Source: a virus
Lineage: Duplodnaviria > Caudoviricetes
Length of the DNA stretch: 64,000 bases
IMG/VR virus record: IMGVR_UViG_2906976556_000001
Span: 1-64,000 of that record
Direction: 5' to 3' (one strand)
The position numbers and the translations under genes are program-made. Below the pieces are notes generated by a model, which was given only the letters and a program-made list of their open reading frames with translations, did no database searches and had not been told where the DNA came from. Of this stretch, positions 1-64,000 are shown piece after piece (position 1 is the stretch's first letter; each line of letters begins with the position of its first letter).

Positions 1-45
1 CTTCTAATCCCTTGGTCGCAGGTTCGAATCCTGCCGGGGGCACCA
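1..45 (+). tRNA. 3' portion of tRNA-Arg(TCT), truncated by the window edge; probable prophage att core
   Basis: CT-TCT-AA anticodon loop, T-arm GCAGGTTCGAATCCTGC, ends in CACCA; prophage genes follow directly. Confidence 0.85.
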
Positions 46-76
46 GGTCAGAGCGGGTTTCACCGGTATCGAACGG

Positions 77-108
77 GTGGTCGTGCAGCAAACGTGCAGC
101 ACGACCAC
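77..108. repeat. 10-bp inverted repeat enclosing two direct CGTGCAGCA repeats next to att (possible integrase arm sites or hairpin)
   Basis: GTGGTCGTGC...GCACGACCAC; CGTGCAGCA at 82-90 and 93-101. Confidence 0.5.
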
Positions 109-300
109 TCGAAATTCACATCCACCGCGGCACCGACATCACTCCGCGCATAGTTCCTCAGCGTCGCCCGCACACACGCGTGCGCGATCGCAGTCTGCGG
201 ATCGTCCGGGTTGCCGCCCTCATCTCGAATCGCCTCGCGCTCGATCTCGTCCATAGCCATTCAGACGGCTCACCGCGCCGTCCGGTTCCAGGGGAGAACC

Positions 301-912
301 ATGTCTCGAACCACTGCACTCGTGACGGCCCGCCGCGGCACCGTCGCCCTGTCCATCATCAGCTTCGCGATCTCATACATCGCCCTCGCCGACCTCGCGC
401 ACATCGCCGGACTCGGGCCGCAGGCCTACCTGTGGCCGGTCATGATCGACGGCACCATCGTCGTCGGCACGGTCGCCGTGTTCGCCGCACCAGACTGGCA
501 TTCGTGGCCGCTGCTCGTCGCCGCCGCCGCGGTGTCGGTCGTCGGCAACGGCATCCACGCCTGGGTCACGCAGTCGACGTGGATCGCGGTTGGTGTCGCA
601 CTGACTCCGCCGATCTTCCTGCTGTGGGTGACCCATCTGACGGTTCGGCTCGGGAGGCTACCGGCGGATCGAACCGCGGCAGCCGAGCGAGAGGAACCCG
701 CCGAGACGCCGACAGACTCGCCCATGAAGGGAGACCCTGAGCGACGCCGGCTCGCGCTGCAGCTCGTCGCAGAGGGCGACATGTCGCTACGAGAAATCGC
801 GAGCCAGCTCGGCGTCTCCGACACCACCGTCCGACGATGGCGTGACGCGGCCACCGAAGCCGACAGCACTGCAGAGAACGAAGCCTTGAGTCTGGTAGGA
901 GTTAGCTCATGA
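301..912 (+). CDS. DUF2637-like membrane protein with C-terminal HTH
   Basis: Four hydrophobic segments with SY.AL..LA and WP..IDG motifs; C-terminal HTH MSLREIASQLGVSDTTVRRW; GGAGA RBS before ATG 301. Confidence 0.8.
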   Translation: MSRTTALVTARRGTVALSIISFAISYIALADLAHIAGLGPQAYLWPVMIDGTIVVGTVAVFAAPDWHSWPLLVAAAAVSVVGNGIHAWVTQSTWIAVGVALTPPIFLLWVTHLTVRLGRLPADRTAAAEREEPAETPTDSPMKGDPERRRLALQLVAEGDMSLREIASQLGVSDTTVRRWRDAATEADSTAENEALSLVGVSS

Positions 913-1517
913 AACGGACACTCATCGTCGGCGCGGCCGCCGCGATCCTACTCGCAGGATGCTCGTCGAACGAGGAGCCCGCTGCCGCCGAGCAGACCAC
1001 ACAGGACTCGACTACTGCATCGGCCACCACCACGGCAGCCACAACCACAGCGTCGGAAGAAGGCGGTGACTATCCGATCATCGGGGAGGAAGCGCGTAGC
1101 GAAGGCATCGTGATCACAGTCCACTCGGTCATCGAATCGCCGACCATCTCGTTCAACGATTCCGGCTACAGCGGCAGCTACGCAGAGTTCACGCAGAAGC
1201 CGGCGCGCGCGGGCGGCAAATTCTTCGTCGTAGACACGACCGTCCTGAACGACGGACTCGAGCCCATCGACCTCACCTGTTCCTTCCCCATCCAGAACAC
1301 CCTCACCACCGACGGGCAGCGTCAATACACGACCGTCGACGAGCAGTACAACATCGAAGGAAACCCCGGCTGCAACGACATGCTGCAGCCTGGCTTCGAC
1401 AGCCCGATGAAGTTCGTCTACGAGGTTCCGGCCGCGGCGCAGGCGGTCGCGTTCGGGTTCGCCGACTCGAAGAACGCGTACGACAAGCCCACCTACGTCG
1501 AGCTCGTCACCGAGTAG
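909..1517 (+). CDS. Lipoprotein (DUF4352-like)
   Basis: Lipobox LLAGC, Thr/Ala linker, Ig-like domain ending LQPG...FVYEVP. Confidence 0.8.
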   Translation: MKRTLIVGAAAAILLAGCSSNEEPAAAEQTTQDSTTASATTTAATTTASEEGGDYPIIGEEARSEGIVITVHSVIESPTISFNDSGYSGSYAEFTQKPARAGGKFFVVDTTVLNDGLEPIDLTCSFPIQNTLTTDGQRQYTTVDEQYNIEGNPGCNDMLQPGFDSPMKFVYEVPAAAQAVAFGFADSKNAYDKPTYVELVTE

Positions 1518-1537
1518 ACCCACCGTCGAGAAACGCG

Positions 1538-1571
1538 AAAAGCGCCCCACCTCTGTTGAGGTGGGGCGCTT
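1538..1571. terminator. Intrinsic terminator hairpin
   Basis: AAAAGCGCCCCACCTC-TGTT-GAGGTGGGGCGCTT. Confidence 0.75.
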
Positions 1572-1586
1572 CGTACATGTGTTCGA
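1571..1586 (+). promoter_or_regulatory. Actinobacterial LexA (SOS) box
   Basis: TCGTAC-ATGT-GTTCGA, one mismatch to TCGAAC-N4-GTTCGA. Confidence 0.65.
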
Positions 1587-1662
1587 TTGATGGTAGGTTC
1601 TCGCTTGCGGGGCTCGGTAGGGAAGACCGGGTCCCGCTTTTCATCTCCACGGGAGGGTTCGG

Positions 1663-1941
1663 GTGGACCACAATTCGCTGCGCCGGACCCAGCACGGCTG
1701 GACGGAGGATGCTCCGACACTCTGCCCTCTGGGGCATCAGCTCGGCCCGAACCGGATGCTCGTTGGCTCCCGCAACTGCCAGTGCGGAACTATGCATCGC
1801 ACCCACACCTGCCGCGAATGCGACCAGATTGTCTACACCCCGCCGCTCACCGCGGACTGTGTGCCTTCAGACGGGGGACGATCCACCTTCTCGTGGAGCC
1901 GCGAAGCCGTCACGACGCAGCCCGCAGCGGAGGAAGCGTAG
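1663..1941 (+). CDS. Small Zn-ribbon protein, putatively SOS-regulated
   Basis: CPLGH...CQC...H..H.C..C; GGGAGG RBS; downstream of the LexA box. Confidence 0.65.
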   Translation: MDHNSLRRTQHGWTEDAPTLCPLGHQLGPNRMLVGSRNCQCGTMHRTHTCRECDQIVYTPPLTADCVPSDGGRSTFSWSREAVTTQPAAEEA

Positions 1942-2860
1942 GAATCCGGATGCTCGCCGCAACGGAATGCGACGTGTGCTGATTGTTCGGAATCCGCCTA
2001 CGCCCATAGTGCCGGTACGTCGTCGACGAGTCCTTGTGCCCCAGCGAGAGCGCGACGTTTTCGAGCGGCTCCCCGTTCTCCAGCGAGGTCACAGCAAAAG
2101 TGTGGCGCAGGGTGTGCGGGGTGATGTGCTGCTCGATGCCCGCCCTCTTGCCGAGCCTCGTCATGATTCGGGCTGCCGAGGCGCGTGTCATCCGCGACCC
2201 GTCCCGGCGCAGGAAAAGGGGGCCGGTGGTGCGCCCGTCGACGATGCGGTCGACGGCCTGAACGACCGCGGGTGGCTGCGGCACCGACATCGTTTCGCCG
2301 CCCTTCGTGACGAACACGAACATGCGGTACGCCTGATCGACAACGGTCGAGGTTTCGACGTCGAGGCTGCAGGCCGGAGTGACCCTGAGTCCGCACATGC
2401 CCATCGTCAGGATGAGCGCGTACTCGGTTGGCTTCGATTCTGCGGCAGCCCACGCCAACCGTTCGTAGTCACGCGGGGTCAGCGCCTTGTGCACCGCGCT
2501 GGTTGGTGGTCGCTTCGGTAAGCGCAGCTTCGTTGTCGGGTTCTTCTGCATGAGCCCGTCGTCGACGGCCAGGTCGAAGAACTGCCGGATCGTGCCGATG
2601 CGATGGATGATCGTGTTCGCCGAGTTGCCGCGCTCCTCCGCGAGGTGCCGCATGAACATCTCAAGATGGATGCGGTGCACCGCAAACATCTCGAGATTGT
2701 GGGCGGTGCACCACTGCGAGAGGACGTCGATGTCGTTGCGGTACGCGATCCGCGTGTTCTCCGAATCCCACCGGTGGAGAAACGCTTCGATGTAGAACTC
2801 GCGGTCAATCGAGGAAAACTCCCCGGACGCAGGCATGGCTGTAACGTGTAGCGCGGTCAT
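1910..2860 (-). CDS. Tyrosine recombinase (XerC/D-like, no obvious arm-binding domain)
   Basis: GLRV, TKGG, HTLRH, LGH and catalytic Tyr near the C-terminus; SAM-like N-terminal domain. Confidence 0.9.
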   Translation of the reverse strand: MTALHVTAMPASGEFSSIDREFYIEAFLHRWDSENTRIAYRNDIDVLSQWCTAHNLEMFAVHRIHLEMFMRHLAEERGNSANTIIHRIGTIRQFFDLAVDDGLMQKNPTTKLRLPKRPPTSAVHKALTPRDYERLAWAAAESKPTEYALILTMGMCGLRVTPACSLDVETSTVVDQAYRMFVFVTKGGETMSVPQPPAVVQAVDRIVDGRTTGPLFLRRDGSRMTRASAARIMTRLGKRAGIEQHITPHTLRHTFAVTSLENGEPLENVALSLGHKDSSTTYRHYGRRRIPNNQHTSHSVAASIRIPTLPPLRAAS

Positions 2861-2983
2861 TCACTTCTCCAGGTGCATTCTGGTGGTGGATGGCAAGGCC
2901 TCGATCGGTGTTGGTAGCACCGGCCGAGGCCGCCCATTTCAGATCACACAGGGTACACCCGGGCTCCGACACACCCCGGAAAG

Positions 2984-3145
2984 CTACTCCGCCGCAGACG
3001 GTCCCGGCGCGGTAGCCGACTCGTCGTAGATCAGCTCGTCCTTGCCCTCGTACCGGAACGCGCGCCGGCCGTCAGCCGTCGTGACGTACCCGGGCTGGCC
3101 CTCGTCTGCGGGTGGTCGGAACGTGAAGTCCTGCTCGTCAGCCAT
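2984..3145 (-). CDS. Small hypothetical protein (53 aa)
   Basis: Hand-translated ORF MADEQDFTFRPP...SAAE*, below the ORF-track length cutoff. Confidence 0.45.
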   Translation of the reverse strand: MADEQDFTFRPPADEGQPGYVTTADGRRAFRYEGKDELIYDESATAPGPSAAE

Positions 3146-3180
3146 GCCGCCCAGTATCCCAGTTGGACCTCGAACAGCAG

Positions 3181-3208
3181 AAAACCCCGACTCGCAGGGG
3201 GCGGGGTC
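3181..3208 (-). terminator. Intrinsic terminator after the two-gene cassette
   Basis: Minus strand GACCCCGCCCCCTGCGAGTCGGGGTTTTT. Confidence 0.65.
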
Positions 3209-3226
3209 TGTCTGGTCTCGCGAGCG

Positions 3227-3724
3227 CTACGGCTTCATCGCATCGTGCAACGAGTTGAACCGCTTCAGGATCATCCCGCACATCAACAACAGATGCGCCA
3301 TCGCGGCAGCCACCAAGCCCACCGTGACCGCGGCGAAGATTTGGAATGGTGTCGTGAACAAGGTCGCGCTCGTGAGGATGCCGGTGAGGACGATACCGAT
3401 CAAAACGGTGTAGTTGATATTTACACGCAACTCCTCCACCAGCATCACGATGATCGGGTCGGCCGATTGGATCGGATCTCGGCGGATCTGCAGGCTTTTG
3501 TCGAAAACGCTGAATGACAGATTGAAGATAAGGCCGGTCAGCACCGCGACACCCGCAAGTAGATTAGCGGGATCGACGCTAGGTACGCCGATCACAGCCG
3601 CGAGCACGCCCACCAGGCCTGGGACTACGTACAGCCACCCGTAGTCGCCAGCCGCGACCCTCCATGAAGAACCTCCGAGCGTTCGAATCTGCTCAGAAAC
3701 GACACTAGCTGGAAGCAGCTTCAT
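3227..3724 (-). CDS. 4-TM membrane protein, putative defence effector
   Basis: Four hydrophobic helices; overlaps the upstream 341-aa gene. Confidence 0.75.
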   Translation of the reverse strand: MKLLPASVVSEQIRTLGGSSWRVAAGDYGWLYVVPGLVGVLAAVIGVPSVDPANLLAGVAVLTGLIFNLSFSVFDKSLQIRRDPIQSADPIIVMLVEELRVNINYTVLIGIVLTGILTSATLFTTPFQIFAAVTVGLVAAAMAHLLLMCGMILKRFNSLHDAMKP

Positions 3725-4730
3725 TAGGCACCGTCCAGTTCGCCGCAGTTGTTTGTTCTACGTTGCGCAGGTCGACCGCATCGTCCATCGCTTCGACCTC
3801 CAAGTTGCCCAAGCCCACGCCCTGTCGTACATCTTCCACGATCTGGCCCGCGGTTGCATAGAACTCCGCGTCGGTCGGACTGCCGGACATCGAAGCGCGC
3901 TCCACAGGAAACGAGATCGAGGAGACCTTGTTCTCGCCCACGTTGATCTTTCTACCGCTGCCACGTCGATCAGGGTTCGCGACTGTGGCGACGACCCATG
4001 TGTCGTCGTCGATGTCGGATCCGACCCCGTATTTATCTGCGATCTCATGTGGCTTCTTGCCGGTGATGGTGCTGTACGGCCCGAGGCCTCCGCGTCGGCT
4101 GATCTTGAGAATCTTCGATAGCGGTACAGATTTGCCGCCGGTGGGCGCGTTATCTGCGACCTCGCCGGGAATGAGTGTTCTGAACTCCAAGGCTTGAGTT
4201 GTCATGGCTGCGAATGTTTCGCCCCATGCTTGCGCATCCTGAATCGGCTTCACGGATACGGTGACGTTCTCGACGTTAGCCCTGATTCCCTGCTGCAGAA
4301 CCTCACTGATCAGCGATGCCATGCCGAAGCTCCCGACTCCTTCGATGAGCAGTATGCCTGCCCGGGCAGTGGGAGCCGCAGCGAATACCGCCCGTAGTTC
4401 GAACCATTCTGTATCGCGATGATCACGTTGAGCAGGGACATCGAGTGCAGCAAGTTTCAGCATGCTGTTGTAGCCCGAAACTCCCAAGCTGCAGGTCACT
4501 TCCACCTGACGGTTCGCGGCGCGCACGTTCAGGTAGTCGATCTGACGTCCTGACTCTTCGTCTGCTCGACGACGTGGTTCTTGCTCGTGGCTGAGGGTGA
4601 CGAAGGTGTCCGTGACCGCCTGCAGAGCCGAAATCTCAGTCAGTGAAATGTCACCCATGCGACGCGGTGATTTGCGATCTCCCGTCGGTGTCACGGAGAC
4701 CACATACGGCGTTATCTGATACTCGGCCAT
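3705..4730 (-). CDS. Soluble hypothetical protein, putative defence sensor (RexA-like role)
   Basis: 341-aa ORF with visibly lower GC; TAGCAT -10 six nt before ATG suggests a leaderless transcript. Confidence 0.7.
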   Translation of the reverse strand: MAEYQITPYVVSVTPTGDRKSPRRMGDISLTEISALQAVTDTFVTLSHEQEPRRRADEESGRQIDYLNVRAANRQVEVTCSLGVSGYNSMLKLAALDVPAQRDHRDTEWFELRAVFAAAPTARAGILLIEGVGSFGMASLISEVLQQGIRANVENVTVSVKPIQDAQAWGETFAAMTTQALEFRTLIPGEVADNAPTGGKSVPLSKILKISRRGGLGPYSTITGKKPHEIADKYGVGSDIDDDTWVVATVANPDRRGSGRKINVGENKVSSISFPVERASMSGSPTDAEFYATAGQIVEDVRQGVGLGNLEVEAMDDAVDLRNVEQTTAANWTVPNEAASS

Positions 4731-4883
4731 CGTGTGATGCTAGCCGGTCGGTTTTCACGCCCCGGACCAACCCGGCTGCGCAGGTGACACTGTCGGCGAT
4801 GGGTACAAATCTCGTATTATGCGCCGCTTCTCGCGGGTCATTCGATGCGCGCACAGACCGGGCTGTACGGCACAATGCTCGCC

Positions 4884-5270
4884 ATGACCAGTCGCCGTGA
4901 AGCGATCTTGTTCGGCGTCATCATCGCCGGATGCCTCGGCATGTACTTCCTCTACCCGTGGGACACCGTCGAACCGGGCCCAGTGAACTCGGCCATCGTT
5001 GTCTCCGCGTACACCAACCGCGCTGACCAATGCATCCCAGCGGGCAGCGACCTCCAGGCAGGAACACCAGTCACGGTGTCGACCGACAACGGTCCACACT
5101 GGACCACGCAACTACTCGCGGGCTTCGAGGTCGAGGACACCTGTGCGATGCCATTCATTCTGCCCGTCATCGAACAGGCGGGGAGCTACAGCGTTTCGAT
5201 ACCGTCCCGCGGACTCGGCGTCCGCTCCGACGTCGAGCTGAACGAGGGATCGACCTTCATGCTCGATTGA
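4884..5270 (+). CDS. Membrane-anchored/secreted hypothetical protein
   Basis: N-terminal TM helix, Cys pair in beta-rich ectodomain. Confidence 0.7.
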   Translation: MTSRREAILFGVIIAGCLGMYFLYPWDTVEPGPVNSAIVVSAYTNRADQCIPAGSDLQAGTPVTVSTDNGPHWTTQLLAGFEVEDTCAMPFILPVIEQAGSYSVSIPSRGLGVRSDVELNEGSTFMLD

Positions 5271-5305
5271 CTCCTCCGGTACGGCATTGACTCCTCCGGT
5301 ACGGC
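5266..5305 (+). repeat. Perfect 20-bp tandem duplication
   Basis: ATTGACTCCTCCGGTACGGC x2. Confidence 0.9.
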
Positions 5306-5316
5306 ACAATGCGTGG

Positions 5317-6552
5317 GTGCCCCGAACCCCGAGCGCCAAGATCACGCTGGCCGCGACCGTCGGAGTGATCCTGGCCCTGACCGCAATTCCAGTCTTGCGA
5401 CTTACCGGGGCAGACACCGCTCTACGGCTCCCGATCCTCGCCGCGATCGCACTGGTCACCATCGTCACCGTTGTGAAGGACCGAGGGACCACACTTCGGC
5501 CGGGCGTAATTGTGGCCTTGGGCATGTTCATAGTCTCTGGCAGCATCGCCAACCTGCGGGCAAACGATTCCTACCAGTGGCTGACGTTGGCAGCGTTTGC
5601 AGGGATCGCAATCGCAGGCTTGGTACTCGGCGCTTCCGTACGCGCCCATGGGGTCGAGCGCCCGGTGTTTCGGTGGGTCATCGGTGTTGCAGCGGCGCAA
5701 TCGCTGTACGCCATTTACGAGGTGGTCAGCGGGGCTGAACCGCTGTGGCGCGGGGCGAACATCAGACGTGACGGAGAGTCGATTCGGCTGCAGTCGACCT
5801 TGATCGACGGGTTCGAACGCGCCCAAGGGACACTTGGGCACCCACTCGTCCTGGCAGCTCTGGCACTGATCGCCGTGTCCATGATCGTCGCGACGGACGC
5901 GGTAGCGAAGGCCCACTATCGTGTCGCCCTGATCGTGCTCCTCGCCGGAGGGATCGTGGCTTCAGGCAGTCGTAACGCCGTCCTCGTTCTGATAGCGCTC
6001 GTACTCGTCACGTGGGGGGCATCCACGTGGGGTGCGATGGCAGCTCGGGGTCTATTCTTCGGCGTGCCACTGGCCTTGATCGGGCTTGCCTTGTCCGAGG
6101 ATCGTATCCGCGAACTGTTGGACAGCGGATCTTTCACTCACCGTGCAGGTGCCATCGCAGTTGTCCCTCGTCTCTCCGACGTTCGCGGCTTCCTCTCCAT
6201 GGCCTTCGGTGATGGCAGCGCATCCACGCCGCGACTGCTAAATGCCGGGCTGCTGCAGTCGGATCGATTTCTCGCGATTGACAACCAGTTTCTACTGCTG
6301 TTCATCCAATACGGCCTGGCCGGTCTCGTCCTTATCTGCGGGCTGATTTTTGCAGCGATACAGCGCGACGCTGGTGCAGTCAGGCTCATGCTGGTTGTGT
6401 GGATAGCGCAGTTCTTCATCTTCGATGTCCTGGCTTGGCCTAGTTCGGCGATCCTTCTGTGGCTCTGCGTAGGACTCGCCTACTCCAGGCGAGCGCCAAG
6501 CCAGGACAACGAATCAGTAGAAGATCGGGCCGTCGAGCGCGCCTACGCGTAG
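5317..6552 (+). CDS. O-antigen ligase/Wzy-like polytopic membrane protein
   Basis: About 11-12 TM segments; RAQGTLGHP, SGSRNA, IDNQFL..FIQYGLAG motifs. Confidence 0.8.
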   Translation: MPRTPSAKITLAATVGVILALTAIPVLRLTGADTALRLPILAAIALVTIVTVVKDRGTTLRPGVIVALGMFIVSGSIANLRANDSYQWLTLAAFAGIAIAGLVLGASVRAHGVERPVFRWVIGVAAAQSLYAIYEVVSGAEPLWRGANIRRDGESIRLQSTLIDGFERAQGTLGHPLVLAALALIAVSMIVATDAVAKAHYRVALIVLLAGGIVASGSRNAVLVLIALVLVTWGASTWGAMAARGLFFGVPLALIGLALSEDRIRELLDSGSFTHRAGAIAVVPRLSDVRGFLSMAFGDGSASTPRLLNAGLLQSDRFLAIDNQFLLLFIQYGLAGLVLICGLIFAAIQRDAGAVRLMLVVWIAQFFIFDVLAWPSSAILLWLCVGLAYSRRAPSQDNESVEDRAVERAYA

Positions 6553-8580
6553 CGACGAAGCGGACACGACGCCCACGGCCCCGCCGCCGCAACTCGCAAG
6601 ATGATCCACGAAGATGTCCGCGTTGGCACCACTTGCGAACTGATTCAGCGGCATCCACGGCGTCGCCGCGATGCTGGTCGATCCGCCCGTGAACTGCAAG
6701 GTTCCGAAGTTTCGGGATGTGCCGCCCTGCTTGACCTCGCGAACCATGATGGTCAGCGATTTGCCGCTGCCTGCCGAGTCGATGCGAGCCCGCATTGCCA
6801 ACTGTGCGAACAATCGTCTGTTGCGCGCGTCCCGCGGGGTGACGAACGCTGGAGCCGACGTCGAGATGATGGCAAGCGTGGACGAGTTCGCGATGGTCAC
6901 CGCTGGGCTTGTTCCACCGGTGAGTCCTGACGCCGACGCCGTCAGTGTGCCGACGACGAATCCGTCGAACGTCACGGTGTACGGGCCAGCCCCGGATACC
7001 TGGACCTTGCCGACTCCCACCGACGACAGAGAACCCAATGCCGCTTGGACGACGGCGGCGGAGGCATTCCATGCGATGGGCGCAGTAGTCTGCCCACCGA
7101 TCGACAGCGTGAACGTGCCACCAGTCGGAGCCCCGGTAACCGTGACGACTTGCGGAGGCAGAACGGTGAGGTTTTCCGGAAGGGAGAGCGTCCCGAGTAC
7201 CTCGATCGACGGAAGCCGCACCTTGCGCTGCGCCACCTCACTGATGAGGTCGAGGTCAACTGACAGCACCGCCGCGAGCTGGGCCGACCAGTTGTCCAGT
7301 GCGTTGTATTCCGGGCCGACCGATGTCACATCACCGTTGGCGGAGGTGACGATGGTGCGGTAGATGTTCTTCTCGCGCAGGGCACGCTCGTCGACGGTCA
7401 GCTCGGCGTCGCGCCCGTCGATCAGGGCAATCGGGAAGTCGACCGGTGTCGAGTCGGTGACGTCGATCATCCGGTAGGTGCCGATGGTCGGCCCGAAGCG
7501 CGGTGACGAGTAGGCGATCAGGGCGCGGCCGTTGTCCGAGCAGATCATCACCGGTCGGGTCGGGATCTCGTTGTAGCCCATGCCGTTACCGAGGTTTGTG
7601 ACCTGATCGTTGACCCAGTTCGTGCCGTTCCACCACAGGTGGTGAACGTTCCGGTCGGGGGCGGTTCCGTCCGCGAGGGTGAGCGCCATGTGTGGCCGTC
7701 CTGCGGTGTCGACGTCGAGCCCGAACTGGTTTATGATCCCGGAGTTCGTTGCCGCGGTCGCAAGTGCGCGGGCGGAAGTGTTGGCGTGAGTGAGTGGAAG
7801 CGTAACTGTGGTCCCGGTCACCGACCTCCATGTCGCGCCCTTGTCGTCGGAGCGCAGGAAATGCACGTCGGCGTTGGTGTTGTGGTCGCCGCCGTTCGGA
7901 CGCCAGGTGAACCCAATGTTCAACCGCCCTTGACGGTCGATCACGAAGCGTGTCTCGTAGGGGTTTTCGCTGGTGGTCTTGCCGTCGGCGATCTTTCCGA
8001 CCTGGGTCCACACCCCGCCGACTGGTTTGCGATTGAGGTACAGATCGCCCATCCCGGATGCGCCGTCGCGGTAGAGCAGGAATAGTGTGCCGTCCGGATG
8101 CATCGCGAACCGCGGGTAGGTGACCTGCGCTTCGTTGGTACCGGTCATTCCCGGCGCATTCCAGGCGGTGATGTCGCGAGGGTTGGTCGAGCGAACGTAG
8201 CGCATGGCGTCGCCGTGCATGTTCGCTGCGACGTGGATATAACCCTGGGCGTCGACGAATATCGATGCGGTGTTGTGACTGTCGGTGTCGACAGGCAACG
8301 CCAGCGGGTTTCCGGCAATAGCGGACAGGTCAAACGTTGTCCATGCCCCAAGTGGGAGGGTCCGCTTGTGTAGGGTCAGTGCGCCCGCGGTGTTGTAGAC
8401 GGCAACGTACAGGTCGTTGCCGTCAGTGGCGACCGGCTGAGCGAAGGATGTGGCGTTGTAGCGGGTCTGCCCGGATGCCAGCGTCGGTGGCACGTCGAGG
8501 CGGACGGAATTTGCTTTCTTGCCGAGGGTGTACTTTGCCGCGGCGTCAGCGGCGGCTTCGTCGATAGCGAGGATGTCCAT
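6514..8580 (-). CDS. BNR/Asp-box beta-propeller protein, putative receptor-binding/glycan-degrading tail protein
   Basis: DSHN..., YPRF, RSDDKGATW Asp-box; C-terminal TGGTFTL phage-structural motif; last gene of the tail operon. Confidence 0.7.
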   Translation of the reverse strand: MDILAIDEAAADAAAKYTLGKKANSVRLDVPPTLASGQTRYNATSFAQPVATDGNDLYVAVYNTAGALTLHKRTLPLGAWTTFDLSAIAGNPLALPVDTDSHNTASIFVDAQGYIHVAANMHGDAMRYVRSTNPRDITAWNAPGMTGTNEAQVTYPRFAMHPDGTLFLLYRDGASGMGDLYLNRKPVGGVWTQVGKIADGKTTSENPYETRFVIDRQGRLNIGFTWRPNGGDHNTNADVHFLRSDDKGATWRSVTGTTVTLPLTHANTSARALATAATNSGIINQFGLDVDTAGRPHMALTLADGTAPDRNVHHLWWNGTNWVNDQVTNLGNGMGYNEIPTRPVMICSDNGRALIAYSSPRFGPTIGTYRMIDVTDSTPVDFPIALIDGRDAELTVDERALREKNIYRTIVTSANGDVTSVGPEYNALDNWSAQLAAVLSVDLDLISEVAQRKVRLPSIEVLGTLSLPENLTVLPPQVVTVTGAPTGGTFTLSIGGQTTAPIAWNASAAVVQAALGSLSSVGVGKVQVSGAGPYTVTFDGFVVGTLTASASGLTGGTSPAVTIANSSTLAIISTSAPAFVTPRDARNRRLFAQLAMRARIDSAGSGKSLTIMVREVKQGGTSRNFGTLQFTGGSTSIAATPWMPLNQFASGANADIFVDHLASCGGGAVGVVSASSLRVGALDGPIFY

Positions 8581-10442
8581 CAGGCGTTCACCGTCTCCCA
8601 GGAAGCGACGCGGCCGGAACCGTCGCGGGTGTAGGTCGTGATCTTTCCGGCCTTTGTCTCGGATTGGATGCGGCCAGCAGAGTCACGGCCGTAGGTGACG
8701 GTAACGCCGTTCTCCACGGCTGAGGTGATCCGTCCGGCGCTGTCTCGGGTCAGGACGGCGGTCTCCACTTTCGGCGCATAACGTGCGTCACCTACCGTTG
8801 CGACGACCTCTGCGACGGCGGTTTCGTCCAGTCCTCCGACCGACTGCCTCACCAATGCCGCGGACACCGCGTCGCCGACGTGCGCCCACCCCGCCGTATT
8901 CGGGTGCAGCCCATCCGGGCCGAGCATGGTGGTCGGGTCCCACCCGGCTGCCGGGTCGACCACCACCACGTTCGGGAATTCCTGCGCCAACACATCCGGG
9001 ATCGACCGCAGATACGTCAGCAGTGCTGTCTTGCCGGTGTAGCCGGTGGCGGTGACTGCGACGGGTTTGATCCACACGATCGTCGGCGGTGTCTGCGACA
9101 GGGTGAGGAGGCAGTCGACGGCAGACACCGCGCCTGCGACACCGCCGGTGGTGAACGTCGCCCGCGCCGTCCCCGCCGACATGCCGTCGAGACGCACCAC
9201 GACAGGTGCCACCCCCAGCGACGCCCGATACGTGGTAGCGCGGGCCTTCTCGTTCGTGGCCTTCGTGAACGTGCGGCCGCCCTGCGTCACCGTCACCGTG
9301 CCCGTCTTGAATGCGGCACCGTCGCCGCCGAACACCGTCAGATACGAGGTGCCCGCCGGGACCGGGAAATCCACATACGCGCCATCGTTGGTGGAGATGG
9401 CGTACGAGTCGCCCGACGCGCCGGCGTAGCCCATCGCCGTGTCCGACCACGCCGGTGACGACGAATACGTCCAACCCGTCGACTCGGTCTTCGACGCAGA
9501 CGACAAGATCGCGCACAGGGCGCGGGCCGACTCCAGGGCGGCGCCGCGGTTAGCCGCATCATCCGGGTCGGCCAGGTTGTTGCCGAGATCGTTGACGACC
9601 ACCACACCGCTACCGGGGGTCCACTCGCCCACACCTGGGGAGAGGGCGGTGATCGCGGTGTCCTGCACCCGATGTCCGCCGACCGCACGATTCCCCGACA
9701 GAGAGAATCCGAACCGGGACGGCAGGGCCCCGAAGAACCCGGCCGCGTCCATCCATGAATTCCCGTACCCGTACAGGGGGACGGCTGGGTACATGCCCGT
9801 CAGGGTGGCTTTCGACGCGATCTGATCCCGCACCTCCGGGGCGAGTTTCGCCTCGGTCACACCTTCGTCGGGGACGCCGCTGCCGCCCTCCGGAAGGGGA
9901 ATCGGTTCGGAGAGCTCGGTGCCACTCGCGGTCTGGTATTCGATCGCGAACGCGGCATCCTCCACCGGGACCGCGCCGACGACACCGAACCCGCGAGCAC
10001 CACGCGACAGTTGCACCGCCGTCGAACCGGGTGCCACATTCACGTGATCGGCGAGGTTGATCTCCACACCCGGCTCTGCCCAGAAGTAGATCGGCGGCTG
10101 CTGCGGCAACACCTGCCCGCCATACGTGAGGTCCTTGAACGTTGCCTTCCACTGCAACTGCGACACATTCGAGGTGGCACTCGTCGGCGCCGGCACCGTC
10201 ACATAGTTGCGGTTCCGGTGCGAGATCTCGCCCGTCAATCCGATGTCGGCGGTGAACGGTGCGACGACCTTGATCTTCATCTGCCCGTTGTCGTCGACCT
10301 GCACCGGCTTACCCGGGTCGAGCATCGGCTCGAAGATCACCCGCCCCGACGCGGGAACATCGTCGTAGACGTCGTCGTCGTCGACACCGTCGATGATGAA
10401 CACGCCGATGTTGACGCGGACAGTGGTGAATCCAACGGCCAT
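8580..10442 (-). CDS. Minor tail protein with SGNH hydrolase domain and C-terminal YD/RHS-like repeats
   Basis: Phage tail-type N-terminus; GNSW, NDLGNN, DGLHPN; repeats TRDSAGRI, YGRDSAGRI, YTRDGSGRV. Confidence 0.75.
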   Translation of the reverse strand: MAVGFTTVRVNIGVFIIDGVDDDDVYDDVPASGRVIFEPMLDPGKPVQVDDNGQMKIKVVAPFTADIGLTGEISHRNRNYVTVPAPTSATSNVSQLQWKATFKDLTYGGQVLPQQPPIYFWAEPGVEINLADHVNVAPGSTAVQLSRGARGFGVVGAVPVEDAAFAIEYQTASGTELSEPIPLPEGGSGVPDEGVTEAKLAPEVRDQIASKATLTGMYPAVPLYGYGNSWMDAAGFFGALPSRFGFSLSGNRAVGGHRVQDTAITALSPGVGEWTPGSGVVVVNDLGNNLADPDDAANRGAALESARALCAILSSASKTESTGWTYSSSPAWSDTAMGYAGASGDSYAISTNDGAYVDFPVPAGTSYLTVFGGDGAAFKTGTVTVTQGGRTFTKATNEKARATTYRASLGVAPVVVRLDGMSAGTARATFTTGGVAGAVSAVDCLLTLSQTPPTIVWIKPVAVTATGYTGKTALLTYLRSIPDVLAQEFPNVVVVDPAAGWDPTTMLGPDGLHPNTAGWAHVGDAVSAALVRQSVGGLDETAVAEVVATVGDARYAPKVETAVLTRDSAGRITSAVENGVTVTYGRDSAGRIQSETKAGKITTYTRDGSGRVASWETVNA

Positions 10443-10514
10443 GTCAGACTCCGATCCAGATAGGTGTGGGCATGGCGGTACTCCAATCGCGAGACAAGGG
10501 GAGGGGGATCGGAA

Positions 10515-11351
10515 TCAGACGACGGTGAGGACGAGATAGGTGGAGGCAGTGATGGTGCCGCGGCCCGAGTTCGGTGACGTGACGGACGCTTCGAGGTGGG
10601 CGACCTCGCCGGTGCCGGTGAACGTCCCGGTGCGGGTGGTGGTGGTCGTCGTGTTCGCGATGGTGACCGAGTCGACGACCGTCGAGCCGTTCACCAGCCG
10701 CATCGACTGGGTGTTGCCGGTGCCCGCCGCGGACGACACAGCGAGCCGATACTCGTAGGAGGCCACCACACCGGCGGGCACTCGGATACCGTCGCCGTCG
10801 ACGATGACCGTCGCCGGGTACCCGGAGCGGACAGCCCACGGGGACAGCCGCGTCCACACGTTGGCGGACGTGAGGATCTGGTTGCCGGACTTGTCGATGC
10901 CCTGGTTCGCGAGCACGTACTGCGACACCGCGACGTCGAACTGCAGCGTTGGCGCCACCTCCACGACAGGGGCTGTGGCAGCGGTGACGTCGAAGTCGAA
11001 GGTCGGCGCGGCCGGCGCGACGGGCACAGTCGACGGGTCGACCGTCAGGGGAAGCTCAGCGGCCACGGCCATCGTGTACGTGCCACCTGTCGGCTGCTGA
11101 ATCACCGTCACGTCGAACGGAAGCTCGGCGGACGCCGGGAGGAAGATGATCGGGGTCTGCGCCACCGCGACATCGAAGAACAGGTCGGCCGCGACATCCT
11201 GCAGAACCGCCTTCTGCGGTTGCCTCGGCACCGTGTCCGGCGGCGCCTGCGACACCGTCATGAACGGGCGCGCCGCCACACTCGACGACCGCGCCGGTCT
11301 CGGAATGGCCGTGACCGGGATAGTCGGCCGGGCGGCGGTGGACGAATCCAC
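10515..11351 (-). CDS. Minor tail protein
   Basis: Beta-rich with repeated L.FDV motifs; start inferred at GTG after the upstream stop. Confidence 0.6.
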   Translation of the reverse strand: MDSSTAARPTIPVTAIPRPARSSSVAARPFMTVSQAPPDTVPRQPQKAVLQDVAADLFFDVAVAQTPIIFLPASAELPFDVTVIQQPTGGTYTMAVAAELPLTVDPSTVPVAPAAPTFDFDVTAATAPVVEVAPTLQFDVAVSQYVLANQGIDKSGNQILTSANVWTRLSPWAVRSGYPATVIVDGDGIRVPAGVVASYEYRLAVSSAAGTGNTQSMRLVNGSTVVDSVTIANTTTTTTRTGTFTGTGEVAHLEASVTSPNSGRGTITASTYLVLTVV

Positions 11352-11353
11352 TG

Positions 11354-11719
11354 TCAGCCCTGCGGCGCCGAGAACGTGGCCGTGATCCGGACCTTCGACG
11401 GGCCCGGGTATTGGATGTTCGAGATCGGCACCGCCCACTTGAACGTCGACCCCGACCAGCACCCCAGATGCGTCGGCGTGACGACGGTAGCGGGGGCGAC
11501 CGGTCCGGGAATGTTGAACTCGACCTCGCTGCCGGCCACCGCCCCATCGACCGCACCAGCGGTCCACGTCGTCGCCACCCGGGAGTAGGAGCCGCCCGAG
11601 ATTTCGTTGGCGCCGGTCGTTCCCGGGTCGCCGGTGTGCAGACTCAGCGAATTGCCTTGGCTGGTCGCCCACACCGCAGCGCCCTCACGGAAATCGGCGG
11701 TCATCTTTATAGCAGCCAT
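11354..11719 (-). CDS. Minor tail protein
   Basis: LSLHTGDPGTTGANEISGGSYSR motif typical of actinophage tail proteins. Confidence 0.75.
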   Translation of the reverse strand: MAAIKMTADFREGAAVWATSQGNSLSLHTGDPGTTGANEISGGSYSRVATTWTAGAVDGAVAGSEVEFNIPGPVAPATVVTPTHLGCWSGSTFKWAVPISNIQYPGPSKVRITATFSAPQG

Positions 11720-11720
11720 G

Positions 11721-12062
11721 TCAGTCTTTCCTTCTCACGGTTCCGCGGTACCAGCAGAAGTCGAATGTGTCGGTGATCGGGGCGACGGCCGGGTAGTGCA
11801 CCATCAGCCGATAGCGGTAGCGGGCGGGTACACCGTCGAGGTCCTCGGACTGCACCCAGAATTCGATGTAGTTGTCGGTGACAGACTCGGCCGGCCACGT
11901 CGCGAGGACGGGAGAGCCGGGCTTGTCGTCTTTCGTGACCTGAATTTCGGCTGTCGTTCCGGTGGGGAACGCGGTGTCCGACTGGGCTTTGTTGTAGCGG
12001 TGCGCCCAGTCAGCGCCTCGGGTCAGGATTAGGTCGTCAACGATGGGGTCGTAGCCGCTCAC
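11721..12062 (-). CDS. Conserved actinophage tail-region protein
   Basis: GYDP...LILTRGADW...WYRGTVRRKD. Confidence 0.65.
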   Translation of the reverse strand: MSGYDPIVDDLILTRGADWAHRYNKAQSDTAFPTGTTAEIQVTKDDKPGSPVLATWPAESVTDNYIEFWVQSEDLDGVPARYRYRLMVHYPAVAPITDTFDFCWYRGTVRRKD

Positions 12063-12367
12063 GAGGCCCTCCTCCAAGATTGGATCTCGCGGTGCCGCGT
12101 TCGCGCCGTCGCCTGATCAATGGACTGGTCGATAAGACCGAGCACGAGATCGGACAAGGCGTCGCACTTGCGGGAGCAGAGATCGAGGTCGGCGATCGCC
12201 TTGTCGAGACGCTCGTCGGCGAACTTCACCGATCCGGCGTACATGTTGGCGATGATCTGGTTCGTGTCAGCTGAGTTGCGGCGACGGTCTTTCAGCCAAG
12301 TCAGCGTGAGGGTGAGAGCTGCGGTCACACCCGAGGCGCCGACCAGCTGTATGACCGTCCCTAGCAT
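12059..12367 (-). CDS. Single-TM lysis-region protein
   Basis: N-terminal TM plus coiled coil. Confidence 0.65.
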   Translation of the reverse strand: MLGTVIQLVGASGVTAALTLTLTWLKDRRRNSADTNQIIANMYAGSVKFADERLDKAIADLDLCSRKCDALSDLVLGLIDQSIDQATARTRHREIQSWRRAS

Positions 12368-12816
12368 TCGCGCCTCTTTCGCTCGGCCTCACGGAACGTG
12401 TCGGAGATTTCGAAGACGCGGTACGCGCAGTACGTTCCGACGCCGATGACGAGCCAGACGCCGGATGAGGTCGGCGGTCCGGAGTTGTAGTCCACGACGG
12501 ACATCACGTAGATCAGTGAGGAGAACGCGACCAGGACGGCGCCTACGCGTTCGATGCCCATAGCCGCGCTGATGTCCCGCCAGCCGATCGTGAGCGACGC
12601 CAACGTCACTGCTCCGCCGAGGAATTGCATCCACATGTAGACGATGTCGGTCCACTCGGGCGAGTTCGTCGCCGACACCGATCCCGGCACTTTGCCTGTG
12701 ATCAGTTGGAAGGCACCCGAAATGGTGAGCATCAGCATGCAGATGCGGTACAGCGGCCAGCTGCCCGAGATGACCTTGCGGCCACCGAGCATGAACATCC
12801 ATGCGCGGCGCAACAT
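12361..12816 (-). CDS. 4-TM lysis-region membrane protein
   Basis: Hydrophobic helices; translationally coupled. Confidence 0.65.
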   Translation of the reverse strand: MLRRAWMFMLGGRKVISGSWPLYRICMLMLTISGAFQLITGKVPGSVSATNSPEWTDIVYMWMQFLGGAVTLASLTIGWRDISAAMGIERVGAVLVAFSSLIYVMSVVDYNSGPPTSSGVWLVIGVGTYCAYRVFEISDTFREAERKRREC

Positions 12817-13244
12817 CACAGCCGCCCTGGAACTTTGACGGCCGATCGCAGCGCCATCAGCAGACACAGCGACAGGTAGACCAGTGCTCCCGGCGCGCCG
12901 AATGGGCTTTGCGATTCGACGACGTCGAACAGGAACGATCCTCCGAAGAACAGGAACCACAACACCATCACCGTCGCGCCGACGATGATCAGCCGGTGCC
13001 GGTCCAATAGTTGACCGCTGATCACGCAGATGCCCGCGGCCATCGCGACGAGACCCCAGGACTGCGGTGCGTACGGAACCGACAGGGCCGTCCCGTACAC
13101 GTGAGATGGGCCGTCCCACAGTGCTTCACCGAACACGAGCGTGAGCGCGCCGTAGCCGATCGCGATCGCACCGAGAACGAGGGTCGCCGTCCTCGCGAAG
13201 AACAGCAGATCCTTCAGCAGGATTGCTATCGAGTGAGGGCTCAT
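12816..13244 (-). CDS. 4-TM lysis-region membrane protein
   Basis: Hydrophobic helices; follows holin. Confidence 0.65.
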   Translation of the reverse strand: MSPHSIAILLKDLLFFARTATLVLGAIAIGYGALTLVFGEALWDGPSHVYGTALSVPYAPQSWGLVAMAAGICVISGQLLDRHRLIIVGATVMVLWFLFFGGSFLFDVVESQSPFGAPGALVYLSLCLLMALRSAVKVPGRL

Positions 13245-13696
13245 AGACCCACCTTCGGCGGCTTGATCGCCAGCTTGTTCTGTACGAGGCTGACGAGCGC
13301 GGTTCCGACGGCGCCGACGCCGAGCCCAATGGCGATCTTCCAATCGGAGGCGGAGGTGTAGTCGAAGCCTGGATCGGCGATCGACTGCACCACTGCGGTA
13401 CCGAATGCGATGACGACGGCCGAAATGATGCCTTGCAGAAGTGTGCGCCAGGCACGCGACGCGGCTTGTGCTTTGATCCAGCCGACCGGGTCGAAGTCGC
13501 CGTCCTCGGTGATCACCGGCGTCGAGGCCGGGAATTGAGTGACAGCTGCGTCGAGACGTGCCCGAGCTTCTGTTTCGACGCGGGCGGCCGCGTCAGCGAT
13601 GACCTGCTCGGCGCGCACACGGACCGCGTCGAGTTCAGTGCCGACCTTCGCCAAGACCTCGCGGGTGACGATCTCCGCTACGGTGTCGCCCATCAC
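13241..13696 (-). CDS. Holin
   Basis: RAWRTLLQG motif, 2 TM, directly after lysin. Confidence 0.75.
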   Translation of the reverse strand: MMGDTVAEIVTREVLAKVGTELDAVRVRAEQVIADAAARVETEARARLDAAVTQFPASTPVITEDGDFDPVGWIKAQAASRAWRTLLQGIISAVVIAFGTAVVQSIADPGFDYTSASDWKIAIGLGVGAVGTALVSLVQNKLAIKPPKVGL

Positions 13697-14478
13697 TTGC
13701 CTGCTTTCAACGCGGTGATGATGATGTCGAGTTTCTGCTCGATGCGTGCGTTCTGCTCGATCGAGAAGTTGTTCTGCTGGATGACGCGGCCGAGTGCGTC
13801 GACGATGGACCGCTTCGACTGGAGGAAATCGCCCAGCTGGGGCCAGCCTCGTTTGCCGTCGTCGCCTTCCGGCCCCATGACCTGTTCGAAAACTCCTGCG
13901 GCGTCTGCCATGTCGTCCTCCTGAGGAAGTAGTGCGTCGCCGAGCCGGAGTGCTCGGTCGTATCTGGCTTGCCGATCAGGCATGCCGTTCGGTGTAGGAA
14001 CCCAGCCGTTCACGCAGCGCGAGACCGCGAGGATGTCGCCGGCGTCGGCGAACGAATTGATCTCCCCGGCGCGGGGACCGCCGCGCAGCCAGTACCAGGA
14101 CGCGGCGAGGAACCCCCAACGTGGTTGCTCGACGAGTTCGGGTCGCTCGACGAACAATTCGGGATTGTCGATGTAACCGACGTCGTGACACCACGTTCCG
14201 AACTTGCGGTAGTTCGACTGCCAGGTGAGTTGGATGGGGCCGCGCCCGCGGTAGCGTGTGCGGTCCCACGACCAGTCGTGCCCGGACGTCTGGATCTCGG
14301 CCATGTACCGCAGGCCCGCCGACTCGTGTCCGATCTGGCTGCACCACGCCGCTGCCCGCCTGACGGTGTCGATCTGCGCCGCGCGCATTGCCTCCTCGAA
14401 GTGCGGGAGGTAGGCGGCGATGGTCGCGTCGGACACGTAGGTTTCCTGCATCGCAGCGCGGAGCGTCTGTGCGTCCAT
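13693..14478 (-). CDS. Lysin A, GH19 glycoside hydrolase part
   Basis: QIGHESAGL, YRGRGPIQLTW..NY. Confidence 0.9.
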   Translation of the reverse strand: MDAQTLRAAMQETYVSDATIAAYLPHFEEAMRAAQIDTVRRAAAWCSQIGHESAGLRYMAEIQTSGHDWSWDRTRYRGRGPIQLTWQSNYRKFGTWCHDVGYIDNPELFVERPELVEQPRWGFLAASWYWLRGGPRAGEINSFADAGDILAVSRCVNGWVPTPNGMPDRQARYDRALRLGDALLPQEDDMADAAGVFEQVMGPEGDDGKRGWPQLGDFLQSKRSIVDALGRVIQQNNFSIEQNARIEQKLDIIITALKAGK

Positions 14479-15065
14479 CAGCGCGGACCCAGGAATTGAT
14501 CTTCGATCAGCGCCCACGTCTCAGCCTGGGCGTCGACCACTGGAACAGGTGCACCAGTGGGTGCTGCGCTGTAGCCCTTCGGTGTGATCATCGACGCCAG
14601 CTTCTCGACCGTGAACCAGTACTCGGAGTAGCCGCCGAAGCGGGCCGGGTCCGCGACGTACACCTGACGCCCGTCCGGCTCGTAGCCCATCACCGTGAAG
14701 TAGTGATAGATCGTGTAATTCGGGTAGCCAGGTGGATGGTTCGATGCCGGGGCGACGATGTTCGCGACGACCCCGTTGCCGCCGTCGATCGACCGGACGA
14801 TGTCGTCCCACAGTCGGTCCACCTGTGCACGCGTCGGCGGATCGTTCGGCATCTCGACGGTGATGTACGGGCGCCCGGAGCGGCGCTGCAGCACTTGGCT
14901 GATCTGCCCGATCCAGTCGGTGCCGTTCGTCGTTGTCCCGAGCTCCAGCGCGAGATCACGTTCAGCGACATCGATACCGAACCCGGTCAGGACGATCTGC
15001 GTCGACGCTGGGCCGCACCAGAATCCAGTCTCCTGAGGGGTGTTGCTGTGCTTGAGGATCGGCAT
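14478..15065 (-). CDS. Lysin A, C39-like peptidase part
   Basis: QETGFWCGPAS, YHYFTVMGY, VADPA. Confidence 0.85.
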   Translation of the reverse strand: MPILKHSNTPQETGFWCGPASTQIVLTGFGIDVAERDLALELGTTTNGTDWIGQISQVLQRRSGRPYITVEMPNDPPTRAQVDRLWDDIVRSIDGGNGVVANIVAPASNHPPGYPNYTIYHYFTVMGYEPDGRQVYVADPARFGGYSEYWFTVEKLASMITPKGYSAAPTGAPVPVVDAQAETWALIEDQFLGPR

Positions 15066-15265
15066 CAGGACTCCTGAAAGACTCGGAGAATGGTTTCGGC
15101 GGTGGTGAAGTCGACCGAGGTGGATGAGGTGGCGCCGGGCTTGGACCGGGCCGCCATGACCGCCACTACATCGGGGACTGTGACGCCGCAGATTTCGGCG
15201 ACCTTCGACACCGTCTGCGACGCTTTGAACGGGGACGCCTGCTCCTTGGTGCGGATGAAGCTCAC
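15065..15265 (-). CDS. Hypothetical protein
   Basis: Coupled small ORF with RBS. Confidence 0.55.
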   Translation of the reverse strand: MSFIRTKEQASPFKASQTVSKVAEICGVTVPDVVAVMAARSKPGATSSTSVDFTTAETILRVFQES

Positions 15266-15618
15266 GGCTCCACCTCCGCGGTGGGCTCTACCTTGACGTC
15301 GGGGTCGCCCGGAGGCGTCTCTTCCACCGGAGGCTTCTCGCCGATTTCGTAGCCGATCTCGGCCAGAGCTTCCGCATGTGTGCACAGCGGGAACGGGATG
15401 GACAGCGCGAGCGAGTTATCGACCCCGGTTTGAGTTATCACCTGCCCGTCGAGCAACTGGCCAGGCGCGATGCGGGTCTCCCGCAGCCCGAATGCAGCCC
15501 AGTCGATTCGCGACACAATCAGGTAGTCGGCGCCGCTATATGGCTCGGACAGTTCGTAGCCGTAAGCCTCACCGGCTTTCCCCGGTATTTGTTCGGTAAT
15601 CCGATATGCGACAGGCAT
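15262..15618 (-). CDS. Hypothetical phage protein
   Basis: THAEALAEIGYEI C-terminal motif; in operon. Confidence 0.65.
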   Translation of the reverse strand: MPVAYRITEQIPGKAGEAYGYELSEPYSGADYLIVSRIDWAAFGLRETRIAPGQLLDGQVITQTGVDNSLALSIPFPLCTHAEALAEIGYEIGEKPPVEETPPGDPDVKVEPTAEVEP

Positions 15619-15620
15619 AT

Positions 15621-16622
15621 TCAGTCCTCAAGTTTCGTGTATTCGATGAGAGTGACGCGGCCGTCGGAGGCCAGACCGCCCTCTCCGTCCGTCGAGCCGA
15701 TACCGTGGCCACGTCCGCCGCCACCGCCACCAGGGCCTGACGGGTAGCCGCCGTTGCCGCCCTTGCCGCCGACAGTTCCGGCGAGCTGCGTTCCGCCGCC
15801 GCCGCCACCGCCGCCGCCATTACCGCGGGCCACAGGACTCAGAACTGCGTCCTGGCCGTCGGATCCGGCTCGGGTCCCGCCGGTAGATCCGCCTGCGCCT
15901 CCAGCAGCGAATGCAGATGAGCCTCCCTGCTCGCCGCCGGTGGGCGCGTCACCCGTGACAGGGTCGGACCCGTCCCCGCCTTTGCCGCCGCGCTCAGTAG
16001 CCGAATTCGAGATCACCGCTCCCTCGACCGAGAGAATGGCGCCGACCCCCGGCACGGACACGACGTGGTTTCCGAAGCGGGACACCCCACCCAGCTGTGA
16101 CGGAATCTGGCCGCCCGCTCCGATCACCACTTCTTCAGTGGCGCCGAGGTCGTGCTCGATCGCTGCGAGCTCGAACCATTGGAATCGGTAGCCGCCCGAC
16201 AGTCCGCCGAGACCGCCGACGCGGGCAGTGACCGTCGAACCGGACCGGCCCGCGTGCCCGCCACCTTCGACTGCGACACCCAGCCGGATCAATCCAGGTG
16301 GTTTCGTCCAAATGCTGTTGAACGCGTAGGTGCGGACGGTGACCGCGCCGCCTTCCAACAGTTCGACACGGTTCTCCAGGCTGGTGAGATCCTCGGTGAT
16401 CTCGCCCGCTTGTGTGACCTGCTCGTCGAGGACCGCGTTGAAGTTCAGGATCCAGTCGGCGATGCCCGCGAACAGGCCACCGAACAGGCCTTGCGCGATG
16501 CCGAACCCGCCGATCTGCTGCCGCAGACCCGCGCGAATCGATTCCTCGGACTGCCCTTGCGCATCCGAGACGGTGCCCTCGACATACGCCTCAGATGGCG
16601 GATTCCCGACCGGATAGGTCAC
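15621..16622 (-). CDS. Glycine-rich minor tail protein
   Basis: WTKPPG followed by Gly-rich domain. Confidence 0.75.
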   Translation of the reverse strand: MTYPVGNPPSEAYVEGTVSDAQGQSEESIRAGLRQQIGGFGIAQGLFGGLFAGIADWILNFNAVLDEQVTQAGEITEDLTSLENRVELLEGGAVTVRTYAFNSIWTKPPGLIRLGVAVEGGGHAGRSGSTVTARVGGLGGLSGGYRFQWFELAAIEHDLGATEEVVIGAGGQIPSQLGGVSRFGNHVVSVPGVGAILSVEGAVISNSATERGGKGGDGSDPVTGDAPTGGEQGGSSAFAAGGAGGSTGGTRAGSDGQDAVLSPVARGNGGGGGGGGGTQLAGTVGGKGGNGGYPSGPGGGGGGRGHGIGSTDGEGGLASDGRVTLIEYTKLED

Positions 16623-17236
16623 AGACCCTTCCAATCCGGGTAGTTCAGAATCTTGTCGCGGCGCTTACCGAGCATCTCCAACGCGAGGACCCGGCGGCGC
16701 TCGGTGTCGTCCTGGCCGAGGAGGTAGCCCTTCACCTCGGACGGCGTCCATTCCGTCGGGTTGAATGTCTTCGGCGGGTCGGTTTCCACCGTCGCGGTGG
16801 CGGGCCCCTCCGCCTCCTCGGGCGGGCGGAATCCCTTGTCCAGCAGCTGCTGGAAGTGCACCTGATTCTGTTCGGTGGTGAATGCGTCCATGTCCTGCGC
16901 CACCATCGGCACCGAATCCGGCTCGTCGAAGTCGACCCACTGCGAAGTGTTGTTCAGCGTGTGATGCTGGCCCATCGCCGGGAGCTTCAGCTTCTTCGTC
17001 TGCACCGGAAGCTTCGACACATGGATGTTGCCGTCGGCGTCGGCGAGCGTATGCAGGTCGGAGACATGCACATACCCGCCCTCCGGGATGCGTTCGGACA
17101 ACACCTCGAGACTGTCGTCGTCCGGGGTGTAGCGGGCGGTGGCGCCGTACACCATCGACCCGACGAACAACCACTGGTGACGCTTCTTCGGATCCTCTTG
17201 GGCGAGGCACCACTGCTGAGTAGGTATGCGCGGCAA
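16619..17236 (-). CDS. Minor tail protein (DUF2744-like)
   Basis: IPTQ..C...DP...HQW motif; position in tail operon. Confidence 0.65.
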   Translation of the reverse strand: MPRIPTQQWCLAQEDPKKRHQWLFVGSMVYGATARYTPDDDSLEVLSERIPEGGYVHVSDLHTLADADGNIHVSKLPVQTKKLKLPAMGQHHTLNNTSQWVDFDEPDSVPMVAQDMDAFTTEQNQVHFQQLLDKGFRPPEEAEGPATATVETDPPKTFNPTEWTPSEVKGYLLGQDDTERRRVLALEMLGKRRDKILNYPDWKGL

Positions 17237-17246
17237 CGTGACCCCC

Positions 17247-18899
17247 TTACATGATTCCGAGTTCGGTTGTGATGGAGAAGATTTCCTGGATGGCCTCGTA
17301 CAGCTCCATCACCGGATCAGTGGGGATGCGCTGGCCGATCGTGATGTCCCACGTCGGCGCTGTGGAGCGGTCCCACGCGAGGGTGAGTTCCGAGACCTGC
17401 TCGACGTAGACGACGCCGGGCGGCATGCCGATGATGTTGAATCCGACACGGTCGCCGAGGAAGAAGTCGCCGCCGCCGTAGTCGCCGACCGTCCACGGCG
17501 CCGAGTCCGCCACCTTCAACGTGCAGGTCCGGACCTCGCGGGTCTTCCACATCTGTGCGCGCTGCGCGATCAGATACCCGAGGGTGTACGCCTTGTCGGC
17601 GCCCTCAGCGAACTCCTCGTGATAGTGCGCACCACCCGCACGCCGGGCACGATTCGAGTTCTTGATCTTCCCGAACGCCAGGAAAACATCGGTGTACAGC
17701 GGCTTCAGTAGTGCGTCTGCGATACCGCCGAGCGGCGGAACGCCTGGGATCATTGCGGTGAGGTCGCCGATCATCTGCACCGTCGCCGAGATCAACTCGT
17801 TGACGCCGGGCATCGAATGCCCGCCGGCGACAGACCCGACCGGGCCCGACGGCTTCTGCGAGTACTCGGACGACTGGATGCCGGACATCTCCGACTCCCA
17901 GAACACGACACCCGGGTTCGCCGGTGTCGTGCCGCGCACCTGCGGCGCAGGGTAGATGCCGGGAATGTTGGGGTCGTCGACCTGCTCCACCGTCTCGGTG
18001 ATGCCGTCGCCGTGAATGTTCAGAAACTCTTTGATGATCCCGGCGAACAGGTTGCCCTGAAACGCTGTGCCCGTGTTGAATCCGGACTTGTCGACGAGAT
18101 CCCACACCAGGCAGCCGTAGCGCAGGTTCGCGCCCTCCCACGGCGGTGGATCACCCGGCAGATAGCGGCGGCACACCCACGACAGCTGCGAGTCGGCGAC
18201 GATTTTCTTGCCGGTGTCGAACATCGTCTTCATCCGCGAATGCACGATCGCGGGCAGCGAATTGTCGATATCGCCCGGCATAGACGGTTTGACAACGTTC
18301 CACCAGGTCGACTGGTTGAAGTTGTTCCACTGCGACTTGTCGAGCGGATTGTCGGGCAGCGTCCACAGCGACGATTCGAGCCGCATGATCGTGCACAGCA
18401 GCGTCGTCTTCAGCGCCCACTTCGCCTTGCCGAAGCACAGCCATAGGCGGGGGAACTGAATCTCCGGCGGCAGGAACGGATTCGGGTACACCACCATGTG
18501 GGCGAGCTGTTGCAGGTCGTGCTTGAACAGCAGTCGGACGAACCGGCGGCCCGAGTCATCCTTGATGATCTTGAGCTCGTCCATCTTGCCGGTCCAGCGG
18601 GCGCCGTCCTTCTCCATCCGGACGTGCACGTCGGAGGTGGCGCGGCCGTCGACGTTGATGGCCCACTCGGACAGGTAGTAGTCCAGCGGCATTTCGAGCG
18701 AGGCCGACCCGACCTCGTTGTCGATGAACTGGAACGACGCCGAGTTGATCTGTCCGCAGATTCCGACGGAATTCCAGTCGCCGTCGTACAACTCGACCTC
18801 GGGAGGGAGCCGACGGCGGTCGGCCTCCTCTTTGAGCATGTCTTCGATCTGCTGGTTGAACTTCTCGAAGTCGATCTTGTCGGCGACGGGAGCAGTCAC
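17247..18899 (-). CDS. Minor tail (baseplate hub) protein
   Basis: LYDGDW, RWTG, NPFLPPEIQFPR, FFLGDRVG typical of actinophage minor tail. Confidence 0.85.
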   Translation of the reverse strand: MTAPVADKIDFEKFNQQIEDMLKEEADRRRLPPEVELYDGDWNSVGICGQINSASFQFIDNEVGSASLEMPLDYYLSEWAINVDGRATSDVHVRMEKDGARWTGKMDELKIIKDDSGRRFVRLLFKHDLQQLAHMVVYPNPFLPPEIQFPRLWLCFGKAKWALKTTLLCTIMRLESSLWTLPDNPLDKSQWNNFNQSTWWNVVKPSMPGDIDNSLPAIVHSRMKTMFDTGKKIVADSQLSWVCRRYLPGDPPPWEGANLRYGCLVWDLVDKSGFNTGTAFQGNLFAGIIKEFLNIHGDGITETVEQVDDPNIPGIYPAPQVRGTTPANPGVVFWESEMSGIQSSEYSQKPSGPVGSVAGGHSMPGVNELISATVQMIGDLTAMIPGVPPLGGIADALLKPLYTDVFLAFGKIKNSNRARRAGGAHYHEEFAEGADKAYTLGYLIAQRAQMWKTREVRTCTLKVADSAPWTVGDYGGGDFFLGDRVGFNIIGMPPGVVYVEQVSELTLAWDRSTAPTWDITIGQRIPTDPVMELYEAIQEIFSITTELGIM

Positions 18900-18909
18900 A
18901 GTTCCTCCC

Positions 18910-19863
18910 TCACGCTTGCATGCCCCAGGGGCGTGGCCAGGAGCTGGTCATTCGCAGTTGAATCGACGCTCCCGCAGCGGCTTTCGACATCGACACCGGC
19001 AGTTCGATGCGCTCGGTGTAGGCGGGAACGGAGTAGAGGAAGCGGACCATTTTCATCCGTTGCCGGTATGACTGGTCGAACGACTGATAGCCGCCGAGAC
19101 GGGCATCGGGCCGTGTGTCGACTCGCACCGAGTAGGTGGCGTCCGGGATTCCCGGCGGCCCGCCGGGTAATACTTCGGCCATCACGATCTTGCGGGTCGC
19201 GAATTCCTTCGCCGCATCGAAGTAGCCGTTGGTCCCGAACTTGTTGTGCCGCTTGTCGCCCCACGAATAGTCGGGGAGGCGGGGAATGCCCGGGTCCATG
19301 AGCAGCCACTTCGGGTAGATCTCGTGTGGGGTGGAGTTCTCCATCCACACCGACCCGATCTCGAAGTCACCCGCAGCAGTGACCCGAGTCGATGACCACT
19401 CGTCGGTGTAGTCGTCCTCGTACCACCACGGATCCATCGCGATGCACTTGAGCTTCACCGTCTCGACCTGCACCTGATTGGGGTCGTACTCGATGTCGTA
19501 GGTGAATTCGAGCGGCCGGATCTTCAGATGCCGGCGCGACGACTCGGTCTCGATCCACAGCTTCGAGTCCTCGAAATGGCTCCACATCTTCCGGAACTCG
19601 GAGTCGTTCTCCTGCCACGGCTGGCCGTTCGTCGAATCGATGACGACACCGAACTCCAACGGCCGCTCCAGCACTCGCGCACCGAAGAACGTCGAGCCCT
19701 CCTGGAACGCGTGAGAACCGCGCAGCACCTCGACGGGGACGTCCATGAACCCGGTCATCCCCGTCGCCAGGTACGTTGCAGACTCGTCAGACCCCTCGCC
19801 GGACAGCGTCACCATGCGGCCGTTGACCCCTTCGAGCTCGACCTGGGTTACGTGCCGCTTCAT
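18910..19863 (-). CDS. Distal tail / minor tail protein
   Basis: First gene after TMP; DPWW, W.RPWG motifs. Confidence 0.8.
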   Translation of the reverse strand: MKRHVTQVELEGVNGRMVTLSGEGSDESATYLATGMTGFMDVPVEVLRGSHAFQEGSTFFGARVLERPLEFGVVIDSTNGQPWQENDSEFRKMWSHFEDSKLWIETESSRRHLKIRPLEFTYDIEYDPNQVQVETVKLKCIAMDPWWYEDDYTDEWSSTRVTAAGDFEIGSVWMENSTPHEIYPKWLLMDPGIPRLPDYSWGDKRHNKFGTNGYFDAAKEFATRKIVMAEVLPGGPPGIPDATYSVRVDTRPDARLGGYQSFDQSYRQRMKMVRFLYSVPAYTERIELPVSMSKAAAGASIQLRMTSSWPRPWGMQA

Positions 19864-22800
19864 GAGCGCTTCTTGAACGACAGCGAGCGGACATTCACTT
19901 CACTGCGCCACGCCCGGATGCCCTGATCGACTGAGTCGGTTTGGAACACCACGGTGGGCTGGCGGGCAGCCTTGGCCATCTCGTCGATGCGAGCCTCCAT
20001 CTTCGATGTGTCCACAGTCGCCACACCGCCGGCCTGGTTGTTGGCGCGGACAGCTGCGATCTCGCGCATCTGCCGATCCCGTTGCGACGCAGTGGTGACC
20101 CACTCGTCTTCGCCGGACAGGTTGAGCGCCGCATGCCCGTGTGGCAGCCGACCGCCGGTGTCACGCAGCAACATCGGGGTCTTGCGCTGCGAATCGAGCA
20201 GGTCGGCGAGCTTCTGTTCCCACGGTCGTTCCGCGAGGGACTTGTTCTCGAGGAAGGTGGTGACCGCGGGATGGTCCTCTTCGACACCGAACGTGCTGCG
20301 GGTGTTCTGGTCGAAGTTGCCGGTGAACAGCGACCGCGACCCGAGAGCTGTGACGACCAGCGGGTTGTCCTCGGTGAGGCCCATCGCCGTCAGGCTCGGG
20401 TCGTACTTTCCGTTCTCGACGAGGTTCTGCAGGCCGCCGGCGGCCGGACCGAACAGGCTCTCCACCCATCCGGACGCGCCGACCGGAACGAGCTCTCTAG
20501 ACTTGTCGCCCGTCGACGACTTCCTTTTGGCGGCCTCCGCTTCGGCGCCGAAGGTGGGGACCTTCAGGTCCCACCAGCGAGACTCGCCGATACCGAACGG
20601 CAACTGTTCGAACAGGGCGTCGACGAGGATGCTGGACACCTGCGAGCCGAAGTCCTTCAGGCGTTCCTTGACGGAGAATCCCTCGCCGCTGCCGCCGGAC
20701 GAAGTCGACGACCCGCCGGTGGCCTCCTTCTCCTGCTCCTCCTTCAGCGCGTTGCGGGCCGACGCCAACGCGAGATCGGCCTCGGTGCGGTCGTTCTCGG
20801 TCGCTTCGGGGTCGGCGTACACCTCGTTGCGCTTCGCATTGGCCTGATCGACCGCGAGCTGCGCCCGCATCAGCGAGATCTCTTCGTCGGTGAAGTTCTT
20901 CGCGAGATCCGGTGCTTGCGGTGCCGGGCCCTCGACCGCACCCGACGCGGCAGCGTCCTTCTTGGCCTGCAGATCGATGACCTTCTGCTTCGCGGCCTTG
21001 ACCTTTAGATCGGCCTGCTCGCGGTCAGCCTGCGACTTCTTCTCGTTCGCGTAGATCTTGTCGCGGGCTTCCTGCGCCTGGGTGACAGCGACCTGGGCCC
21101 TGTCCAGCGCGATCTGGTCCTTCTCCGCCCACGTCACCTTCTTCGTCGACGACGAACTCGTGGACAGCGACGTCGACGAGTCCCGCGAGTCGAGGGCGGC
21201 GATGATCGACTCCGCTTCACCGGCACGCTCCCGGTAGTTCGAGCCGTCGGAGAACGCGGACTGCTGCACCCGTTGTGCCGCGTCAGCCGGGTCCATCGAG
21301 TCGTAGTCGAACTCGACGAGACGGTCGTAGAATTTCCCGGCCGCGATGGTCGGGTCCATCCGCTCCTCGTACGAGCCCCACCATTCCTGCTGCTGGAACG
21401 GGCCGGTCGACGTGTCAGGTCCGCCCTCGACGAGCGACAGGTCCGACTCGGCGAGTCCGGTCATGACGGCGGCCTTGATGCCGTTGTCGGTGATGCCGCG
21501 ACGCCGGCCTTCGGCGATGATCGCGTCGGCGATCGCGTCCCGCTCGGACAGCGGCGCTACCTCAGTCTCGGGTTCGTCGCCGGGGTCGACCAGAACGTGG
21601 TCGGTGGCGATGTGCACGTGGTTGGTGTGGTCGCCTGCGCCGTCGTAGAACGAGTCGTCGACGAACTCGCCGTCCTTGATCTCGCGGCCGAAGCGTGGGT
21701 CGTCGTAGATCAGCTCTTTCAGCTCGGATCCGAACTTGCTGGCCATCAGCGTCGCGAGTCCCAGCTGGGCGTCGGTGTTTCCGAAGCCGTTCGAGAAGTC
21801 CGCTGCCATCCCCATGCTGTGGTACGAACCGGTCTCGCCCTCGCGGCCTATGTAGCCGGACGTCATCTTCAGGGCCGGGAACTTCTGTCCGACATACGCG
21901 GTCAGGCTGTCGACGATCGCGCCGCCACCCGCATAGCCGCGGACCTCGCCGCGCGCCAAAGCGTCCCGGAACCGGTAGACGCCTTCCTGCCCGCCGAGAC
22001 GGTTGACGTCGTCGACGGTGAGCATGTGCTCGCCCGGCATCGCCAGGATCGGCACCGAGTCCTTGCCGGGCACGCCGCCGGTGATTGGCCCGCCAGTTGC
22101 GAAAGTCTGACCGCGAACTGCCACGCCCGATCTGACTGCCGCGTCGAGTCGTCGATCGACTTCTTCGATGTTGTTGAGGACTACGTCGATGGACACTGTG
22201 CGGTTACGCGCCGTGTTGTTGGCGGCGAGGTCGATGTCTCGGAGCTGACGCAGTGCGTCGTCGGTGGGTGCTGTGATCCGGACGATGCCGGGCTTGCCGT
22301 TGATGTCCGTTTCGACGGTGCCACCGAGGTCTTTGATCTTTTGGAGAGCCTCCGCGTCGAGGACGTCGACGGGGACGTCGACGGGCTGGCCGACGCCCTT
22401 GAGCATGCTCGAGATTACGGTGAGTTGCTGGGTCACATCGTCGGCCCCGGACAGGCTGGCCAGCATGATGATCTGCTCGGGCAGCAAACCTTCAGCAGCC
22501 GCCATCGCTTCGATCTGCGTCTTCGTGAGCTGGTAGTTGTTGCCAAGCCCAAGTAGTGCGTCAGCGTTTGAAGCAATCGCTGCGCGCGCGGCTTCTTGCG
22601 CCTCTGGCAAGCTCTTGCCCTGCGCTAGCGACGCAGTGATCGTGGCGTTGGTGACCTCGATCGTGCGGTCACGGATCTCCGTCAGCGAATCACGCAGAGC
22701 AGAACCGTTCGCGAGCTGAGTGTTGACGGCGCCGTTTTCGCCTACGAGCGCATCACCGACACCGCCGGCCGGGTCAACCCCAGCTGGCTGTTCCTCGCCG

Positions 22801-25259
22801 AGTTGCCTGATAGTGTCGTTGTAGGCCTGAACAGCGTCGGAGAGTGGAATCTCGTTGCCTAGGAACACATCCAGGGCAGTCTTGAGTGCGCTGACCCGAT
22901 CGTCTGCGGAGGCTGCCTCGTCGCCGAGGGTGGCGATCGCGGCCTTCATGTCGAAGAAGCCGGGAGTGGTGTTCTTCGCGGTCTGTTCCGCCCGCTGAGC
23001 TTCCTCTCGAAGGAGGCGCATCTTGTCGGCCGCTTCTGCGCCGCCCTCGCCGGAATTACGAAGTACTGCCTCGAAGGTCGCGAACTCCGTATTGGAAGCT
23101 GTCAGCTTCGAAGCAAGCTCTTCGTTCGACAGGCCGAGGTCGTCGAAAGCCTGCTTAACGCGGGCAGCGGATTCGGCTGTTTCTTCCTGCTTGTTGTAAG
23201 CCTCGGTACCTGCCTGCGCGACACCGGAGAACCAACCGATGACGTCCTCGTAGCCAGCCCGAAAAATGCCGAACGAGCCGGGCGCCGTGTCGGCCAGCTC
23301 GCCGAGTTCGCCACGAACGGTGTCGATCTGTACTGCGAGGGCCGACATAACCGTGTCGGAGATCTCGCCATTCGACTCCTGGAATGCTTTTGCGACATCG
23401 CGTTGCGCAACTGCGAGGTTGGTCGAGGAATCCTGGAGCACCTGTGCCTGCTGGCTCGCCTTCGCGTTCTCGGAGGAGAACTGGCCGACAATCGCAGTCG
23501 CAGCCATGATGCCGACCATCCACGGCCCACCCAGGACGCCGACAACACCCTTCGTTGCAGATACGAGTCCGTTAGCACCTGCCACAGCGGCGCCGCCAAC
23601 GACTCCACCGAACCTGGCAGCCTGCGCAGCACCGTTACGGAGTGCGCCAGTCACAGCGCCGGAGGTGGTGGCCAGGTTCCGCTGACGGTCAGCGAACCTC
23701 TGCGTTGCGGTGGTGACACCGCGGTAACCGTCGGCCATCTGGCGGATCGCCGGGTGGCGGCGTTCGAGCGTCGCCAAACCTGCAGCGAGCTCGGACAGCG
23801 GCTCGGCGTTCTCCTCAAGCGCACCAGCCAGCTCGTCGGCGCCACCCGTGAGTTCGGTGAACGGATCGTTTTCGCCGATGCTGCCGAGGGCGGCCTGCAT
23901 GTCGATCTCGCCCTGCATTTCCTCGCGGAAACTCTGAAAGTTCTCGGTGATGTCCTGGAACCAGCTGCCGATCTTGTCGGCTCCACCGGTGACCTGCAGT
24001 GCAGCGAGAGCACCGGCGACGGCCTGCACCGGGGCAGGGAGGTCGAGGAACGCGCCGACAGCGTCGCCGACGAATCCAGCGACCGGGGCGAGCATCTGAC
24101 CGAATTCGACGGCCGCTCCGCCAGCATCCTGAAGACCGGAGATGATGCCAGGCGTGACGGCCGAAATTTTGTCAGCGGCCGCGGTCGCGAAGCCTTCGAG
24201 CGGGCCCTCGATCAGCCCGTACAGGCCGAGTGTGAGTGTCTCGGTGGCGTTTTCGATCGACGCCATCGCACCCGGAAGGCCCTGCGTCTTCGCAGCAGCG
24301 ACCTCGGCGGCCGCGCCCTGCCGTTCGATCGCCGTATGCATGGCGTCGTACCCGGCCTGGCCCTGCTCGGCCGCGACACCGGCGAGACGCATAGCGTCCG
24401 AACCGAACAGAGTCGCCGTCGCCGCTTGATATAATTCAGGTGTCATGCTGGCCGCGGCCTCATCGAGCTGGCCGAACAAACTCGACATGCCGACGAACTG
24501 GCCCTCGGCGTCGTAAATCGTCAGACCGAGCTCTTCGATCGCCGCCTGCGCGGGCTTGCCCTGGTCTGTCACCGCGAGAAGCGCGGACTTCAGCAAGGTA
24601 CCGGCGTCGGAACCCGAGATACCGGCGTTCGACAGCACACCGAGGGCAGCCGCAGTGTCTTCGACCGTCAGGCCGAACTGGTTCGCGACGGCACCGGACT
24701 GCTGCAAACCTGCAGCGATGTCGGTGATCTCAGCTGAGGAAGCGTTCGCGGCGTTCGCGAGCACATCGGCCGCAGTCGCCGCATACGAGGCGTCCAACCC
24801 GAATGCCTGCAGTGCCTGCGACTGAATCGTCGCCGCGGTACCGGCGTCGATCTGCGCAGCAGCAGCGAGCTGCAGCGTTCCACGCGCAGCCTCCATCGAC
24901 TGCTCGACCGTGAAACCACCCTTGGCGAGCTCAGTCATCGCGGCCGCCGCATCGGACGCCGACGTCGCAGACAGCTGATTGTCGTTGCCGAGTTCCTTGG
25001 CCCGCTCCGACACGGCGGCCATCTGCTGTGCCGTCGCCGACGACACCGCCTGCATCGTGTTCAGCTCGTTCGTAAAGTCGTTGCCGGTCTTGATGACCTC
25101 ACCGAACGCTGCGGTGACACCACCGGCGAGGATGCCGGCGCCCATGATCTTGCCGAAGGTGCCCGCTACGCCGACTGCACGGCCGAGTCCACGCTCGAGG
25201 TCTCCTGCAACACGGCTGACGTCAGCCGCCACCTCAATATCTATGCGGCCACCAGCCAA
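19860..25259 (-). CDS. Tape measure protein with C-terminal peptidoglycan-hydrolase-like domains
   Basis: About 1800 aa, Ala-rich, AGISGSDAGTLL core; YH..G.AADF...H..HVH and AES...GPFQQ motifs; TTG start with RBS. Confidence 0.9.
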   Translation of the reverse strand: MAGGRIDIEVAADVSRVAGDLERGLGRAVGVAGTFGKIMGAGILAGGVTAAFGEVIKTGNDFTNELNTMQAVSSATAQQMAAVSERAKELGNDNQLSATSASDAAAAMTELAKGGFTVEQSMEAARGTLQLAAAAQIDAGTAATIQSQALQAFGLDASYAATAADVLANAANASSAEITDIAAGLQQSGAVANQFGLTVEDTAAALGVLSNAGISGSDAGTLLKSALLAVTDQGKPAQAAIEELGLTIYDAEGQFVGMSSLFGQLDEAAASMTPELYQAATATLFGSDAMRLAGVAAEQGQAGYDAMHTAIERQGAAAEVAAAKTQGLPGAMASIENATETLTLGLYGLIEGPLEGFATAAADKISAVTPGIISGLQDAGGAAVEFGQMLAPVAGFVGDAVGAFLDLPAPVQAVAGALAALQVTGGADKIGSWFQDITENFQSFREEMQGEIDMQAALGSIGENDPFTELTGGADELAGALEENAEPLSELAAGLATLERRHPAIRQMADGYRGVTTATQRFADRQRNLATTSGAVTGALRNGAAQAARFGGVVGGAAVAGANGLVSATKGVVGVLGGPWMVGIMAATAIVGQFSSENAKASQQAQVLQDSSTNLAVAQRDVAKAFQESNGEISDTVMSALAVQIDTVRGELGELADTAPGSFGIFRAGYEDVIGWFSGVAQAGTEAYNKQEETAESAARVKQAFDDLGLSNEELASKLTASNTEFATFEAVLRNSGEGGAEAADKMRLLREEAQRAEQTAKNTTPGFFDMKAAIATLGDEAASADDRVSALKTALDVFLGNEIPLSDAVQAYNDTIRQLGEEQPAGVDPAGGVGDALVGENGAVNTQLANGSALRDSLTEIRDRTIEVTNATITASLAQGKSLPEAQEAARAAIASNADALLGLGNNYQLTKTQIEAMAAAEGLLPEQIIMLASLSGADDVTQQLTVISSMLKGVGQPVDVPVDVLDAEALQKIKDLGGTVETDINGKPGIVRITAPTDDALRQLRDIDLAANNTARNRTVSIDVVLNNIEEVDRRLDAAVRSGVAVRGQTFATGGPITGGVPGKDSVPILAMPGEHMLTVDDVNRLGGQEGVYRFRDALARGEVRGYAGGGAIVDSLTAYVGQKFPALKMTSGYIGREGETGSYHSMGMAADFSNGFGNTDAQLGLATLMASKFGSELKELIYDDPRFGREIKDGEFVDDSFYDGAGDHTNHVHIATDHVLVDPGDEPETEVAPLSERDAIADAIIAEGRRRGITDNGIKAAVMTGLAESDLSLVEGGPDTSTGPFQQQEWWGSYEERMDPTIAAGKFYDRLVEFDYDSMDPADAAQRVQQSAFSDGSNYRERAGEAESIIAALDSRDSSTSLSTSSSSTKKVTWAEKDQIALDRAQVAVTQAQEARDKIYANEKKSQADREQADLKVKAAKQKVIDLQAKKDAAASGAVEGPAPQAPDLAKNFTDEEISLMRAQLAVDQANAKRNEVYADPEATENDRTEADLALASARNALKEEQEKEATGGSSTSSGGSGEGFSVKERLKDFGSQVSSILVDALFEQLPFGIGESRWWDLKVPTFGAEAEAAKRKSSTGDKSRELVPVGASGWVESLFGPAAGGLQNLVENGKYDPSLTAMGLTEDNPLVVTALGSRSLFTGNFDQNTRSTFGVEEDHPAVTTFLENKSLAERPWEQKLADLLDSQRKTPMLLRDTGGRLPHGHAALNLSGEDEWVTTASQRDRQMREIAAVRANNQAGGVATVDTSKMEARIDEMAKAARQPTVVFQTDSVDQGIRAWRSEVNVRSLSFKKRS

Positions 25260-25335
25260 GGCGCACCCCCTATGAGCGTTTCTTCCGCCTATGAACGGAG
25301 TTGTTCGTGGGAAAAATGTCTGGTATTCACAAGCG

Positions 25336-25626
25336 ATGGACACCAGAAAGAAGCTCGTATTTGCCGCCGTCGCCGTGGTAGTTGCTGTCCTGGCAGTGGC
25401 GGGCTTCTTAGGAATCAGGCATGAGAACGACAAGGCCGCCGAGCAAGCGCGTCTTGTCACCCAGTCGTGCGAAAAGAGCGCTCGACAACAGAGCTATTCG
25501 TCGGCGGCATTGACCCGGAACGTCGAAACAGACTCCAACCTCGTCGTAACCGGCGAAGTTAGTGAGGGCCCGTTCTGGTATGCCTTTACCTGCGATACGA
25601 GCACGATTGCTGAGCTTCAGCGTTAG
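25336..25626 (+). CDS. Small membrane-anchored protein inserted antisense in the tail operon
   Basis: N-terminal TM, two Cys, lower GC. Confidence 0.65.
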   Translation: MDTRKKLVFAAVAVVVAVLAVAGFLGIRHENDKAAEQARLVTQSCEKSARQQSYSSAALTRNVETDSNLVVTGEVSEGPFWYAFTCDTSTIAELQR

Positions 25627-26470
25627 CCGAATTGCCAGCCGCCGATGAGGTCCTTCAGCTTCGGTTTGGTGGGTTGCTCCGCCTTGGGCGCGTATTTCGC
25701 CGACTCGTCCCGGTGTCGCTGCAGCAGAGCTGCGGTGATGTCGGGATGGCGTTGCGCCACAGGTGGAATGAGCGGCCGCGGTGAAGGCTTCACCTTCTTG
25801 AACCGTTCCCGCTCGGCCTTGACTTCGGGGTCGTCTGGATCGGTGACCCAGGATCGATACTCGGATGTCAGCCAGTAGTCCTTGCGGTCGACCAGCATCG
25901 CGAGGTTTTCCGAGTCGCGGGCCTCCTGGTCGAGGACTTCCAGCGCGTGGTTGAGCAAAGCAATGAAGTCCTCGCGGCGCAGCTTGAGAGCCTGCCGAAG
26001 GTCTAGGTGGTGGATCCTCTGGAAGATCGCGTAGCAAGCGCCCCAGCCATCCGCCGAGCAGAGGTAGGCAAGAGCGCCACGGCTTCCCCCTCGACGAGAG
26101 TGGAGAGCTGCGCGATTTTGTTGACAACCTTGACGCCCTGCTCGATCGAGAGTTTGTCAATCTCCGTTGCGAGCGCTCTGGCGTCGTCCCCGACCACCAG
26201 TTCGAGTGCCTGCAGGATCTCGTTGCGGCGCAGGTGCTCGCTGAACTTGAGGTCCTCTTCGGCGCTGTACGTCCGCCGGATGGTGGCGTGCACACCGAAG
26301 AGGCTCACGGGCAGTGGTTCCTGCTCGGTGGTGCCGAGAGCGTCGAGCAGGTCGAACGCATCCGGATTCTCGACCGGCTCCGCCGCAGGTTCCGTCGCGG
26401 GAACCGTGCGGGGAGCGGCCTTCTTCGCCGCCGTCTTACGGGCAGCGGACTTACGTTGGGTGCCTGGCAT
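25623..26470 (-). CDS. Tail assembly chaperone: short form 26003-26470, long form via -1 frameshift to 25623
   Basis: GGGGGAA slippery site at 26084-26090; the -1 frame stays open into ORF 25623-25958. Confidence 0.85.
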
Positions 26471-26487
26471 GGGTGTCGCCTCTCAGA

Positions 26488-27051
26488 TCAAGCGAGGGGA
26501 TTGGAATCGGACAGCGGAATCACCGGCGCGAGAGCGAGCAGCTCCATGTCGAAGCCGTCGATCTTGTCGCCGCCGAGCGAACGCGGCGGCGGGGTGAACA
26601 GGGTGGCGCGCTCGCAGTAAAGGGCATGCGAGTCGTCCTCGTCCTCCAAGACGAGCAGGATCGCGAACTCTTCCGAGTCGCCGAGGTTCCACTTCCACAC
26701 ACCCGAACCCGTGGTCGTCTCGGTGATCGAACCGCCCTGCAGCAGGGTGGTGATCGTCGCCTTCGAATAGTCGACAGGCTTCAGCTTCAGCCGGTCGCTG
26801 CGAGGCGAGCGTGCGATCTTGTACGAGGACTGCCGGTAGTTCCAGATCGGCAGTTCCTTCGTGTCCTGGCTGGGGTTCTGCTCGAACCCGGCCTCGATGC
26901 CGCCGAACGCATCCCACACGACCGGGGTGCCGGTGCCGGACGAAGGTGCTTCACCGAACGGGTTCGTCGGAATCGGGGTGCCGGCAGGGGCACGGAACGC
27001 GTTGCCGTCCTGCCAGACATAGGCCTTCTCCGGATTTGCGTATGTACTCAC
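26488..27051 (-). CDS. Major tail protein
   Basis: ANPEKAYVW.DG..FRAPAGT; position before the chaperone. Confidence 0.85.
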   Translation of the reverse strand: MSTYANPEKAYVWQDGNAFRAPAGTPIPTNPFGEAPSSGTGTPVVWDAFGGIEAGFEQNPSQDTKELPIWNYRQSSYKIARSPRSDRLKLKPVDYSKATITTLLQGGSITETTTGSGVWKWNLGDSEEFAILLVLEDEDDSHALYCERATLFTPPPRSLGGDKIDGFDMELLALAPVIPLSDSNPLA

Positions 27052-27160
27052 GGATTCTCCTTCTGAGGTGAGCTCACGACCGTGAGCATTGGAAGTCCCA
27101 CCTCGGACGTGCCAGGCGAGCACCCGAGGTGGGACAGTTGAGACGCCCGAATAGGGCGAG

Positions 27161-27607
27161 TTAGCGGACGGTGAACTTCATTTCGAACCGGCAGATCGCA
27201 CGGAACAGGGGAAGATCGGGTCCGCGTTCCGTGTCGACGTCGGTGATCGGGCCTTCGTCCCACGTCGCCCGCCACGACGACTGGGTGTCACGGAACCGCT
27301 GAATCCTCGCCTTGTGGACAAGCCGCCCCGACAGGTCGGCGATGTTCCAAGCGAGCTCGTCGGGGGCGATGTCGCCGCCGAGGATTTCCCACTTCGGCAC
27401 CCACACATCGAGCTGCACCAACGGTTTCCGCAGCATCGGGTCCTGCCCGAAATTGGAGACCGCAGCCAACGTGACGAACGGGCCGGTGATCTTGTCGGGG
27501 ATGTCGGACGTCGACACCGACTCGACGGGCACCTGGTTCGTGAACTCGGGCTGCCCGATCAGGAAGTCGCGGAGCGCGGCAGGCGCGTACGGGGTCACCG
27601 TGGTCAC
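27161..27607 (-). CDS. Tail terminator
   Basis: VQLDVW motif; synteny. Confidence 0.65.
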   Translation of the reverse strand: MTTVTPYAPAALRDFLIGQPEFTNQVPVESVSTSDIPDKITGPFVTLAAVSNFGQDPMLRKPLVQLDVWVPKWEILGGDIAPDELAWNIADLSGRLVHKARIQRFRDTQSSWRATWDEGPITDVDTERGPDLPLFRAICRFEMKFTVR

Positions 27608-27939
27608 GAGCGTCGCCTAGCCCTTCGGCCGCCAGCACCCCGAGGCTGAAAGCCGGTGTATTTGCCGTGCTTTCGTGCCGCGTTCGTCAACGACGCCGCA
27701 CCCCGAGACTTCGACGTCCCGTACTCCTTGTAGAAACCGAGCGGGTCGTCGTTCACCGCGAACACCCGGTCGCCTTCGACGACGACGTGCGAGTTGTTCG
27801 CGAACTGACCGGACCTGCGGGGGGCCGTGCCACGGAACTCCTGCGCAATCTGAATGGCGATTTCCTCGCGCTTCGGTGTGGACGCTTCGCGGGCCTCCCG
27901 CTCCGACTGCCTGCGGAAGACCCGGACCCTGGCGACCAT
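27604..27939 (-). CDS. HK97 gp10-like tail completion protein
   Basis: AP.RSG and EYGTS motifs. Confidence 0.7.
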   Translation of the reverse strand: MVARVRVFRRQSEREAREASTPKREEIAIQIAQEFRGTAPRRSGQFANNSHVVVEGDRVFAVNDDPLGFYKEYGTSKSRGAASLTNAARKHGKYTGFQPRGAGGRRARRRS

Positions 27940-28166
27940 CAGTCCTTCTTCGGCTCCGCGACCTTCGCGTCAGCGGCGGCCTTCGGATCAGTGCGAGGAG
28001 CCTGAACGCGAGCAGGCGTCTCGACGACCGGCCGCGCAGCAGGCTCGTCGACAGGAACCTCCTCGACAGGGGCTTCCTGCGACTTCACATGCTTCTCGTA
28101 TGCCTTCGAATGCTCGTCGGCCCAATGCTCGACACCGTCGGCATCGGTGTAGGTGACAACAGCCAT
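27939..28166 (-). CDS. Hypothetical protein
   Basis: Coupled ORF in head-tail region. Confidence 0.55.
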   Translation of the reverse strand: MAVVTYTDADGVEHWADEHSKAYEKHVKSQEAPVEEVPVDEPAARPVVETPARVQAPRTDPKAAADAKVAEPKKD

Positions 28167-28170
28167 GGGA

Positions 28171-28542
28171 TTACTCCAAATCGTTTGTTCGCCGCACCAT
28201 CACGGCGAGGTAGGAAGGTTTACGTCCACCGCGGATGTGGCGGCGGGACCGCGCATTAGCGACGACCTGATAGCGGAGACCATCCGCATCGATCAACTCG
28301 TCACGAGATTCAGGTAGTGGACTATCAGGCTCCAGCAGCAGCACGTACACCGACGTCACATGCCCGTCGTCGAACTCGACGTTGCCCGCGTCGACGGACG
28401 ACGCCGACAGTTGCCGCTGCTGCAGCAACCCACGCACCGGAATCGGTTCGGGCTTCACCCCGGGCTTCTTGTTTCCGGTCGACGGATCGAAAGTCGGCGC
28501 GCCAGAGGGTCGTTGAAGCCGCCACTGTTCGGGAAATTTCAT
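28171..28542 (-). CDS. Head-to-tail stopper
   Basis: Synteny, size, DP.TGN motif. Confidence 0.7.
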   Translation of the reverse strand: MKFPEQWRLQRPSGAPTFDPSTGNKKPGVKPEPIPVRGLLQQRQLSASSVDAGNVEFDDGHVTSVYVLLLEPDSPLPESRDELIDADGLRYQVVANARSRRHIRGGRKPSYLAVMVRRTNDLE

Positions 28543-28928
28543 CAGCCCGGCGCAATCGAAAACGACTTCGACGTCGTCACCGGAGGCGTCAGCCGCGCCT
28601 TCTGCTTGTCCGTCATGTAGACGAGCTCCTCGAAATCAGCCGACGAAAAGTTGTACTCGGTGGTGACCTCAGGGAACTGCTCCGACTTGATATTCGGGCC
28701 GATCCGCATGTTGTCGAGCGCCCGAGACACCATCACGCAGATGACGCCCTTGACGAGATCGATGTCCAACGCGGCAGACTCGACCGACGCGTCGAGCGTC
28801 GGAACTTCCTGCCGCGCAACAGCGGACGCGAAGCGGATCAGGAAGAGGACCTGCGGCAGCTGCGCCTCGGAGAACACCTCCGAACGGAACGTCTGCAGAT
28901 CCCCTTCCGAGATCAGCGGGTAGGCCAC
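28542..28928 (-). CDS. Head-to-tail adaptor
   Basis: VKGVIC.MVSRAL motif; synteny. Confidence 0.7.
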   Translation of the reverse strand: MAYPLISEGDLQTFRSEVFSEAQLPQVLFLIRFASAVARQEVPTLDASVESAALDIDLVKGVICVMVSRALDNMRIGPNIKSEQFPEVTTEYNFSSADFEELVYMTDKQKARLTPPVTTSKSFSIAPG

Positions 28929-28931
28929 GAA

Positions 28932-29192
28932 TCAGGCCTTGGCTCCGGCAGCGGCCTTCTCGGCTGCTTCCTTGTCGGCCTTGGCCTTTGCTGCAGCGGC
29001 GGTACGCTTCTCCGCGGCGGTCGGCTCGTCCGAGTCGTCGGAGCCTTCCTTCGCGATGAGTCCGTCGCCGAGCAGACGCTTGATCGCGTCAGCCGAAATG
29101 TCCGACGGCACGGTTGCACCCTGGTACAGGTACTTGATCTTGCCGTCCGAGCCGTTCACGCCGACGAGCGGCGCTGTCACGATGTGTCCCAT
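28932..29192 (-). CDS. Small head-associated protein
   Basis: YLYQGATVP...RLLGDGLI; follows capsid. Confidence 0.6.
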   Translation of the reverse strand: MGHIVTAPLVGVNGSDGKIKYLYQGATVPSDISADAIKRLLGDGLIAKEGSDDSDEPTAAEKRTAAAAKAKADKEAAEKAAAGAKA

Positions 29193-29204
29193 GTCAGTTT
29201 CCCC

Positions 29205-30113
29205 TTACGCCGCGATGCCGGTGATGCGGATGGCTGCGCCGGGTTCGTTGACGTACGGCACGCAGACACGGCGGGCACGGACGCGCCACTGGTCGTTGTC
29301 GTCGTCGCGGATCGACTTCGTCTCGATGACGTCGCCGGTGTAGCCCTGGCCGAGCTTCTCGTCGGCGATGCCTCCGAGAGCGTTGGTGTCGATCAGCCAC
29401 GCGCCGGCTGCGGGCAGGTTCGACGTCGGCAGCAACGTCAGGCCCGCGACCTGACGGAACTGTCCGGTCGACACGGCGTTGTCGCCGGTCTCACGGGGAA
29501 GCAGCGTCGACAGCTTCTCGTCGGACGCGAGGATCGCCCAGGTGGCGTCGTCGACGACGATGACGTTCGGGTCGTAGCCCTTGTTCAGGGCAGCGACCTT
29601 CGCCTTCGCGAGCATGATGTCGCGCAGGATCGTCGCCGAGCTGCCCGTCCACGGGTTCGCCGCAGCCTGGGTGGCAGTGACCTGGGAAGCGATCAGCGAC
29701 AGCGACAGACCGTCGACGGTCTTCACCAGCGTGTTGACCAGACGCTGGAACGCCTTCTCCACGGGGGAGAAGTTCGAGCGCTTGATCTTCTCGTCGGTGA
29801 TGGGCACGTCCTGGCCCCACTTGGTGACCTTCACGGCCTGAGGCGTGCCGTCACCGAGGCCCGCGAGGGGGTACTCGGCGCCCGGCGTGATCGCCTCGGG
29901 TGCACGCTCGGTGTACAGCGGGTCGTCCTGCTCGAACACCACTGCGCCGCCGGACACGTCGGTCCGGGAGGTCAGGATGATGTCGGAGATGAAGCGCTGC
30001 TGCGCGATCTCGTTGACGCGCTTCGCCACGACGGTCGGGTTGGCGAGGAATCGGTTGATCGAGGTGATGTCGCCCGAGAACGTGGGCGGCCCCGATGGGT
30101 AGGTGATGGCCAC
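29205..30113 (-). CDS. Major capsid protein
   Basis: 302 aa, PGAEYP, KWG...ITDE; follows scaffold and decoration genes. Confidence 0.85.
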   Translation of the reverse strand: MAITYPSGPPTFSGDITSINRFLANPTVVAKRVNEIAQQRFISDIILTSRTDVSGGAVVFEQDDPLYTERAPEAITPGAEYPLAGLGDGTPQAVKVTKWGQDVPITDEKIKRSNFSPVEKAFQRLVNTLVKTVDGLSLSLIASQVTATQAAANPWTGSSATILRDIMLAKAKVAALNKGYDPNVIVVDDATWAILASDEKLSTLLPRETGDNAVSTGQFRQVAGLTLLPTSNLPAAGAWLIDTNALGGIADEKLGQGYTGDVIETKSIRDDDNDQWRVRARRVCVPYVNEPGAAIRITGIAA

Positions 30114-30180
30114 GGTGGCCCTCCTTCAAGACTGGGAGCCGCTCGGCCCCAGGGGGAATGGGATGTGTTGGGGCGGCGCG

Positions 30181-30540
30181 TCAGCGCAGCAGGACGCGGA
30201 CCTTGCCGGACGCGGCGGCAGCGAGCGCGACGCCGACGACCTGGTCGGCGGTACCTGCACCGACAGTTGCAACGGCGCCGGCCGCTGCGGCGACGACATT
30301 CGCGCCAGCAGCGATCGCGCCGGACGCAGCGAGCTCGTGCACGCCGCCGGCGTGGACGGTGACCTTCTCGCCGGACGCTGCATCGAACGCGGCGACACCG
30401 AGCCATGCGGCAGTCGCTGCCGAGGTCGGAGCGACGGTGTCGTTGCCGGACACCGCAACCAGCTGTCCGCCGGTGACGGCTGCCGAGGTAGCGATCGGAA
30501 GATCGGCACCTGGCTTACGGATGGGAACGTATTCGGCCAT
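30181..30540 (-). CDS. Capsid decoration/cement protein (DUF2190-like)
   Basis: GVAAFDAASG, ASGAIAAG, VGVALAAA. Confidence 0.75.
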   Translation of the reverse strand: MAEYVPIRKPGADLPIATSAAVTGGQLVAVSGNDTVAPTSAATAAWLGVAAFDAASGEKVTVHAGGVHELAASGAIAAGANVVAAAAGAVATVGAGTADQVVGVALAAAASGKVRVLLR

Positions 30541-30549
30541 GTCAGGGCC

Positions 30550-31182
30550 TCACTTTCGATTCTGGGAAGATCCGTAGAACTCCCCGTAGAGGAGGTCGTC
30601 CGCGGTCTGCGGGGGACCGGGTTGAGCACCCTGCGACGGCACCGGAGCAGGAACACGCGGCGCGTTCGGATCCACCACAGGGGGTGGAGGAGTGGCAGGG
30701 GCCAGAGTTGGCTGGATGGTCGCCCAGTCAGCAGCCAGCTCTTCGGGCGTCGCGCCCTTGAGTCGGTCGATCCACACAGCGGGGACCGAATTAGCGATCG
30801 CGAATCGGAGCCGAAGGTTCTCGGCTTCCTTTTCCTTTGCGGCGGTGTCCCGTTCGGCGCCGAAGTTCTGCGCTCGTTCGAGTTCGGAGAGCTTGGCGTC
30901 TTCCGCGGCCTTCGCGTCGGCAGCCGCCTTGTCCTGAAATTCCTTCAGCGCCTTCTCGGCAGCGGCACGTGCTTCACGTTCCGCGTCGAGGGCCTTCTTT
31001 CCGGGGTCACCGAGACCGTCGGGATACTGCGGATCCGGCGTCGCGCCGGGTGCAGGCGAAGGTGCAGCTGGGGGAGTGGCCGGGTCAGCCGGCGGGGCCG
31101 CGGGCGGCTGCTGCGCAGCAACATCCGCGGGAGTGGGGACAGGTGCAGCCGGTGCGGTCGTAGCCGGAGCGGGAGCAGTCAT
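30550..31182 (-). CDS. Scaffolding protein
   Basis: LGDPGKKALDAER, coiled coil, RLKGATPEEL. Confidence 0.85.
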   Translation of the reverse strand: MTAPAPATTAPAAPVPTPADVAAQQPPAAPPADPATPPAAPSPAPGATPDPQYPDGLGDPGKKALDAEREARAAAEKALKEFQDKAAADAKAAEDAKLSELERAQNFGAERDTAAKEKEAENLRLRFAIANSVPAVWIDRLKGATPEELAADWATIQPTLAPATPPPPVVDPNAPRVPAPVPSQGAQPGPPQTADDLLYGEFYGSSQNRK

Positions 31183-31288
31183 CGGATGGAAACCTCCAGG
31201 AAGGGTTGGACACGTCATCGCGACGTCGACCACCCCAGATCGCCTGAGGCGGTTTAGATCCCCACGGCGTGGGGAAGAATTTGGGCAT

Positions 31289-31321
31289 GAAAAAACCCCG
31301 CAGCGCGTGGCTTACGGGGCT
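31289..31321 (-). terminator. Intrinsic terminator after the MuF/small-gene pair
   Basis: Minus strand GCCCCGTAAGCCACGCGCTGCGGGGTTTTTT. Confidence 0.7.
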
Positions 31322-31337
31322 AAGAGGGTGTGTACGG

Positions 31338-31583
31338 TTATTCGGCGAGTAGTTCGTCGAGTGTGTGGCCGCCCTTGGCGGCGGCTTTCTCCCAGTACTC
31401 ACGGTTCTCGTCGGTGAGTCTGGTCGGGGTGTTCGGCGCCGATTCTTCCTGCGGATCGAAGTCAGGATTGATCCGCAGGCGGGCCTTGATCTCGGCGTCG
31501 GTGAACACTTTCCGCGCCGGGTGAACGTTGCCGAACACGTCGAGGTAACGGTAGTTGCCCAGCACCAAGTTCGGCAGCATCAT
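31338..31583 (-). CDS. Small acidic protein, candidate immunity protein
   Basis: 81 aa, ATGA overlap with the MuF fusion stop codon. Confidence 0.55.
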   Translation of the reverse strand: MMLPNLVLGNYRYLDVFGNVHPARKVFTDAEIKARLRINPDFDPQEESAPNTPTRLTDENREYWEKAAAKGGHTLDELLAE

Positions 31584-34500
31584 GGCAGGACCCCCATCCG
31601 TCGGAACGTCCAGGCAAGTATATCCATCGCTTCACGGCTGCCACCTGAGATCGCTGCGAGCTGAGCAGGGTTGCCCATCACGAGCGCGGCGTAGCCTTCC
31701 GCGATCCACTCTTCCCGGCCGGACACCGAAGTGCCCTCCGATCCCGATCGGTAGTAGTCGTTCACGCCAGAGTTCGCCTCGACGAATTCCTTGTGCGCCC
31801 ACTGGATGTACGGGTCGTCGACGAACCGGCCCACCGTGTAGTCGACTGGTTCCTGAGCTCGTGCCACGATGCTCGCAGGCAGGTTCGGGTTGCCCTGTTC
31901 CTGCCAGCGGACATCGATCGGATTGTCTCGCAGCGTGTTCGAGTCCAGCGCGTGCCCGATCTCGTGCGCGACGACGTTCACCGAACCGTGCGGCGCGTCC
32001 GTCGAGATGACGACTGCCTTGATCTGGTTTTGGTAGAACGAGATCGCATCGATCGGACGGCCATCGGCACTGGTGATTCCGTCGAACATCGCCGCGAACG
32101 GGCCTTCCGATACCTTCCGTGACGCCACAACCCGGACACCTGTGTCACCGAGGATCTGTCGGGCGGCGAATGGCACAGATAGGAAGTCGTTCTCGAACTG
32201 GAGCCGCTCCATGAAGCCGACACGACCATCGATCTCGGGTGTCACCGGCTCGTTCGCGCTGAACCCAGCGGGTTCGCGAGCGACCGTCAAGCCTCGGGCG
32301 GCGCCAGCAGGCGAAGGGGCGACGTCGACCTCATCGGTATCCCCTTCGACCATTCGCCAGAACTTCTCCTGCGCAGCCATTTTCAATGGTGCCGGCGCCG
32401 AAGGATCGCCGATCAGCCGCATGTTCAGGCCGGACTTCAGAACCTCGTCGAACACCTCTCGGAGCTGTTCCGAGTCGCCGATGTCGAAGTCCAATTCCTC
32501 CATTGCGGCGGCAAAGTCGCTGTACTCGTCGACGAACTCGCCGCCCTTGACTGACTTCACAACCTTCGGGGACCCAGTCACATCTACGGGAAGCGGTCTG
32601 GACTCAACCCGGCGGTGCTTCTGCAGAATCGACCACAACGCGGACCCGATTTCTTCCGACTCCAAGAAATCTGCATCCGGGTCGTTGATTCCGGCGACAT
32701 TCAGCTTGGTTTCGATGATCTCGTTGGTGACGGCCCGCATGTCGAAGTCGCTCGTTCGTGCACCACCAGTCAACCGGCCCGCTGGCGCGTCTCTGTAGCT
32801 CGAGGCCGCCTGATAGCTGAGCCAGGAATGCACCGACTGGTTTACCTCGTAGAGCTTGTTCTGCGACAGCGACTCGACATCGGTGCCGCGGTAGGTCGTC
32901 AGGTAGCCCTTGAACGGTGCACCGGTTTTCGCCCGGTTCTCGTCCCACTTCAGCTTCGCTGCCGCCGACTCGGCGGCCTTCTCGGCCGCCAGCACTGCAT
33001 CGTCCTTGACCTTCGCCGCACTGATCAATTCATCCAGACGGCTGCGGATTGCCGTGTCGACACCGGGCAGGATGTCAGGATCGATCAGATGCTCGACATT
33101 CAAGCCGTCCGCGAGGATCTCGTCGACTAGCGTCGGCGCCTGTGCGGTGCCCGAGACTCTGAATCGACCCGGGCGTACATCGAAATTGATGTCGTCACGC
33201 CCGAGTTGCTTCAACGCGACCGCGACCCGCAGCGCATCCGCTCGATCGCCTGTTTCGATGCTGGTGCTCGAGTACGGCCGAGTGACGCCGCGGTGCGGCG
33301 ACTCCGACATGTACGTCCGGTTTTGACCGAAGATCGAGTCCAGCACCGCGGTGGTCGAAGCACGATCGTTGACCGGCTTGTAGATGTACTCCAGCGGCTG
33401 GACGTTCAGCCCAGCCTGCAGGACGGAATCCGCGATCTCAGGCAGGTCGTAGGCGACAGGGTTCAGTGGCGTCGCACGGTCGATCGGATCTTTCCGCCGA
33501 TTCAACTCCAACCGCAGATGCGCCGAAATCCCAGCAGCGGTGTCCAACACCTGCTGCGGTGTCGCCTCAGCGAGCGGCACCGGCACTTGCACCGGCGGAC
33601 TCGGTCGCACAACCGGCGGCGACGACATGACCCGACCGGATGCGATGACCCGATCCAAATCGACCGTCGGTAGCTGGTGCAGCGGAACGTTCAGCAGCTC
33701 GTCGAGATCCGGCACCAAACCGGTGCGAGACCCAACACCCGAAGCAGGACCGGAGCGTTCGAGCACGTAGCCGTTCAGCTTCAGCAGCCGCAGCGCATCC
33801 TCGCGGGACTCGGCGACCTCGTAAATCGCTTCCGGCATCAGTCTCGGCGTCGTCGTCGGAGTCCGGCCGCGCGCACGAATCAGCTTCCCCGCGACACCGC
33901 GCTTCGTTGTGCCCTCAGTCGTGTACGCCAGCTGCCGCCCGTACACCTGCGCTCGCTGCATCCCACGGTCCGCGTTCACGACCTGGCTGATGTCTGCGCC
34001 GTCCCGGATGGCTTGCGCGGCAGTCGGGCCGAACGCCGCATCCTGCTCGACCTTCGACAGCGAACGAAAGTAGCGGTCCGGGTCGACCGAGATCTCGGAC
34101 GCGATCTTCTGCGTCGACGGAACGTGCCGGCAGTCGCACCGCGGGTGCCGTCTGAATCCGGCACTCCACTTGTAGAACCGGCCAGCCAGGATCACGCACC
34201 GCGCACACGACGGCGGATTCAGCATCCGCACATATCCGACCGACGGGCGAGCTGTGATGCCAACGGATTCCGCGGCACGACCCGTGTCCGACAGTGTCGT
34301 CTGCACCAGCATCTGCAACACCTCGGCGCCCGCCGACAGCGCGTCAGCCGGAGCCAGTCCCGAGGCGACAGCAGTCTTGGACTCGATCACCGACCGGTAC
34401 ATCGCGTCGCCGAGCTCGACACCGCCGCCGGTCACACCGACGAACGACTCCGGCACGACGTCCGCGAGCACGTCAGGCTGCAGGCCTTGCTCGTCGAGAA

Positions 34501-34714
34501 CCGTCGGGACAAAGTCGACAGCGAGGTTCGCCGACGCCAACTGCGCCTGCTCCACCGAACCAACCAATGTCGGCGCGATCTGGTCCCACGACTCGTCGAA
34601 GTCGTTGCCCATCCGCAGCCACAGCCGCTTCACCAGCGCTAGCGTTGCAGCGGAAATCCGCTGCTGGCCGAGCCAGTACGCGCCGACAGAATCAGGCAGC
34701 GCCACCGGTGACAT
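31580..34714 (-). CDS. MuF-like minor head protein with long extension ending in an HEXXH metallopeptidase-like domain
   Basis: N-terminal RMLNPPSCARC..LAG...FRRHPRCDC; C-terminal VAHEIGHALD and EEWIAEGY. Confidence 0.8.
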   Translation of the reverse strand: MSPVALPDSVGAYWLGQQRISAATLALVKRLWLRMGNDFDESWDQIAPTLVGSVEQAQLASANLAVDFVPTVLDEQGLQPDVLADVVPESFVGVTGGGVELGDAMYRSVIESKTAVASGLAPADALSAGAEVLQMLVQTTLSDTGRAAESVGITARPSVGYVRMLNPPSCARCVILAGRFYKWSAGFRRHPRCDCRHVPSTQKIASEISVDPDRYFRSLSKVEQDAAFGPTAAQAIRDGADISQVVNADRGMQRAQVYGRQLAYTTEGTTKRGVAGKLIRARGRTPTTTPRLMPEAIYEVAESREDALRLLKLNGYVLERSGPASGVGSRTGLVPDLDELLNVPLHQLPTVDLDRVIASGRVMSSPPVVRPSPPVQVPVPLAEATPQQVLDTAAGISAHLRLELNRRKDPIDRATPLNPVAYDLPEIADSVLQAGLNVQPLEYIYKPVNDRASTTAVLDSIFGQNRTYMSESPHRGVTRPYSSTSIETGDRADALRVAVALKQLGRDDINFDVRPGRFRVSGTAQAPTLVDEILADGLNVEHLIDPDILPGVDTAIRSRLDELISAAKVKDDAVLAAEKAAESAAAKLKWDENRAKTGAPFKGYLTTYRGTDVESLSQNKLYEVNQSVHSWLSYQAASSYRDAPAGRLTGGARTSDFDMRAVTNEIIETKLNVAGINDPDADFLESEEIGSALWSILQKHRRVESRPLPVDVTGSPKVVKSVKGGEFVDEYSDFAAAMEELDFDIGDSEQLREVFDEVLKSGLNMRLIGDPSAPAPLKMAAQEKFWRMVEGDTDEVDVAPSPAGAARGLTVAREPAGFSANEPVTPEIDGRVGFMERLQFENDFLSVPFAARQILGDTGVRVVASRKVSEGPFAAMFDGITSADGRPIDAISFYQNQIKAVVISTDAPHGSVNVVAHEIGHALDSNTLRDNPIDVRWQEQGNPNLPASIVARAQEPVDYTVGRFVDDPYIQWAHKEFVEANSGVNDYYRSGSEGTSVSGREEWIAEGYAALVMGNPAQLAAISGGSREAMDILAWTFRRMGVLP

Positions 34715-36047
34715 CCTGGAAGCTACGGTTCACGCGGTCGAGTTGCGGATCGACCGCGGCTTCCAAGTCCATCTGCCGCATCTGCTTCCGCTGAGTCTCC
34801 GTGTACCCGAGATCGATACGCGTCTGCTCCAACGGCACGATCTTTGACTCGTACTTCTTGACCGCAGCGTCAGCCTTCTGCGACTCGGTCGGCGTGGACG
34901 GGTCACGCCACACCGTCTCGAGCGAATAGTCACGCATCTCCAGCTCGGACTTGCCGCGCATGAACATGAGGTTGATGCGCTGCACATCCTCGTGCGCGCC
35001 ACCAAGGAACGTGTGCTTCCGCTCGATGCGCTTCACCAGCTGAATTTCCGACGACCGGATCGCATCCGCGGACGCAGGATTGTCGCCGACGAAGCCCATG
35101 TAATGCGGTGGCAGCGCAGCCATCTGCGACGCCAACTGCGCCAGCAGCTTGATCGTCGAATGAAAGTTCGCGAGATCAGCCTCAGCGAACTGGCCGACCT
35201 TCACATTCGGGTTCTCGTTCGCCCAGATCCGTGATTTGATCTGCTGCCACGCCGTCACACGACGACCCGACGGATCCTCGAAGTCCTTCGCCGTCAGGCC
35301 GAAAGCCCACCGGCGAGGCATCGCATGGAACTCGCCCGAGATCATCATGTCCGTCGCCATCTTGTTCGCGGCATCCGCGAGAGGCAGCAGATCCTTGAAC
35401 TCGGTGGTGCCGTTCGGACGCAACGTTCGAGGACGGTTCACCAGCGGAACGACAGGAACGACCCCGAAGTTGTGCTTGTCCTGGAACTCGCCCTTCGCCC
35501 ACGCGCCCTGTGTCTGCACGAACTCCGACGTCTCCATCGGCGTGTACACGAGCGCATGCTCGACGTCGTCGAGATCCTTCCACCGCTTGATCGCGGCAGT
35601 CACCTTCTGCGTCGCCGGGTCCCGCTGCGCCCACATCTGAAACGGCGACTCGATCGAGTTGATCGGCGGCATCCCCTTCTCAGGGTTCGTGCCGATCGTC
35701 ACGTACGACCGCGACAACGAGATGGAATCGAGGTGCGCCTGCTGCGACTTCTCGTCCATGTTGTTGTACTGCCACCACGACCACAGCTCGTCGTCGCCGG
35801 AATCCATGTCCGCGAACCGGAATCCCTCGACATCGAGACGGTTCTCGTAGGCGTCGGCGACGAACCGCGCCCAGTTGATTACCAGCTCGGCGACCGTCTC
35901 GCCGATCTCGTCCTTCATCGCCTCGGACATGTACTTCAAGGGCTGCTCGCCCTCGTAGTAGTTGTCCCACTTCGTCAGGTTGTCGACGTCGACGCGGAGC
36001 CCTTTTTCGAGCTCCGGGATCAGCTCCAGTGGTGTCTTGTCGGCCAC
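34692..36047 (-). CDS. Portal protein (SPP1 gp6-like)
   Basis: YYEGEQ, VPVVPLVNR, AMPRRW, NPASADAIR. Confidence 0.9.
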   Translation of the reverse strand: MADKTPLELIPELEKGLRVDVDNLTKWDNYYEGEQPLKYMSEAMKDEIGETVAELVINWARFVADAYENRLDVEGFRFADMDSGDDELWSWWQYNNMDEKSQQAHLDSISLSRSYVTIGTNPEKGMPPINSIESPFQMWAQRDPATQKVTAAIKRWKDLDDVEHALVYTPMETSEFVQTQGAWAKGEFQDKHNFGVVPVVPLVNRPRTLRPNGTTEFKDLLPLADAANKMATDMMISGEFHAMPRRWAFGLTAKDFEDPSGRRVTAWQQIKSRIWANENPNVKVGQFAEADLANFHSTIKLLAQLASQMAALPPHYMGFVGDNPASADAIRSSEIQLVKRIERKHTFLGGAHEDVQRINLMFMRGKSELEMRDYSLETVWRDPSTPTESQKADAAVKKYESKIVPLEQTRIDLGYTETQRKQMRQMDLEAAVDPQLDRVNRSFQDVTGGAA

Positions 36048-36063
36048 GACACCCCCATTCAGT

Positions 36064-36669
36064 TCAGAAAACGATCATTCGGCTGCTCACCTGGTTCGGT
36101 TCGGGCCAGCCAGCTGCCCAGGAATCCGCAGCTGCCTCATGTGCGACGATTGATGCCATTGCGGCGTCGATCTTTTGGTGATCGGTGGGTTTGCCGAGAA
36201 CGTATTTCTGGCCTGGCTTCGCCACTTTGCGTGCGTTCGCGATGTGAATCGCGGTGATCGGGCAACCGTCATGCGATATGCGCCCGGTCGCGAGATCCGT
36301 CTCGAAACGGCGGATCGACTCGTACATCTGATTGACACGCCCTGTGTGCCACTCGAAGACGTGCTCCTCGCCGTGGTTTCGTGACCAATCACCGATCTCC
36401 GAGTACCAGTCCTGCGGGTCGCAGTACATTCGCTCGACCTTGTACCTGTCGAAGATCTCGTCGACCGCTGCATGGACCTCGCCGCGAGGAATACGGCCTT
36501 CCCACTCACTCGGATCCCAGATCGTCGGGAGATCGTCAGGCCCGTACCGAGGAGTGAACTGAACGCCATCTCGTGTCTCGCAACGGATCGCGGTCCAGTC
36601 ATTGTTCTCGGAACCGTCGAAGCCAACGGCCACCTGAGTTCCGGCCGGTGGGTTAGGAAGCCACAGCAT
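36064..36669 (-). CDS. Terminase large subunit, nuclease domain (separate gene)
   Basis: GFDGS..NDWT, YCDP, KIDAAMA. Confidence 0.85.
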   Translation of the reverse strand: MLWLPNPPAGTQVAVGFDGSENNDWTAIRCETRDGVQFTPRYGPDDLPTIWDPSEWEGRIPRGEVHAAVDEIFDRYKVERMYCDPQDWYSEIGDWSRNHGEEHVFEWHTGRVNQMYESIRRFETDLATGRISHDGCPITAIHIANARKVAKPGQKYVLGKPTDHQKIDAAMASIVAHEAAADSWAAGWPEPNQVSSRMIVF

Positions 36670-38704
36670 CGACGTACCTGTCGTTCCACAAGCCGTCCCG
36701 CAACCACGAGCCCTGGCCGTACACAAGACGATTCCCGAAGAACCGCTCAGCCTGAGCTGGGTCGGTCTCGCCGATCTCCAGCGCTTCCGCCTCGATCGAG
36801 TCGAGGTTCACCCACGGCGAACCCTCGTACACGTACTTCAGGATCTTCCGACGCTCACGCTTGTTGCCCCACGAAAGGCCAACCGGCGGAATGCGGTAGA
36901 ACTTGAACACGTCAGTCACCCGCGACTCGTAGGTCTGCTGAGCGGTCGAGTTCTCGGCCGGATCCCACGCATTCGTGGTCTCCATCGTCCGACCGTTCAT
37001 GCCGGCTGCGCCGCGACGCTGATCCTGAGCGACCTTCAGCATCTTGTTCGACCGCGTGTACAAGCCGGACTCGTCGTGCAGCACCCAGGACACCGGGTTA
37101 CCGACACGACCATTCGCCGACGACGTCACTGCGTCGATCCGGTCGAAATCCTCACCCGGACTTTCGCCTGCGATTCGAACGAAACCCTCGCGCACGAACA
37201 GCAACTCGGACAGGGGCCCAAGACGGATCATCGCCGTCAGCGGCCGATAGACGTTGTCGACCTGGTCCTCGTTCGTCGCAGTCAGCTGAATGACTGGCGA
37301 CGGATGCCGCATCCCCATCGGCTCCCCCGGCTCATACGGAAACTCCCAGCCGCACGAGCACCCGTAGTCAGAGCACGCATACCCGTCATCGCGACCAGCC
37401 CATCCGAGGAACTGACTCGGGCCGACAGCCTCGAACGTCGCCATCGATGCCGACCACGGTCCCTTGCCTGTGTTGCAGGTCGGAATCATCTCCCGGCCGG
37501 CGAGGAACACGTGCGAGTCTGCAGCGACAGTCAGGCATTGCGTGGGGACAGTTTCGACGCGCTCCACACTGACAATCCGACGGTGACCGAACTGGGCGTG
37601 ACCGCGGCCAGGGGAACGTAGGCGTTCCTGCTTCCGATCCAAGCCGAACACCGGCATATCGCTGCGAGCAGAGAAAGCTATGCGCCACTTTGGGCCAGTC
37701 ACACGGCCTTTCAACGTCGCGTGACCCGAGTAGCACTTCGGCCGGATACCAAGCGACGCGAGGAGCTCAAGCATCCCGTCGCGGAGGGCTGAAAGTGTGG
37801 TCGTGAACTCGCACTTGCCCTGACGCTCGTCGCAGTGCCCGTCCGTGTCCATCAAGCCCTGCAGCAACGACCAACGTTGCTTCTCCGATGACCGCAAGTA
37901 CTCAGCCGGAATGTGCTTGTTATTCAACACGCCCAGCCGTCGAAGTGTCGCCTTCAACCCGACGACGCCAACCCGCTTCTCGACCTTGTGGCGCCGAACT
38001 TCGTGACCCGCGAGCTCAATGTTCTCCCAGATCTGGACGTCCAGTCCAGTGAGTCGACCATCATCGGAATTACCGTCACCCAGCCATGCACCCAGCGTGT
38101 ATGGGTCAAGCAGCAACTCGGCGTCGGGCAACTGCAGCGGCTTCGCATTCGGGACACGGAACACCCGCGCACCATCGCGAACCAAGTTCCCCACGAGATC
38201 CTCGGTCCGCACCCGCATCGGCACGTACTTGGACGACGGATTCCGCCACTCGACCCACCACTGATGGTCCTTGCACGCCGTCAACGACGAACCGTCCGAA
38301 AACGCCACCCGGTATGTATCCGAATGCCAGACAGGAGACTTCGACACGACACGGGTGGGGTCACCCTGCTCGTCGAACACGAAATCTCCGACTTGCAGAG
38401 CCGCCATCGTCGACCAACCGTCAGGAGTAGCGATCGGCGTATCCAGCGCCAACGCCTTCTGCGGCGCGACGATCTGAGCTCGGCGATAGGTGAACGCCTG
38501 GTTGAACAACGGCTGCCCGTCGATCCACTCCACGCCCGGTCGGATCCGGTAGTAGTTGGCGGAGCACCAGAACTGCCAATCCGACCACACGAACTCGGCG
38601 CCACGGTTGTAGCCGTCCGGGATCCGGCAGTGCTGCCGAGTCCACGCTTCCCCAAGATCACCAAGAGTGGGGAAGTCGACCAGGAAGCCGTCAGTTGCCT
38701 CCAC
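36653..38704 (-). CDS. Terminase large subunit, ATPase domain, intein-containing
   Basis: Walker A APQK/TGKG split by intein; Walker B VLHDE. Confidence 0.9.
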   Translation of the reverse strand: MEATDGFLVDFPTLGDLGEAWTRQHCRIPDGYNRGAEFVWSDWQFWCSANYYRIRPGVEWIDGQPLFNQAFTYRRAQIVAPQKALALDTPIATPDGWSTMAALQVGDFVFDEQGDPTRVVSKSPVWHSDTYRVAFSDGSSLTACKDHQWWVEWRNPSSKYVPMRVRTEDLVGNLVRDGARVFRVPNAKPLQLPDAELLLDPYTLGAWLGDGNSDDGRLTGLDVQIWENIELAGHEVRRHKVEKRVGVVGLKATLRRLGVLNNKHIPAEYLRSSEKQRWSLLQGLMDTDGHCDERQGKCEFTTTLSALRDGMLELLASLGIRPKCYSGHATLKGRVTGPKWRIAFSARSDMPVFGLDRKQERLRSPGRGHAQFGHRRIVSVERVETVPTQCLTVAADSHVFLAGREMIPTCNTGKGPWSASMATFEAVGPSQFLGWAGRDDGYACSDYGCSCGWEFPYEPGEPMGMRHPSPVIQLTATNEDQVDNVYRPLTAMIRLGPLSELLFVREGFVRIAGESPGEDFDRIDAVTSSANGRVGNPVSWVLHDESGLYTRSNKMLKVAQDQRRGAAGMNGRTMETTNAWDPAENSTAQQTYESRVTDVFKFYRIPPVGLSWGNKRERRKILKYVYEGSPWVNLDSIEAEALEIGETDPAQAERFFGNRLVYGQGSWLRDGLWNDRYVDAVAS
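37472..38455 (-). mobile_element. Class-3 intein with LAGLIDADG homing endonuclease (328 aa)
   Basis: Starts ALALDTPIATPDGW; block B DHQW; LGAWLGDG and LQGLMDTDG; block F TQCLTV; ends PTCN before Thr+1. Confidence 0.85.
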
Positions 38705-39173
38705 CGGCGACCGCCCTCAAACGGCGAGCTGGACGAGGCTTCGCCTCCGACTTCGCAGCCGTTGCTCGCTTCGATTCACGGGCCGCGCCGACTTCATCCG
38801 CGACGATCTGCCAGCCGTTCTCTTTCAGTCCTGCGGGACTGAGTCCGATCTGATCGGCAAGCCGCTGTGCCTGGACAGCGTCGGCGGCCGGCGAATCGGG
38901 ATTCTCGGCGCGCACTGTCCAACGGACCCAGAGCCCGACCGAACGGTGACGCCACTTCTGGCCGACCCACTGCGTCGCCTGCGGAGTTCGCCACGCCTCT
39001 TTCCACACATCCCGTTCCCGTGCAGTCGCACGAGACAACGGCCAAGCCGGAACCCGACCAGTGAATCCCTCCGCCGGAAGGTCCACCAGCGAGATCCCCC
39101 TTCGGTCGGACCGAGCAGAGTTCGGATCTTTCTGCGGCCCGGATCTGTTCCGAGCACCGCCATGACCGGCCAT
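38691..39173 (-). CDS. Terminase small subunit
   Basis: GGARNRSGP, W...WRTPQA..W, IGLSPAGL..NGW. Confidence 0.85.
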   Translation of the reverse strand: MAGHGGARNRSGPQKDPNSARSDRRGISLVDLPAEGFTGRVPAWPLSRATARERDVWKEAWRTPQATQWVGQKWRHRSVGLWVRWTVRAENPDSPAADAVQAQRLADQIGLSPAGLKENGWQIVADEVGAARESKRATAAKSEAKPRPARRLRAVAGGGN

Positions 39174-39492
39174 GTGATTTCTCCTCCGTGGCATCGCGCC
39201 ACAAACGGAAGCCCGTCGGCATCGCGCCGACCGGATGGAACGAATCTGCGTGCCGGCCGAGCGCGCAAAGGCGCTGGGGCACAGCCGAGGAAGCTACAAC
39301 CAAAGTGCTGGACATCGAAGGCGGTCCGGAATTCTTGAACCCTCCGCGCCATCGGCTGACCTCCCCCGCGGCGAAACGCGGGTGGGGGGTCTGGGGGTCA
39401 CCCCCCGCCCCGGTGTTTCCGCTGGTCAGAGGCTTGCCGGATTGTCGTTACCGATGCGAACGAGTTTACGTTTCCGCTGGTCAGAGCTGGTG

Positions 39493-39846
39493 TCAGAATC
39501 GGGCGGCCTGGCGGGAGTTGCAGGATCGGCAGGTGACGGAGAGCGGTCCGCGTGGGTCGCCGCCGAGGGCGATAGGGGTCACGTGGTTGGCGGTGAGGCC
39601 GCCGTCCCGCTCTGTGAGGTAGTGGGCGGGGCGTCCGATTCCGGGGCACCATTCGCCGTTGATCGCTCGGTGGGCGTCGACGGCTGCCTTGCGGCGTGCC
39701 TGCTCTTCACCGTCGCGTGTGGCCTTCGTGGGGACTGTCGCTCGTTGATGTCGTTCTCGGTCCTTTGCATGCTCCCGGCACAGGGGGCCGGCCTGCATGC
39801 GTGGGCATCCGGCGATGCGGCACACCTTCAGCGTGGCGCGTGACAC
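39493..39846 (-). CDS. HNH endonuclease (packaging-associated)
   Basis: C...GCP...C..H; TANHVTP...GG...CRSCNS; directly upstream of terS. Confidence 0.8.
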   Translation of the reverse strand: MSRATLKVCRIAGCPRMQAGPLCREHAKDRERHQRATVPTKATRDGEEQARRKAAVDAHRAINGEWCPGIGRPAHYLTERDGGLTANHVTPIALGGDPRGPLSVTCRSCNSRQAARF

Positions 39847-40010
39847 TACTCGTGGAGCTCTCTGCCGTCGAGGCTGTGGTGAGTGACCAGCCAGCCCATG
39901 CTGCCGTCGTCGCGTGGTACAGGCTCGGTGGTTGGGCCGCACGGGCAGTCGCCGTCGAGGTGTTCGATGAGGTCGTCGACTGGCACGACGTGGATGTCGC
40001 CGGTGGCCAT
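39846..40010 (-). CDS. Small Cys/His phage protein
   Basis: Hand-translated MATGDIHVVPVDDLIEH..DCPCGP...HHSLDGRE*. Confidence 0.6.
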   Translation of the reverse strand: MATGDIHVVPVDDLIEHLDGDCPCGPTTEPVPRDDGSMGWLVTHHSLDGRELHE

Positions 40011-40291
40011 CAGTCTTCGCCGAACAGGACTGCGCTCGCGATGCCGTCCTCACGGATAGAGGCGACATTGAGAATGCCTTGGCTGTCTCCGATGTCCATG
40101 CTGCTTCGCTTGAAGAACGACCATGCCACCAGGTCGTCATCTCCGTCGAAGTAGCTGGCCTTCGAGACGAGGTACCAGGCGGTGATGATCTTGCCGCTGT
40201 CCGGATCGTCCTCGCCGTACGCGACACGGGCTTGTTCGATCGCGGCTTCGATGGCGTCGTCGGCTGCGATCTGTTCGGGTGTGCGTGACAC
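40010..40291 (-). CDS. Hypothetical phage protein
   Basis: RTPEQIAADDAIEAAI; coupled. Confidence 0.6.
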   Translation of the reverse strand: MSRTPEQIAADDAIEAAIEQARVAYGEDDPDSGKIITAWYLVSKASYFDGDDDLVAWSFFKRSSMDIGDSQGILNVASIREDGIASAVLFGED

Positions 40292-41040
40292 TGACTGGCT
40301 CCGTTCGGTGTTCGCTTACCCGCCGGTGAGGGATGGTGACTTCATGCTGGTCAGAAGCGTGAGTCGTGTGGGTATCGGGCGAGGAGATTGTCGAGCCGCT
40401 CAGTCTGAACCAGCTCGGCGTCGAGGTCGCCGCGCTCCCTAGCTCCGAGGACGAGGAGGTAGGCGTCGGTGATCTGCTGCTCGAGTGACGGCATCAGCAG
40501 CCATCCTGCTCAGGATGCTGCGGCCCGTAGTTGCAGACGAAGCGGTTACCGCCAGCAGTGACTGTGATGCGATGCTGGCCATGATGATCCGACTCAGACA
40601 CTGTGTACGACTGCGGTGCAAGGCGATACGCGATCGCATGCAACAGGTTCGCGATACGCGTCATGACCGTGCCCGTCGAACAGCCCAACGGATGACTGAC
40701 GCCACGATCTCGGACCACCAGTCGGCGAGCATGGTCAGCGCCGCAGATTCTCGATCATCGAGCGGATGTGCGCGATGGAGATCTCCGTCGCGCCGGACAT
40801 CTCAAAGGCCCTCAGATACTGGTCAATCAATACGTACGGGATAACCGTGTCATCGGCTAGGAGCGCGCGAGCCTCAGCGAGCATCGCTACATCCTGCGTC
40901 CGGTGTAGGTCAGGCTCTGCTGGATTCCCTTTGAGATTGCCTCGTTCACGCCCGGCGCACTGTGAACGTTGCACTTCATCACCACAGGCTTGATCGGGGA
41001 CAGGTGGTTCGCGGTCACACGCAGAACCTCAGCCAACCAA

Positions 41041-41334
41041 CTACGCATGACTCGCCACCCACTCCGTTGCAACCCGTCCCGCATAATCCAGGACTAGAAG
41101 TTTCTCGCTGGTTTCTGCCTGGACGATGCTTGCGGTGTGTACGAACCCACCGACCCGAGCTGCCGAGCGGTCATACGTGACGTAGACGCCGCGATCGGAG
41201 AACGCTTCATTAGCGATAGCGCGAGCCGAAGGATCGGCAAGCGGGATGGTGCACCGAGTGTCCGTGCATTTCCATCCATCCGCCGCCGAGCCGAGGAGTT
41301 TCCATTCCTCGCCCCAGATATTCACCGCAGTCAT
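41041..41334 (-). CDS. Hypothetical protein
   Basis: Coupled ORF starting MTAVNIWGEEW. Confidence 0.5.
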   Translation of the reverse strand: MTAVNIWGEEWKLLGSAADGWKCTDTRCTIPLADPSARAIANEAFSDRGVYVTYDRSAARVGGFVHTASIVQAETSEKLLVLDYAGRVATEWVASHA

Positions 41335-41683
41335 GCCGACACCTTCCCCGCACGTGCAGCCTGCTGAAAGGCCAATCGCGCGTCGCTGACGACATCGTCG
41401 TTGAATGCTGCCGGGTTCATACCCAGCGCCTCGCAGAGTTTGCCGAATGCATTGTCGAATAGCGAACCGGCCTCCACTGCCGGGACGAGATCGCCGACAG
41501 CGTTTCGGACTGTTTGCCCATCTTCCTTTACGCACGCCCAAGTTCCAGCGGCGTGTGTACCGACATTGCCTTTACCTGCGATCAGGTGCAATCCACCGCG
41601 TTCATCGACATGCCATTTCGTGGCTGTCGGATATTCGACCGTCGAGCGGTGGTCGTCGGTGCGCATGCGGACAGTGATCATGA
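41331..41683 (-). CDS. Hypothetical phage protein
   Basis: ORF after GAAAG RBS; WHVDERGGLH motif. Confidence 0.55.
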
Positions 41684-41913
41684 TGATCTTTCTGGTGATG
41701 GTGGTGGTACTGCTCAACCCGGCATTGGCGGGAAGTGAGTTGGCTCCCTGCTCCGTGATCGCACGGACACCCGGGGGAGGATGCTGGGGAAGTCAGGGAG
41801 CCAAGACTGGGATACAAGAATGTCGGTGCAACTGGATTTGGACACAGTTCACCGACAGGGATCAGCGTAGCATTTGATGTCGCGAACGCGACATGACACG
41901 CGACATCGCGACA

Positions 41914-42522
41914 TCATGCAACTTTCGCGCAGCCAATCGCCGCCGCCAGCAACTCAAACGACGTCGGCGGCCAAACCGTCCCACACGAGAGGCAGCGAGC
42001 TTCCTGGGCCGTCACCAACAGCGCTGGCTGCTTCACGTTCTCGTCGAGGTCATCCCGACGCCACACCGTCTTCGCCTCGCACTGTGGGCAGGCGCCAGTC
42101 ACCTCCACCTCGGAGACGCCGTCGAGCAGGTTATTGATTGTCTTCACCCAGCCGCGAATGGTCAGCGCCCACTTCTGTAGCTCGGACGAGTCCTGCGGCC
42201 TCCAACCCATATGGGGAAGATCTGCAAGGAGAGAAAGGGTATGGCCTCGGTGAGGCGCCGCCCACTCCGCTACGGTTCGCTCGATACGCTCCACCAGATC
42301 GAGACCGGCAATCCACACCGAAGGCCGGGATCGGAACGCTGACTTGCCTTCGCCTGACTGTTGTCCGTGCAGAGCAGTCTTCAGTTGCACGTACAGGTTC
42401 GGCGCCGTGTACACCTGCCCGTCAGCATCTCGCATCGTTTGGACCTTGATGAGGTCATGGATGGCGTCGTCGAGTGCCGTGATGGCGGCTGGCAGGTATT
42501 CAGCATCGGTAGTAACGCTCAT
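41914..42522 (-). CDS. Zn-ribbon protein, putative late-transcription regulator
   Basis: CPQC...CLSCG..W; sits at the early/late boundary. Confidence 0.6.
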   Translation of the reverse strand: MSVTTDAEYLPAAITALDDAIHDLIKVQTMRDADGQVYTAPNLYVQLKTALHGQQSGEGKSAFRSRPSVWIAGLDLVERIERTVAEWAAPHRGHTLSLLADLPHMGWRPQDSSELQKWALTIRGWVKTINNLLDGVSEVEVTGACPQCEAKTVWRRDDLDENVKQPALLVTAQEARCLSCGTVWPPTSFELLAAAIGCAKVA

Positions 42523-43003
42523 ATTCTCGACTTCCATTGTGGGACAACGGTATACGGAATCAATTGTACCGGACATGCACCAAAAACTCGAGCTGTCAAC
42601 ACCCCTGGAAAGATAACGATTTACAGCAGGTCAACCCGTCAGTCCCTCTCCCACCCGAAAGCATCCGCAGGCAACCCGTCCGTCTCCACCGGCGACACGA
42701 ACACCTCAGTACGGGTAACAGTCACCGTCTTCCGCACCCCACGAATCTCCGGAAACGTGTACTTCTCCCAACCGGAATCAGGATTCAACGCCTTGAGGTC
42801 GGCCACAGCCTGCTTCAAATCACGGTTACCACGCAGATGACTTTCGATGGCGGCCTCACGCGTCGGTCCCGACGCATAGCGATCACTGTCATCGGTGACT
42901 GTCGCCCACTCCACCCGCGTCTGCGTGAACTCGTGAGTCGATCCCGACAGGATCGCGGGGATGAGGTCATCAGACGCCTTCGGGCCTTTCACGCGCCCAT
43001 CTT

Positions 43004-43429
43004 TCACTGTTCCCCCTCCACTTCCGCCCATGTGCCGCACGATGGTTTCCGCTTGGTAAGTACCTCGACCGCAATCGGGCGACCTTGTCTGTCGCAGTGA
43101 CGTTTCATCGCGAATCCGTGCTTGTCCGTGTAAAGCCGAATCCGCTCGGAGTACGCGATACTGCCGATGACGACTTCCGGCGGACTCTGCAGGGTGAACG
43201 ATTCGATTCGGGCCGAATGAATGTCTTCGCATCGAAACCACACCGGCTCCGCGAGGACGTCGTCTAGAAGTTCTCCGTCACCAAAGTACTGCTTTGGGGC
43301 GAGAGACCGTTCCGCCGCGATAGCTTGGACCGCCGAGTTCTGTTCGAGCACAGCCGCTATCCGCCGCAACGTCGCAACCTCCTCACGCTGCAACGCCAAC
43401 CTCTCCTCGCGGTACTCCGACTTCCTCAC
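43004..43429 (-). CDS. Hypothetical protein
   Basis: 141-aa coupled ORF. Confidence 0.5.
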   Translation of the reverse strand: MRKSEYREERLALQREEVATLRRIAAVLEQNSAVQAIAAERSLAPKQYFGDGELLDDVLAEPVWFRCEDIHSARIESFTLQSPPEVVIGSIAYSERIRLYTDKHGFAMKRHCDRQGRPIAVEVLTKRKPSCGTWAEVEGEQ

Positions 43430-43687
43430 GACTCACCCAGCCAATACATGACAGCCAGGAACGCGAGCACGAGTCCGAAGCTGACGACCAAAGCCCATTC
43501 ACTCACTGGCAGATCGCTTTCTGTGTCGTCGGCCATTCGAACGGAAGCCGTGGCGGCCACAGCCTCACCGTCACGACGAGCGGCGGATTTGCGTCCTGGA
43601 GGATCCGCGACATCTGGTCGCCCCAACGCTTCTGACGACACTGCGGGCAGTAGCAGAGCATCCAGTCCGCTGCATACGAGTTGTCCA

Positions 43688-44587
43688 TCAGAAGTCTCCT
43701 GGCGCGACCTGGAAGCAGGGCAGGCCAATCTCCCGCCACATTTGCACGACCTGCGTTCGATCATCGAATACGGCCTGCACGTTGTACCGGTGGCGCACAT
43801 GCTTGTCGAACAGTTCAGCCTTCACGACGGCGTCCTTGCGTCCGTCACCGTTCTGGCGCATCAGCAGCTCGTCGAAGCGGACGTCGAAGCGATGAAGCCA
43901 CGCCGCCGTGTCTGCTAGGCAGGAATCTTCGCGGCCGGACATCACGATGATCTTGCCGTCGAGCCGATCGATAACCTCTGCGACGTGAACCACCAGCGTG
44001 TCCTCGGAGACGCGCGTGTAGTCGTACGGTCCACGGTCGCCCATCGAAGCGAGGGTGCCGTCGACATCGACGATGTAGGCGCGCGGCGAAGACAGGTCCG
44101 GCACATACGGTGCTGGCTTCACCGCGACGTCAGGCCGCACCTCGATCGGCTGCCACGACTTGATCGGGAACCGTGCCGCCATATCGCGGATCGCCGTCTC
44201 GCCGACGAACCGGCCACCCTCGACTGCACGGTGCTTGTCGCGGCGTAGGCATTCCTCCAACGGCGTCGGGACATCCTGCGTCACGAAGTCGGCGCCCACC
44301 TGTTTCGCCAGAGACGCGATCTCGCGGGCGTACTTCATCCGCAGATTCGTATCATCGAACACCACCGAGACGCCATTCTCGAGCAGATGTTTCGCCGCGG
44401 TGTGCTGGGCGATCGTGACGGCCCGCTCTTGTAGATAGGTGCCAACACCATCGACAGCGAACAGGGACGCACGGAGATCGTCTCGGTTCAGCCGGGCACG
44501 CCTCTCCGGGTCCTCGGCGACCCAGGTGCGAGCCCACGTCGTCTTACCGGATCCTGGGTAGCCGCGCGTCGCGACGACGACGGTCAT
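43688..44587 (-). CDS. Polynucleotide 5'-kinase/3'-phosphatase (T4 PseT-like)
   Basis: P-loop GYPGSGKT, RDDLR, DDTN; HAD motifs DVDGT, SGR, FDDR. Confidence 0.92.
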   Translation of the reverse strand: MTVVVATRGYPGSGKTTWARTWVAEDPERRARLNRDDLRASLFAVDGVGTYLQERAVTIAQHTAAKHLLENGVSVVFDDTNLRMKYAREIASLAKQVGADFVTQDVPTPLEECLRRDKHRAVEGGRFVGETAIRDMAARFPIKSWQPIEVRPDVAVKPAPYVPDLSSPRAYIVDVDGTLASMGDRGPYDYTRVSEDTLVVHVAEVIDRLDGKIIVMSGREDSCLADTAAWLHRFDVRFDELLMRQNGDGRKDAVVKAELFDKHVRHRYNVQAVFDDRTQVVQMWREIGLPCFQVAPGDF

Positions 44588-45672
44588 GCGACTGCCTCCG
44601 AATGGTCGAGCATGAACGTGTCACCGCGGGGTTTCAGGGTCTTCCAGATGGCGGTGTTCATGCGGTCCTGCTGGCCGTCGAGGAGGCAGAACAGTAGCGG
44701 CGTGTTGTCGTGACGTTTCGCGATCTCGGCGAATTCTCGGCGGTCACCAGATGGCGCGATTTCGCGGATCGAATCGAATGCGGCGCGCGCAGTGTCCGCT
44801 ATGGCCCGGTGCTGCTTCTGCAGCGTGAGCCAAGTCTTGGTGAGCCAGTCGTGGAATTCGTCGGGCAGGTCGAGAACGAGATCCTCGAACGGCTTCCCGG
44901 CGGCGGCATGCTCCCACACCGTCTTCTCGGACATGCCCGTCACGATCTTGTGGAGCTGCACGTACCGTTCCAGCTTCAGCTTGACCATGGTGCCGTCTTG
45001 GAAGTGGACGACGAAGCCCTCGGCGTTGTCTCGGACTGGCGCTCGAAGTGCCTCCCCGAGAGTGGCGTACGGGAACCGTTCCGCTTTCCGGCCAGGCCAC
45101 TCGTAGCCGGCATGCGGGGACCCGACGTGCCCGGTCTCGTTGTCCACCACCGCGAGCAGGACGAGTCCCTCGAAGTCGTAGTCGACGACGATTCGGTTCG
45201 CCCTGTAGATGATCTCGAACAGGTACGTGAACCCCGGCTCCGGGCTCCACACATCGAAGTAGAGGTCCGTGAAGTGTTGGGTCGCCCACTTCGCTTGATC
45301 TGATTCGAACGAGCCGCGGGTCGCGATCGCATACCCGCCCTGGCCTGTCGGGTACAGGATGCCGAGTGAGCCGTCGAGTTTGTCAGTCACTTCCACCGGT
45401 GCCGACAGGTCGAGCTGCGGCAGCCGGTCGCCGTCGTGCTCGGCGTCGTTAAAGAACTTCGGGAACGGCCGGGCGATAACTTCACCGGTGTCGTCGACGA
45501 TGAGTCCGCGGCACTGCAGAGTGACGTCGTCCCACGTGCGCGAGTAGGCGGCGAGCTCCGAGTAGTTGTAGATCCGGTACGGCAACGTCGGATGCGCGCG
45601 GACTTTGACCATGCCCTCATCGATCCGGGCCTGCAGCGCAACCGGACTCATAAGCTGGTCGATGTTCACCAT
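44584..45672 (-). CDS. RNA ligase (T4 Rnl1-like)
   Basis: CRGLI, RPFPKFFN, motif I KLDGSL, FEII, EGFVV, VKLK. Confidence 0.92.
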   Translation of the reverse strand: MVNIDQLMSPVALQARIDEGMVKVRAHPTLPYRIYNYSELAAYSRTWDDVTLQCRGLIVDDTGEVIARPFPKFFNDAEHDGDRLPQLDLSAPVEVTDKLDGSLGILYPTGQGGYAIATRGSFESDQAKWATQHFTDLYFDVWSPEPGFTYLFEIIYRANRIVVDYDFEGLVLLAVVDNETGHVGSPHAGYEWPGRKAERFPYATLGEALRAPVRDNAEGFVVHFQDGTMVKLKLERYVQLHKIVTGMSEKTVWEHAAAGKPFEDLVLDLPDEFHDWLTKTWLTLQKQHRAIADTARAAFDSIREIAPSGDRREFAEIAKRHDNTPLLFCLLDGQQDRMNTAIWKTLKPRGDTFMLDHSEAVA

Positions 45673-46415
45673 GCGATCTCCCCGAGGTAGTGGCGGCGGA
45701 CGCGCTGCAGGAAGTCCTCGACCGGCGCCTCGTCCGGCTGGTCGGGCAGCGGGGACGTGGCAGCGTTGAACTTGATCTGGTATTCGGTGATGAGGGTGCG
45801 GGCGGCGAGCGCTTCGGGATCGTTGACTATCGACCGACCGAAGTCGAAGAAGGGCTGCGGATCCGGCACCTTGATCGGCAGCACGCCGGTCGTGTACAGC
45901 TCGTAGCCCTGCCACAGCAGCCTCATCGTGTGCCGAGCGTGCTTCTCGCGGCGGGTCTCGAGCGACCCTTGGAAGCGTCCACGGTGCACGAGACGGTGGA
46001 ACTGGCTGGTGGCGTAACCGAAGAACGCGTCGCGGACTCGTTTCCTCGTGAGGAAGTTCGATCGCAGCGAGATCAGTTCCTCACCGAACTGGTTCTGTCG
46101 GAGGTAGTGGGGGAGCCACAGGATCTCGGACGCGGTCGGGTTGCACGACAACATGAGGCCGAGCGCCTTGCCGAGTTCGTGGAACGTGGTGTCCGGGTCC
46201 TTCCGCTTCCACGTCGCCCGTTCACGCTGCGGCGGATGCAGTCCCAGCAGCACTTCGGTCGGTTCGACGTAGATGCCGGAGTAGTCGATGTCTGAAGTTG
46301 GCGTGTTCAGCCCGTAGGCGACCGACCCGACGACGCCTTCCAGAAGGATGTGCGAGGTGCGGGTTTCGGGGTTGAACTTCGGGTGTGGTCGAACGAGTTT
46401 CGCGGTGTCGCTCAT
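45666..46415 (-). CDS. Pol-beta-superfamily nucleotidyltransferase (RlaP-like)
   Basis: GSVAYGL..PTSDIDYSG, NPT..E.LW, KHARH..RLL. Confidence 0.85.
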   Translation of the reverse strand: MSDTAKLVRPHPKFNPETRTSHILLEGVVGSVAYGLNTPTSDIDYSGIYVEPTEVLLGLHPPQRERATWKRKDPDTTFHELGKALGLMLSCNPTASEILWLPHYLRQNQFGEELISLRSNFLTRKRVRDAFFGYATSQFHRLVHRGRFQGSLETRREKHARHTMRLLWQGYELYTTGVLPIKVPDPQPFFDFGRSIVNDPEALAARTLITEYQIKFNAATSPLPDQPDEAPVEDFLQRVRRHYLGEIAW

Positions 46416-47008
46416 CGGATCCCCTGTCGGTTTGGCTGGTTCCGGTTTCGGCGTGGGCGACGTGAACGGCCCGGGTTGTTCGCCCACATCGGTGGCGTTA
46501 ACGAAGGGCTGGGCATGCGGACCCATGCATGCCCCGATTCGCGGGGCGTGTCTTCGCCTTCCATCCGTGTCGTGGTGACACCGGTGTCGGGATCTGTCGA
46601 ATGCTCGGCGACGACACCGATATGGACTCGGCCGTTCTCGTCCTGGTAGCCGATGCGGTCGCCGCGCTGCAGTCTCGGCGCCTCAGGGCGAGGGGCATCA
46701 ACGAGGACGATGTCACGGAAGATCGCCGCTATGGACTCCGCATGCTCGGCGAGACGACGGAGCGCCGACGTGACGCCGTCCCCGACGGTGATAGTCCACC
46801 CTGGTGTTCCGCTGCCCCATGGAACGAACACGTTGTCGGTGAGCGGGCCCTCGGAAGCCGAGCCGGGGCAGCCTGTCTGCGGCAGGCCGTGCCACGACCT
46901 GCCGCAGCGGCACACTGGGGCGCGGCCCCCGAAGACTGGTTCGCCGCCCGCCATCTGCTCGTCCACGAGGCGATCGATGTCGTCGAGGACGTCCTGCTCT
47001 GGGTTCAT
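46412..47008 (-). CDS. Hypothetical Cys/His protein inside the RNA-repair operon
   Basis: CRCGRSWHGLP...CPGS; overlaps both neighbours. Confidence 0.65.
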   Translation of the reverse strand: MNPEQDVLDDIDRLVDEQMAGGEPVFGGRAPVCRCGRSWHGLPQTGCPGSASEGPLTDNVFVPWGSGTPGWTITVGDGVTSALRRLAEHAESIAAIFRDIVLVDAPRPEAPRLQRGDRIGYQDENGRVHIGVVAEHSTDPDTGVTTTRMEGEDTPRESGHAWVRMPSPSLTPPMWANNPGRSRRPRRNRNQPNRQGIR

Positions 47009-48579
47009 CAGAACGGCCAGTCGGTGTCGGTTCCGTTCTCCAGGAGGGGGATCTGCCGGAACGCTTGATCCGTCAGTCCGCCGAAAACGTGACGGTTGGG
47101 TCCGGATGCGGTGTGGCCATGCCGGTATCCGGCCAGGTTGTACGTGAACAGGGGGACGTGATCGGGGATGACGTCGCCCGGGTCTCCGTAGTAGCCGCCG
47201 CCCTGTTCGTCCGTGAGGATGACGACACGGTTGTGACTGGAGAACGCAGCCTTCGTCGCCCCGGCGGTCGCTGTACCGCCGCCGAGGAAGTAGCCGTCCG
47301 TCCGCCACCGCTTCAACCCGGACAGGAGGGATTCACCGAGGACCTTCGGGAAGATCGCGGCCCGGTTCGAGTAGGACACGACGGTGGCGTCGTCGCAACG
47401 CCGCGCCAACGCCAACCCGAACAGGGTGGCGGCGTCCCACCGCATCAGGGTGCCGTCCTTCGAGAACCCGGAATGCATCGAGCTCGACGTGTCGACCATG
47501 ATCAACGTCCGACCCGGCAGGGAGGGGATGTTGGCGACCGATGCGTCGAGTGCCTTCTCCAGCGGGTACGACCAGCGCAGCGACGGGGCCGCGTTGTACG
47601 CGGACAGGAAGCGGAGCGGGAACTGGCGAGACCTCGCGACCTGAAGCGGTTCGGACAGGAACGCGGCGACGACCTCCGCCACCTCATCGGAAACGCCAGC
47701 CTGGTCGAAGTTGCGGAGATTCCGGAGCAGGGCCATGTAGCCCATCGACGGGATGATCGCCTCCCACAGCTCCTTCGTCCACGGCCCGTTCACCAACGAC
47801 GGAATCGACTCCCACGTCGCGCCTGCGTCTGCGAGCGCAGGCGCAAGCGCACCCGTCTCGGCGAGATGGGTGACCTGGGTGGGGTTGAGCTTGCGAAGCG
47901 AGGCATTGCGGCGCAGGGTCTCGAGCTCGCCGGGGATCTCCAATCCGTCGACGCCGATCCGCTGCCCGATGACGTAATGGAACAGCGCCTGCTGCCACTC
48001 GGCCTTCGGTGTCGGCCGGGTCAGCCGGATGACGTCAGCGAACCGCACACCATGAGACGCGGTGTCGTACTTGAGGACCGAGCGTTCCGTGTACAGCCGA
48101 ACGACTGCATCAGCGACGCCGCGCTTCACCGGCTTCGGCAGCTTCCGGCCGTACCGTGAATGCCAGTAGGCGATGAACTCGCCTGGCTCGTCCGGCCGCT
48201 GCAGGACCGCGTTGACGATGCCGCGGGAACCGTCAAGGCCCGCGTCGAGGCGGGCCTTCACTGCTTCGGCAGCGAGAACGAGAGACGCAGTCCGCATGTT
48301 CGCCTCGGAACGCAGCCAGGTCGCGAACCGTGTCAACCAGTCGAAGTCATCGACAGCGACCGCCTTGACCAGTGAGGTGAAGCGGGAGTCGCGGTCGCGG
48401 GCGTTCTCGTAGAACGTGTCCTCGCCAACCATGTTCGCCACCGCCAGCAGGAACAGTTCCGACTTAGTGTCACGGGTGAACCCGGGTGCGCCTTCGAACG
48501 TGCGGCCGGACGGGGAGGTCTCCGACCGGATCGGGCCTCTACCCGCCGGACGAGCCAGGGCGGTGTTGAACTTCGACAT
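47008..48579 (-). CDS. Ro60/TROVE-domain RNA-binding protein (Rsr ortholog)
   Basis: TROVE motifs ELFLLAV, NMRT, KPVKRGVADA, YMALLRNLRN; vWA DTSSSM and ILTDEQ. Confidence 0.93.
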   Translation of the reverse strand: MSKFNTALARPAGRGPIRSETSPSGRTFEGAPGFTRDTKSELFLLAVANMVGEDTFYENARDRDSRFTSLVKAVAVDDFDWLTRFATWLRSEANMRTASLVLAAEAVKARLDAGLDGSRGIVNAVLQRPDEPGEFIAYWHSRYGRKLPKPVKRGVADAVVRLYTERSVLKYDTASHGVRFADVIRLTRPTPKAEWQQALFHYVIGQRIGVDGLEIPGELETLRRNASLRKLNPTQVTHLAETGALAPALADAGATWESIPSLVNGPWTKELWEAIIPSMGYMALLRNLRNFDQAGVSDEVAEVVAAFLSEPLQVARSRQFPLRFLSAYNAAPSLRWSYPLEKALDASVANIPSLPGRTLIMVDTSSSMHSGFSKDGTLMRWDAATLFGLALARRCDDATVVSYSNRAAIFPKVLGESLLSGLKRWRTDGYFLGGGTATAGATKAAFSSHNRVVILTDEQGGGYYGDPGDVIPDHVPLFTYNLAGYRHGHTASGPNRHVFGGLTDQAFRQIPLLENGTDTDWPF

Positions 48580-48623
48580 GGGGCCTCTCTCAACATCGTT
48601 GGAGGGGAGCCGAACCATGCGTA

Positions 48624-48758
48624 GCAGTGCCGAGAAACGGAAGGGGGCCACGCTGATTAAATTTCTCGCTCTACCAACTGAGCTACCTGAGCTGCACGCA
48701 CAGGGCGGGGGTCGAACCCGCGACACAGAAGGATGCGCAGTCGGCACACCGGCACTGC
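48624..48758 (-). ncRNA. Y RNA, YrlA-like tRNA mimic
   Basis: 9-bp terminal stem GCAGTGCCG/CGGCACTGC; T-arm GCGGGTTCGACCCCCGC lies 5' of D-arm TAGCTCAGTTGGTAGAGC; adjacent to Ro60. Confidence 0.85.
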
Positions 48759-48773
48759 CACTATGGAATTAGG

Positions 48774-48877
48774 CCCCCGAGGAATAGTGCGTAACCGTCT
48801 GCGGGCTTGAACCGCAACAACGAACCACAGTCCGTTGCCTGAACCAGAAGTAACGGTCCGACGCGACACACCGGGAG
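48774..48877 (-). ncRNA. Y-RNA-like RNA with T-arm only
   Basis: Terminal stem; shared GGTGTG and GTTACTTCT motifs; GCGGTTCAAGCCCGC T-arm. Confidence 0.7.
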
Positions 48878-48893
48878 TGCAAATGCGTTTAGT

Positions 48894-49036
48894 GCGTGGC
48901 TGAGGAAAAGTCGATGGTGGTAACGAAGTGTTCTAGGCCGCTGAACTACGGGACTCGTTGAGCCTCGGTGGGATTCGAACCCACGTCTCTCTCTTAGCAG
49001 GAGAAGTAACCACATGCATCTGCACACCAGCCACGC
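48894..49036 (-). ncRNA. Y RNA, circularly permuted tRNA mimic with anticodon-like arm
   Basis: Stem GCGTGGCTG/CAGCCACGC; TTCTC-CTGCTAA-GAGAG; T-arm GTGGGTTCGAATCCCAC; closed acceptor; D-arm TAGTTCAGCGGCCTAGAAC. Confidence 0.85.
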
Positions 49037-49049
49037 TGTTCAGTTGTAA

Positions 49050-49122
49050 TGCTTCAGAGAAAGCCGTGGGGCACGGGATAATTCACCCAAAGAAGTACCG
49101 CGACCCGATCACACCTGAAGCA
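49050..49122 (-). ncRNA. Minimal Y-RNA-like RNA
   Basis: Stem TGCTTCAG/CTGAAGCA; GGTGTG, GGTACTTCT and TTTCT motifs; no tRNA arms. Confidence 0.7.
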
Positions 49123-49128
49123 CCACAA

Positions 49129-49157
49129 ACGTTATCGGCGCCGACGTTGACACTCAA
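49129..49157 (-). promoter_or_regulatory. SigA-like promoter for the Y RNA/Ro60 operon
   Basis: TTGAGT-17bp-TAACGT; predicted +1 near 49122, the 5' end of the first Y RNA. Confidence 0.6.
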
Positions 49158-49172
49158 CCTGTTTCCGAACGG

Positions 49173-49961
49173 TCAGAATCGGCGGTCGATCTCGGCGGCC
49201 GCCCAGTCCGTCCACGTCAGCGTCGAGCCGGGGAATCGCTCGGTCGCATACAGGGTGTGTTCGGTGGTGCGCGGTGTCCGGGCCGGGTTGGGGAATGCGT
49301 ATCCGGCGAGGCCGATGAGTGCTTCGGTGTAGCGGCCGGGGCGGATGCGGGCGAGCCAGTCAGCTTTGCGGAGGGCGTCGACGGACTTGAACGGGTCGGC
49401 GGCTTTGCCTTCGAGTGCTGCGAAGGGGGAGAGTCCGCGGGCGATGTGTCGTGCGGGGGAGTATTCGTCGGCGTTGCCGATGATGTCGTGCGGGTTGCAG
49501 ACTTCGAGGTTCAACATTCCGGCGGGGAGTGGGCCGTGGGATGAGTGAAGGCCAGAGCCTTTCAGCCCGGAGACGGCGGAGTCGCCCCTGTTTCGGGACG
49601 GGTTTGCGATGCCGACGTGGAAAGCGATCTCCATCCGCGACCCGTCACGGTTCCGGTACTTGCCGGAGGCGACGCCTTCGAGGAACCGCATCGCGGCAAT
49701 GCCACCGAGACTGTACGACACGAGTCCGACAACATCGTTCGTCGATTGGACGAAGCGGACGAGGTCGGCGACGGCCTGGGTGACGGAGTCGTCGAGGGAC
49801 AGTGGGAGTTCCCCGGCCGCGCGGATGTTCCCGATCGATGCCGAATATGAGATGTCGTAAAGGTCCCACTTGTTTTGGAAGTGGCGGGCGACGTGGCCGG
49901 TCATGGCGCCGTTGAGTGCACCGCGCTGGTTGGCGGTGCCGCGGATCGTTACGAGGATCAT
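49173..49961 (-). CDS. Lysin B-like alpha/beta hydrolase
   Basis: IRGT, YSAS, SYSLGG nucleophile elbow, ANPSR, DII, H..Y. Confidence 0.75.
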   Translation of the reverse strand: MILVTIRGTANQRGALNGAMTGHVARHFQNKWDLYDISYSASIGNIRAAGELPLSLDDSVTQAVADLVRFVQSTNDVVGLVSYSLGGIAAMRFLEGVASGKYRNRDGSRMEIAFHVGIANPSRNRGDSAVSGLKGSGLHSSHGPLPAGMLNLEVCNPHDIIGNADEYSPARHIARGLSPFAALEGKAADPFKSVDALRKADWLARIRPGRYTEALIGLAGYAFPNPARTPRTTEHTLYATERFPGSTLTWTDWAAAEIDRRF

Positions 49962-50332
49962 GGGGTCTCCAGTTCGGTGATCTCCAAGGTGATGCGCGGG
50001 TTCGCGCGGTCGAGTTCGACGCGGCAGGACTCGGTGCGGACGAACACGTAGTGGTCGTCGGGCCAGACACCGGCGTCTTTGAAGCCGTCGATCGTCGCTT
50101 TCAGGAGAGGAAAGAGGCTGCCAGCGTCGCGGCGGATGGCGTTGGGCGCCCACCACGTGATGAGGACGTCGGAGCGGGTGTGCTCGCGGATCTTCAGGGA
50201 TTTCGCGAGGGCCCACATTTCGCGGCGGACGGTCTTGGTGGTGCGCGAGTTGTGGCGGCCGGTGGACCGGGCGGACTCGTTGGATGTTTTCGGTGGCCGC
50301 AGGTAGGGGAGTGTGACGAGGGTGGCGGTCAC
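49958..50332 (-). CDS. RusA-like Holliday junction resolvase
   Basis: RRDAG...LKATIDG..DAGVWPDD. Confidence 0.8.
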   Translation of the reverse strand: MTATLVTLPYLRPPKTSNESARSTGRHNSRTTKTVRREMWALAKSLKIREHTRSDVLITWWAPNAIRRDAGSLFPLLKATIDGFKDAGVWPDDHYVFVRTESCRVELDRANPRITLEITELETP

Positions 50333-50522
50333 AGGATTTCGTCCATCAGCTCGAGAGTGAGGCTGTCAGCATTCTCGGCCGCAATCGACTCCGGTATGCC
50401 CAGCATCGAACACAGGGCACCCAGGGATAGCGTCAGCGCTTGCGACATGTGGGTGAGCAGTTCGATGCGCTGCCCGGTGTCGAGTTGCGCGATGAACGAC
50501 TCCCACGCCTCCGCTTCAGTGT

Positions 50523-50762
50523 TCACGTCTGGCTTTCCGCAGCGAGACGACGAAGCCGGTACACGTACCAGCGCACTTTCTTCCACGTCGACGTCGGCCC
50601 GTAGTGCTCGTAGCAGGGCGCCGAGTACCACCATTGGCCGCACTCGTCGCATTCCGCGACTGAGTAGTCGGCGTATCCGGTGGAGCCGTAGCCGCCTCGC
50701 ATCGTTGGGAGGTCGCACTGGTGTTTCCTGTTCTCGCGTGGTTCGATCACGCGGGCGCTCAT
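50523..50762 (-). CDS. Small Zn-binding hypothetical protein
   Basis: HQC...CDECGQWW; coupled. Confidence 0.5.
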   Translation of the reverse strand: MSARVIEPRENRKHQCDLPTMRGGYGSTGYADYSVAECDECGQWWYSAPCYEHYGPTSTWKKVRWYVYRLRRLAAESQT

Positions 50763-51001
50763 GGCTTTTGCTCCTGGTCCTTGCGTTCGCGGCTTCGACG
50801 CCGGTTGTGGCGTTCGTTGGCGACGCAGGTGCCGTCGGAGTGCCCGAGGGCGTAGATACGTGCCGCTAGCCGATGCAGATCGGAGATGCCCGATTCGTCA
50901 AGGGCAGTCTTGTTGTCGAACTTGTCGGCGGATCGACGCTCGTTGTCGACGTACTCCTCAACGAGCTGAACAACTTCGTTCGGTTCTACTGGCAGGCTCA
51001 T
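50759..51001 (-). CDS. Hypothetical protein
   Basis: Coupled early-region ORF. Confidence 0.5.
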   Translation of the reverse strand: MSLPVEPNEVVQLVEEYVDNERRSADKFDNKTALDESGISDLHRLAARIYALGHSDGTCVANERHNRRRSRERKDQEQKP

Positions 51002-51708
51002 CGCTTACCGCCTCTCATCGCGAAGGCCAGCGCCCGATAGCGCCAATACTGGCGCAACGACATGTGGCAGAACCACTCGTGTGTCGCGCCGAATCCGACG
51101 CACAGTCCAGCTACGAACGCGAGAATCGTTGCTCCGCTCATGGGGTCCTCCGCGCTTCGTAGTATTTCGCGAGTGCATCCTGTGCTTCCGCGAGCGCATG
51201 ATCGACGGCGTACTGGTGTTGCCAGTCGGTCTCGGGGTGCCGGTATTCGCGGTCCCGTTGTTCCTGCGCGTGCATCACCTTGAGCCGTGGTCGTTCCAGT
51301 TCGATGTCGACCGCTGGAGGCTCCGGCTCCTTCGGTGTGAGGGTGTATGCCGCCGACACCACAGAAGCCACATGAGCGGGGTAGTTCTCGCCCCACCATC
51401 CGCATTCGCAGTTCGATGCGTCGTCGGATGATGCTGGCCCGAAGTAGCGGCAGACGTGGTCTCGCAGTAGTGCGGTGAGGTCGGTTTCCACGCTCACACA
51501 CCACCCCTCAATCCGGAGCGCCACAACATCAGCGACATGACAGCCGACGATGCGATGTAGGCAGTGAACAGTGCTGCGATGGTGGGGACGTAGCTCGAAT
51601 CCCATCTCCACGAGGCGACGACTGCAAACCACAGTGCAGCAAGCAGTGACGTGATCCGAGTCAGTGTTACGAGGGCAGCGAATGCAATGGCTACCCGATC
51701 CCCCGCGC

Positions 51709-51982
51709 TCACTTGCTCTCCTCCCCAGCAGCAGGCACAGCAGCGAGAGCGGCGATACGCACAGGCCCGAACCGGCGCACCAGCTCGTCCCAGGCGTAGT
51801 AAACCTTGCCGCCGAACAGGTAGCCCTTCCATTCGTTGTCGTGTGTGCGCCCGAACCTCAGCGCCACTCCGCTGTCGTACTCGTCGATGTCGTCGAACTC
51901 GATCGAATCGACGGCGATCACGTTCTCTGCGGGCTCGGGCGAGCCCATGTCGAGGACGGTTCCGATTGCGTTGTCAGTCATT
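51709..51982 (-). CDS. Hypothetical phage protein
   Basis: GSPEP...WDELVRRFGPV; GAGGAG RBS; start approximate. Confidence 0.5.
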
Positions 51983-53064
51983 GGTGTTCTCCTCAGCAGG
52001 CTTCGCAGTCGCCGCACGACTCTGAATTGCCGCGTCCGATCACAGGACCGGAGTCGACATCCTCGTATCCGAGAGCCATATACTGCTCGCGGATTTCACG
52101 CAGGCTAGGCCGATGGTCACTCATGGTTGGTGTTCTCCTGTGCGGAAACAGGCGCGGCCCGGACGATGCGATTGCCGTCGTCGCATTCCGCCTCACACGC
52201 ACCATCGTGGTTGTCGGTCAGGTTGAGGGCTTCGTGGTTGGGGTCTGTCGCGCAGTGCGGGCAGCACCGAAACTTCGCGCCCATCACTCACCGTCCTGTG
52301 CGGAAGGGGCGGGGAGCCACTGCGCGATCGTGAACAGCTCCCCGTTCTGCCGCACCTCGAACCAGTGACGGTGCCACTCGCCTTCGTTGTCGCAGCCGAC
52401 TCCATCCACGCGCCCGCACCACTTGACGCGCGGCCGGTAAGCGAGACGTGACTCGGTGATCGACAGCACCTCGCTACCGTGTTGCAGGCCGACGTTGTGC
52501 TCCAGGTCCGCTTGCAACTCGGCACGATCGAGGTCGTGGCCCTGGTGAATCCGCCCCCAACGATCGTTGCTCGTGTAGATGTCCTGCGGGTAGGCGCTCA
52601 CGATTCCTCCTGTGCGGGTGCGGTAGGCGAAGCAGCAGCGGCGAGGGGTTCCCAATCCGAATCCAGTTCGTCGCGGTACTCCAACTGAACCGTGTCCACG
52701 CCAGGCAGACCGGCAAGTGCGCTCTGATGCAACTCGAACCACCGCTCGGCTTCCTCGCGATCGCAACCGAACGTCGTCGGCAACATGTACTTCTGACCGA
52801 GGGTCGACGCGGCCCGGTAGGTGCGCACTATGCCGTCGCTGGGCACGATGGTGTGTCCGTGGTGCCGCAACCGCTCCACCTGGTGGCCTGCAAGTATTCG
52901 GCGTGCTTGCGGAGGTATCAGGAACTCCGACTTAGACTTCGGAGCCACCTCCTCATGGCCACACAGGCAGACCGCGCGCACTTCATGTCTCCCTGGCATA
53001 GAGACCAAAGACCAACTCGACAGGCCGTGCTCCGCGATGATGGCTTCGGGTGACACATCAGACA

Positions 53065-53451
53065 TCAGACGGCCTTCTCTCGGTAGTACCAACCGTCCCA
53101 ATCCACAGGCACCTCAGGGAAGCCACGTAGCACCGCATCCAGCTTCTCGGTCACCGATTGCCAGCCACCGAACGCCGACTTGAACTCCGGGTTGTGCAGC
53201 AACGTCGTTCCATCCCAACGAAACATCCAGTTCCCGCCGTAGCGGGTGTCAGCGACAGACAGCAACGAGTCGAAGTCGCTCGCATCACGATCAGTGAACG
53301 AAAACAGGCGGTAGGAGCCGAGCGTTACGACTGTCTCGCCGTGCTTACGGCTCGCCCACAGCGCGTCGACTCGCTCGCCGTCGAACGTTGCCGGTGCGAA
53401 CGCATATGGCGTCCGTGAGGGTGTGAACTTGTCACGCTTCGTGAGGCTCAT
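53065..53451 (-). CDS. Hypothetical protein
   Basis: Coupled early-region ORF. Confidence 0.5.
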   Translation of the reverse strand: MSLTKRDKFTPSRTPYAFAPATFDGERVDALWASRKHGETVVTLGSYRLFSFTDRDASDFDSLLSVADTRYGGNWMFRWDGTTLLHNPEFKSAFGGWQSVTEKLDAVLRGFPEVPVDWDGWYYREKAV

Positions 53452-53743
53452 CGTGGATCACCCGACTCCCACAACACCGTCGCAGACAACTTCGGCTGCC
53501 CAACGCCGTAACCAACTGCGACCCAACCGCCATTCCATCGCTCCATCACGGCCGTGTCAGCGTCGCGGATAACAGTCTCCATCACGCAAGCGTCCAGCTC
53601 TTCGACCGATTCGATCAGTCGTGCTGGTGGACGCCAACCCGCAGCGAGAACCGCCTCCGCGAGAGCGTGTTCCGTCGGGTAACGGTCCGGCGGCCGCTTG
53701 TCGTAGTCGGCGCGGATCGTCGCAGCCAATGCATCTCGTTCGC

Positions 53744-54091
53744 TCATGCCGAGTAGTCCTTTCTCGCGGCCTTCGTCAAATGCCAGAACCCACACGCACA
53801 CTGGTACGAACGAGACGGCAACGCGCCGCTACGGCGGGAGCGTTGCCACACCGTCGACATCGACTGCTCAGCCCGCTCCCGGCTAGCGAATTTCTTCTTT
53901 CCCGGATGCGGGCACGGCGGCCGACCAGCCTGCTCGAGATGCTCCCGGCCCCGCTCCGCCGCCAACGTTTCGTGACGCGTGTAATCACCGCGATACTCCC
54001 AACCACACGAACACGACGTCCGGTACATGCGACGCTTCGCCCCAGTCACCGCAGGAGACAAGCCGACGATGCGGATCCGATGCCCGCTCAC
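53744..54091 (-). CDS. Zn-finger hypothetical protein
   Basis: CSCGW; RSYQCACGFWHLT. Confidence 0.55.
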   Translation of the reverse strand: MSGHRIRIVGLSPAVTGAKRRMYRTSCSCGWEYRGDYTRHETLAAERGREHLEQAGRPPCPHPGKKKFASRERAEQSMSTVWQRSRRSGALPSRSYQCACGFWHLTKAARKDYSA

Positions 54092-55103
54092 GACGCCCGC
54101 CCCATCTCGCCGTCCTTCAACGCCAACCGGCAGTCACGGCACGCCCCACAAATGCACACACCATCCACCGACTGCGGCGACCCGCCATCGAAACTCCGCA
54201 CCTGACCAACCACCGCACGCAACCGCTTCACAGGAGTCTTCCCGTCACTCACACGATCACCCGCTCATAGCCAGCCCGAAACTCCAATTCCCGCAACACC
54301 TGAAACATGCCCGTTCCGACACGGACAATCCAGCCGTTTGGATACACGTCAGTGGGCTGACCGTCCGGGTCGATCAGCTCGAACACATACCCGCCGAACG
54401 GGGCCGGCCGCGACAGTTGGAACGTCCAGCCTTCCGGATCAGTCCACGCTGCAACCTGTTTGGCCGACTCCGGAGTGTTGTCCCACTGCATCGCCTGCAC
54501 CCGCTCCGGGCGCTTCTGAAACACCAACACCCCGGTCACAACACGCCTCCCTCGGAGGGCTTCGAAATGTCTTGTGGTCGTCGCAGAGTGCGGACGCCGT
54601 CGCCGACATTCGTGACGACGATCGACGGGTCGATCTTGATATCGCCCTCCACGAACAGGCGGACCTGCACGAACTTGAACCGCTCGACCTCCGTGTGGTG
54701 AATCTCGAGACCTTCGGTGGACACAGCCCACGGGACGAACTCGCCGTTCAGGTAGAGCTCGTAGCCGCCATCAACGTCGTCCTTGCGGCGGATCTCGAAC
54801 GCGCTGGCAATTCGGTCGCTTCGATCGCTCATGCTGTGCGTCCTTCGATCAGCGAGAGCGTGTACATCGGCATCTCGCCGCGCTGGTCGTACGTCTTGGC
54901 CTTGACCGTGACGATGGTGTTCCGGTCCCAGTTCGCGGTCTGGGCCATGATCTCGTCGAGGTCGGCGAGTGTGATGTTGTCGCGCGCTTCGAGTTTCAGT
55001 TCGGTGGTGAGCTGTGCACGCCGCGGGGCGCGAGCTCGTCGGCCAGCCGATTCCATCTGCTCGGTCTCCATGTTCTGCTGAAGTGGTTGCTGATTCCAGA
55101 TGC

Positions 55104-55859
55104 TCATTGCCCCTCCTGGGGGTGTAGTGGTTCGGAATGAAATCGGTTGACTGCGTCGGGTTTCGGGTGGCAGTCACGTGGTCGCGGTGAACAGCAGTCC
55201 CTGCACACCGACATCGATCGATGCCGTGCAGACGGACCGGGGCATGCGCTCTCATGGGTGCACTCGTACGTCCCGTCGCCGTGATTGACGACATCGCCGC
55301 CGCAATGGAATCGGAGCGGCCGATCCGGGTACTCACGCGACCACTTCTGCTCGTACTCGTATGCGCCCCAAAAACATTTCTGCCGCAGATGGAACGTCAC
55401 AGGCGGCCCGAGGACCGCGACGACGTTCTCCTGCCAGGTCACGGCCTGTTGGCGGCGGGTGACAACCTCCTCGCAGGCGGGGCAGACGCCGGCCGTCTCA
55501 TACCTGGCTGCGTTCTCCGCCGACTCGGCCGCGATCTTCACGGACACGACCTCACGACACGGCGTCAGATCCCCGCACTTCACACACACCGGATAGTGCT
55601 CGCCGAGGATCGGCCACAGGGTGTCCACGACCCGGCCGTGAATGTCTTCGTCCATCGCCGTACGCCAAGTGTCGAGTTGCGCGGGACGCAGGTGCAGCAT
55701 GTACGGCTTGCACCAGGTCTGTTCGCCGTCGCGCAGCGGTGAGTCTCGGACTTCCATGACTCGCCACGGCTGGTAGTCGTGGCCGATGATGTCTCCGACG
55801 TCGGGTCGAGTCTTGGCGTCGACGCGTCGAGCGCCGTCCGGCCACCACTGCCGCCTCAC
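55104..55859 (-). CDS. Cys-rich hypothetical protein
   Basis: Several CxxC motifs. Confidence 0.6.
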   Translation of the reverse strand: MRRQWWPDGARRVDAKTRPDVGDIIGHDYQPWRVMEVRDSPLRDGEQTWCKPYMLHLRPAQLDTWRTAMDEDIHGRVVDTLWPILGEHYPVCVKCGDLTPCREVVSVKIAAESAENAARYETAGVCPACEEVVTRRQQAVTWQENVVAVLGPPVTFHLRQKCFWGAYEYEQKWSREYPDRPLRFHCGGDVVNHGDGTYECTHESACPGPSARHRSMSVCRDCCSPRPRDCHPKPDAVNRFHSEPLHPQEGQ

Positions 55860-56089
55860 TGGTCCTCCTGTGGGTGGAGAGGTTCGGTGATGTCTCGCTG
55901 CTCCGGCTCGTCGAGATCGGTCAGCCCCGACCCGACCGACACGGCGCCGTCGTACCGGTCCGCCGCACGCAACCGGTTCAGACACGGTGTCCGCCGCTCC
56001 CTCCCGTCCGGCCACACACAGCGGGACCGGACGGGAGCGTGGCAGTCAGGGCAGGCGACGATCCCGGCGTCGTTGTGTGCGGCCGTCAC
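55856..56089 (-). CDS. Small zinc-finger protein
   Basis: CPDCHA...RC...PCLNR. Confidence 0.55.
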   Translation of the reverse strand: MTAAHNDAGIVACPDCHAPVRSRCVWPDGRERRTPCLNRLRAADRYDGAVSVGSGLTDLDEPEQRDITEPLHPQEDQ

Positions 56090-56814
56090 GACGTCCGCCT
56101 CTGCTCGTGACCGCAGCGGACGACCGGCTCGGAACCGATGATCCAGCCGGCCTCGTCGCAGTCCGGGCATGAGCTGATCGCGGCGCGTTTCGCTTTCGCC
56201 TGATCGAGGACCGCCCGCCCGTGCGCCTCGTCCCAGTCCGCTCGAGCTCGGCGCGCGTCAGCGCATGCGCCGCAGCGTGGTGGGTGCGGTTCGTTCCTGT
56301 GGCGGATGCATTTCGGGGAGGGCGGTTCTTGCGCGTTGCTTTCAGTAACCCTCCTACCCAAGTCTTCACTAGAAGAGGTCGGGTCGGGTCGGGATGGGGT
56401 CGGGTCGGGTCGGGGTTCGCGAACCGATTCCGAACTTCGCTCGGTGTTCGCCTGAACATCGTTGGAACGGTCGCCGGTTTTGCGTTGCGCCCGTTTCTTT
56501 TTCATCCGTTCCCTGGCTGCCTCGCGTTCGGCTTCTACCACGGCTTTCATCGGCTGGTAGCCCTCCCAGTCGTGGAACTGGAAGCCGTTCTCGCCGTGGT
56601 GCACGGCCTCTATCCACAGCTCAGACGTGACCAAACGGCGTGCATACGAACCGCGAGGATCCCAACGCTTCGCGATCTCTCGCGGTACAAATCCGTCAGT
56701 CAAATTGCGCGCCGACCATGCACCCGCGAGCACCCAAAGCCCCATTGCGGCGGTTCCTGCGCGTCGAACCTTGCGGTGATCGGGCAGTCCGTCGTCAGCT
56801 TTGAACCATGGCAT
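56086..56814 (-). CDS. Phage replication initiator-like protein
   Basis: MPWFKADD..DHRKV, AMGLW, TDGFVP, FHDW, PDPTRP linker, C-terminal Cys motifs. Confidence 0.75.
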   Translation of the reverse strand: MPWFKADDGLPDHRKVRRAGTAAMGLWVLAGAWSARNLTDGFVPREIAKRWDPRGSYARRLVTSELWIEAVHHGENGFQFHDWEGYQPMKAVVEAEREAARERMKKKRAQRKTGDRSNDVQANTERSSESVREPRPDPTPSRPDPTSSSEDLGRRVTESNAQEPPSPKCIRHRNEPHPPRCGACADARRARADWDEAHGRAVLDQAKAKRAAISSCPDCDEAGWIIGSEPVVRCGHEQRRTS

Positions 56815-56976
56815 GTGGTGGGTTCTCCTTTCCTGTCAGTGCGCGGCGCTCGGTCGACCCGTAGGGGTAGGTGAGGCCGCGTTCTGTGTCGGATTCGCGG
56901 AGCGCGAGGATGATTCCCGTCGCGCCGAGAAGGATCGCGGCGGCCGCCAACACACCGCCGACGATCTCGATCCACG

Positions 56977-57915
56977 TCATGACGCACCTGCCGGGAACTC
57001 GTCCCACGTGCGGCCGTCGAGTTCCCGGCCGGCGGTCTTCTTTCCGACTCGGCGCATGAGGTGGTCGGCGTAGCGCGAGTAGCGTCCGGGGGCAGCCGGT
57101 TCGGTGTCTGGTCGCCACGGGTAGGCGTGGCTTTCGAATGCCTCGCCGAGTACCCAGACGTCACCGTCCTGTGGCTGGCCGTCGACTGGCGCCCATTCGC
57201 CCCACTGCTTGAAGTGGAATGCGATTTGTGCGTCTTTGCACTCGTCGCGTAGCAGTCGCACCCAGCCGGGATGTAGGGGGCGTGCGCGACGGCCGGACTC
57301 ACCTCCAGCAATGACCCAGTCGAGCCCGGGCAATCGGTCTATCCGAGTGCTGCGAAAGATGTCGATCTCACCGAGAAGCGGTTCGGCGCTGACGAATCGG
57401 ACTGCCGCCGGGGTGTCGAGCAGACGGTCGATGCGGATGTCGGCCCACTTCTGATTTTCGGCGGACACACCCAACCAGACATTCGGCAACGGAAGCTGGA
57501 AGTACCCGTCGAAAGCTCCGTCGCATGCATCGAACACAGCCGCTTCGAAACTCTCGGACGACAGCAGGGATTTCATCCTCGCGTGGCGCTTGGTCAGGAC
57601 CTGGAAGGTGTGCTGCGGCGTAAGCGCCATGACCGCGAAGACTCGCGCGATGTACTCGTTGGGGATGTCGTCGTGGAACAGATCCGACATGCTGTTCACG
57701 AAGACGCGGCTCGGTGTCCGCCACCGCAGCGGCTCAGCGAGTTTCGCCGGCCGCAGCTGGACGTCGAAGCCGTTCTCGAAGTAGTGGCCCGGTGTACCGC
57801 GGAACCGTTCAGCGAGGGTCTCGGCGTAGCAGTGATCGCACCCGGGTGACACTTTGGTGCAGCCGGTGACCGGATTCCATGTCCGGTCCGTCCATTCGAT
57901 CGTCGTTTTTCCCAT
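56977..57915 (-). CDS. Gp37/Gp68 (DUF5131) radical-SAM-like protein
   Basis: IEWTD.TWNPVTGCTKVSPGCDHCYA, FVNSMSDLFH, SAEPLL, GGESG. Confidence 0.9.
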   Translation of the reverse strand: MGKTTIEWTDRTWNPVTGCTKVSPGCDHCYAETLAERFRGTPGHYFENGFDVQLRPAKLAEPLRWRTPSRVFVNSMSDLFHDDIPNEYIARVFAVMALTPQHTFQVLTKRHARMKSLLSSESFEAAVFDACDGAFDGYFQLPLPNVWLGVSAENQKWADIRIDRLLDTPAAVRFVSAEPLLGEIDIFRSTRIDRLPGLDWVIAGGESGRRARPLHPGWVRLLRDECKDAQIAFHFKQWGEWAPVDGQPQDGDVWVLGEAFESHAYPWRPDTEPAAPGRYSRYADHLMRRVGKKTAGRELDGRTWDEFPAGAS

Positions 57916-58130
57916 CAGCTGCGACCTGGCTTGTCCTCTGGCCACTCTGCGGCCCACGGGTTCCCGAGTTTTCCGGCCTCGACGACACCCGTCTCCATGC
58001 CGTGCTTGGCCGCGTAGTCCTCAGCCTGGACGATGCAGAACCCTTGCGGGCCCGACGCGATCAGCTTGTGGCGCGGCGGATCGTATTCGGTGTGCAACGC
58101 GAACGCCCGATGCGTGTTTGCTTCATTCAT
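57915..58130 (-). CDS. Hypothetical protein
   Basis: Coupled ORF with RBS. Confidence 0.5.
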   Translation of the reverse strand: MNEANTHRAFALHTEYDPPRHKLIASGPQGFCIVQAEDYAAKHGMETGVVEAGKLGNPWAAEWPEDKPGRS

Positions 58131-58244
58131 TCGGAACTCCTGGAATAGCTCTCGCCGAGTCGTACAGCGAGGGAACAGATTTGGAATGCGGCGTACGCGG
58201 TCGCTGATGCGGCCAGTGAGAACGCCGTGAACAGGGATGCGAGT

Positions 58245-58604
58245 TCACGCTGCGTCATCAGGCACCCCCGGCAGGTATTCGATTCCGCCGGCGTCGTCCA
58301 ACAGCACCAACTGGCCGCGGTACAGGACGGGGACGTCGGCGGGTTCCTTGTGCTGAGGCACCAGCCAGCCATGCTGGAGCGCGTCCGCGCGGGCCGACTC
58401 GATCCGGTTGTGGCAGCGCAGGCAGACCGCGAGGCAACCCGACGCGGCGTTCGTAGATGCTCGCCGCGTACCACCCATCCCTCGGGCACGGCGGTGGTGA
58501 TCCTGAACAGCCCAGTCCAGTCCGCAGCGTTCACACAAACCCCCTGAGCGTTGACGGACAACCGACTTCGTCTGCGGAGAAAAACCTGTGTAGCGCGCCA
58601 TCAC
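58245..58604 (-). CDS. HNH endonuclease-like protein
   Basis: CERC...HHR..RGMGG...CLRCH. Confidence 0.75.
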   Translation of the reverse strand: MMARYTGFSPQTKSVVRQRSGGLCERCGLDWAVQDHHRRARGMGGTRRASTNAASGCLAVCLRCHNRIESARADALQHGWLVPQHKEPADVPVLYRGQLVLLDDAGGIEYLPGVPDDAA

Positions 58605-58981
58605 GCCTCCTTATTCGCGAGTTCGAGCAACACGTCGGCGTGACACGGCTCATCGAGGGAGCACCAGCAGACGACGTCGTGACCTCGGAGGACCGGCAAA
58701 GCGTCGCGGATCCAGTCACGCTGGGAATCCAGTTGCGGGTATCCGCCGCCCACCATCAGCGCGGGCGCAGCTTTCCCTTTGGTCAGCCAGTCATGGAACA
58801 GCCGAATGACCATCTGCTGCGACATCTCAGGATCGGCCGAGAAGTACATTCCCGGACCAGCGACTAGCCCGTCCGAGCCGATACGCCACGGGTTGCCGAA
58901 CCGGGTCGGCCGACCGACGTACACGGCACCCTCGGGCATACGCCAGCCCTTCGTCCGCTTGCGCTGGATCCGTTGCGGCAT
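58601..58981 (-). CDS. DUF4326-like protein
   Basis: VYVGRPTRFGNPW, LRGHDVVCWC...CHADVL. Confidence 0.8.
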   Translation of the reverse strand: MPQRIQRKRTKGWRMPEGAVYVGRPTRFGNPWRIGSDGLVAGPGMYFSADPEMSQQMVIRLFHDWLTKGKAAPALMVGGGYPQLDSQRDWIRDALPVLRGHDVVCWCSLDEPCHADVLLELANKEA

Positions 58982-59397
58982 CACGCACCACCGCCATGAC
59001 CAGCCAGGCGCATGCACTCGATCGCCAACTTCGCGCGCGTCTGCAACGACGACCGCGTCGACGAACGCTCATCCACCAAATCCGCTGTGTACCGGACCTC
59101 CACCTCCGCCAACTCGAACGCGAACTGCTCCTCATCGGTGGCCTGATCTACGAACGCCTGCAAGTCGGGGATCGTTGGTTTCGTCAACTCCGCCTTTGCT
59201 TTCAGGCGGGCGACGACCCGGGCGCGCCGCAGATCGCGGCGCGCCTCCACCAACGCGGTACGCGCGTTCTTCAACTCCAACGCGGCGAGACCACCCGAAA
59301 TCTCGAGGTGCTGCAGGCCTCGTTCGATCGCGTACAGGTTGGGGACTGGGTCGTCCTCGATCTGCGCCGTCGTCGGGACGGCAGGCACGCCGCTCAT
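58981..59397 (-). CDS. Coiled-coil hypothetical protein
   Basis: Helical, coupled ORF. Confidence 0.55.
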   Translation of the reverse strand: MSGVPAVPTTAQIEDDPVPNLYAIERGLQHLEISGGLAALELKNARTALVEARRDLRRARVVARLKAKAELTKPTIPDLQAFVDQATDEEQFAFELAEVEVRYTADLVDERSSTRSSLQTRAKLAIECMRLAGHGGGA

Positions 59398-59609
59398 GAC
59401 GTGGTCCCGGACGTCGGTGGCTTCTTCTCCACCTTCAGCTTGAACACCAGGCCCATCGCGTTGGCCAGTTTCGCGACCTGGTCGAGCGTTGCAGTCGGTG
59501 CTTTGGTCACGACCTCGAGGAAGGCATGCTCGGCACTGTTGGTGCCGAACACCGCGGCCCAATCGGACTTGTCGGGAAGCCAGATGCCACCCTTCGGTTC
59601 CTGGCTCAT
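59394..59609 (-). CDS. Hypothetical protein
   Basis: Coupled ORF. Confidence 0.5.
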   Translation of the reverse strand: MSQEPKGGIWLPDKSDWAAVFGTNSAEHAFLEVVTKAPTATLDQVAKLANAMGLVFKLKVEKKPPTSGTTS

Positions 59610-59935
59610 GACGGCTCACCGCCATTCGGCTGGACCAGACGGACTGCGACCAGATCCTCGTGCGTTTCACCGAACTCGACGACGCGGCCGTGCTCCATCG
59701 CAATCAGGTCGACCTGCTGCATGTTGCCTTGGCGGATCCAACGCCAGTCGGTCGTCGCACCGAACCCAGGCTTGTCAGGTGTGGGTGAAACGTCGCCACC
59801 GAGCTGACCTTCGAGGACCCCCATCTCGAAACCGGCCATGTAGTCCGTAGCCTCGTAGATGCCACCACCGCCCTTGAGCGCGACGATCGGGCGGAACATC
59901 TCGTACTCGCCACTCGTCTCGTGTTCGCCGCTCAT
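59606..59935 (-). CDS. Hypothetical protein
   Basis: Coupled ORF. Confidence 0.5.
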   Translation of the reverse strand: MSGEHETSGEYEMFRPIVALKGGGGIYEATDYMAGFEMGVLEGQLGGDVSPTPDKPGFGATTDWRWIRQGNMQQVDLIAMEHGRVVEFGETHEDLVAVRLVQPNGGEPS

Positions 59936-61059
59936 GCTGGCTCACCCGGCTGCTCTGGCTCGGCGAATGCGTCGAGGGCGGCCTGCGCCTGGGCGGCGGT
60001 CAGGCCGTTGATGCCCTTCACGTCCTCGTCGAGGATGCCGTTGCCCTTCAGCCACTCGAAGCGGTCAGCCCAGCGGGTCAGCTTGATCGCCTTGAACTGG
60101 TCGTTGAGGTCGCGGCCCTGCTGTTCGGTGACGGGACCGTTCGGGTCGACGTCCGGGGCTTTCGGCTCGTCCGGCTTCTCGGCCGGGTCGGAATCCTGGG
60201 TCTCGGCGGCAGGCTTCTCGGCCTTGTCGGCGGCTGGCTTGTTCTTCTCCGCCTCCGCCTTGATCGACTCCGCCGACAACCGAATAGGCGGAAACTCCTC
60301 CTCCTTCGTCACCTCGCCGTTCTTCAACGACCGGAACGTCACACCGAGCGCAGACAGGTCGTGTTCCGTCCACGCGTCACGCTTGCTACCAACCTTCGCC
60401 TCAAGCTGCGCGAGCGAAATCCCGATGGTCTCGAAGTGCCCGACACTGTTCGCGATTCGCGTCGCGATCGGCACACCGCCGCCGTCCTGCAACGTGGCGT
60501 TGCACAGGTCCTTCGCCTCCTCAACGAACCACGACGGCAACACCGACAGGATCGCCTCGCGGACACGACGGGCACCCGCGTTGGCGTTGTTCTCGTAGAT
60601 GTCACGCATGTCGGTGAGCTTCACTGCGCCACCGGTCTTGTCCCTCTTGTGCGGGACGATGAATGTCGTCGAGTTTCGGGCGTTCGTCTCGAGATCCCAG
60701 GCGTAGGCCTGCATCTCCGATTCGCCCTTCTCGTCGTCACGACGGAGCTCGGTGACGCCGTACTGGATGTTGCCCCAGCAGCGGGCGAGTTCGCGGGCGA
60801 GGTGCACCGACGGGCCGGTGACCGTGTTGCCGCCACGTGAGTACCGGAAGAATGCTTTCTCGGCGACTGCCTTCTGGTGGGTGGTGTCGCGCATTTCGTC
60901 GACGGCCAGCGGCTTCGACCGCCGGTTCTGCTGGGCGACGAGAACAGCGGCCTGGACCTCGGCGACGGCGCGGGACTGTTCGATCGCGGTCGCCTGACTG
61001 ACGCTGGTTCGCGGAGCTGCGGGAGTGGCGACGGGCTGGTAGCGGACGGGGCTAGACAT
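59932..61059 (-). CDS. Putative single-strand annealing/recombination protein (RecT-like role)
   Basis: EQSRAVAEVQAA, GPSVHLARELARCWGN, ARRVREAI; follows the RecE-like gene. Confidence 0.7.
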   Translation of the reverse strand: MSSPVRYQPVATPAAPRTSVSQATAIEQSRAVAEVQAAVLVAQQNRRSKPLAVDEMRDTTHQKAVAEKAFFRYSRGGNTVTGPSVHLARELARCWGNIQYGVTELRRDDEKGESEMQAYAWDLETNARNSTTFIVPHKRDKTGGAVKLTDMRDIYENNANAGARRVREAILSVLPSWFVEEAKDLCNATLQDGGGVPIATRIANSVGHFETIGISLAQLEAKVGSKRDAWTEHDLSALGVTFRSLKNGEVTKEEEFPPIRLSAESIKAEAEKNKPAADKAEKPAAETQDSDPAEKPDEPKAPDVDPNGPVTEQQGRDLNDQFKAIKLTRWADRFEWLKGNGILDEDVKGINGLTAAQAQAALDAFAEPEQPGEPA

Positions 61060-61900
61060 GGCTGAGGAACTCCTCTGACTGGTAGAAGGCCCAACTGGGC
61101 AGGGAAACCTGGTGAACGTCATCGCCCCAACCAGGCCAGTCATCGTTGGCGTGGCATTTGGCGTAGATGTCGATCGCGGCGCGGCTGAGACGACGGCCGA
61201 GATTCACTGCGTCCTGGTCGAGTTCGATGACTGACACGGTGTACGGGGCGCTTTTCTCCTGAACGACGAACACGAAAGCGGGGTCGTCGTCCAATCCCAA
61301 CGCGATCGCTGCGTCCCGGTACCACGGATCCTGAATGTGGTAGCCGTACTCAGCGGCGGACTTCGCGAACTTCGCAGGGTTGGCGGACGCAGCGGTCTTG
61401 TAATCGGTGATGATCAGCCGACTCCGTGAATGCACCGGCAGCCAATCCGGCCGCGCCCGGAGCATCACTCCGGTCTCAGGATCCTCGTAGTACATCGAGC
61501 GTTCGGCGACGCCTTCGTGAAAGAGAATGTTCGCGAGCGGGTGCGATCGGAGGGCAGCCGCCATCTCGTGGACCTTGCGGAAGTCCTTCTCGAGCAGCGG
61601 CGTTTTGCCTTCCGCGCGTGCCTCGTCTCGTTTCTCCTTCGACGCCTTCGTGCTCCAGCTGTCGAATTCAAGCGACACGATCTCGGCGCCCTCACCGAGC
61701 ACGAGTGTGTGAGCCGCATGCCCGAGATCGAAGTTGTCGTTCGACTCCGGCGGATGGTCGCGTTCCCACTTGAAGATCGCGGGGCACGACGGCGGCAGAA
61801 GTTTCCGTGCACCCGACGACGACAAACTTCCCTTGTCGCGGTGGTACTCCGAGTCGGGAATGCCGTCGTACTGGCCTGGCCCTTCGACGATGTCACTCAT
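61052..61900 (-). CDS. RecE/exonuclease VIII-like PD-(D/E)XK nuclease
   Basis: LSSSG, GHAAH, RARPD, DYKT, YHIQ..WY. Confidence 0.88.
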   Translation of the reverse strand: MSDIVEGPGQYDGIPDSEYHRDKGSLSSSGARKLLPPSCPAIFKWERDHPPESNDNFDLGHAAHTLVLGEGAEIVSLEFDSWSTKASKEKRDEARAEGKTPLLEKDFRKVHEMAAALRSHPLANILFHEGVAERSMYYEDPETGVMLRARPDWLPVHSRSRLIITDYKTAASANPAKFAKSAAEYGYHIQDPWYRDAAIALGLDDDPAFVFVVQEKSAPYTVSVIELDQDAVNLGRRLSRAAIDIYAKCHANDDWPGWGDDVHQVSLPSWAFYQSEEFLSHV

Positions 61901-62085
61901 GGTCGGCCTCCTGGCAGACTCAGATTGTCGGGATGGGTGGGTGTGACCGTGAAGTGCCCGTACCGGACGTGCACCCACTTCGAGCAAACGGATTCGATAA
62001 CTCCGTCCTCCTTGTAATTCGGGTCGACGGGGGAGGTGTAGATGACGTGAGAACCAATGCGCTTCTTCGCTTCTCGGAGTTTCAC
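61897..62085 (-). CDS. Small hypothetical protein
   Basis: Coupled ORF. Confidence 0.5.
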   Translation of the reverse strand: MKLREAKKRIGSHVIYTSPVDPNYKEDGVIESVCSKWVHVRYGHFTVTPTHPDNLSLPGGRP

Positions 62086-63638
62086 GACGCAACCCCTAGC
62101 GATTCGGCGACGACGGCGACGAGGTCTCGAGCAGCCGGCGGGGTGACCGCATTCCCTGCCATGCGGACCTGTTCGCGGCGCGTGCCGAGAACGACGTAGT
62201 CGGATGGGAAGTCCATCGCGGCGACGATCTCGCGGGGCTCGAGCATCCGAAAACGAACGTCGTCGATGTCGATCGTTGGCCTGTCAGCCTCGATCAGCGA
62301 TTGGTGACCCGCGGTGGTGACGGTGCGGATGTACTCATCTGACGGTGTGGTGTGCCGTGCAGGGTTCCCTCCTCGAACTCCGTTGTTGCGCATGATCAGC
62401 GCGTGGTGATTGCCAGAGGCGGTGACCGTCGAGAGTGGATCACTGGCTGGTCGTGCGACCGACCCGCCACCGCGGAGTTCCGCGATGAACGGCGGCGACA
62501 CGACACCGTGGTGAATGCCGCCTCCAGAGACCGTCGACAGTGCCGCGTCGGAGCGGTGGTTCTTCGACTGCCCACGCATCACCGTCACGAACGGCAGAGC
62601 GACGCCGGTCTCACTGCGTGTGGTCATCGTGCGCATGGGGTCATCGGATGACGATGCCGACTTCCCTTCGCGGCCCTCGACCGGGACGACGAGAGCCTTA
62701 GTCGTGGCCGTCGTCATCGTCGGCATCGGCTCGTCAATCCCGCGCCCGCGGTTCGAGTGATTGTTGTCGAGCACGAACGGCGACCAGTACCGCTCGATCC
62801 CTGCCTGTATTCGGGCCATCGTCTTCGCGGCCAGCGGCTTCGGACGGTCCCCGATCCGCACGCCCTGCATCGACCAGTCGATGATGTCGGCAGCCGGCCG
62901 GAATGCAGGCTCGACAACCTGGTTGCGGCACTTCACGTTCGGGCAGCGGTAAACGTACTGCGCGCGGTACCGACCCCACGGTGCACGATCAGTCCGCTTC
63001 CACGACTGCATCGCCCGAACCGGGCCACACTCCGCACACACCGCGTGCGGCCGCGTGACGTGATGCAAGTTCGGCTTCGTGTTCCCGTGCAGCCAGAACA
63101 CGATGTACATCCGATCCCGCGACTGCGGAGCACCCGGCCCATGCAATTGCGCGTGCATCGAGTTCAGATACACGACCTCGTGGTCATAGCCGAGCGAGTC
63201 CATCGCCATCAGCCACGCGCGGAACGGAGTCCAGTTCCACGCATCGACAACGTTCTCGACGATGACCCCGCGGTACCGGTGGAACTCGGTGAAGCGAACG
63301 ACGTCCCACATCGTCGCCCGAGACCGCTCAGCGGCGTCGTCGGGCAGAACCTCCTCGAACAAGTCGGGTGCCGAATCGGCCCGCTTCTTACCCTTCGCGA
63401 TCGAGTGGTTGGTGCACTCCGGTGAGAACCACCCGATGTCGGTCGTCGGGAAGTAGCGGGGATCGATCTGGGACAGGTCAGCGCAGATGTGGTCCGCGTC
63501 GGGATGGTTGGTGTTGTGCGTTTCGATCGCGAGCTTCCAGTGATTCGAGGCGACTCGAATGCTGATGCCCGGCACTTGGATCGCACCGGTGCTTGAACCG
63601 CCAGCACCACAGAACATGTCGGTCAGCGTCAACGTCAT
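62082..63638 (-). CDS. C5 DNA cytosine methyltransferase
   Basis: DMFCGAGG, SPEC, VENV, QSRDR, GNAVTPP. Confidence 0.92.
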   Translation of the reverse strand: MTLTLTDMFCGAGGSSTGAIQVPGISIRVASNHWKLAIETHNTNHPDADHICADLSQIDPRYFPTTDIGWFSPECTNHSIAKGKKRADSAPDLFEEVLPDDAAERSRATMWDVVRFTEFHRYRGVIVENVVDAWNWTPFRAWLMAMDSLGYDHEVVYLNSMHAQLHGPGAPQSRDRMYIVFWLHGNTKPNLHHVTRPHAVCAECGPVRAMQSWKRTDRAPWGRYRAQYVYRCPNVKCRNQVVEPAFRPAADIIDWSMQGVRIGDRPKPLAAKTMARIQAGIERYWSPFVLDNNHSNRGRGIDEPMPTMTTATTKALVVPVEGREGKSASSSDDPMRTMTTRSETGVALPFVTVMRGQSKNHRSDAALSTVSGGGIHHGVVSPPFIAELRGGGSVARPASDPLSTVTASGNHHALIMRNNGVRGGNPARHTTPSDEYIRTVTTAGHQSLIEADRPTIDIDDVRFRMLEPREIVAAMDFPSDYVVLGTRREQVRMAGNAVTPPAARDLVAVVAESLGVAS

Positions 63639-63862
63639 TCCTGGCCTCCGATGTACAGCAGCCGGTGCGGATAGTCGTCGAGATCGGACGATGTGATGGG
63701 CGTGGAGTCGCCGGTCTCGACCCACTCGTCGGGCTCGGATGCAGTTGCAAGCCAGGTCTTTTGCGCGACCCGGGCAGTTCCGGATCGGACGATCGACCCG
63801 ACTGGGAGCTCGACGAGCTGGTCGAGCGAGGTGATCTCGTCGCCGACGTTGAGCGTCGTCAT
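63635..63862 (-). CDS. Hypothetical protein
   Basis: LVELPVGSIV motif; coupled. Confidence 0.5.
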   Translation of the reverse strand: MTTLNVGDEITSLDQLVELPVGSIVRSGTARVAQKTWLATASEPDEWVETGDSTPITSSDLDDYPHRLLYIGGQE

Positions 63863-64000
63863 GCCACACCTGCCGTCGCCAGCTCATGCTCGCGGTAACA
63901 CCTGCCGCACATGCCCTTGCGGTGGTGCGACACGGTGTCCGGGTATTCCTCGAGCAGACGACCCATCGGCCGCACCGAACGGCCGCACGAACCTGCACAA

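Follow-up and report, generated by a model that had tools for sequence, protein, structure and literature searches.

Does the stem-loop that precedes the T arm in a phage-encoded Y RNA replicate the anticodon arm of a tRNA, or is it a long variable arm, as the published reading of this element has it? The RNA that raises the question, module A, is 143 nt long (positions 48894-49036, minus strand) and lies in a 64,000-nt stretch of Caudoviricetes DNA, positions 1 to 64,000 of IMG/VR record IMGVR_UViG_2906976556_000001, which we call the window. Module A is a YrlA-class Y RNA and thus belongs to a known family. Its hairpin is not a new element either, having been described under another name ("V") and with another interpretation. 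Judging from the sequences of module A and its relatives, we consider it probable that the V hairpin is a replica of an anticodon arm and not a class II variable arm. What the sequence comparison appears to add to the known V element is the anticodon-like loop statistics and the spacing shared by 92 of the 179 modules compared. Should the fourth stem-loop indeed be such a replica, YrlA would be a mimic of a whole tRNA and not of three arms, its candidate partners would widen to enzymes that read anticodon loops, Y RNAs would be tied more closely to tRNA damage and repair, and a tandem-tRNA origin of YrlA would be supported.

Anatomy and family membership of module A

Module A, recognized by its sequence, its fold, and matches to the Rfam YrlA model and to our own covariance model R1, is bounded by the two strands of its outer closing stem. 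Its two ends, GCGUGGCUG (49036-49028) and CAGCCACGC (48902-48894), form 9 bp. The long terminal stem is bulged, and its 5' strand (49014-49036), the presumed Rsr-binding region, leads into an inner closing helix whose 5' strand GUGGUUAC (49006-49013) pairs with GUUACCAC (48924-48917) with one U-U mismatch and includes the conserved YUAY motif as UUAC (49009-49006). Abutting this helix with a spacer of 0 nt is the hairpin UUCUC-CUGCUAA-GAGAG, with a 5-bp stem and a 7-nt loop, which corresponds to the V stem-loop of Chen et al. 2014 and sits on the minus strand at 48989-49005, exactly where the original prediction had placed it. There follow a linker AGAC (48985-48988), equivalent to variable-loop positions 44-48, whose last C is able to form a Levitt pair with G15 of the D loop; a T arm GUGGG-UUCGAAU-CCCAC (48968-48984), found in the sequence and by both Rfam and R1; a loop-closed acceptor mimic CGAGGCU-CAACG-AGUCCCG (48949-48967) of seven positions with one A-C mismatch and the loop CAACG; U8 A9 (48947-48948); a D arm GUUC-AGCGGCCUA-GAAC (48930-48946) in which A14, G15, G18 G19, and A21 are all present; and a 5-nt linker ACUUC (48925-48929) between the D stem and the 3' strand of the closing helix. 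The nucleotides that make tertiary contacts in tRNA, namely U8, A14, G15/C48, G18 G19, and the T loop UUCGAAU, are therefore represented. The prediction of four tRNA arms in permuted order is borne out by the minus-strand sequence from 49036 to 48894.

The 5-bp stem of the hairpin is seen in both the minimum-free-energy (MFE) and the centroid folds of module A. The fold z-score of the whole RNA is -1.70, and 12 of 200 shuffles reach an equally good fold; folding energy alone is thus weak evidence here. A lone hairpin of 5 bp and 7 nt could easily be a chance product, and it is conservation that supplies the support. A scan for promoters and terminators returned a terminator-like hairpin upstream of module A (49076-49064, minus strand) and none after it, and the ends of the RNA are accordingly defined by the closing stem only. 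In the DNA comparison with named phages there was no close named relative of this phage, the single short match being 80 nt of Gordonia phage BearBQ over the T arm.

Module A is assigned to the YrlA type as the first of three Y RNA modules directly upstream of the phage rsr. It ends at 48894, 315 nt from the rsr start at 48579 and on the same strand, well within the 4 kb allowed between a YrlA and a Ro60 ortholog. Its stem-loops follow the order T, acceptor, D that is required of a YrlA, the YUAY motif stands before the V region, and the tertiary-contact nucleotides are in place. The Rfam YrlA model (RF02553), whose consensus is of the Salmonella type and has no hairpin, matches only the T-acceptor-D core of module A (24.4 bits, E 0.03 in 2.5 kb), aligning 48987-48930 with model positions 28-81; the Rfam gathering score of 69 bits is reached neither by module A nor by the third module, module C, at 47 bits. 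R1 scores 80.2 bits on module A (49015-48918), which is itself one of the 13 seeds of that model. A sul1-RNA match of 22.8 bits and other sub-threshold Rfam rows fall within coding sequence and were treated as chance. The exact GNCGAAN0-1G motif of Chen et al. 2014, a proposed Rsr contact, is not found in module A, whose 5' strand reads GGCUGGUGUGCAGAUG; most relatives carry GGUGCGCAG at the same place and a few GACGAAGCG, and the absence is probably a lineage variant.

The likeness to described YrlA RNAs extends to the locus and to the fourth stem-loop. The YrlA RNAs of Salmonella Typhimurium and Mycobacterium smegmatis are likewise encoded on the same strand just upstream of rsr, and they have their ends paired into a stem, the T arm, loop-closed acceptor, and D arm in that order, the YUAY motif, and the nucleotides for tRNA-like tertiary contacts. 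Module A is close in size to the M. smegmatis RNA (~143 nt versus ~147 nt) and shares with it a fourth stem-loop upstream of the T arm, whereas the crystallized Salmonella YrlA has neither the self-contained 5-bp/7-nt hairpin nor the 5-nt spacer between D stem and closing stem. The premise that described YrlA RNAs are without this hairpin does not hold: in many YrlAs, according to Chen et al. 2014 (PMC4201824), the T arm is preceded by a further stem-loop, the fourth, named "V" (variable arm), the complement of the published M. smegmatis YrlA-5' probe includes the loop CUUCUAA, and Wang et al. 2018 (bioRxiv 312249) report long variable loops in YrlAs, which they take as class II-like. Of the interpretation in the original prediction, then, the permuted four-arm mimic, the loop pattern among homologs, and the repair genes stand, and the novelty of the hairpin relative to described YrlAs falls away. 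A more distant parallel is Deinococcus radiodurans Yrn1, in which Chen et al. 2014 describe, beside a hairpin that resembles a T arm, another that they regard as a potential "anticodon arm" and whose stem has 5 bp, as in module A; Yrn1 differs in its 6-nt loop, in its arm order, and in having no full D arm.

Nor is it safe to call module A nonchargeable, as had been proposed, since RNase P cleaves M. smegmatis YrlA, which then gains CCA (Chen et al. 2014), and since most modules, module A included, have an acceptor stem of 7 positions (about 7-8). A bolder corollary of RNase P cleavage, CCA addition, and acceptors of 7-8 bp, tied to the bait reading below and as doubtful as that reading, is that the processed RNA, in two pieces, would be a Ro-tethered split tRNA with an anticodon arm as well as a CCA end.

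Conservation of the hairpin and composition of its loop

The search with R1 gave 263 matches in 121 rsr loci and the window, of which 179 nonidentical modules from actinobacteria and phages were kept. A hairpin was counted when at least 4 of 5 pairs formed in a 5-7-5 arrangement that started right after YUAY and ended 3-5 nt before the T stem. By this fixed-register test 92 of the 179 modules carry the hairpin, compared with 12.4 on average and 22 at most among 180 shuffled segments; R1, built from 13 hairpin-bearing seeds, favors the recovery of such modules, and the sequences are related by descent, so the counts are not independent events. The remaining 87 modules fail the strict test, and the hairpin is clearly absent from some paralog classes, including that of module C, which indicates that a YrlA can dispense with it. 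MFE folding of the segment from YUAY to the T stem had been tried as a classifier and was rejected, as it returned a 7-nt loop in only 35 of 180 segments; RNAfold adds pairs inside 7-nt loops and their flanks, and real anticodon arms would fare alike. The fixed-register pair count with its shuffle control was adopted instead.

The hairpin stem covaries, with 94 double-change cells against 26.7 in shuffles and 0 of 500 shuffles as high, in rows that had already been chosen for at least 4 of 5 pairs. Spacing is conserved as well. The linker from the hairpin to the T stem measures 4 nt in 50 modules, 5 nt in 36, and 3 nt in 7 (n = 93), or 4-5 nt in 86 of the 92 hairpin modules as counted on the 93; AGAC is its most frequent form (23/93), and its first base is A in 51 of 92. 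The gap between closing stem and hairpin is 0 nt in 59 of 91 modules, the D stem is followed by 4-7 unpaired nucleotides in 52 of 91, and a purine stands after the D stem in 88 of 92. This purine and the A that opens the linker would be indirect signs of a hairpin stacked coaxially under the D stem, with nucleotide 26 as the bridge between them.

The original prediction held that mimicry would show among homologs as a conserved U33 and A37 around a variable triplet, and this is the pattern that the 92 loops display. Position 32 is a pyrimidine in 82 of them, position 33 is U in 85, position 37 is a purine in 87, and position 38 is A in 83, while positions 34-36 are nearly random, with ~0.1 bit each and 34 different triplets. 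The dinucleotides at 36-37 (UA 31, CA 20, GG 15, AA 12) are distributed much as in 115 real tRNAs from the same loci (UA 44, CA 26, GG 22, AA 11), and 55 of the 92 loops are identical to some real tRNA loop from these loci; the loop CUGCUAA of module A is that of a real tRNA-Ser(GCU) in one of them (L014). In a single paralog class (n = 32), positions 34-36 and the 31-39 pair vary most, and there is next to no variation in the T arm. Where a locus has at least two hairpin modules, their triplets differ in 13 of 14 cases. Statistically, the hairpin loops are identical with anticodon loops. A loop with a purely structural role would likewise keep its U-turn and leave its middle positions free, and the variable triplet alone is no proof that it is read.

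In its 5-bp stem, its 7-nt loop, and its frequencies of Y32, U33, R37, and A38, the YrlA hairpin resembles a tRNA anticodon arm, and the 4-5-nt linker, often AGGUC or AGAC, resembles a class I variable loop. Module A has the whole set: a 5-bp stem, a 7-nt loop, Y32, U33, R37, and a variable loop of 4-5 nt followed by the T stem. Two features set the hairpin apart from a tRNA anticodon arm, in that its 5' strand joins the Rsr-binding stem and not the D arm and its stem opens with a family-specific UUC. Independent software also takes the hairpin for an anticodon arm. ARAGORN called 25 of the 92 hairpin modules tRNAs, 24 of them with the loop triplet as anticodon, and tRNA genes are annotated at such modules in five GenBank phage records (VanLee, GiJojo, Alone3, Xanthomonas 10KY502B, and CcrColossus). 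Where YrlA modules are thus listed as tRNA genes, by finders or in phage records, counts of phage tRNAs would be inflated. Of the 33 partial R1 matches, 31 are real tRNAs whose anticodon arm is aligned to the hairpin, with the same anticodon.

The loop statistics, the spacing, the ARAGORN calls, and the GenBank annotations are the grounds on which we favor an anticodon-arm replica. In the model that follows from it, we infer the stacking of the hairpin helix on the D stem, the binding of Rsr, and every functional step. Module A is the first of three Y RNA modules transcribed towards rsr. Its paired ends form the long bulged stem that, from what holds for the family, is expected to dock on the Rsr ring. 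Its middle reads as a complete but permuted class I cloverleaf composed of anticodon-arm replica, 4-nt variable loop, T arm, closed acceptor, U8-A9, and D arm. The break in the cloverleaf comes after the D arm and before the anticodon-arm replica, at the point where the Rsr-binding stem leaves the junction. The Rsr particle would in this way gain a handle with the full shape of a tRNA, down to a U-turn loop that follows the rules of anticodon loops, and proteins that read such loops could be recruited by the RNA on Rsr or compete for it. Candidate partners would be modification enzymes, anticodon nucleases, and the adjoining Pnkp, Rnl1, and RlaP repair enzymes.

Alternative readings and the RNA repair genes

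A class II variable arm has a short stem, a loop of 3-5 nt, and 1-2 unpaired nucleotides on each side. Taken as such an arm, the hairpin would leave the closing stem as the equivalent of the anticodon stem, and the RNA would have no anticodon arm at all, being opened at the anticodon loop. This published reading, which we consider unlikely, agrees with topology, as the place of a variable arm in the junction is after the closing stem and before the T arm, where the hairpin sits; class II tRNAs (tRNA-Leu, -Ser, and -Tyr) likewise carry a hairpin just ahead of the T arm, behind the helix next to the D arm. Chen et al. 2014 both named the stem-loop V and oriented it as a variable arm, and Wang et al. 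2018 compared the crystal structure of S. Typhimurium YrlA, the only solved YrlA, with a class II tRNA by superposition; in that structure the stem leading to the Rsr site stacks as an anticodon stem 1 nt after the D stem. Some Micromonospora-type modules in our set have that same geometry: a linker of 1 nt separates the D stem from the helix that comes next, and a self-contained hairpin is missing. The hairpin modules depart from it, with a gap of 4-7 nt and not 1 nt between D stem and closing stem, 4-5 nt after the hairpin and none before it, a 5-bp stem, and a 7-nt U-turn-type loop that has U at its second position and a composition that agrees with anticodon loops at each position. Ten real class II variable arms taken from these loci have stems of 2-5 bp with 1-3 nt behind them, and the loop is 4 nt long in 8 of the 10. 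Module A, with 5 bp, a 7-nt loop, 4 nt after it, and 0 nt before it, does not conform to that type.

Downstream of rsr and in the same orientation are a gene for an RlaP-family nucleotidyltransferase (45666-46526, minus strand; Pfam PF10127, 1.7e-25; phrog_388), one for a T4 Rnl1-type RNA ligase (44584-45915, minus strand; Pfam RNA_lig_T4_1, 1e-13; phrog_562, 1.3e-71), and one for a polynucleotide kinase-phosphatase, Pnkp (43688-44587, minus strand; Pfam HAD_PNKP, 1.2e-49, and AAA_33, 5.5e-23). The true start of the ligase gene is probably downstream of the listed GTG, as homology starts near residue 85. The kinase and ligase that the original prediction took to be co-encoded with the RNA are thus present, together with RlaP, just downstream of rsr. 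Known YrlA systems have RtcB/RtcA as their repair genes, in contrast to the Pnkp/Rnl1/RlaP set near module A. Phage T4 uses Pnkp and Rnl1 to repair tRNA-Lys that has been cut by PrrC. As in T4, a Pnkp and an Rnl1-type ligase are encoded here by one phage, and unlike in T4 they share a gene block with RlaP, Rsr, and Y RNAs.

The RNA could then be a putative bait for nucleases, a decoy bound to Rsr that is cut in place of tRNA and resealed by the phage Pnkp, Rnl1, and RlaP. We regard this as doubtful. It would fit the presence of a T4-type set for anticodon-loop repair 0.5-5 kb downstream in the same orientation, and RlaP is described as adding 1-2 nt to the 5' half of a tRNA cut in the anticodon loop (preprint PMC12776372). 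The difference of triplets within loci would suit a decoy, and so would the position of the triplet as the most variable part of a conserved module, as an arms race predicts, although a lack of constraint explains that variability equally. A ligase or nucleotidyltransferase gene is also found near rsr in phages JustBecause, Rabbitrun, and Neville. Linkage between the cassette and the hairpin is nevertheless not general: in flanks of up to 3 kb around 41 viral and 80 bacterial rsr loci, homologs of this RlaP occurred at a single viral locus and at no bacterial one, and homologs of Rnl1 and PNKP at none of the 121, within a distance beyond which such genes may lie. The Pnkp/Rnl1/RlaP cassette is beside rsr here and almost nowhere else and is not a conserved rsr neighbor. 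The same hairpin in chromosomal actinobacterial loci, moreover, argues against a counterdefense specific to phages. In a broader form, to which we give as little credence, the V stem-loop would be a faithful anticodon stem-loop in much of the YrlA family, and Rsr-YrlA particles would constitute a panel of anticodon-loop baits, with fast-changing triplets tethered to the Ro60 ring, acting as a putative Ro60-based sensor or sponge of tRNA damage. Such baits would be read by host tRNA-cleaving defense or toxin nucleases and by t6A/m1G37 modification enzymes, and in this phage they would be coupled to Pnkp, Rnl1, and RlaP.

It is improbable that the hairpin is an evolutionary relic, the leftover anticodon arm of an upstream tRNA in a tandem tRNA transcript from which YrlA arose, with no present function. 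The tandem-tRNA origin model is quoted in Wang et al. 2018, and such tRNA pairs had to be filtered out in Chen et al. 2014; our full-length R1 matches include 13 to tandem tRNAs, and the hairpin, linker, and T arm can be aligned to real tRNAs. A relic would decay, as has apparently happened in the paralog classes without a hairpin, but here compensatory changes keep the 5-bp stem, and U33, R37, A38, and the loop length are kept across Rsr proteins that are only 42-69% identical while positions 34-36 are randomized. The pattern is kept in Xanthomonas and Caulobacter phages as well. The UUC with which the stem opens is specific to YrlA and not common to tRNAs, which argues that the hairpins descend from one another and are not repeated recent captures.

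Bacterial tRNA-Ser requires a long variable arm. That module A is a genuine decoding tRNA-Ser(GCU), as the calling of homologous modules as tRNA-Ser(gct), tRNA-Arg(tct/cct), tRNA-Thr, or tRNA-Gln by ARAGORN or in GenBank might suggest, was rejected as having next to no probability, because its sole D arm comes after the T arm, out of canonical order, its acceptor is a closed hairpin with no free 3' end, its linker is 4 nt with no long variable arm, ARAGORN finds 0 tRNA genes in the whole window, and the Rfam tRNA model has no match on module A.

Neighboring Y RNA modules and rsr

The gene that the three Y RNA modules precede, rsr (47008-48579, minus strand), encodes a 523-residue Ro60 ortholog with TROVE and vWA domains; the Pfam TROVE match is strong (3.2e-17), and the VWA_2 match is weak (21.4 bits, cut-off 27). 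Its relatives number 33 viral and 80 bacterial proteins.

Module B (48774-48877, minus strand, ends approximate) is YrlB-like by its motifs only, with a fold z-score of -0.38. The GUUAC-UUC hallmark is present at 48854-48847, and the hairpin UGCGG-UUCAAGC-CCGCA at 48816-48800 resembles a T arm; the module lacks a D arm and is matched by neither R1 nor Rfam. Module C (48616-48766, minus strand, ends approximate) is, by Rfam, R1, and fold, a YrlA that has a long closing helix but lacks the anticodon-like hairpin. Rfam YrlA matches it at 48741-48644 with an E value of 8.9e-09, R1 scores 48.3 bits on 48749-48656, and its fold z-score is -2.20.

Anatomy of module A

Module A (49036-48894, minus strand; 143 nt) is a YrlA-type Y RNA, a family defined by successive T, acceptor-like and D stem-loops beside the Ro60 ortholog gene rsr (Chen et al. 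2014, PMC4201824). All coordinates and letters of the original prediction for this feature proved correct. Read on the minus strand, the module begins and ends with an outer stem (GCGUGGCUG paired with CAGCCACGC), followed by an internal-loop region and an inner helix (GUGGUUAC paired with GUUACCAC, one U-U mismatch). The hairpin UUCUC-CUGCUAA-GAGAG (49005-48989, minus strand) abuts the inner helix with zero spacer and is joined by the linker AGAC to the T arm, GUGGG-UUCGAAU-CCCAC. An acceptor-like stem of seven positions (one A-C mismatch, 5-nt closing loop), the dinucleotide UA, the D arm (GUUC-AGCGGCCUA-GAAC) and 5 unpaired nt precede the return strands of the closing helices. The hairpin stem occurs in both the MFE and centroid folds; for the RNA as a whole, the folding energy gives a z-score of just -1.70. 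ARAGORN found no tRNA in the window. A tRNA 3' part cut by the window start (1-42, plus strand) matches positions 31-71 of the Rfam tRNA model with 29.4 bits.

The original prediction assumed that described YrlAs lack this hairpin. This premise was mistaken, since the YrlA literature already knows a stem-loop 5' of the T arm as the variable arm "V," and the long variable loops of other YrlAs have been compared to class II tRNAs (Wang et al. 2018, bioRxiv 312249). The complement of the published M. smegmatis YrlA-5' probe contains the loop CUUCUAA (Chen et al. 2014, PMC4201824). Full-text literature searches, and passages of the papers they retrieved, yielded no statement that V is anticodon-like. 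The window RNA adds one member to a family already known; what may be new is the reinterpretation of V, together with the tRNA mis-annotations described below.

Conservation of the hairpin and its loop

For comparison, 33 viral rsr loci, 9 from named actinophages and 80 actinobacterial loci were fetched and searched with a covariance model, R1, built from 13 modules, all hairpin bearing. From the 263 matches we dropped first 38 partial ones, then 13 full-length ones whose D arm lay within an ARAGORN tRNA (tandem tRNAs), another 13 that formed less than 4 of the 6 acceptor pairs (a group that includes YrlA-like modules, with the hairpin present or absent), 9 real tRNAs recognized by hand from a D-arm 3' end ahead of the hairpin, 10 identical duplicates, and 1 more real tRNA-Glu, which gave a final set of 179 modules from 103 loci.

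The segment from the conserved YUAY motif to the T stem measures 21 or 22 nt in 109/180 modules. If a 5-7-5 register is fixed at its first nucleotide, a placement that hinges on the YUAY boundary set by R1, at least 4 of 5 pairs form in 92/179 modules (shuffled segments: mean, 12.4; maximum, 22), a proportion that is neither a lower nor an upper bound for the YrlA family as a whole. Several modules failing this test carry 3- to 4-bp versions of the same hairpin. With tRNA numbering applied to the 92 loops, position 32 is a pyrimidine in 82, position 33 is U in 85, position 37 is a purine in 87 and position 38 is A in 83, and positions 34 to 36 are nearly random (34 triplets), counts that represent non-independent events because the sequences are related. 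The predicted combination of conserved U33 and position 37 with a variable triplet is thereby borne out. The 36-37 dinucleotides of these modules (UA, 31; CA, 20; GG, 15; AA, 12) can be set beside those of 115 real tRNAs encoded in these loci (UA, 44; CA, 26; GG, 22; AA, 11), and G36 is followed by G37 in 15/17 cases. In one class of 32 close relatives, the T arm hardly varies, and positions 34 to 36 and the 31-39 pair are the most variable. All four Watson-Crick types are seen at stem pairs 30-40 and 31-39, in rows preselected for pairing. The same module architecture occurs in Xanthomonas and Caulobacter phages.

Anticodon arm or variable arm

We consider the hairpin to be probably a replica of an anticodon arm, a reading favored by its spacing, by other programs and by alignment of the YrlA model. 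The linker 3' of the hairpin measures 4 to 5 nt (often AGGUC or AGAC), like the variable loop of class I tRNAs; the 5' spacer is 0 nt in 59/91 modules, and in 52/91 the D stem and the closing stem are 4 to 7 unpaired nt apart. Class II tRNAs of the same loci (n = 10) differ in having variable arms of 2 to 5 bp, with a 4-nt loop in 8/10. ARAGORN called 25/92 modules tRNAs, with the loop triplet as the anticodon in 24, and when R1 positions 11 to 49 were locally aligned to real tRNAs, the hairpin fell on the true anticodon arm in 31/33 matches.

The published reading, a variable arm, appears unlikely to us. It draws support from the tRNA-like domain of Salmonella YrlA, the sole solved YrlA, in which the variable loop is short and the closing stem, directed toward the Rsr site, serves as the anticodon stem (Wang et al. 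2018, bioRxiv 312249), and some of our modules have a Salmonella-like arrangement in place of the hairpin. However, the hairpin spacing, the ARAGORN and GenBank calls and the R1 alignment favor an anticodon arm, in a comparison where the known three-dimensional structure is of the Salmonella type and hairpin-bearing YrlAs are known here from sequence. A second module type is found in Micromonospora-type loci (including L049, L053, L060, L065 and L071), with GGAUAC-UUCUAAUCUAU-GGGUC 5' of the T arm and A-AUAGG directly after the D stem. These blocks make possible a 5-bp helix in trans with a 1-nt linker and thus a Salmonella-like topology, which would position an unpaired CUUCUAA stretch where the anticodon loop sits.

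Comparison with R1 coordinates showed that modules of this kind are entered in five GenBank records under the names tRNA-Arg, -Ser, -Thr or -Gln: Gordonia phage VanLee gene 125 (L036:3704-3775), Streptomyces phages GiJojo gene 29 (L035:3769-3843) and Alone3 gene 36 (L040:1274-1347), Xanthomonas phage 10KY502B (L124:1792-1859) and Caulobacter phage CcrColossus (L125:1221-1288). Labeled Arg-tct, Arg-cct, Ser-gct, Thr and Gln, each lies just upstream of a Ro-like gene and overlaps a full-length YrlA-model match whose D arm is 3' of the T arm; they look like mis-annotated Y RNAs. In the 13 full-length matches to tandem tRNA genes, the T arm comes from one tRNA and the D arm from its successor. This pattern agrees with the proposed tandem-tRNA origin of YrlA and is a pitfall for YrlA scans of phage tRNA arrays.

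Function, repair cassette and genomic surroundings

Anatomy and conservation are what has been established for the hairpin. It may round off the tRNA disguise of YrlA, which would allow proteins that read anticodon loops to engage the Rsr-bound RNA. The original prediction went further, proposing a decoy that is cut in the hairpin and resealed by phage enzymes. This is attractive in the window phage, where rsr is followed on its 3' side by an ORF of unassigned function and then by genes for an RlaP nucleotidyltransferase, an RNA ligase of the T4 Rnl1 type and a polynucleotide kinase-phosphatase; these three enzymes form an anticodon-loop repair set, in which RlaP acts on the halves of cut tRNAs, filling in nucleotides (preprint PMC12776372). 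Nevertheless, we find it quite improbable: the cassette is no conserved neighbor of rsr (locus flanks of up to 3 kb), the same hairpin also occurs on bacterial chromosomes, and a free triplet is equally expected of an unconstrained U-turn loop.

The neighboring features listed here are on the minus strand. An endolysin-like ORF (49173-50216; phrog_102, 4.8e-22) and a terminator-like hairpin after it (49064-49076) lie upstream of module A. Between module A and rsr (48579-47008; its product matches TROVE, and vWA weakly and under the Pfam cut-off) sit two further Y-RNA-like modules: YrlB-like module B (~48877-48774), with a GUUAC-UUC hallmark and a T-arm-like hairpin and without a D arm, and module C (~48766-48616; Rfam YrlA 47 bits, E 8.9e-09), without an anticodon-like hairpin. 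Downstream of the repair block is a DUF7341 and DUF7340 protein (41914-42576; 4.8e-28 and 5.7e-22). The virus record is 72.6 kb long with terminal repeats. The nearest relatives of its Rsr are from an IMG/VR contig (69% identity) and Nocardia sp. (68%); those of named Streptomyces and Gordonia phages share 46 to 48% identity. The nearest bacterial locus, in Nocardia sp. CA-290969, is present twice, on a 39-kb and a 7.9-Mb contig, with identical Y-RNA modules, which suggests a mobile element related to the window phage, for instance a prophage.
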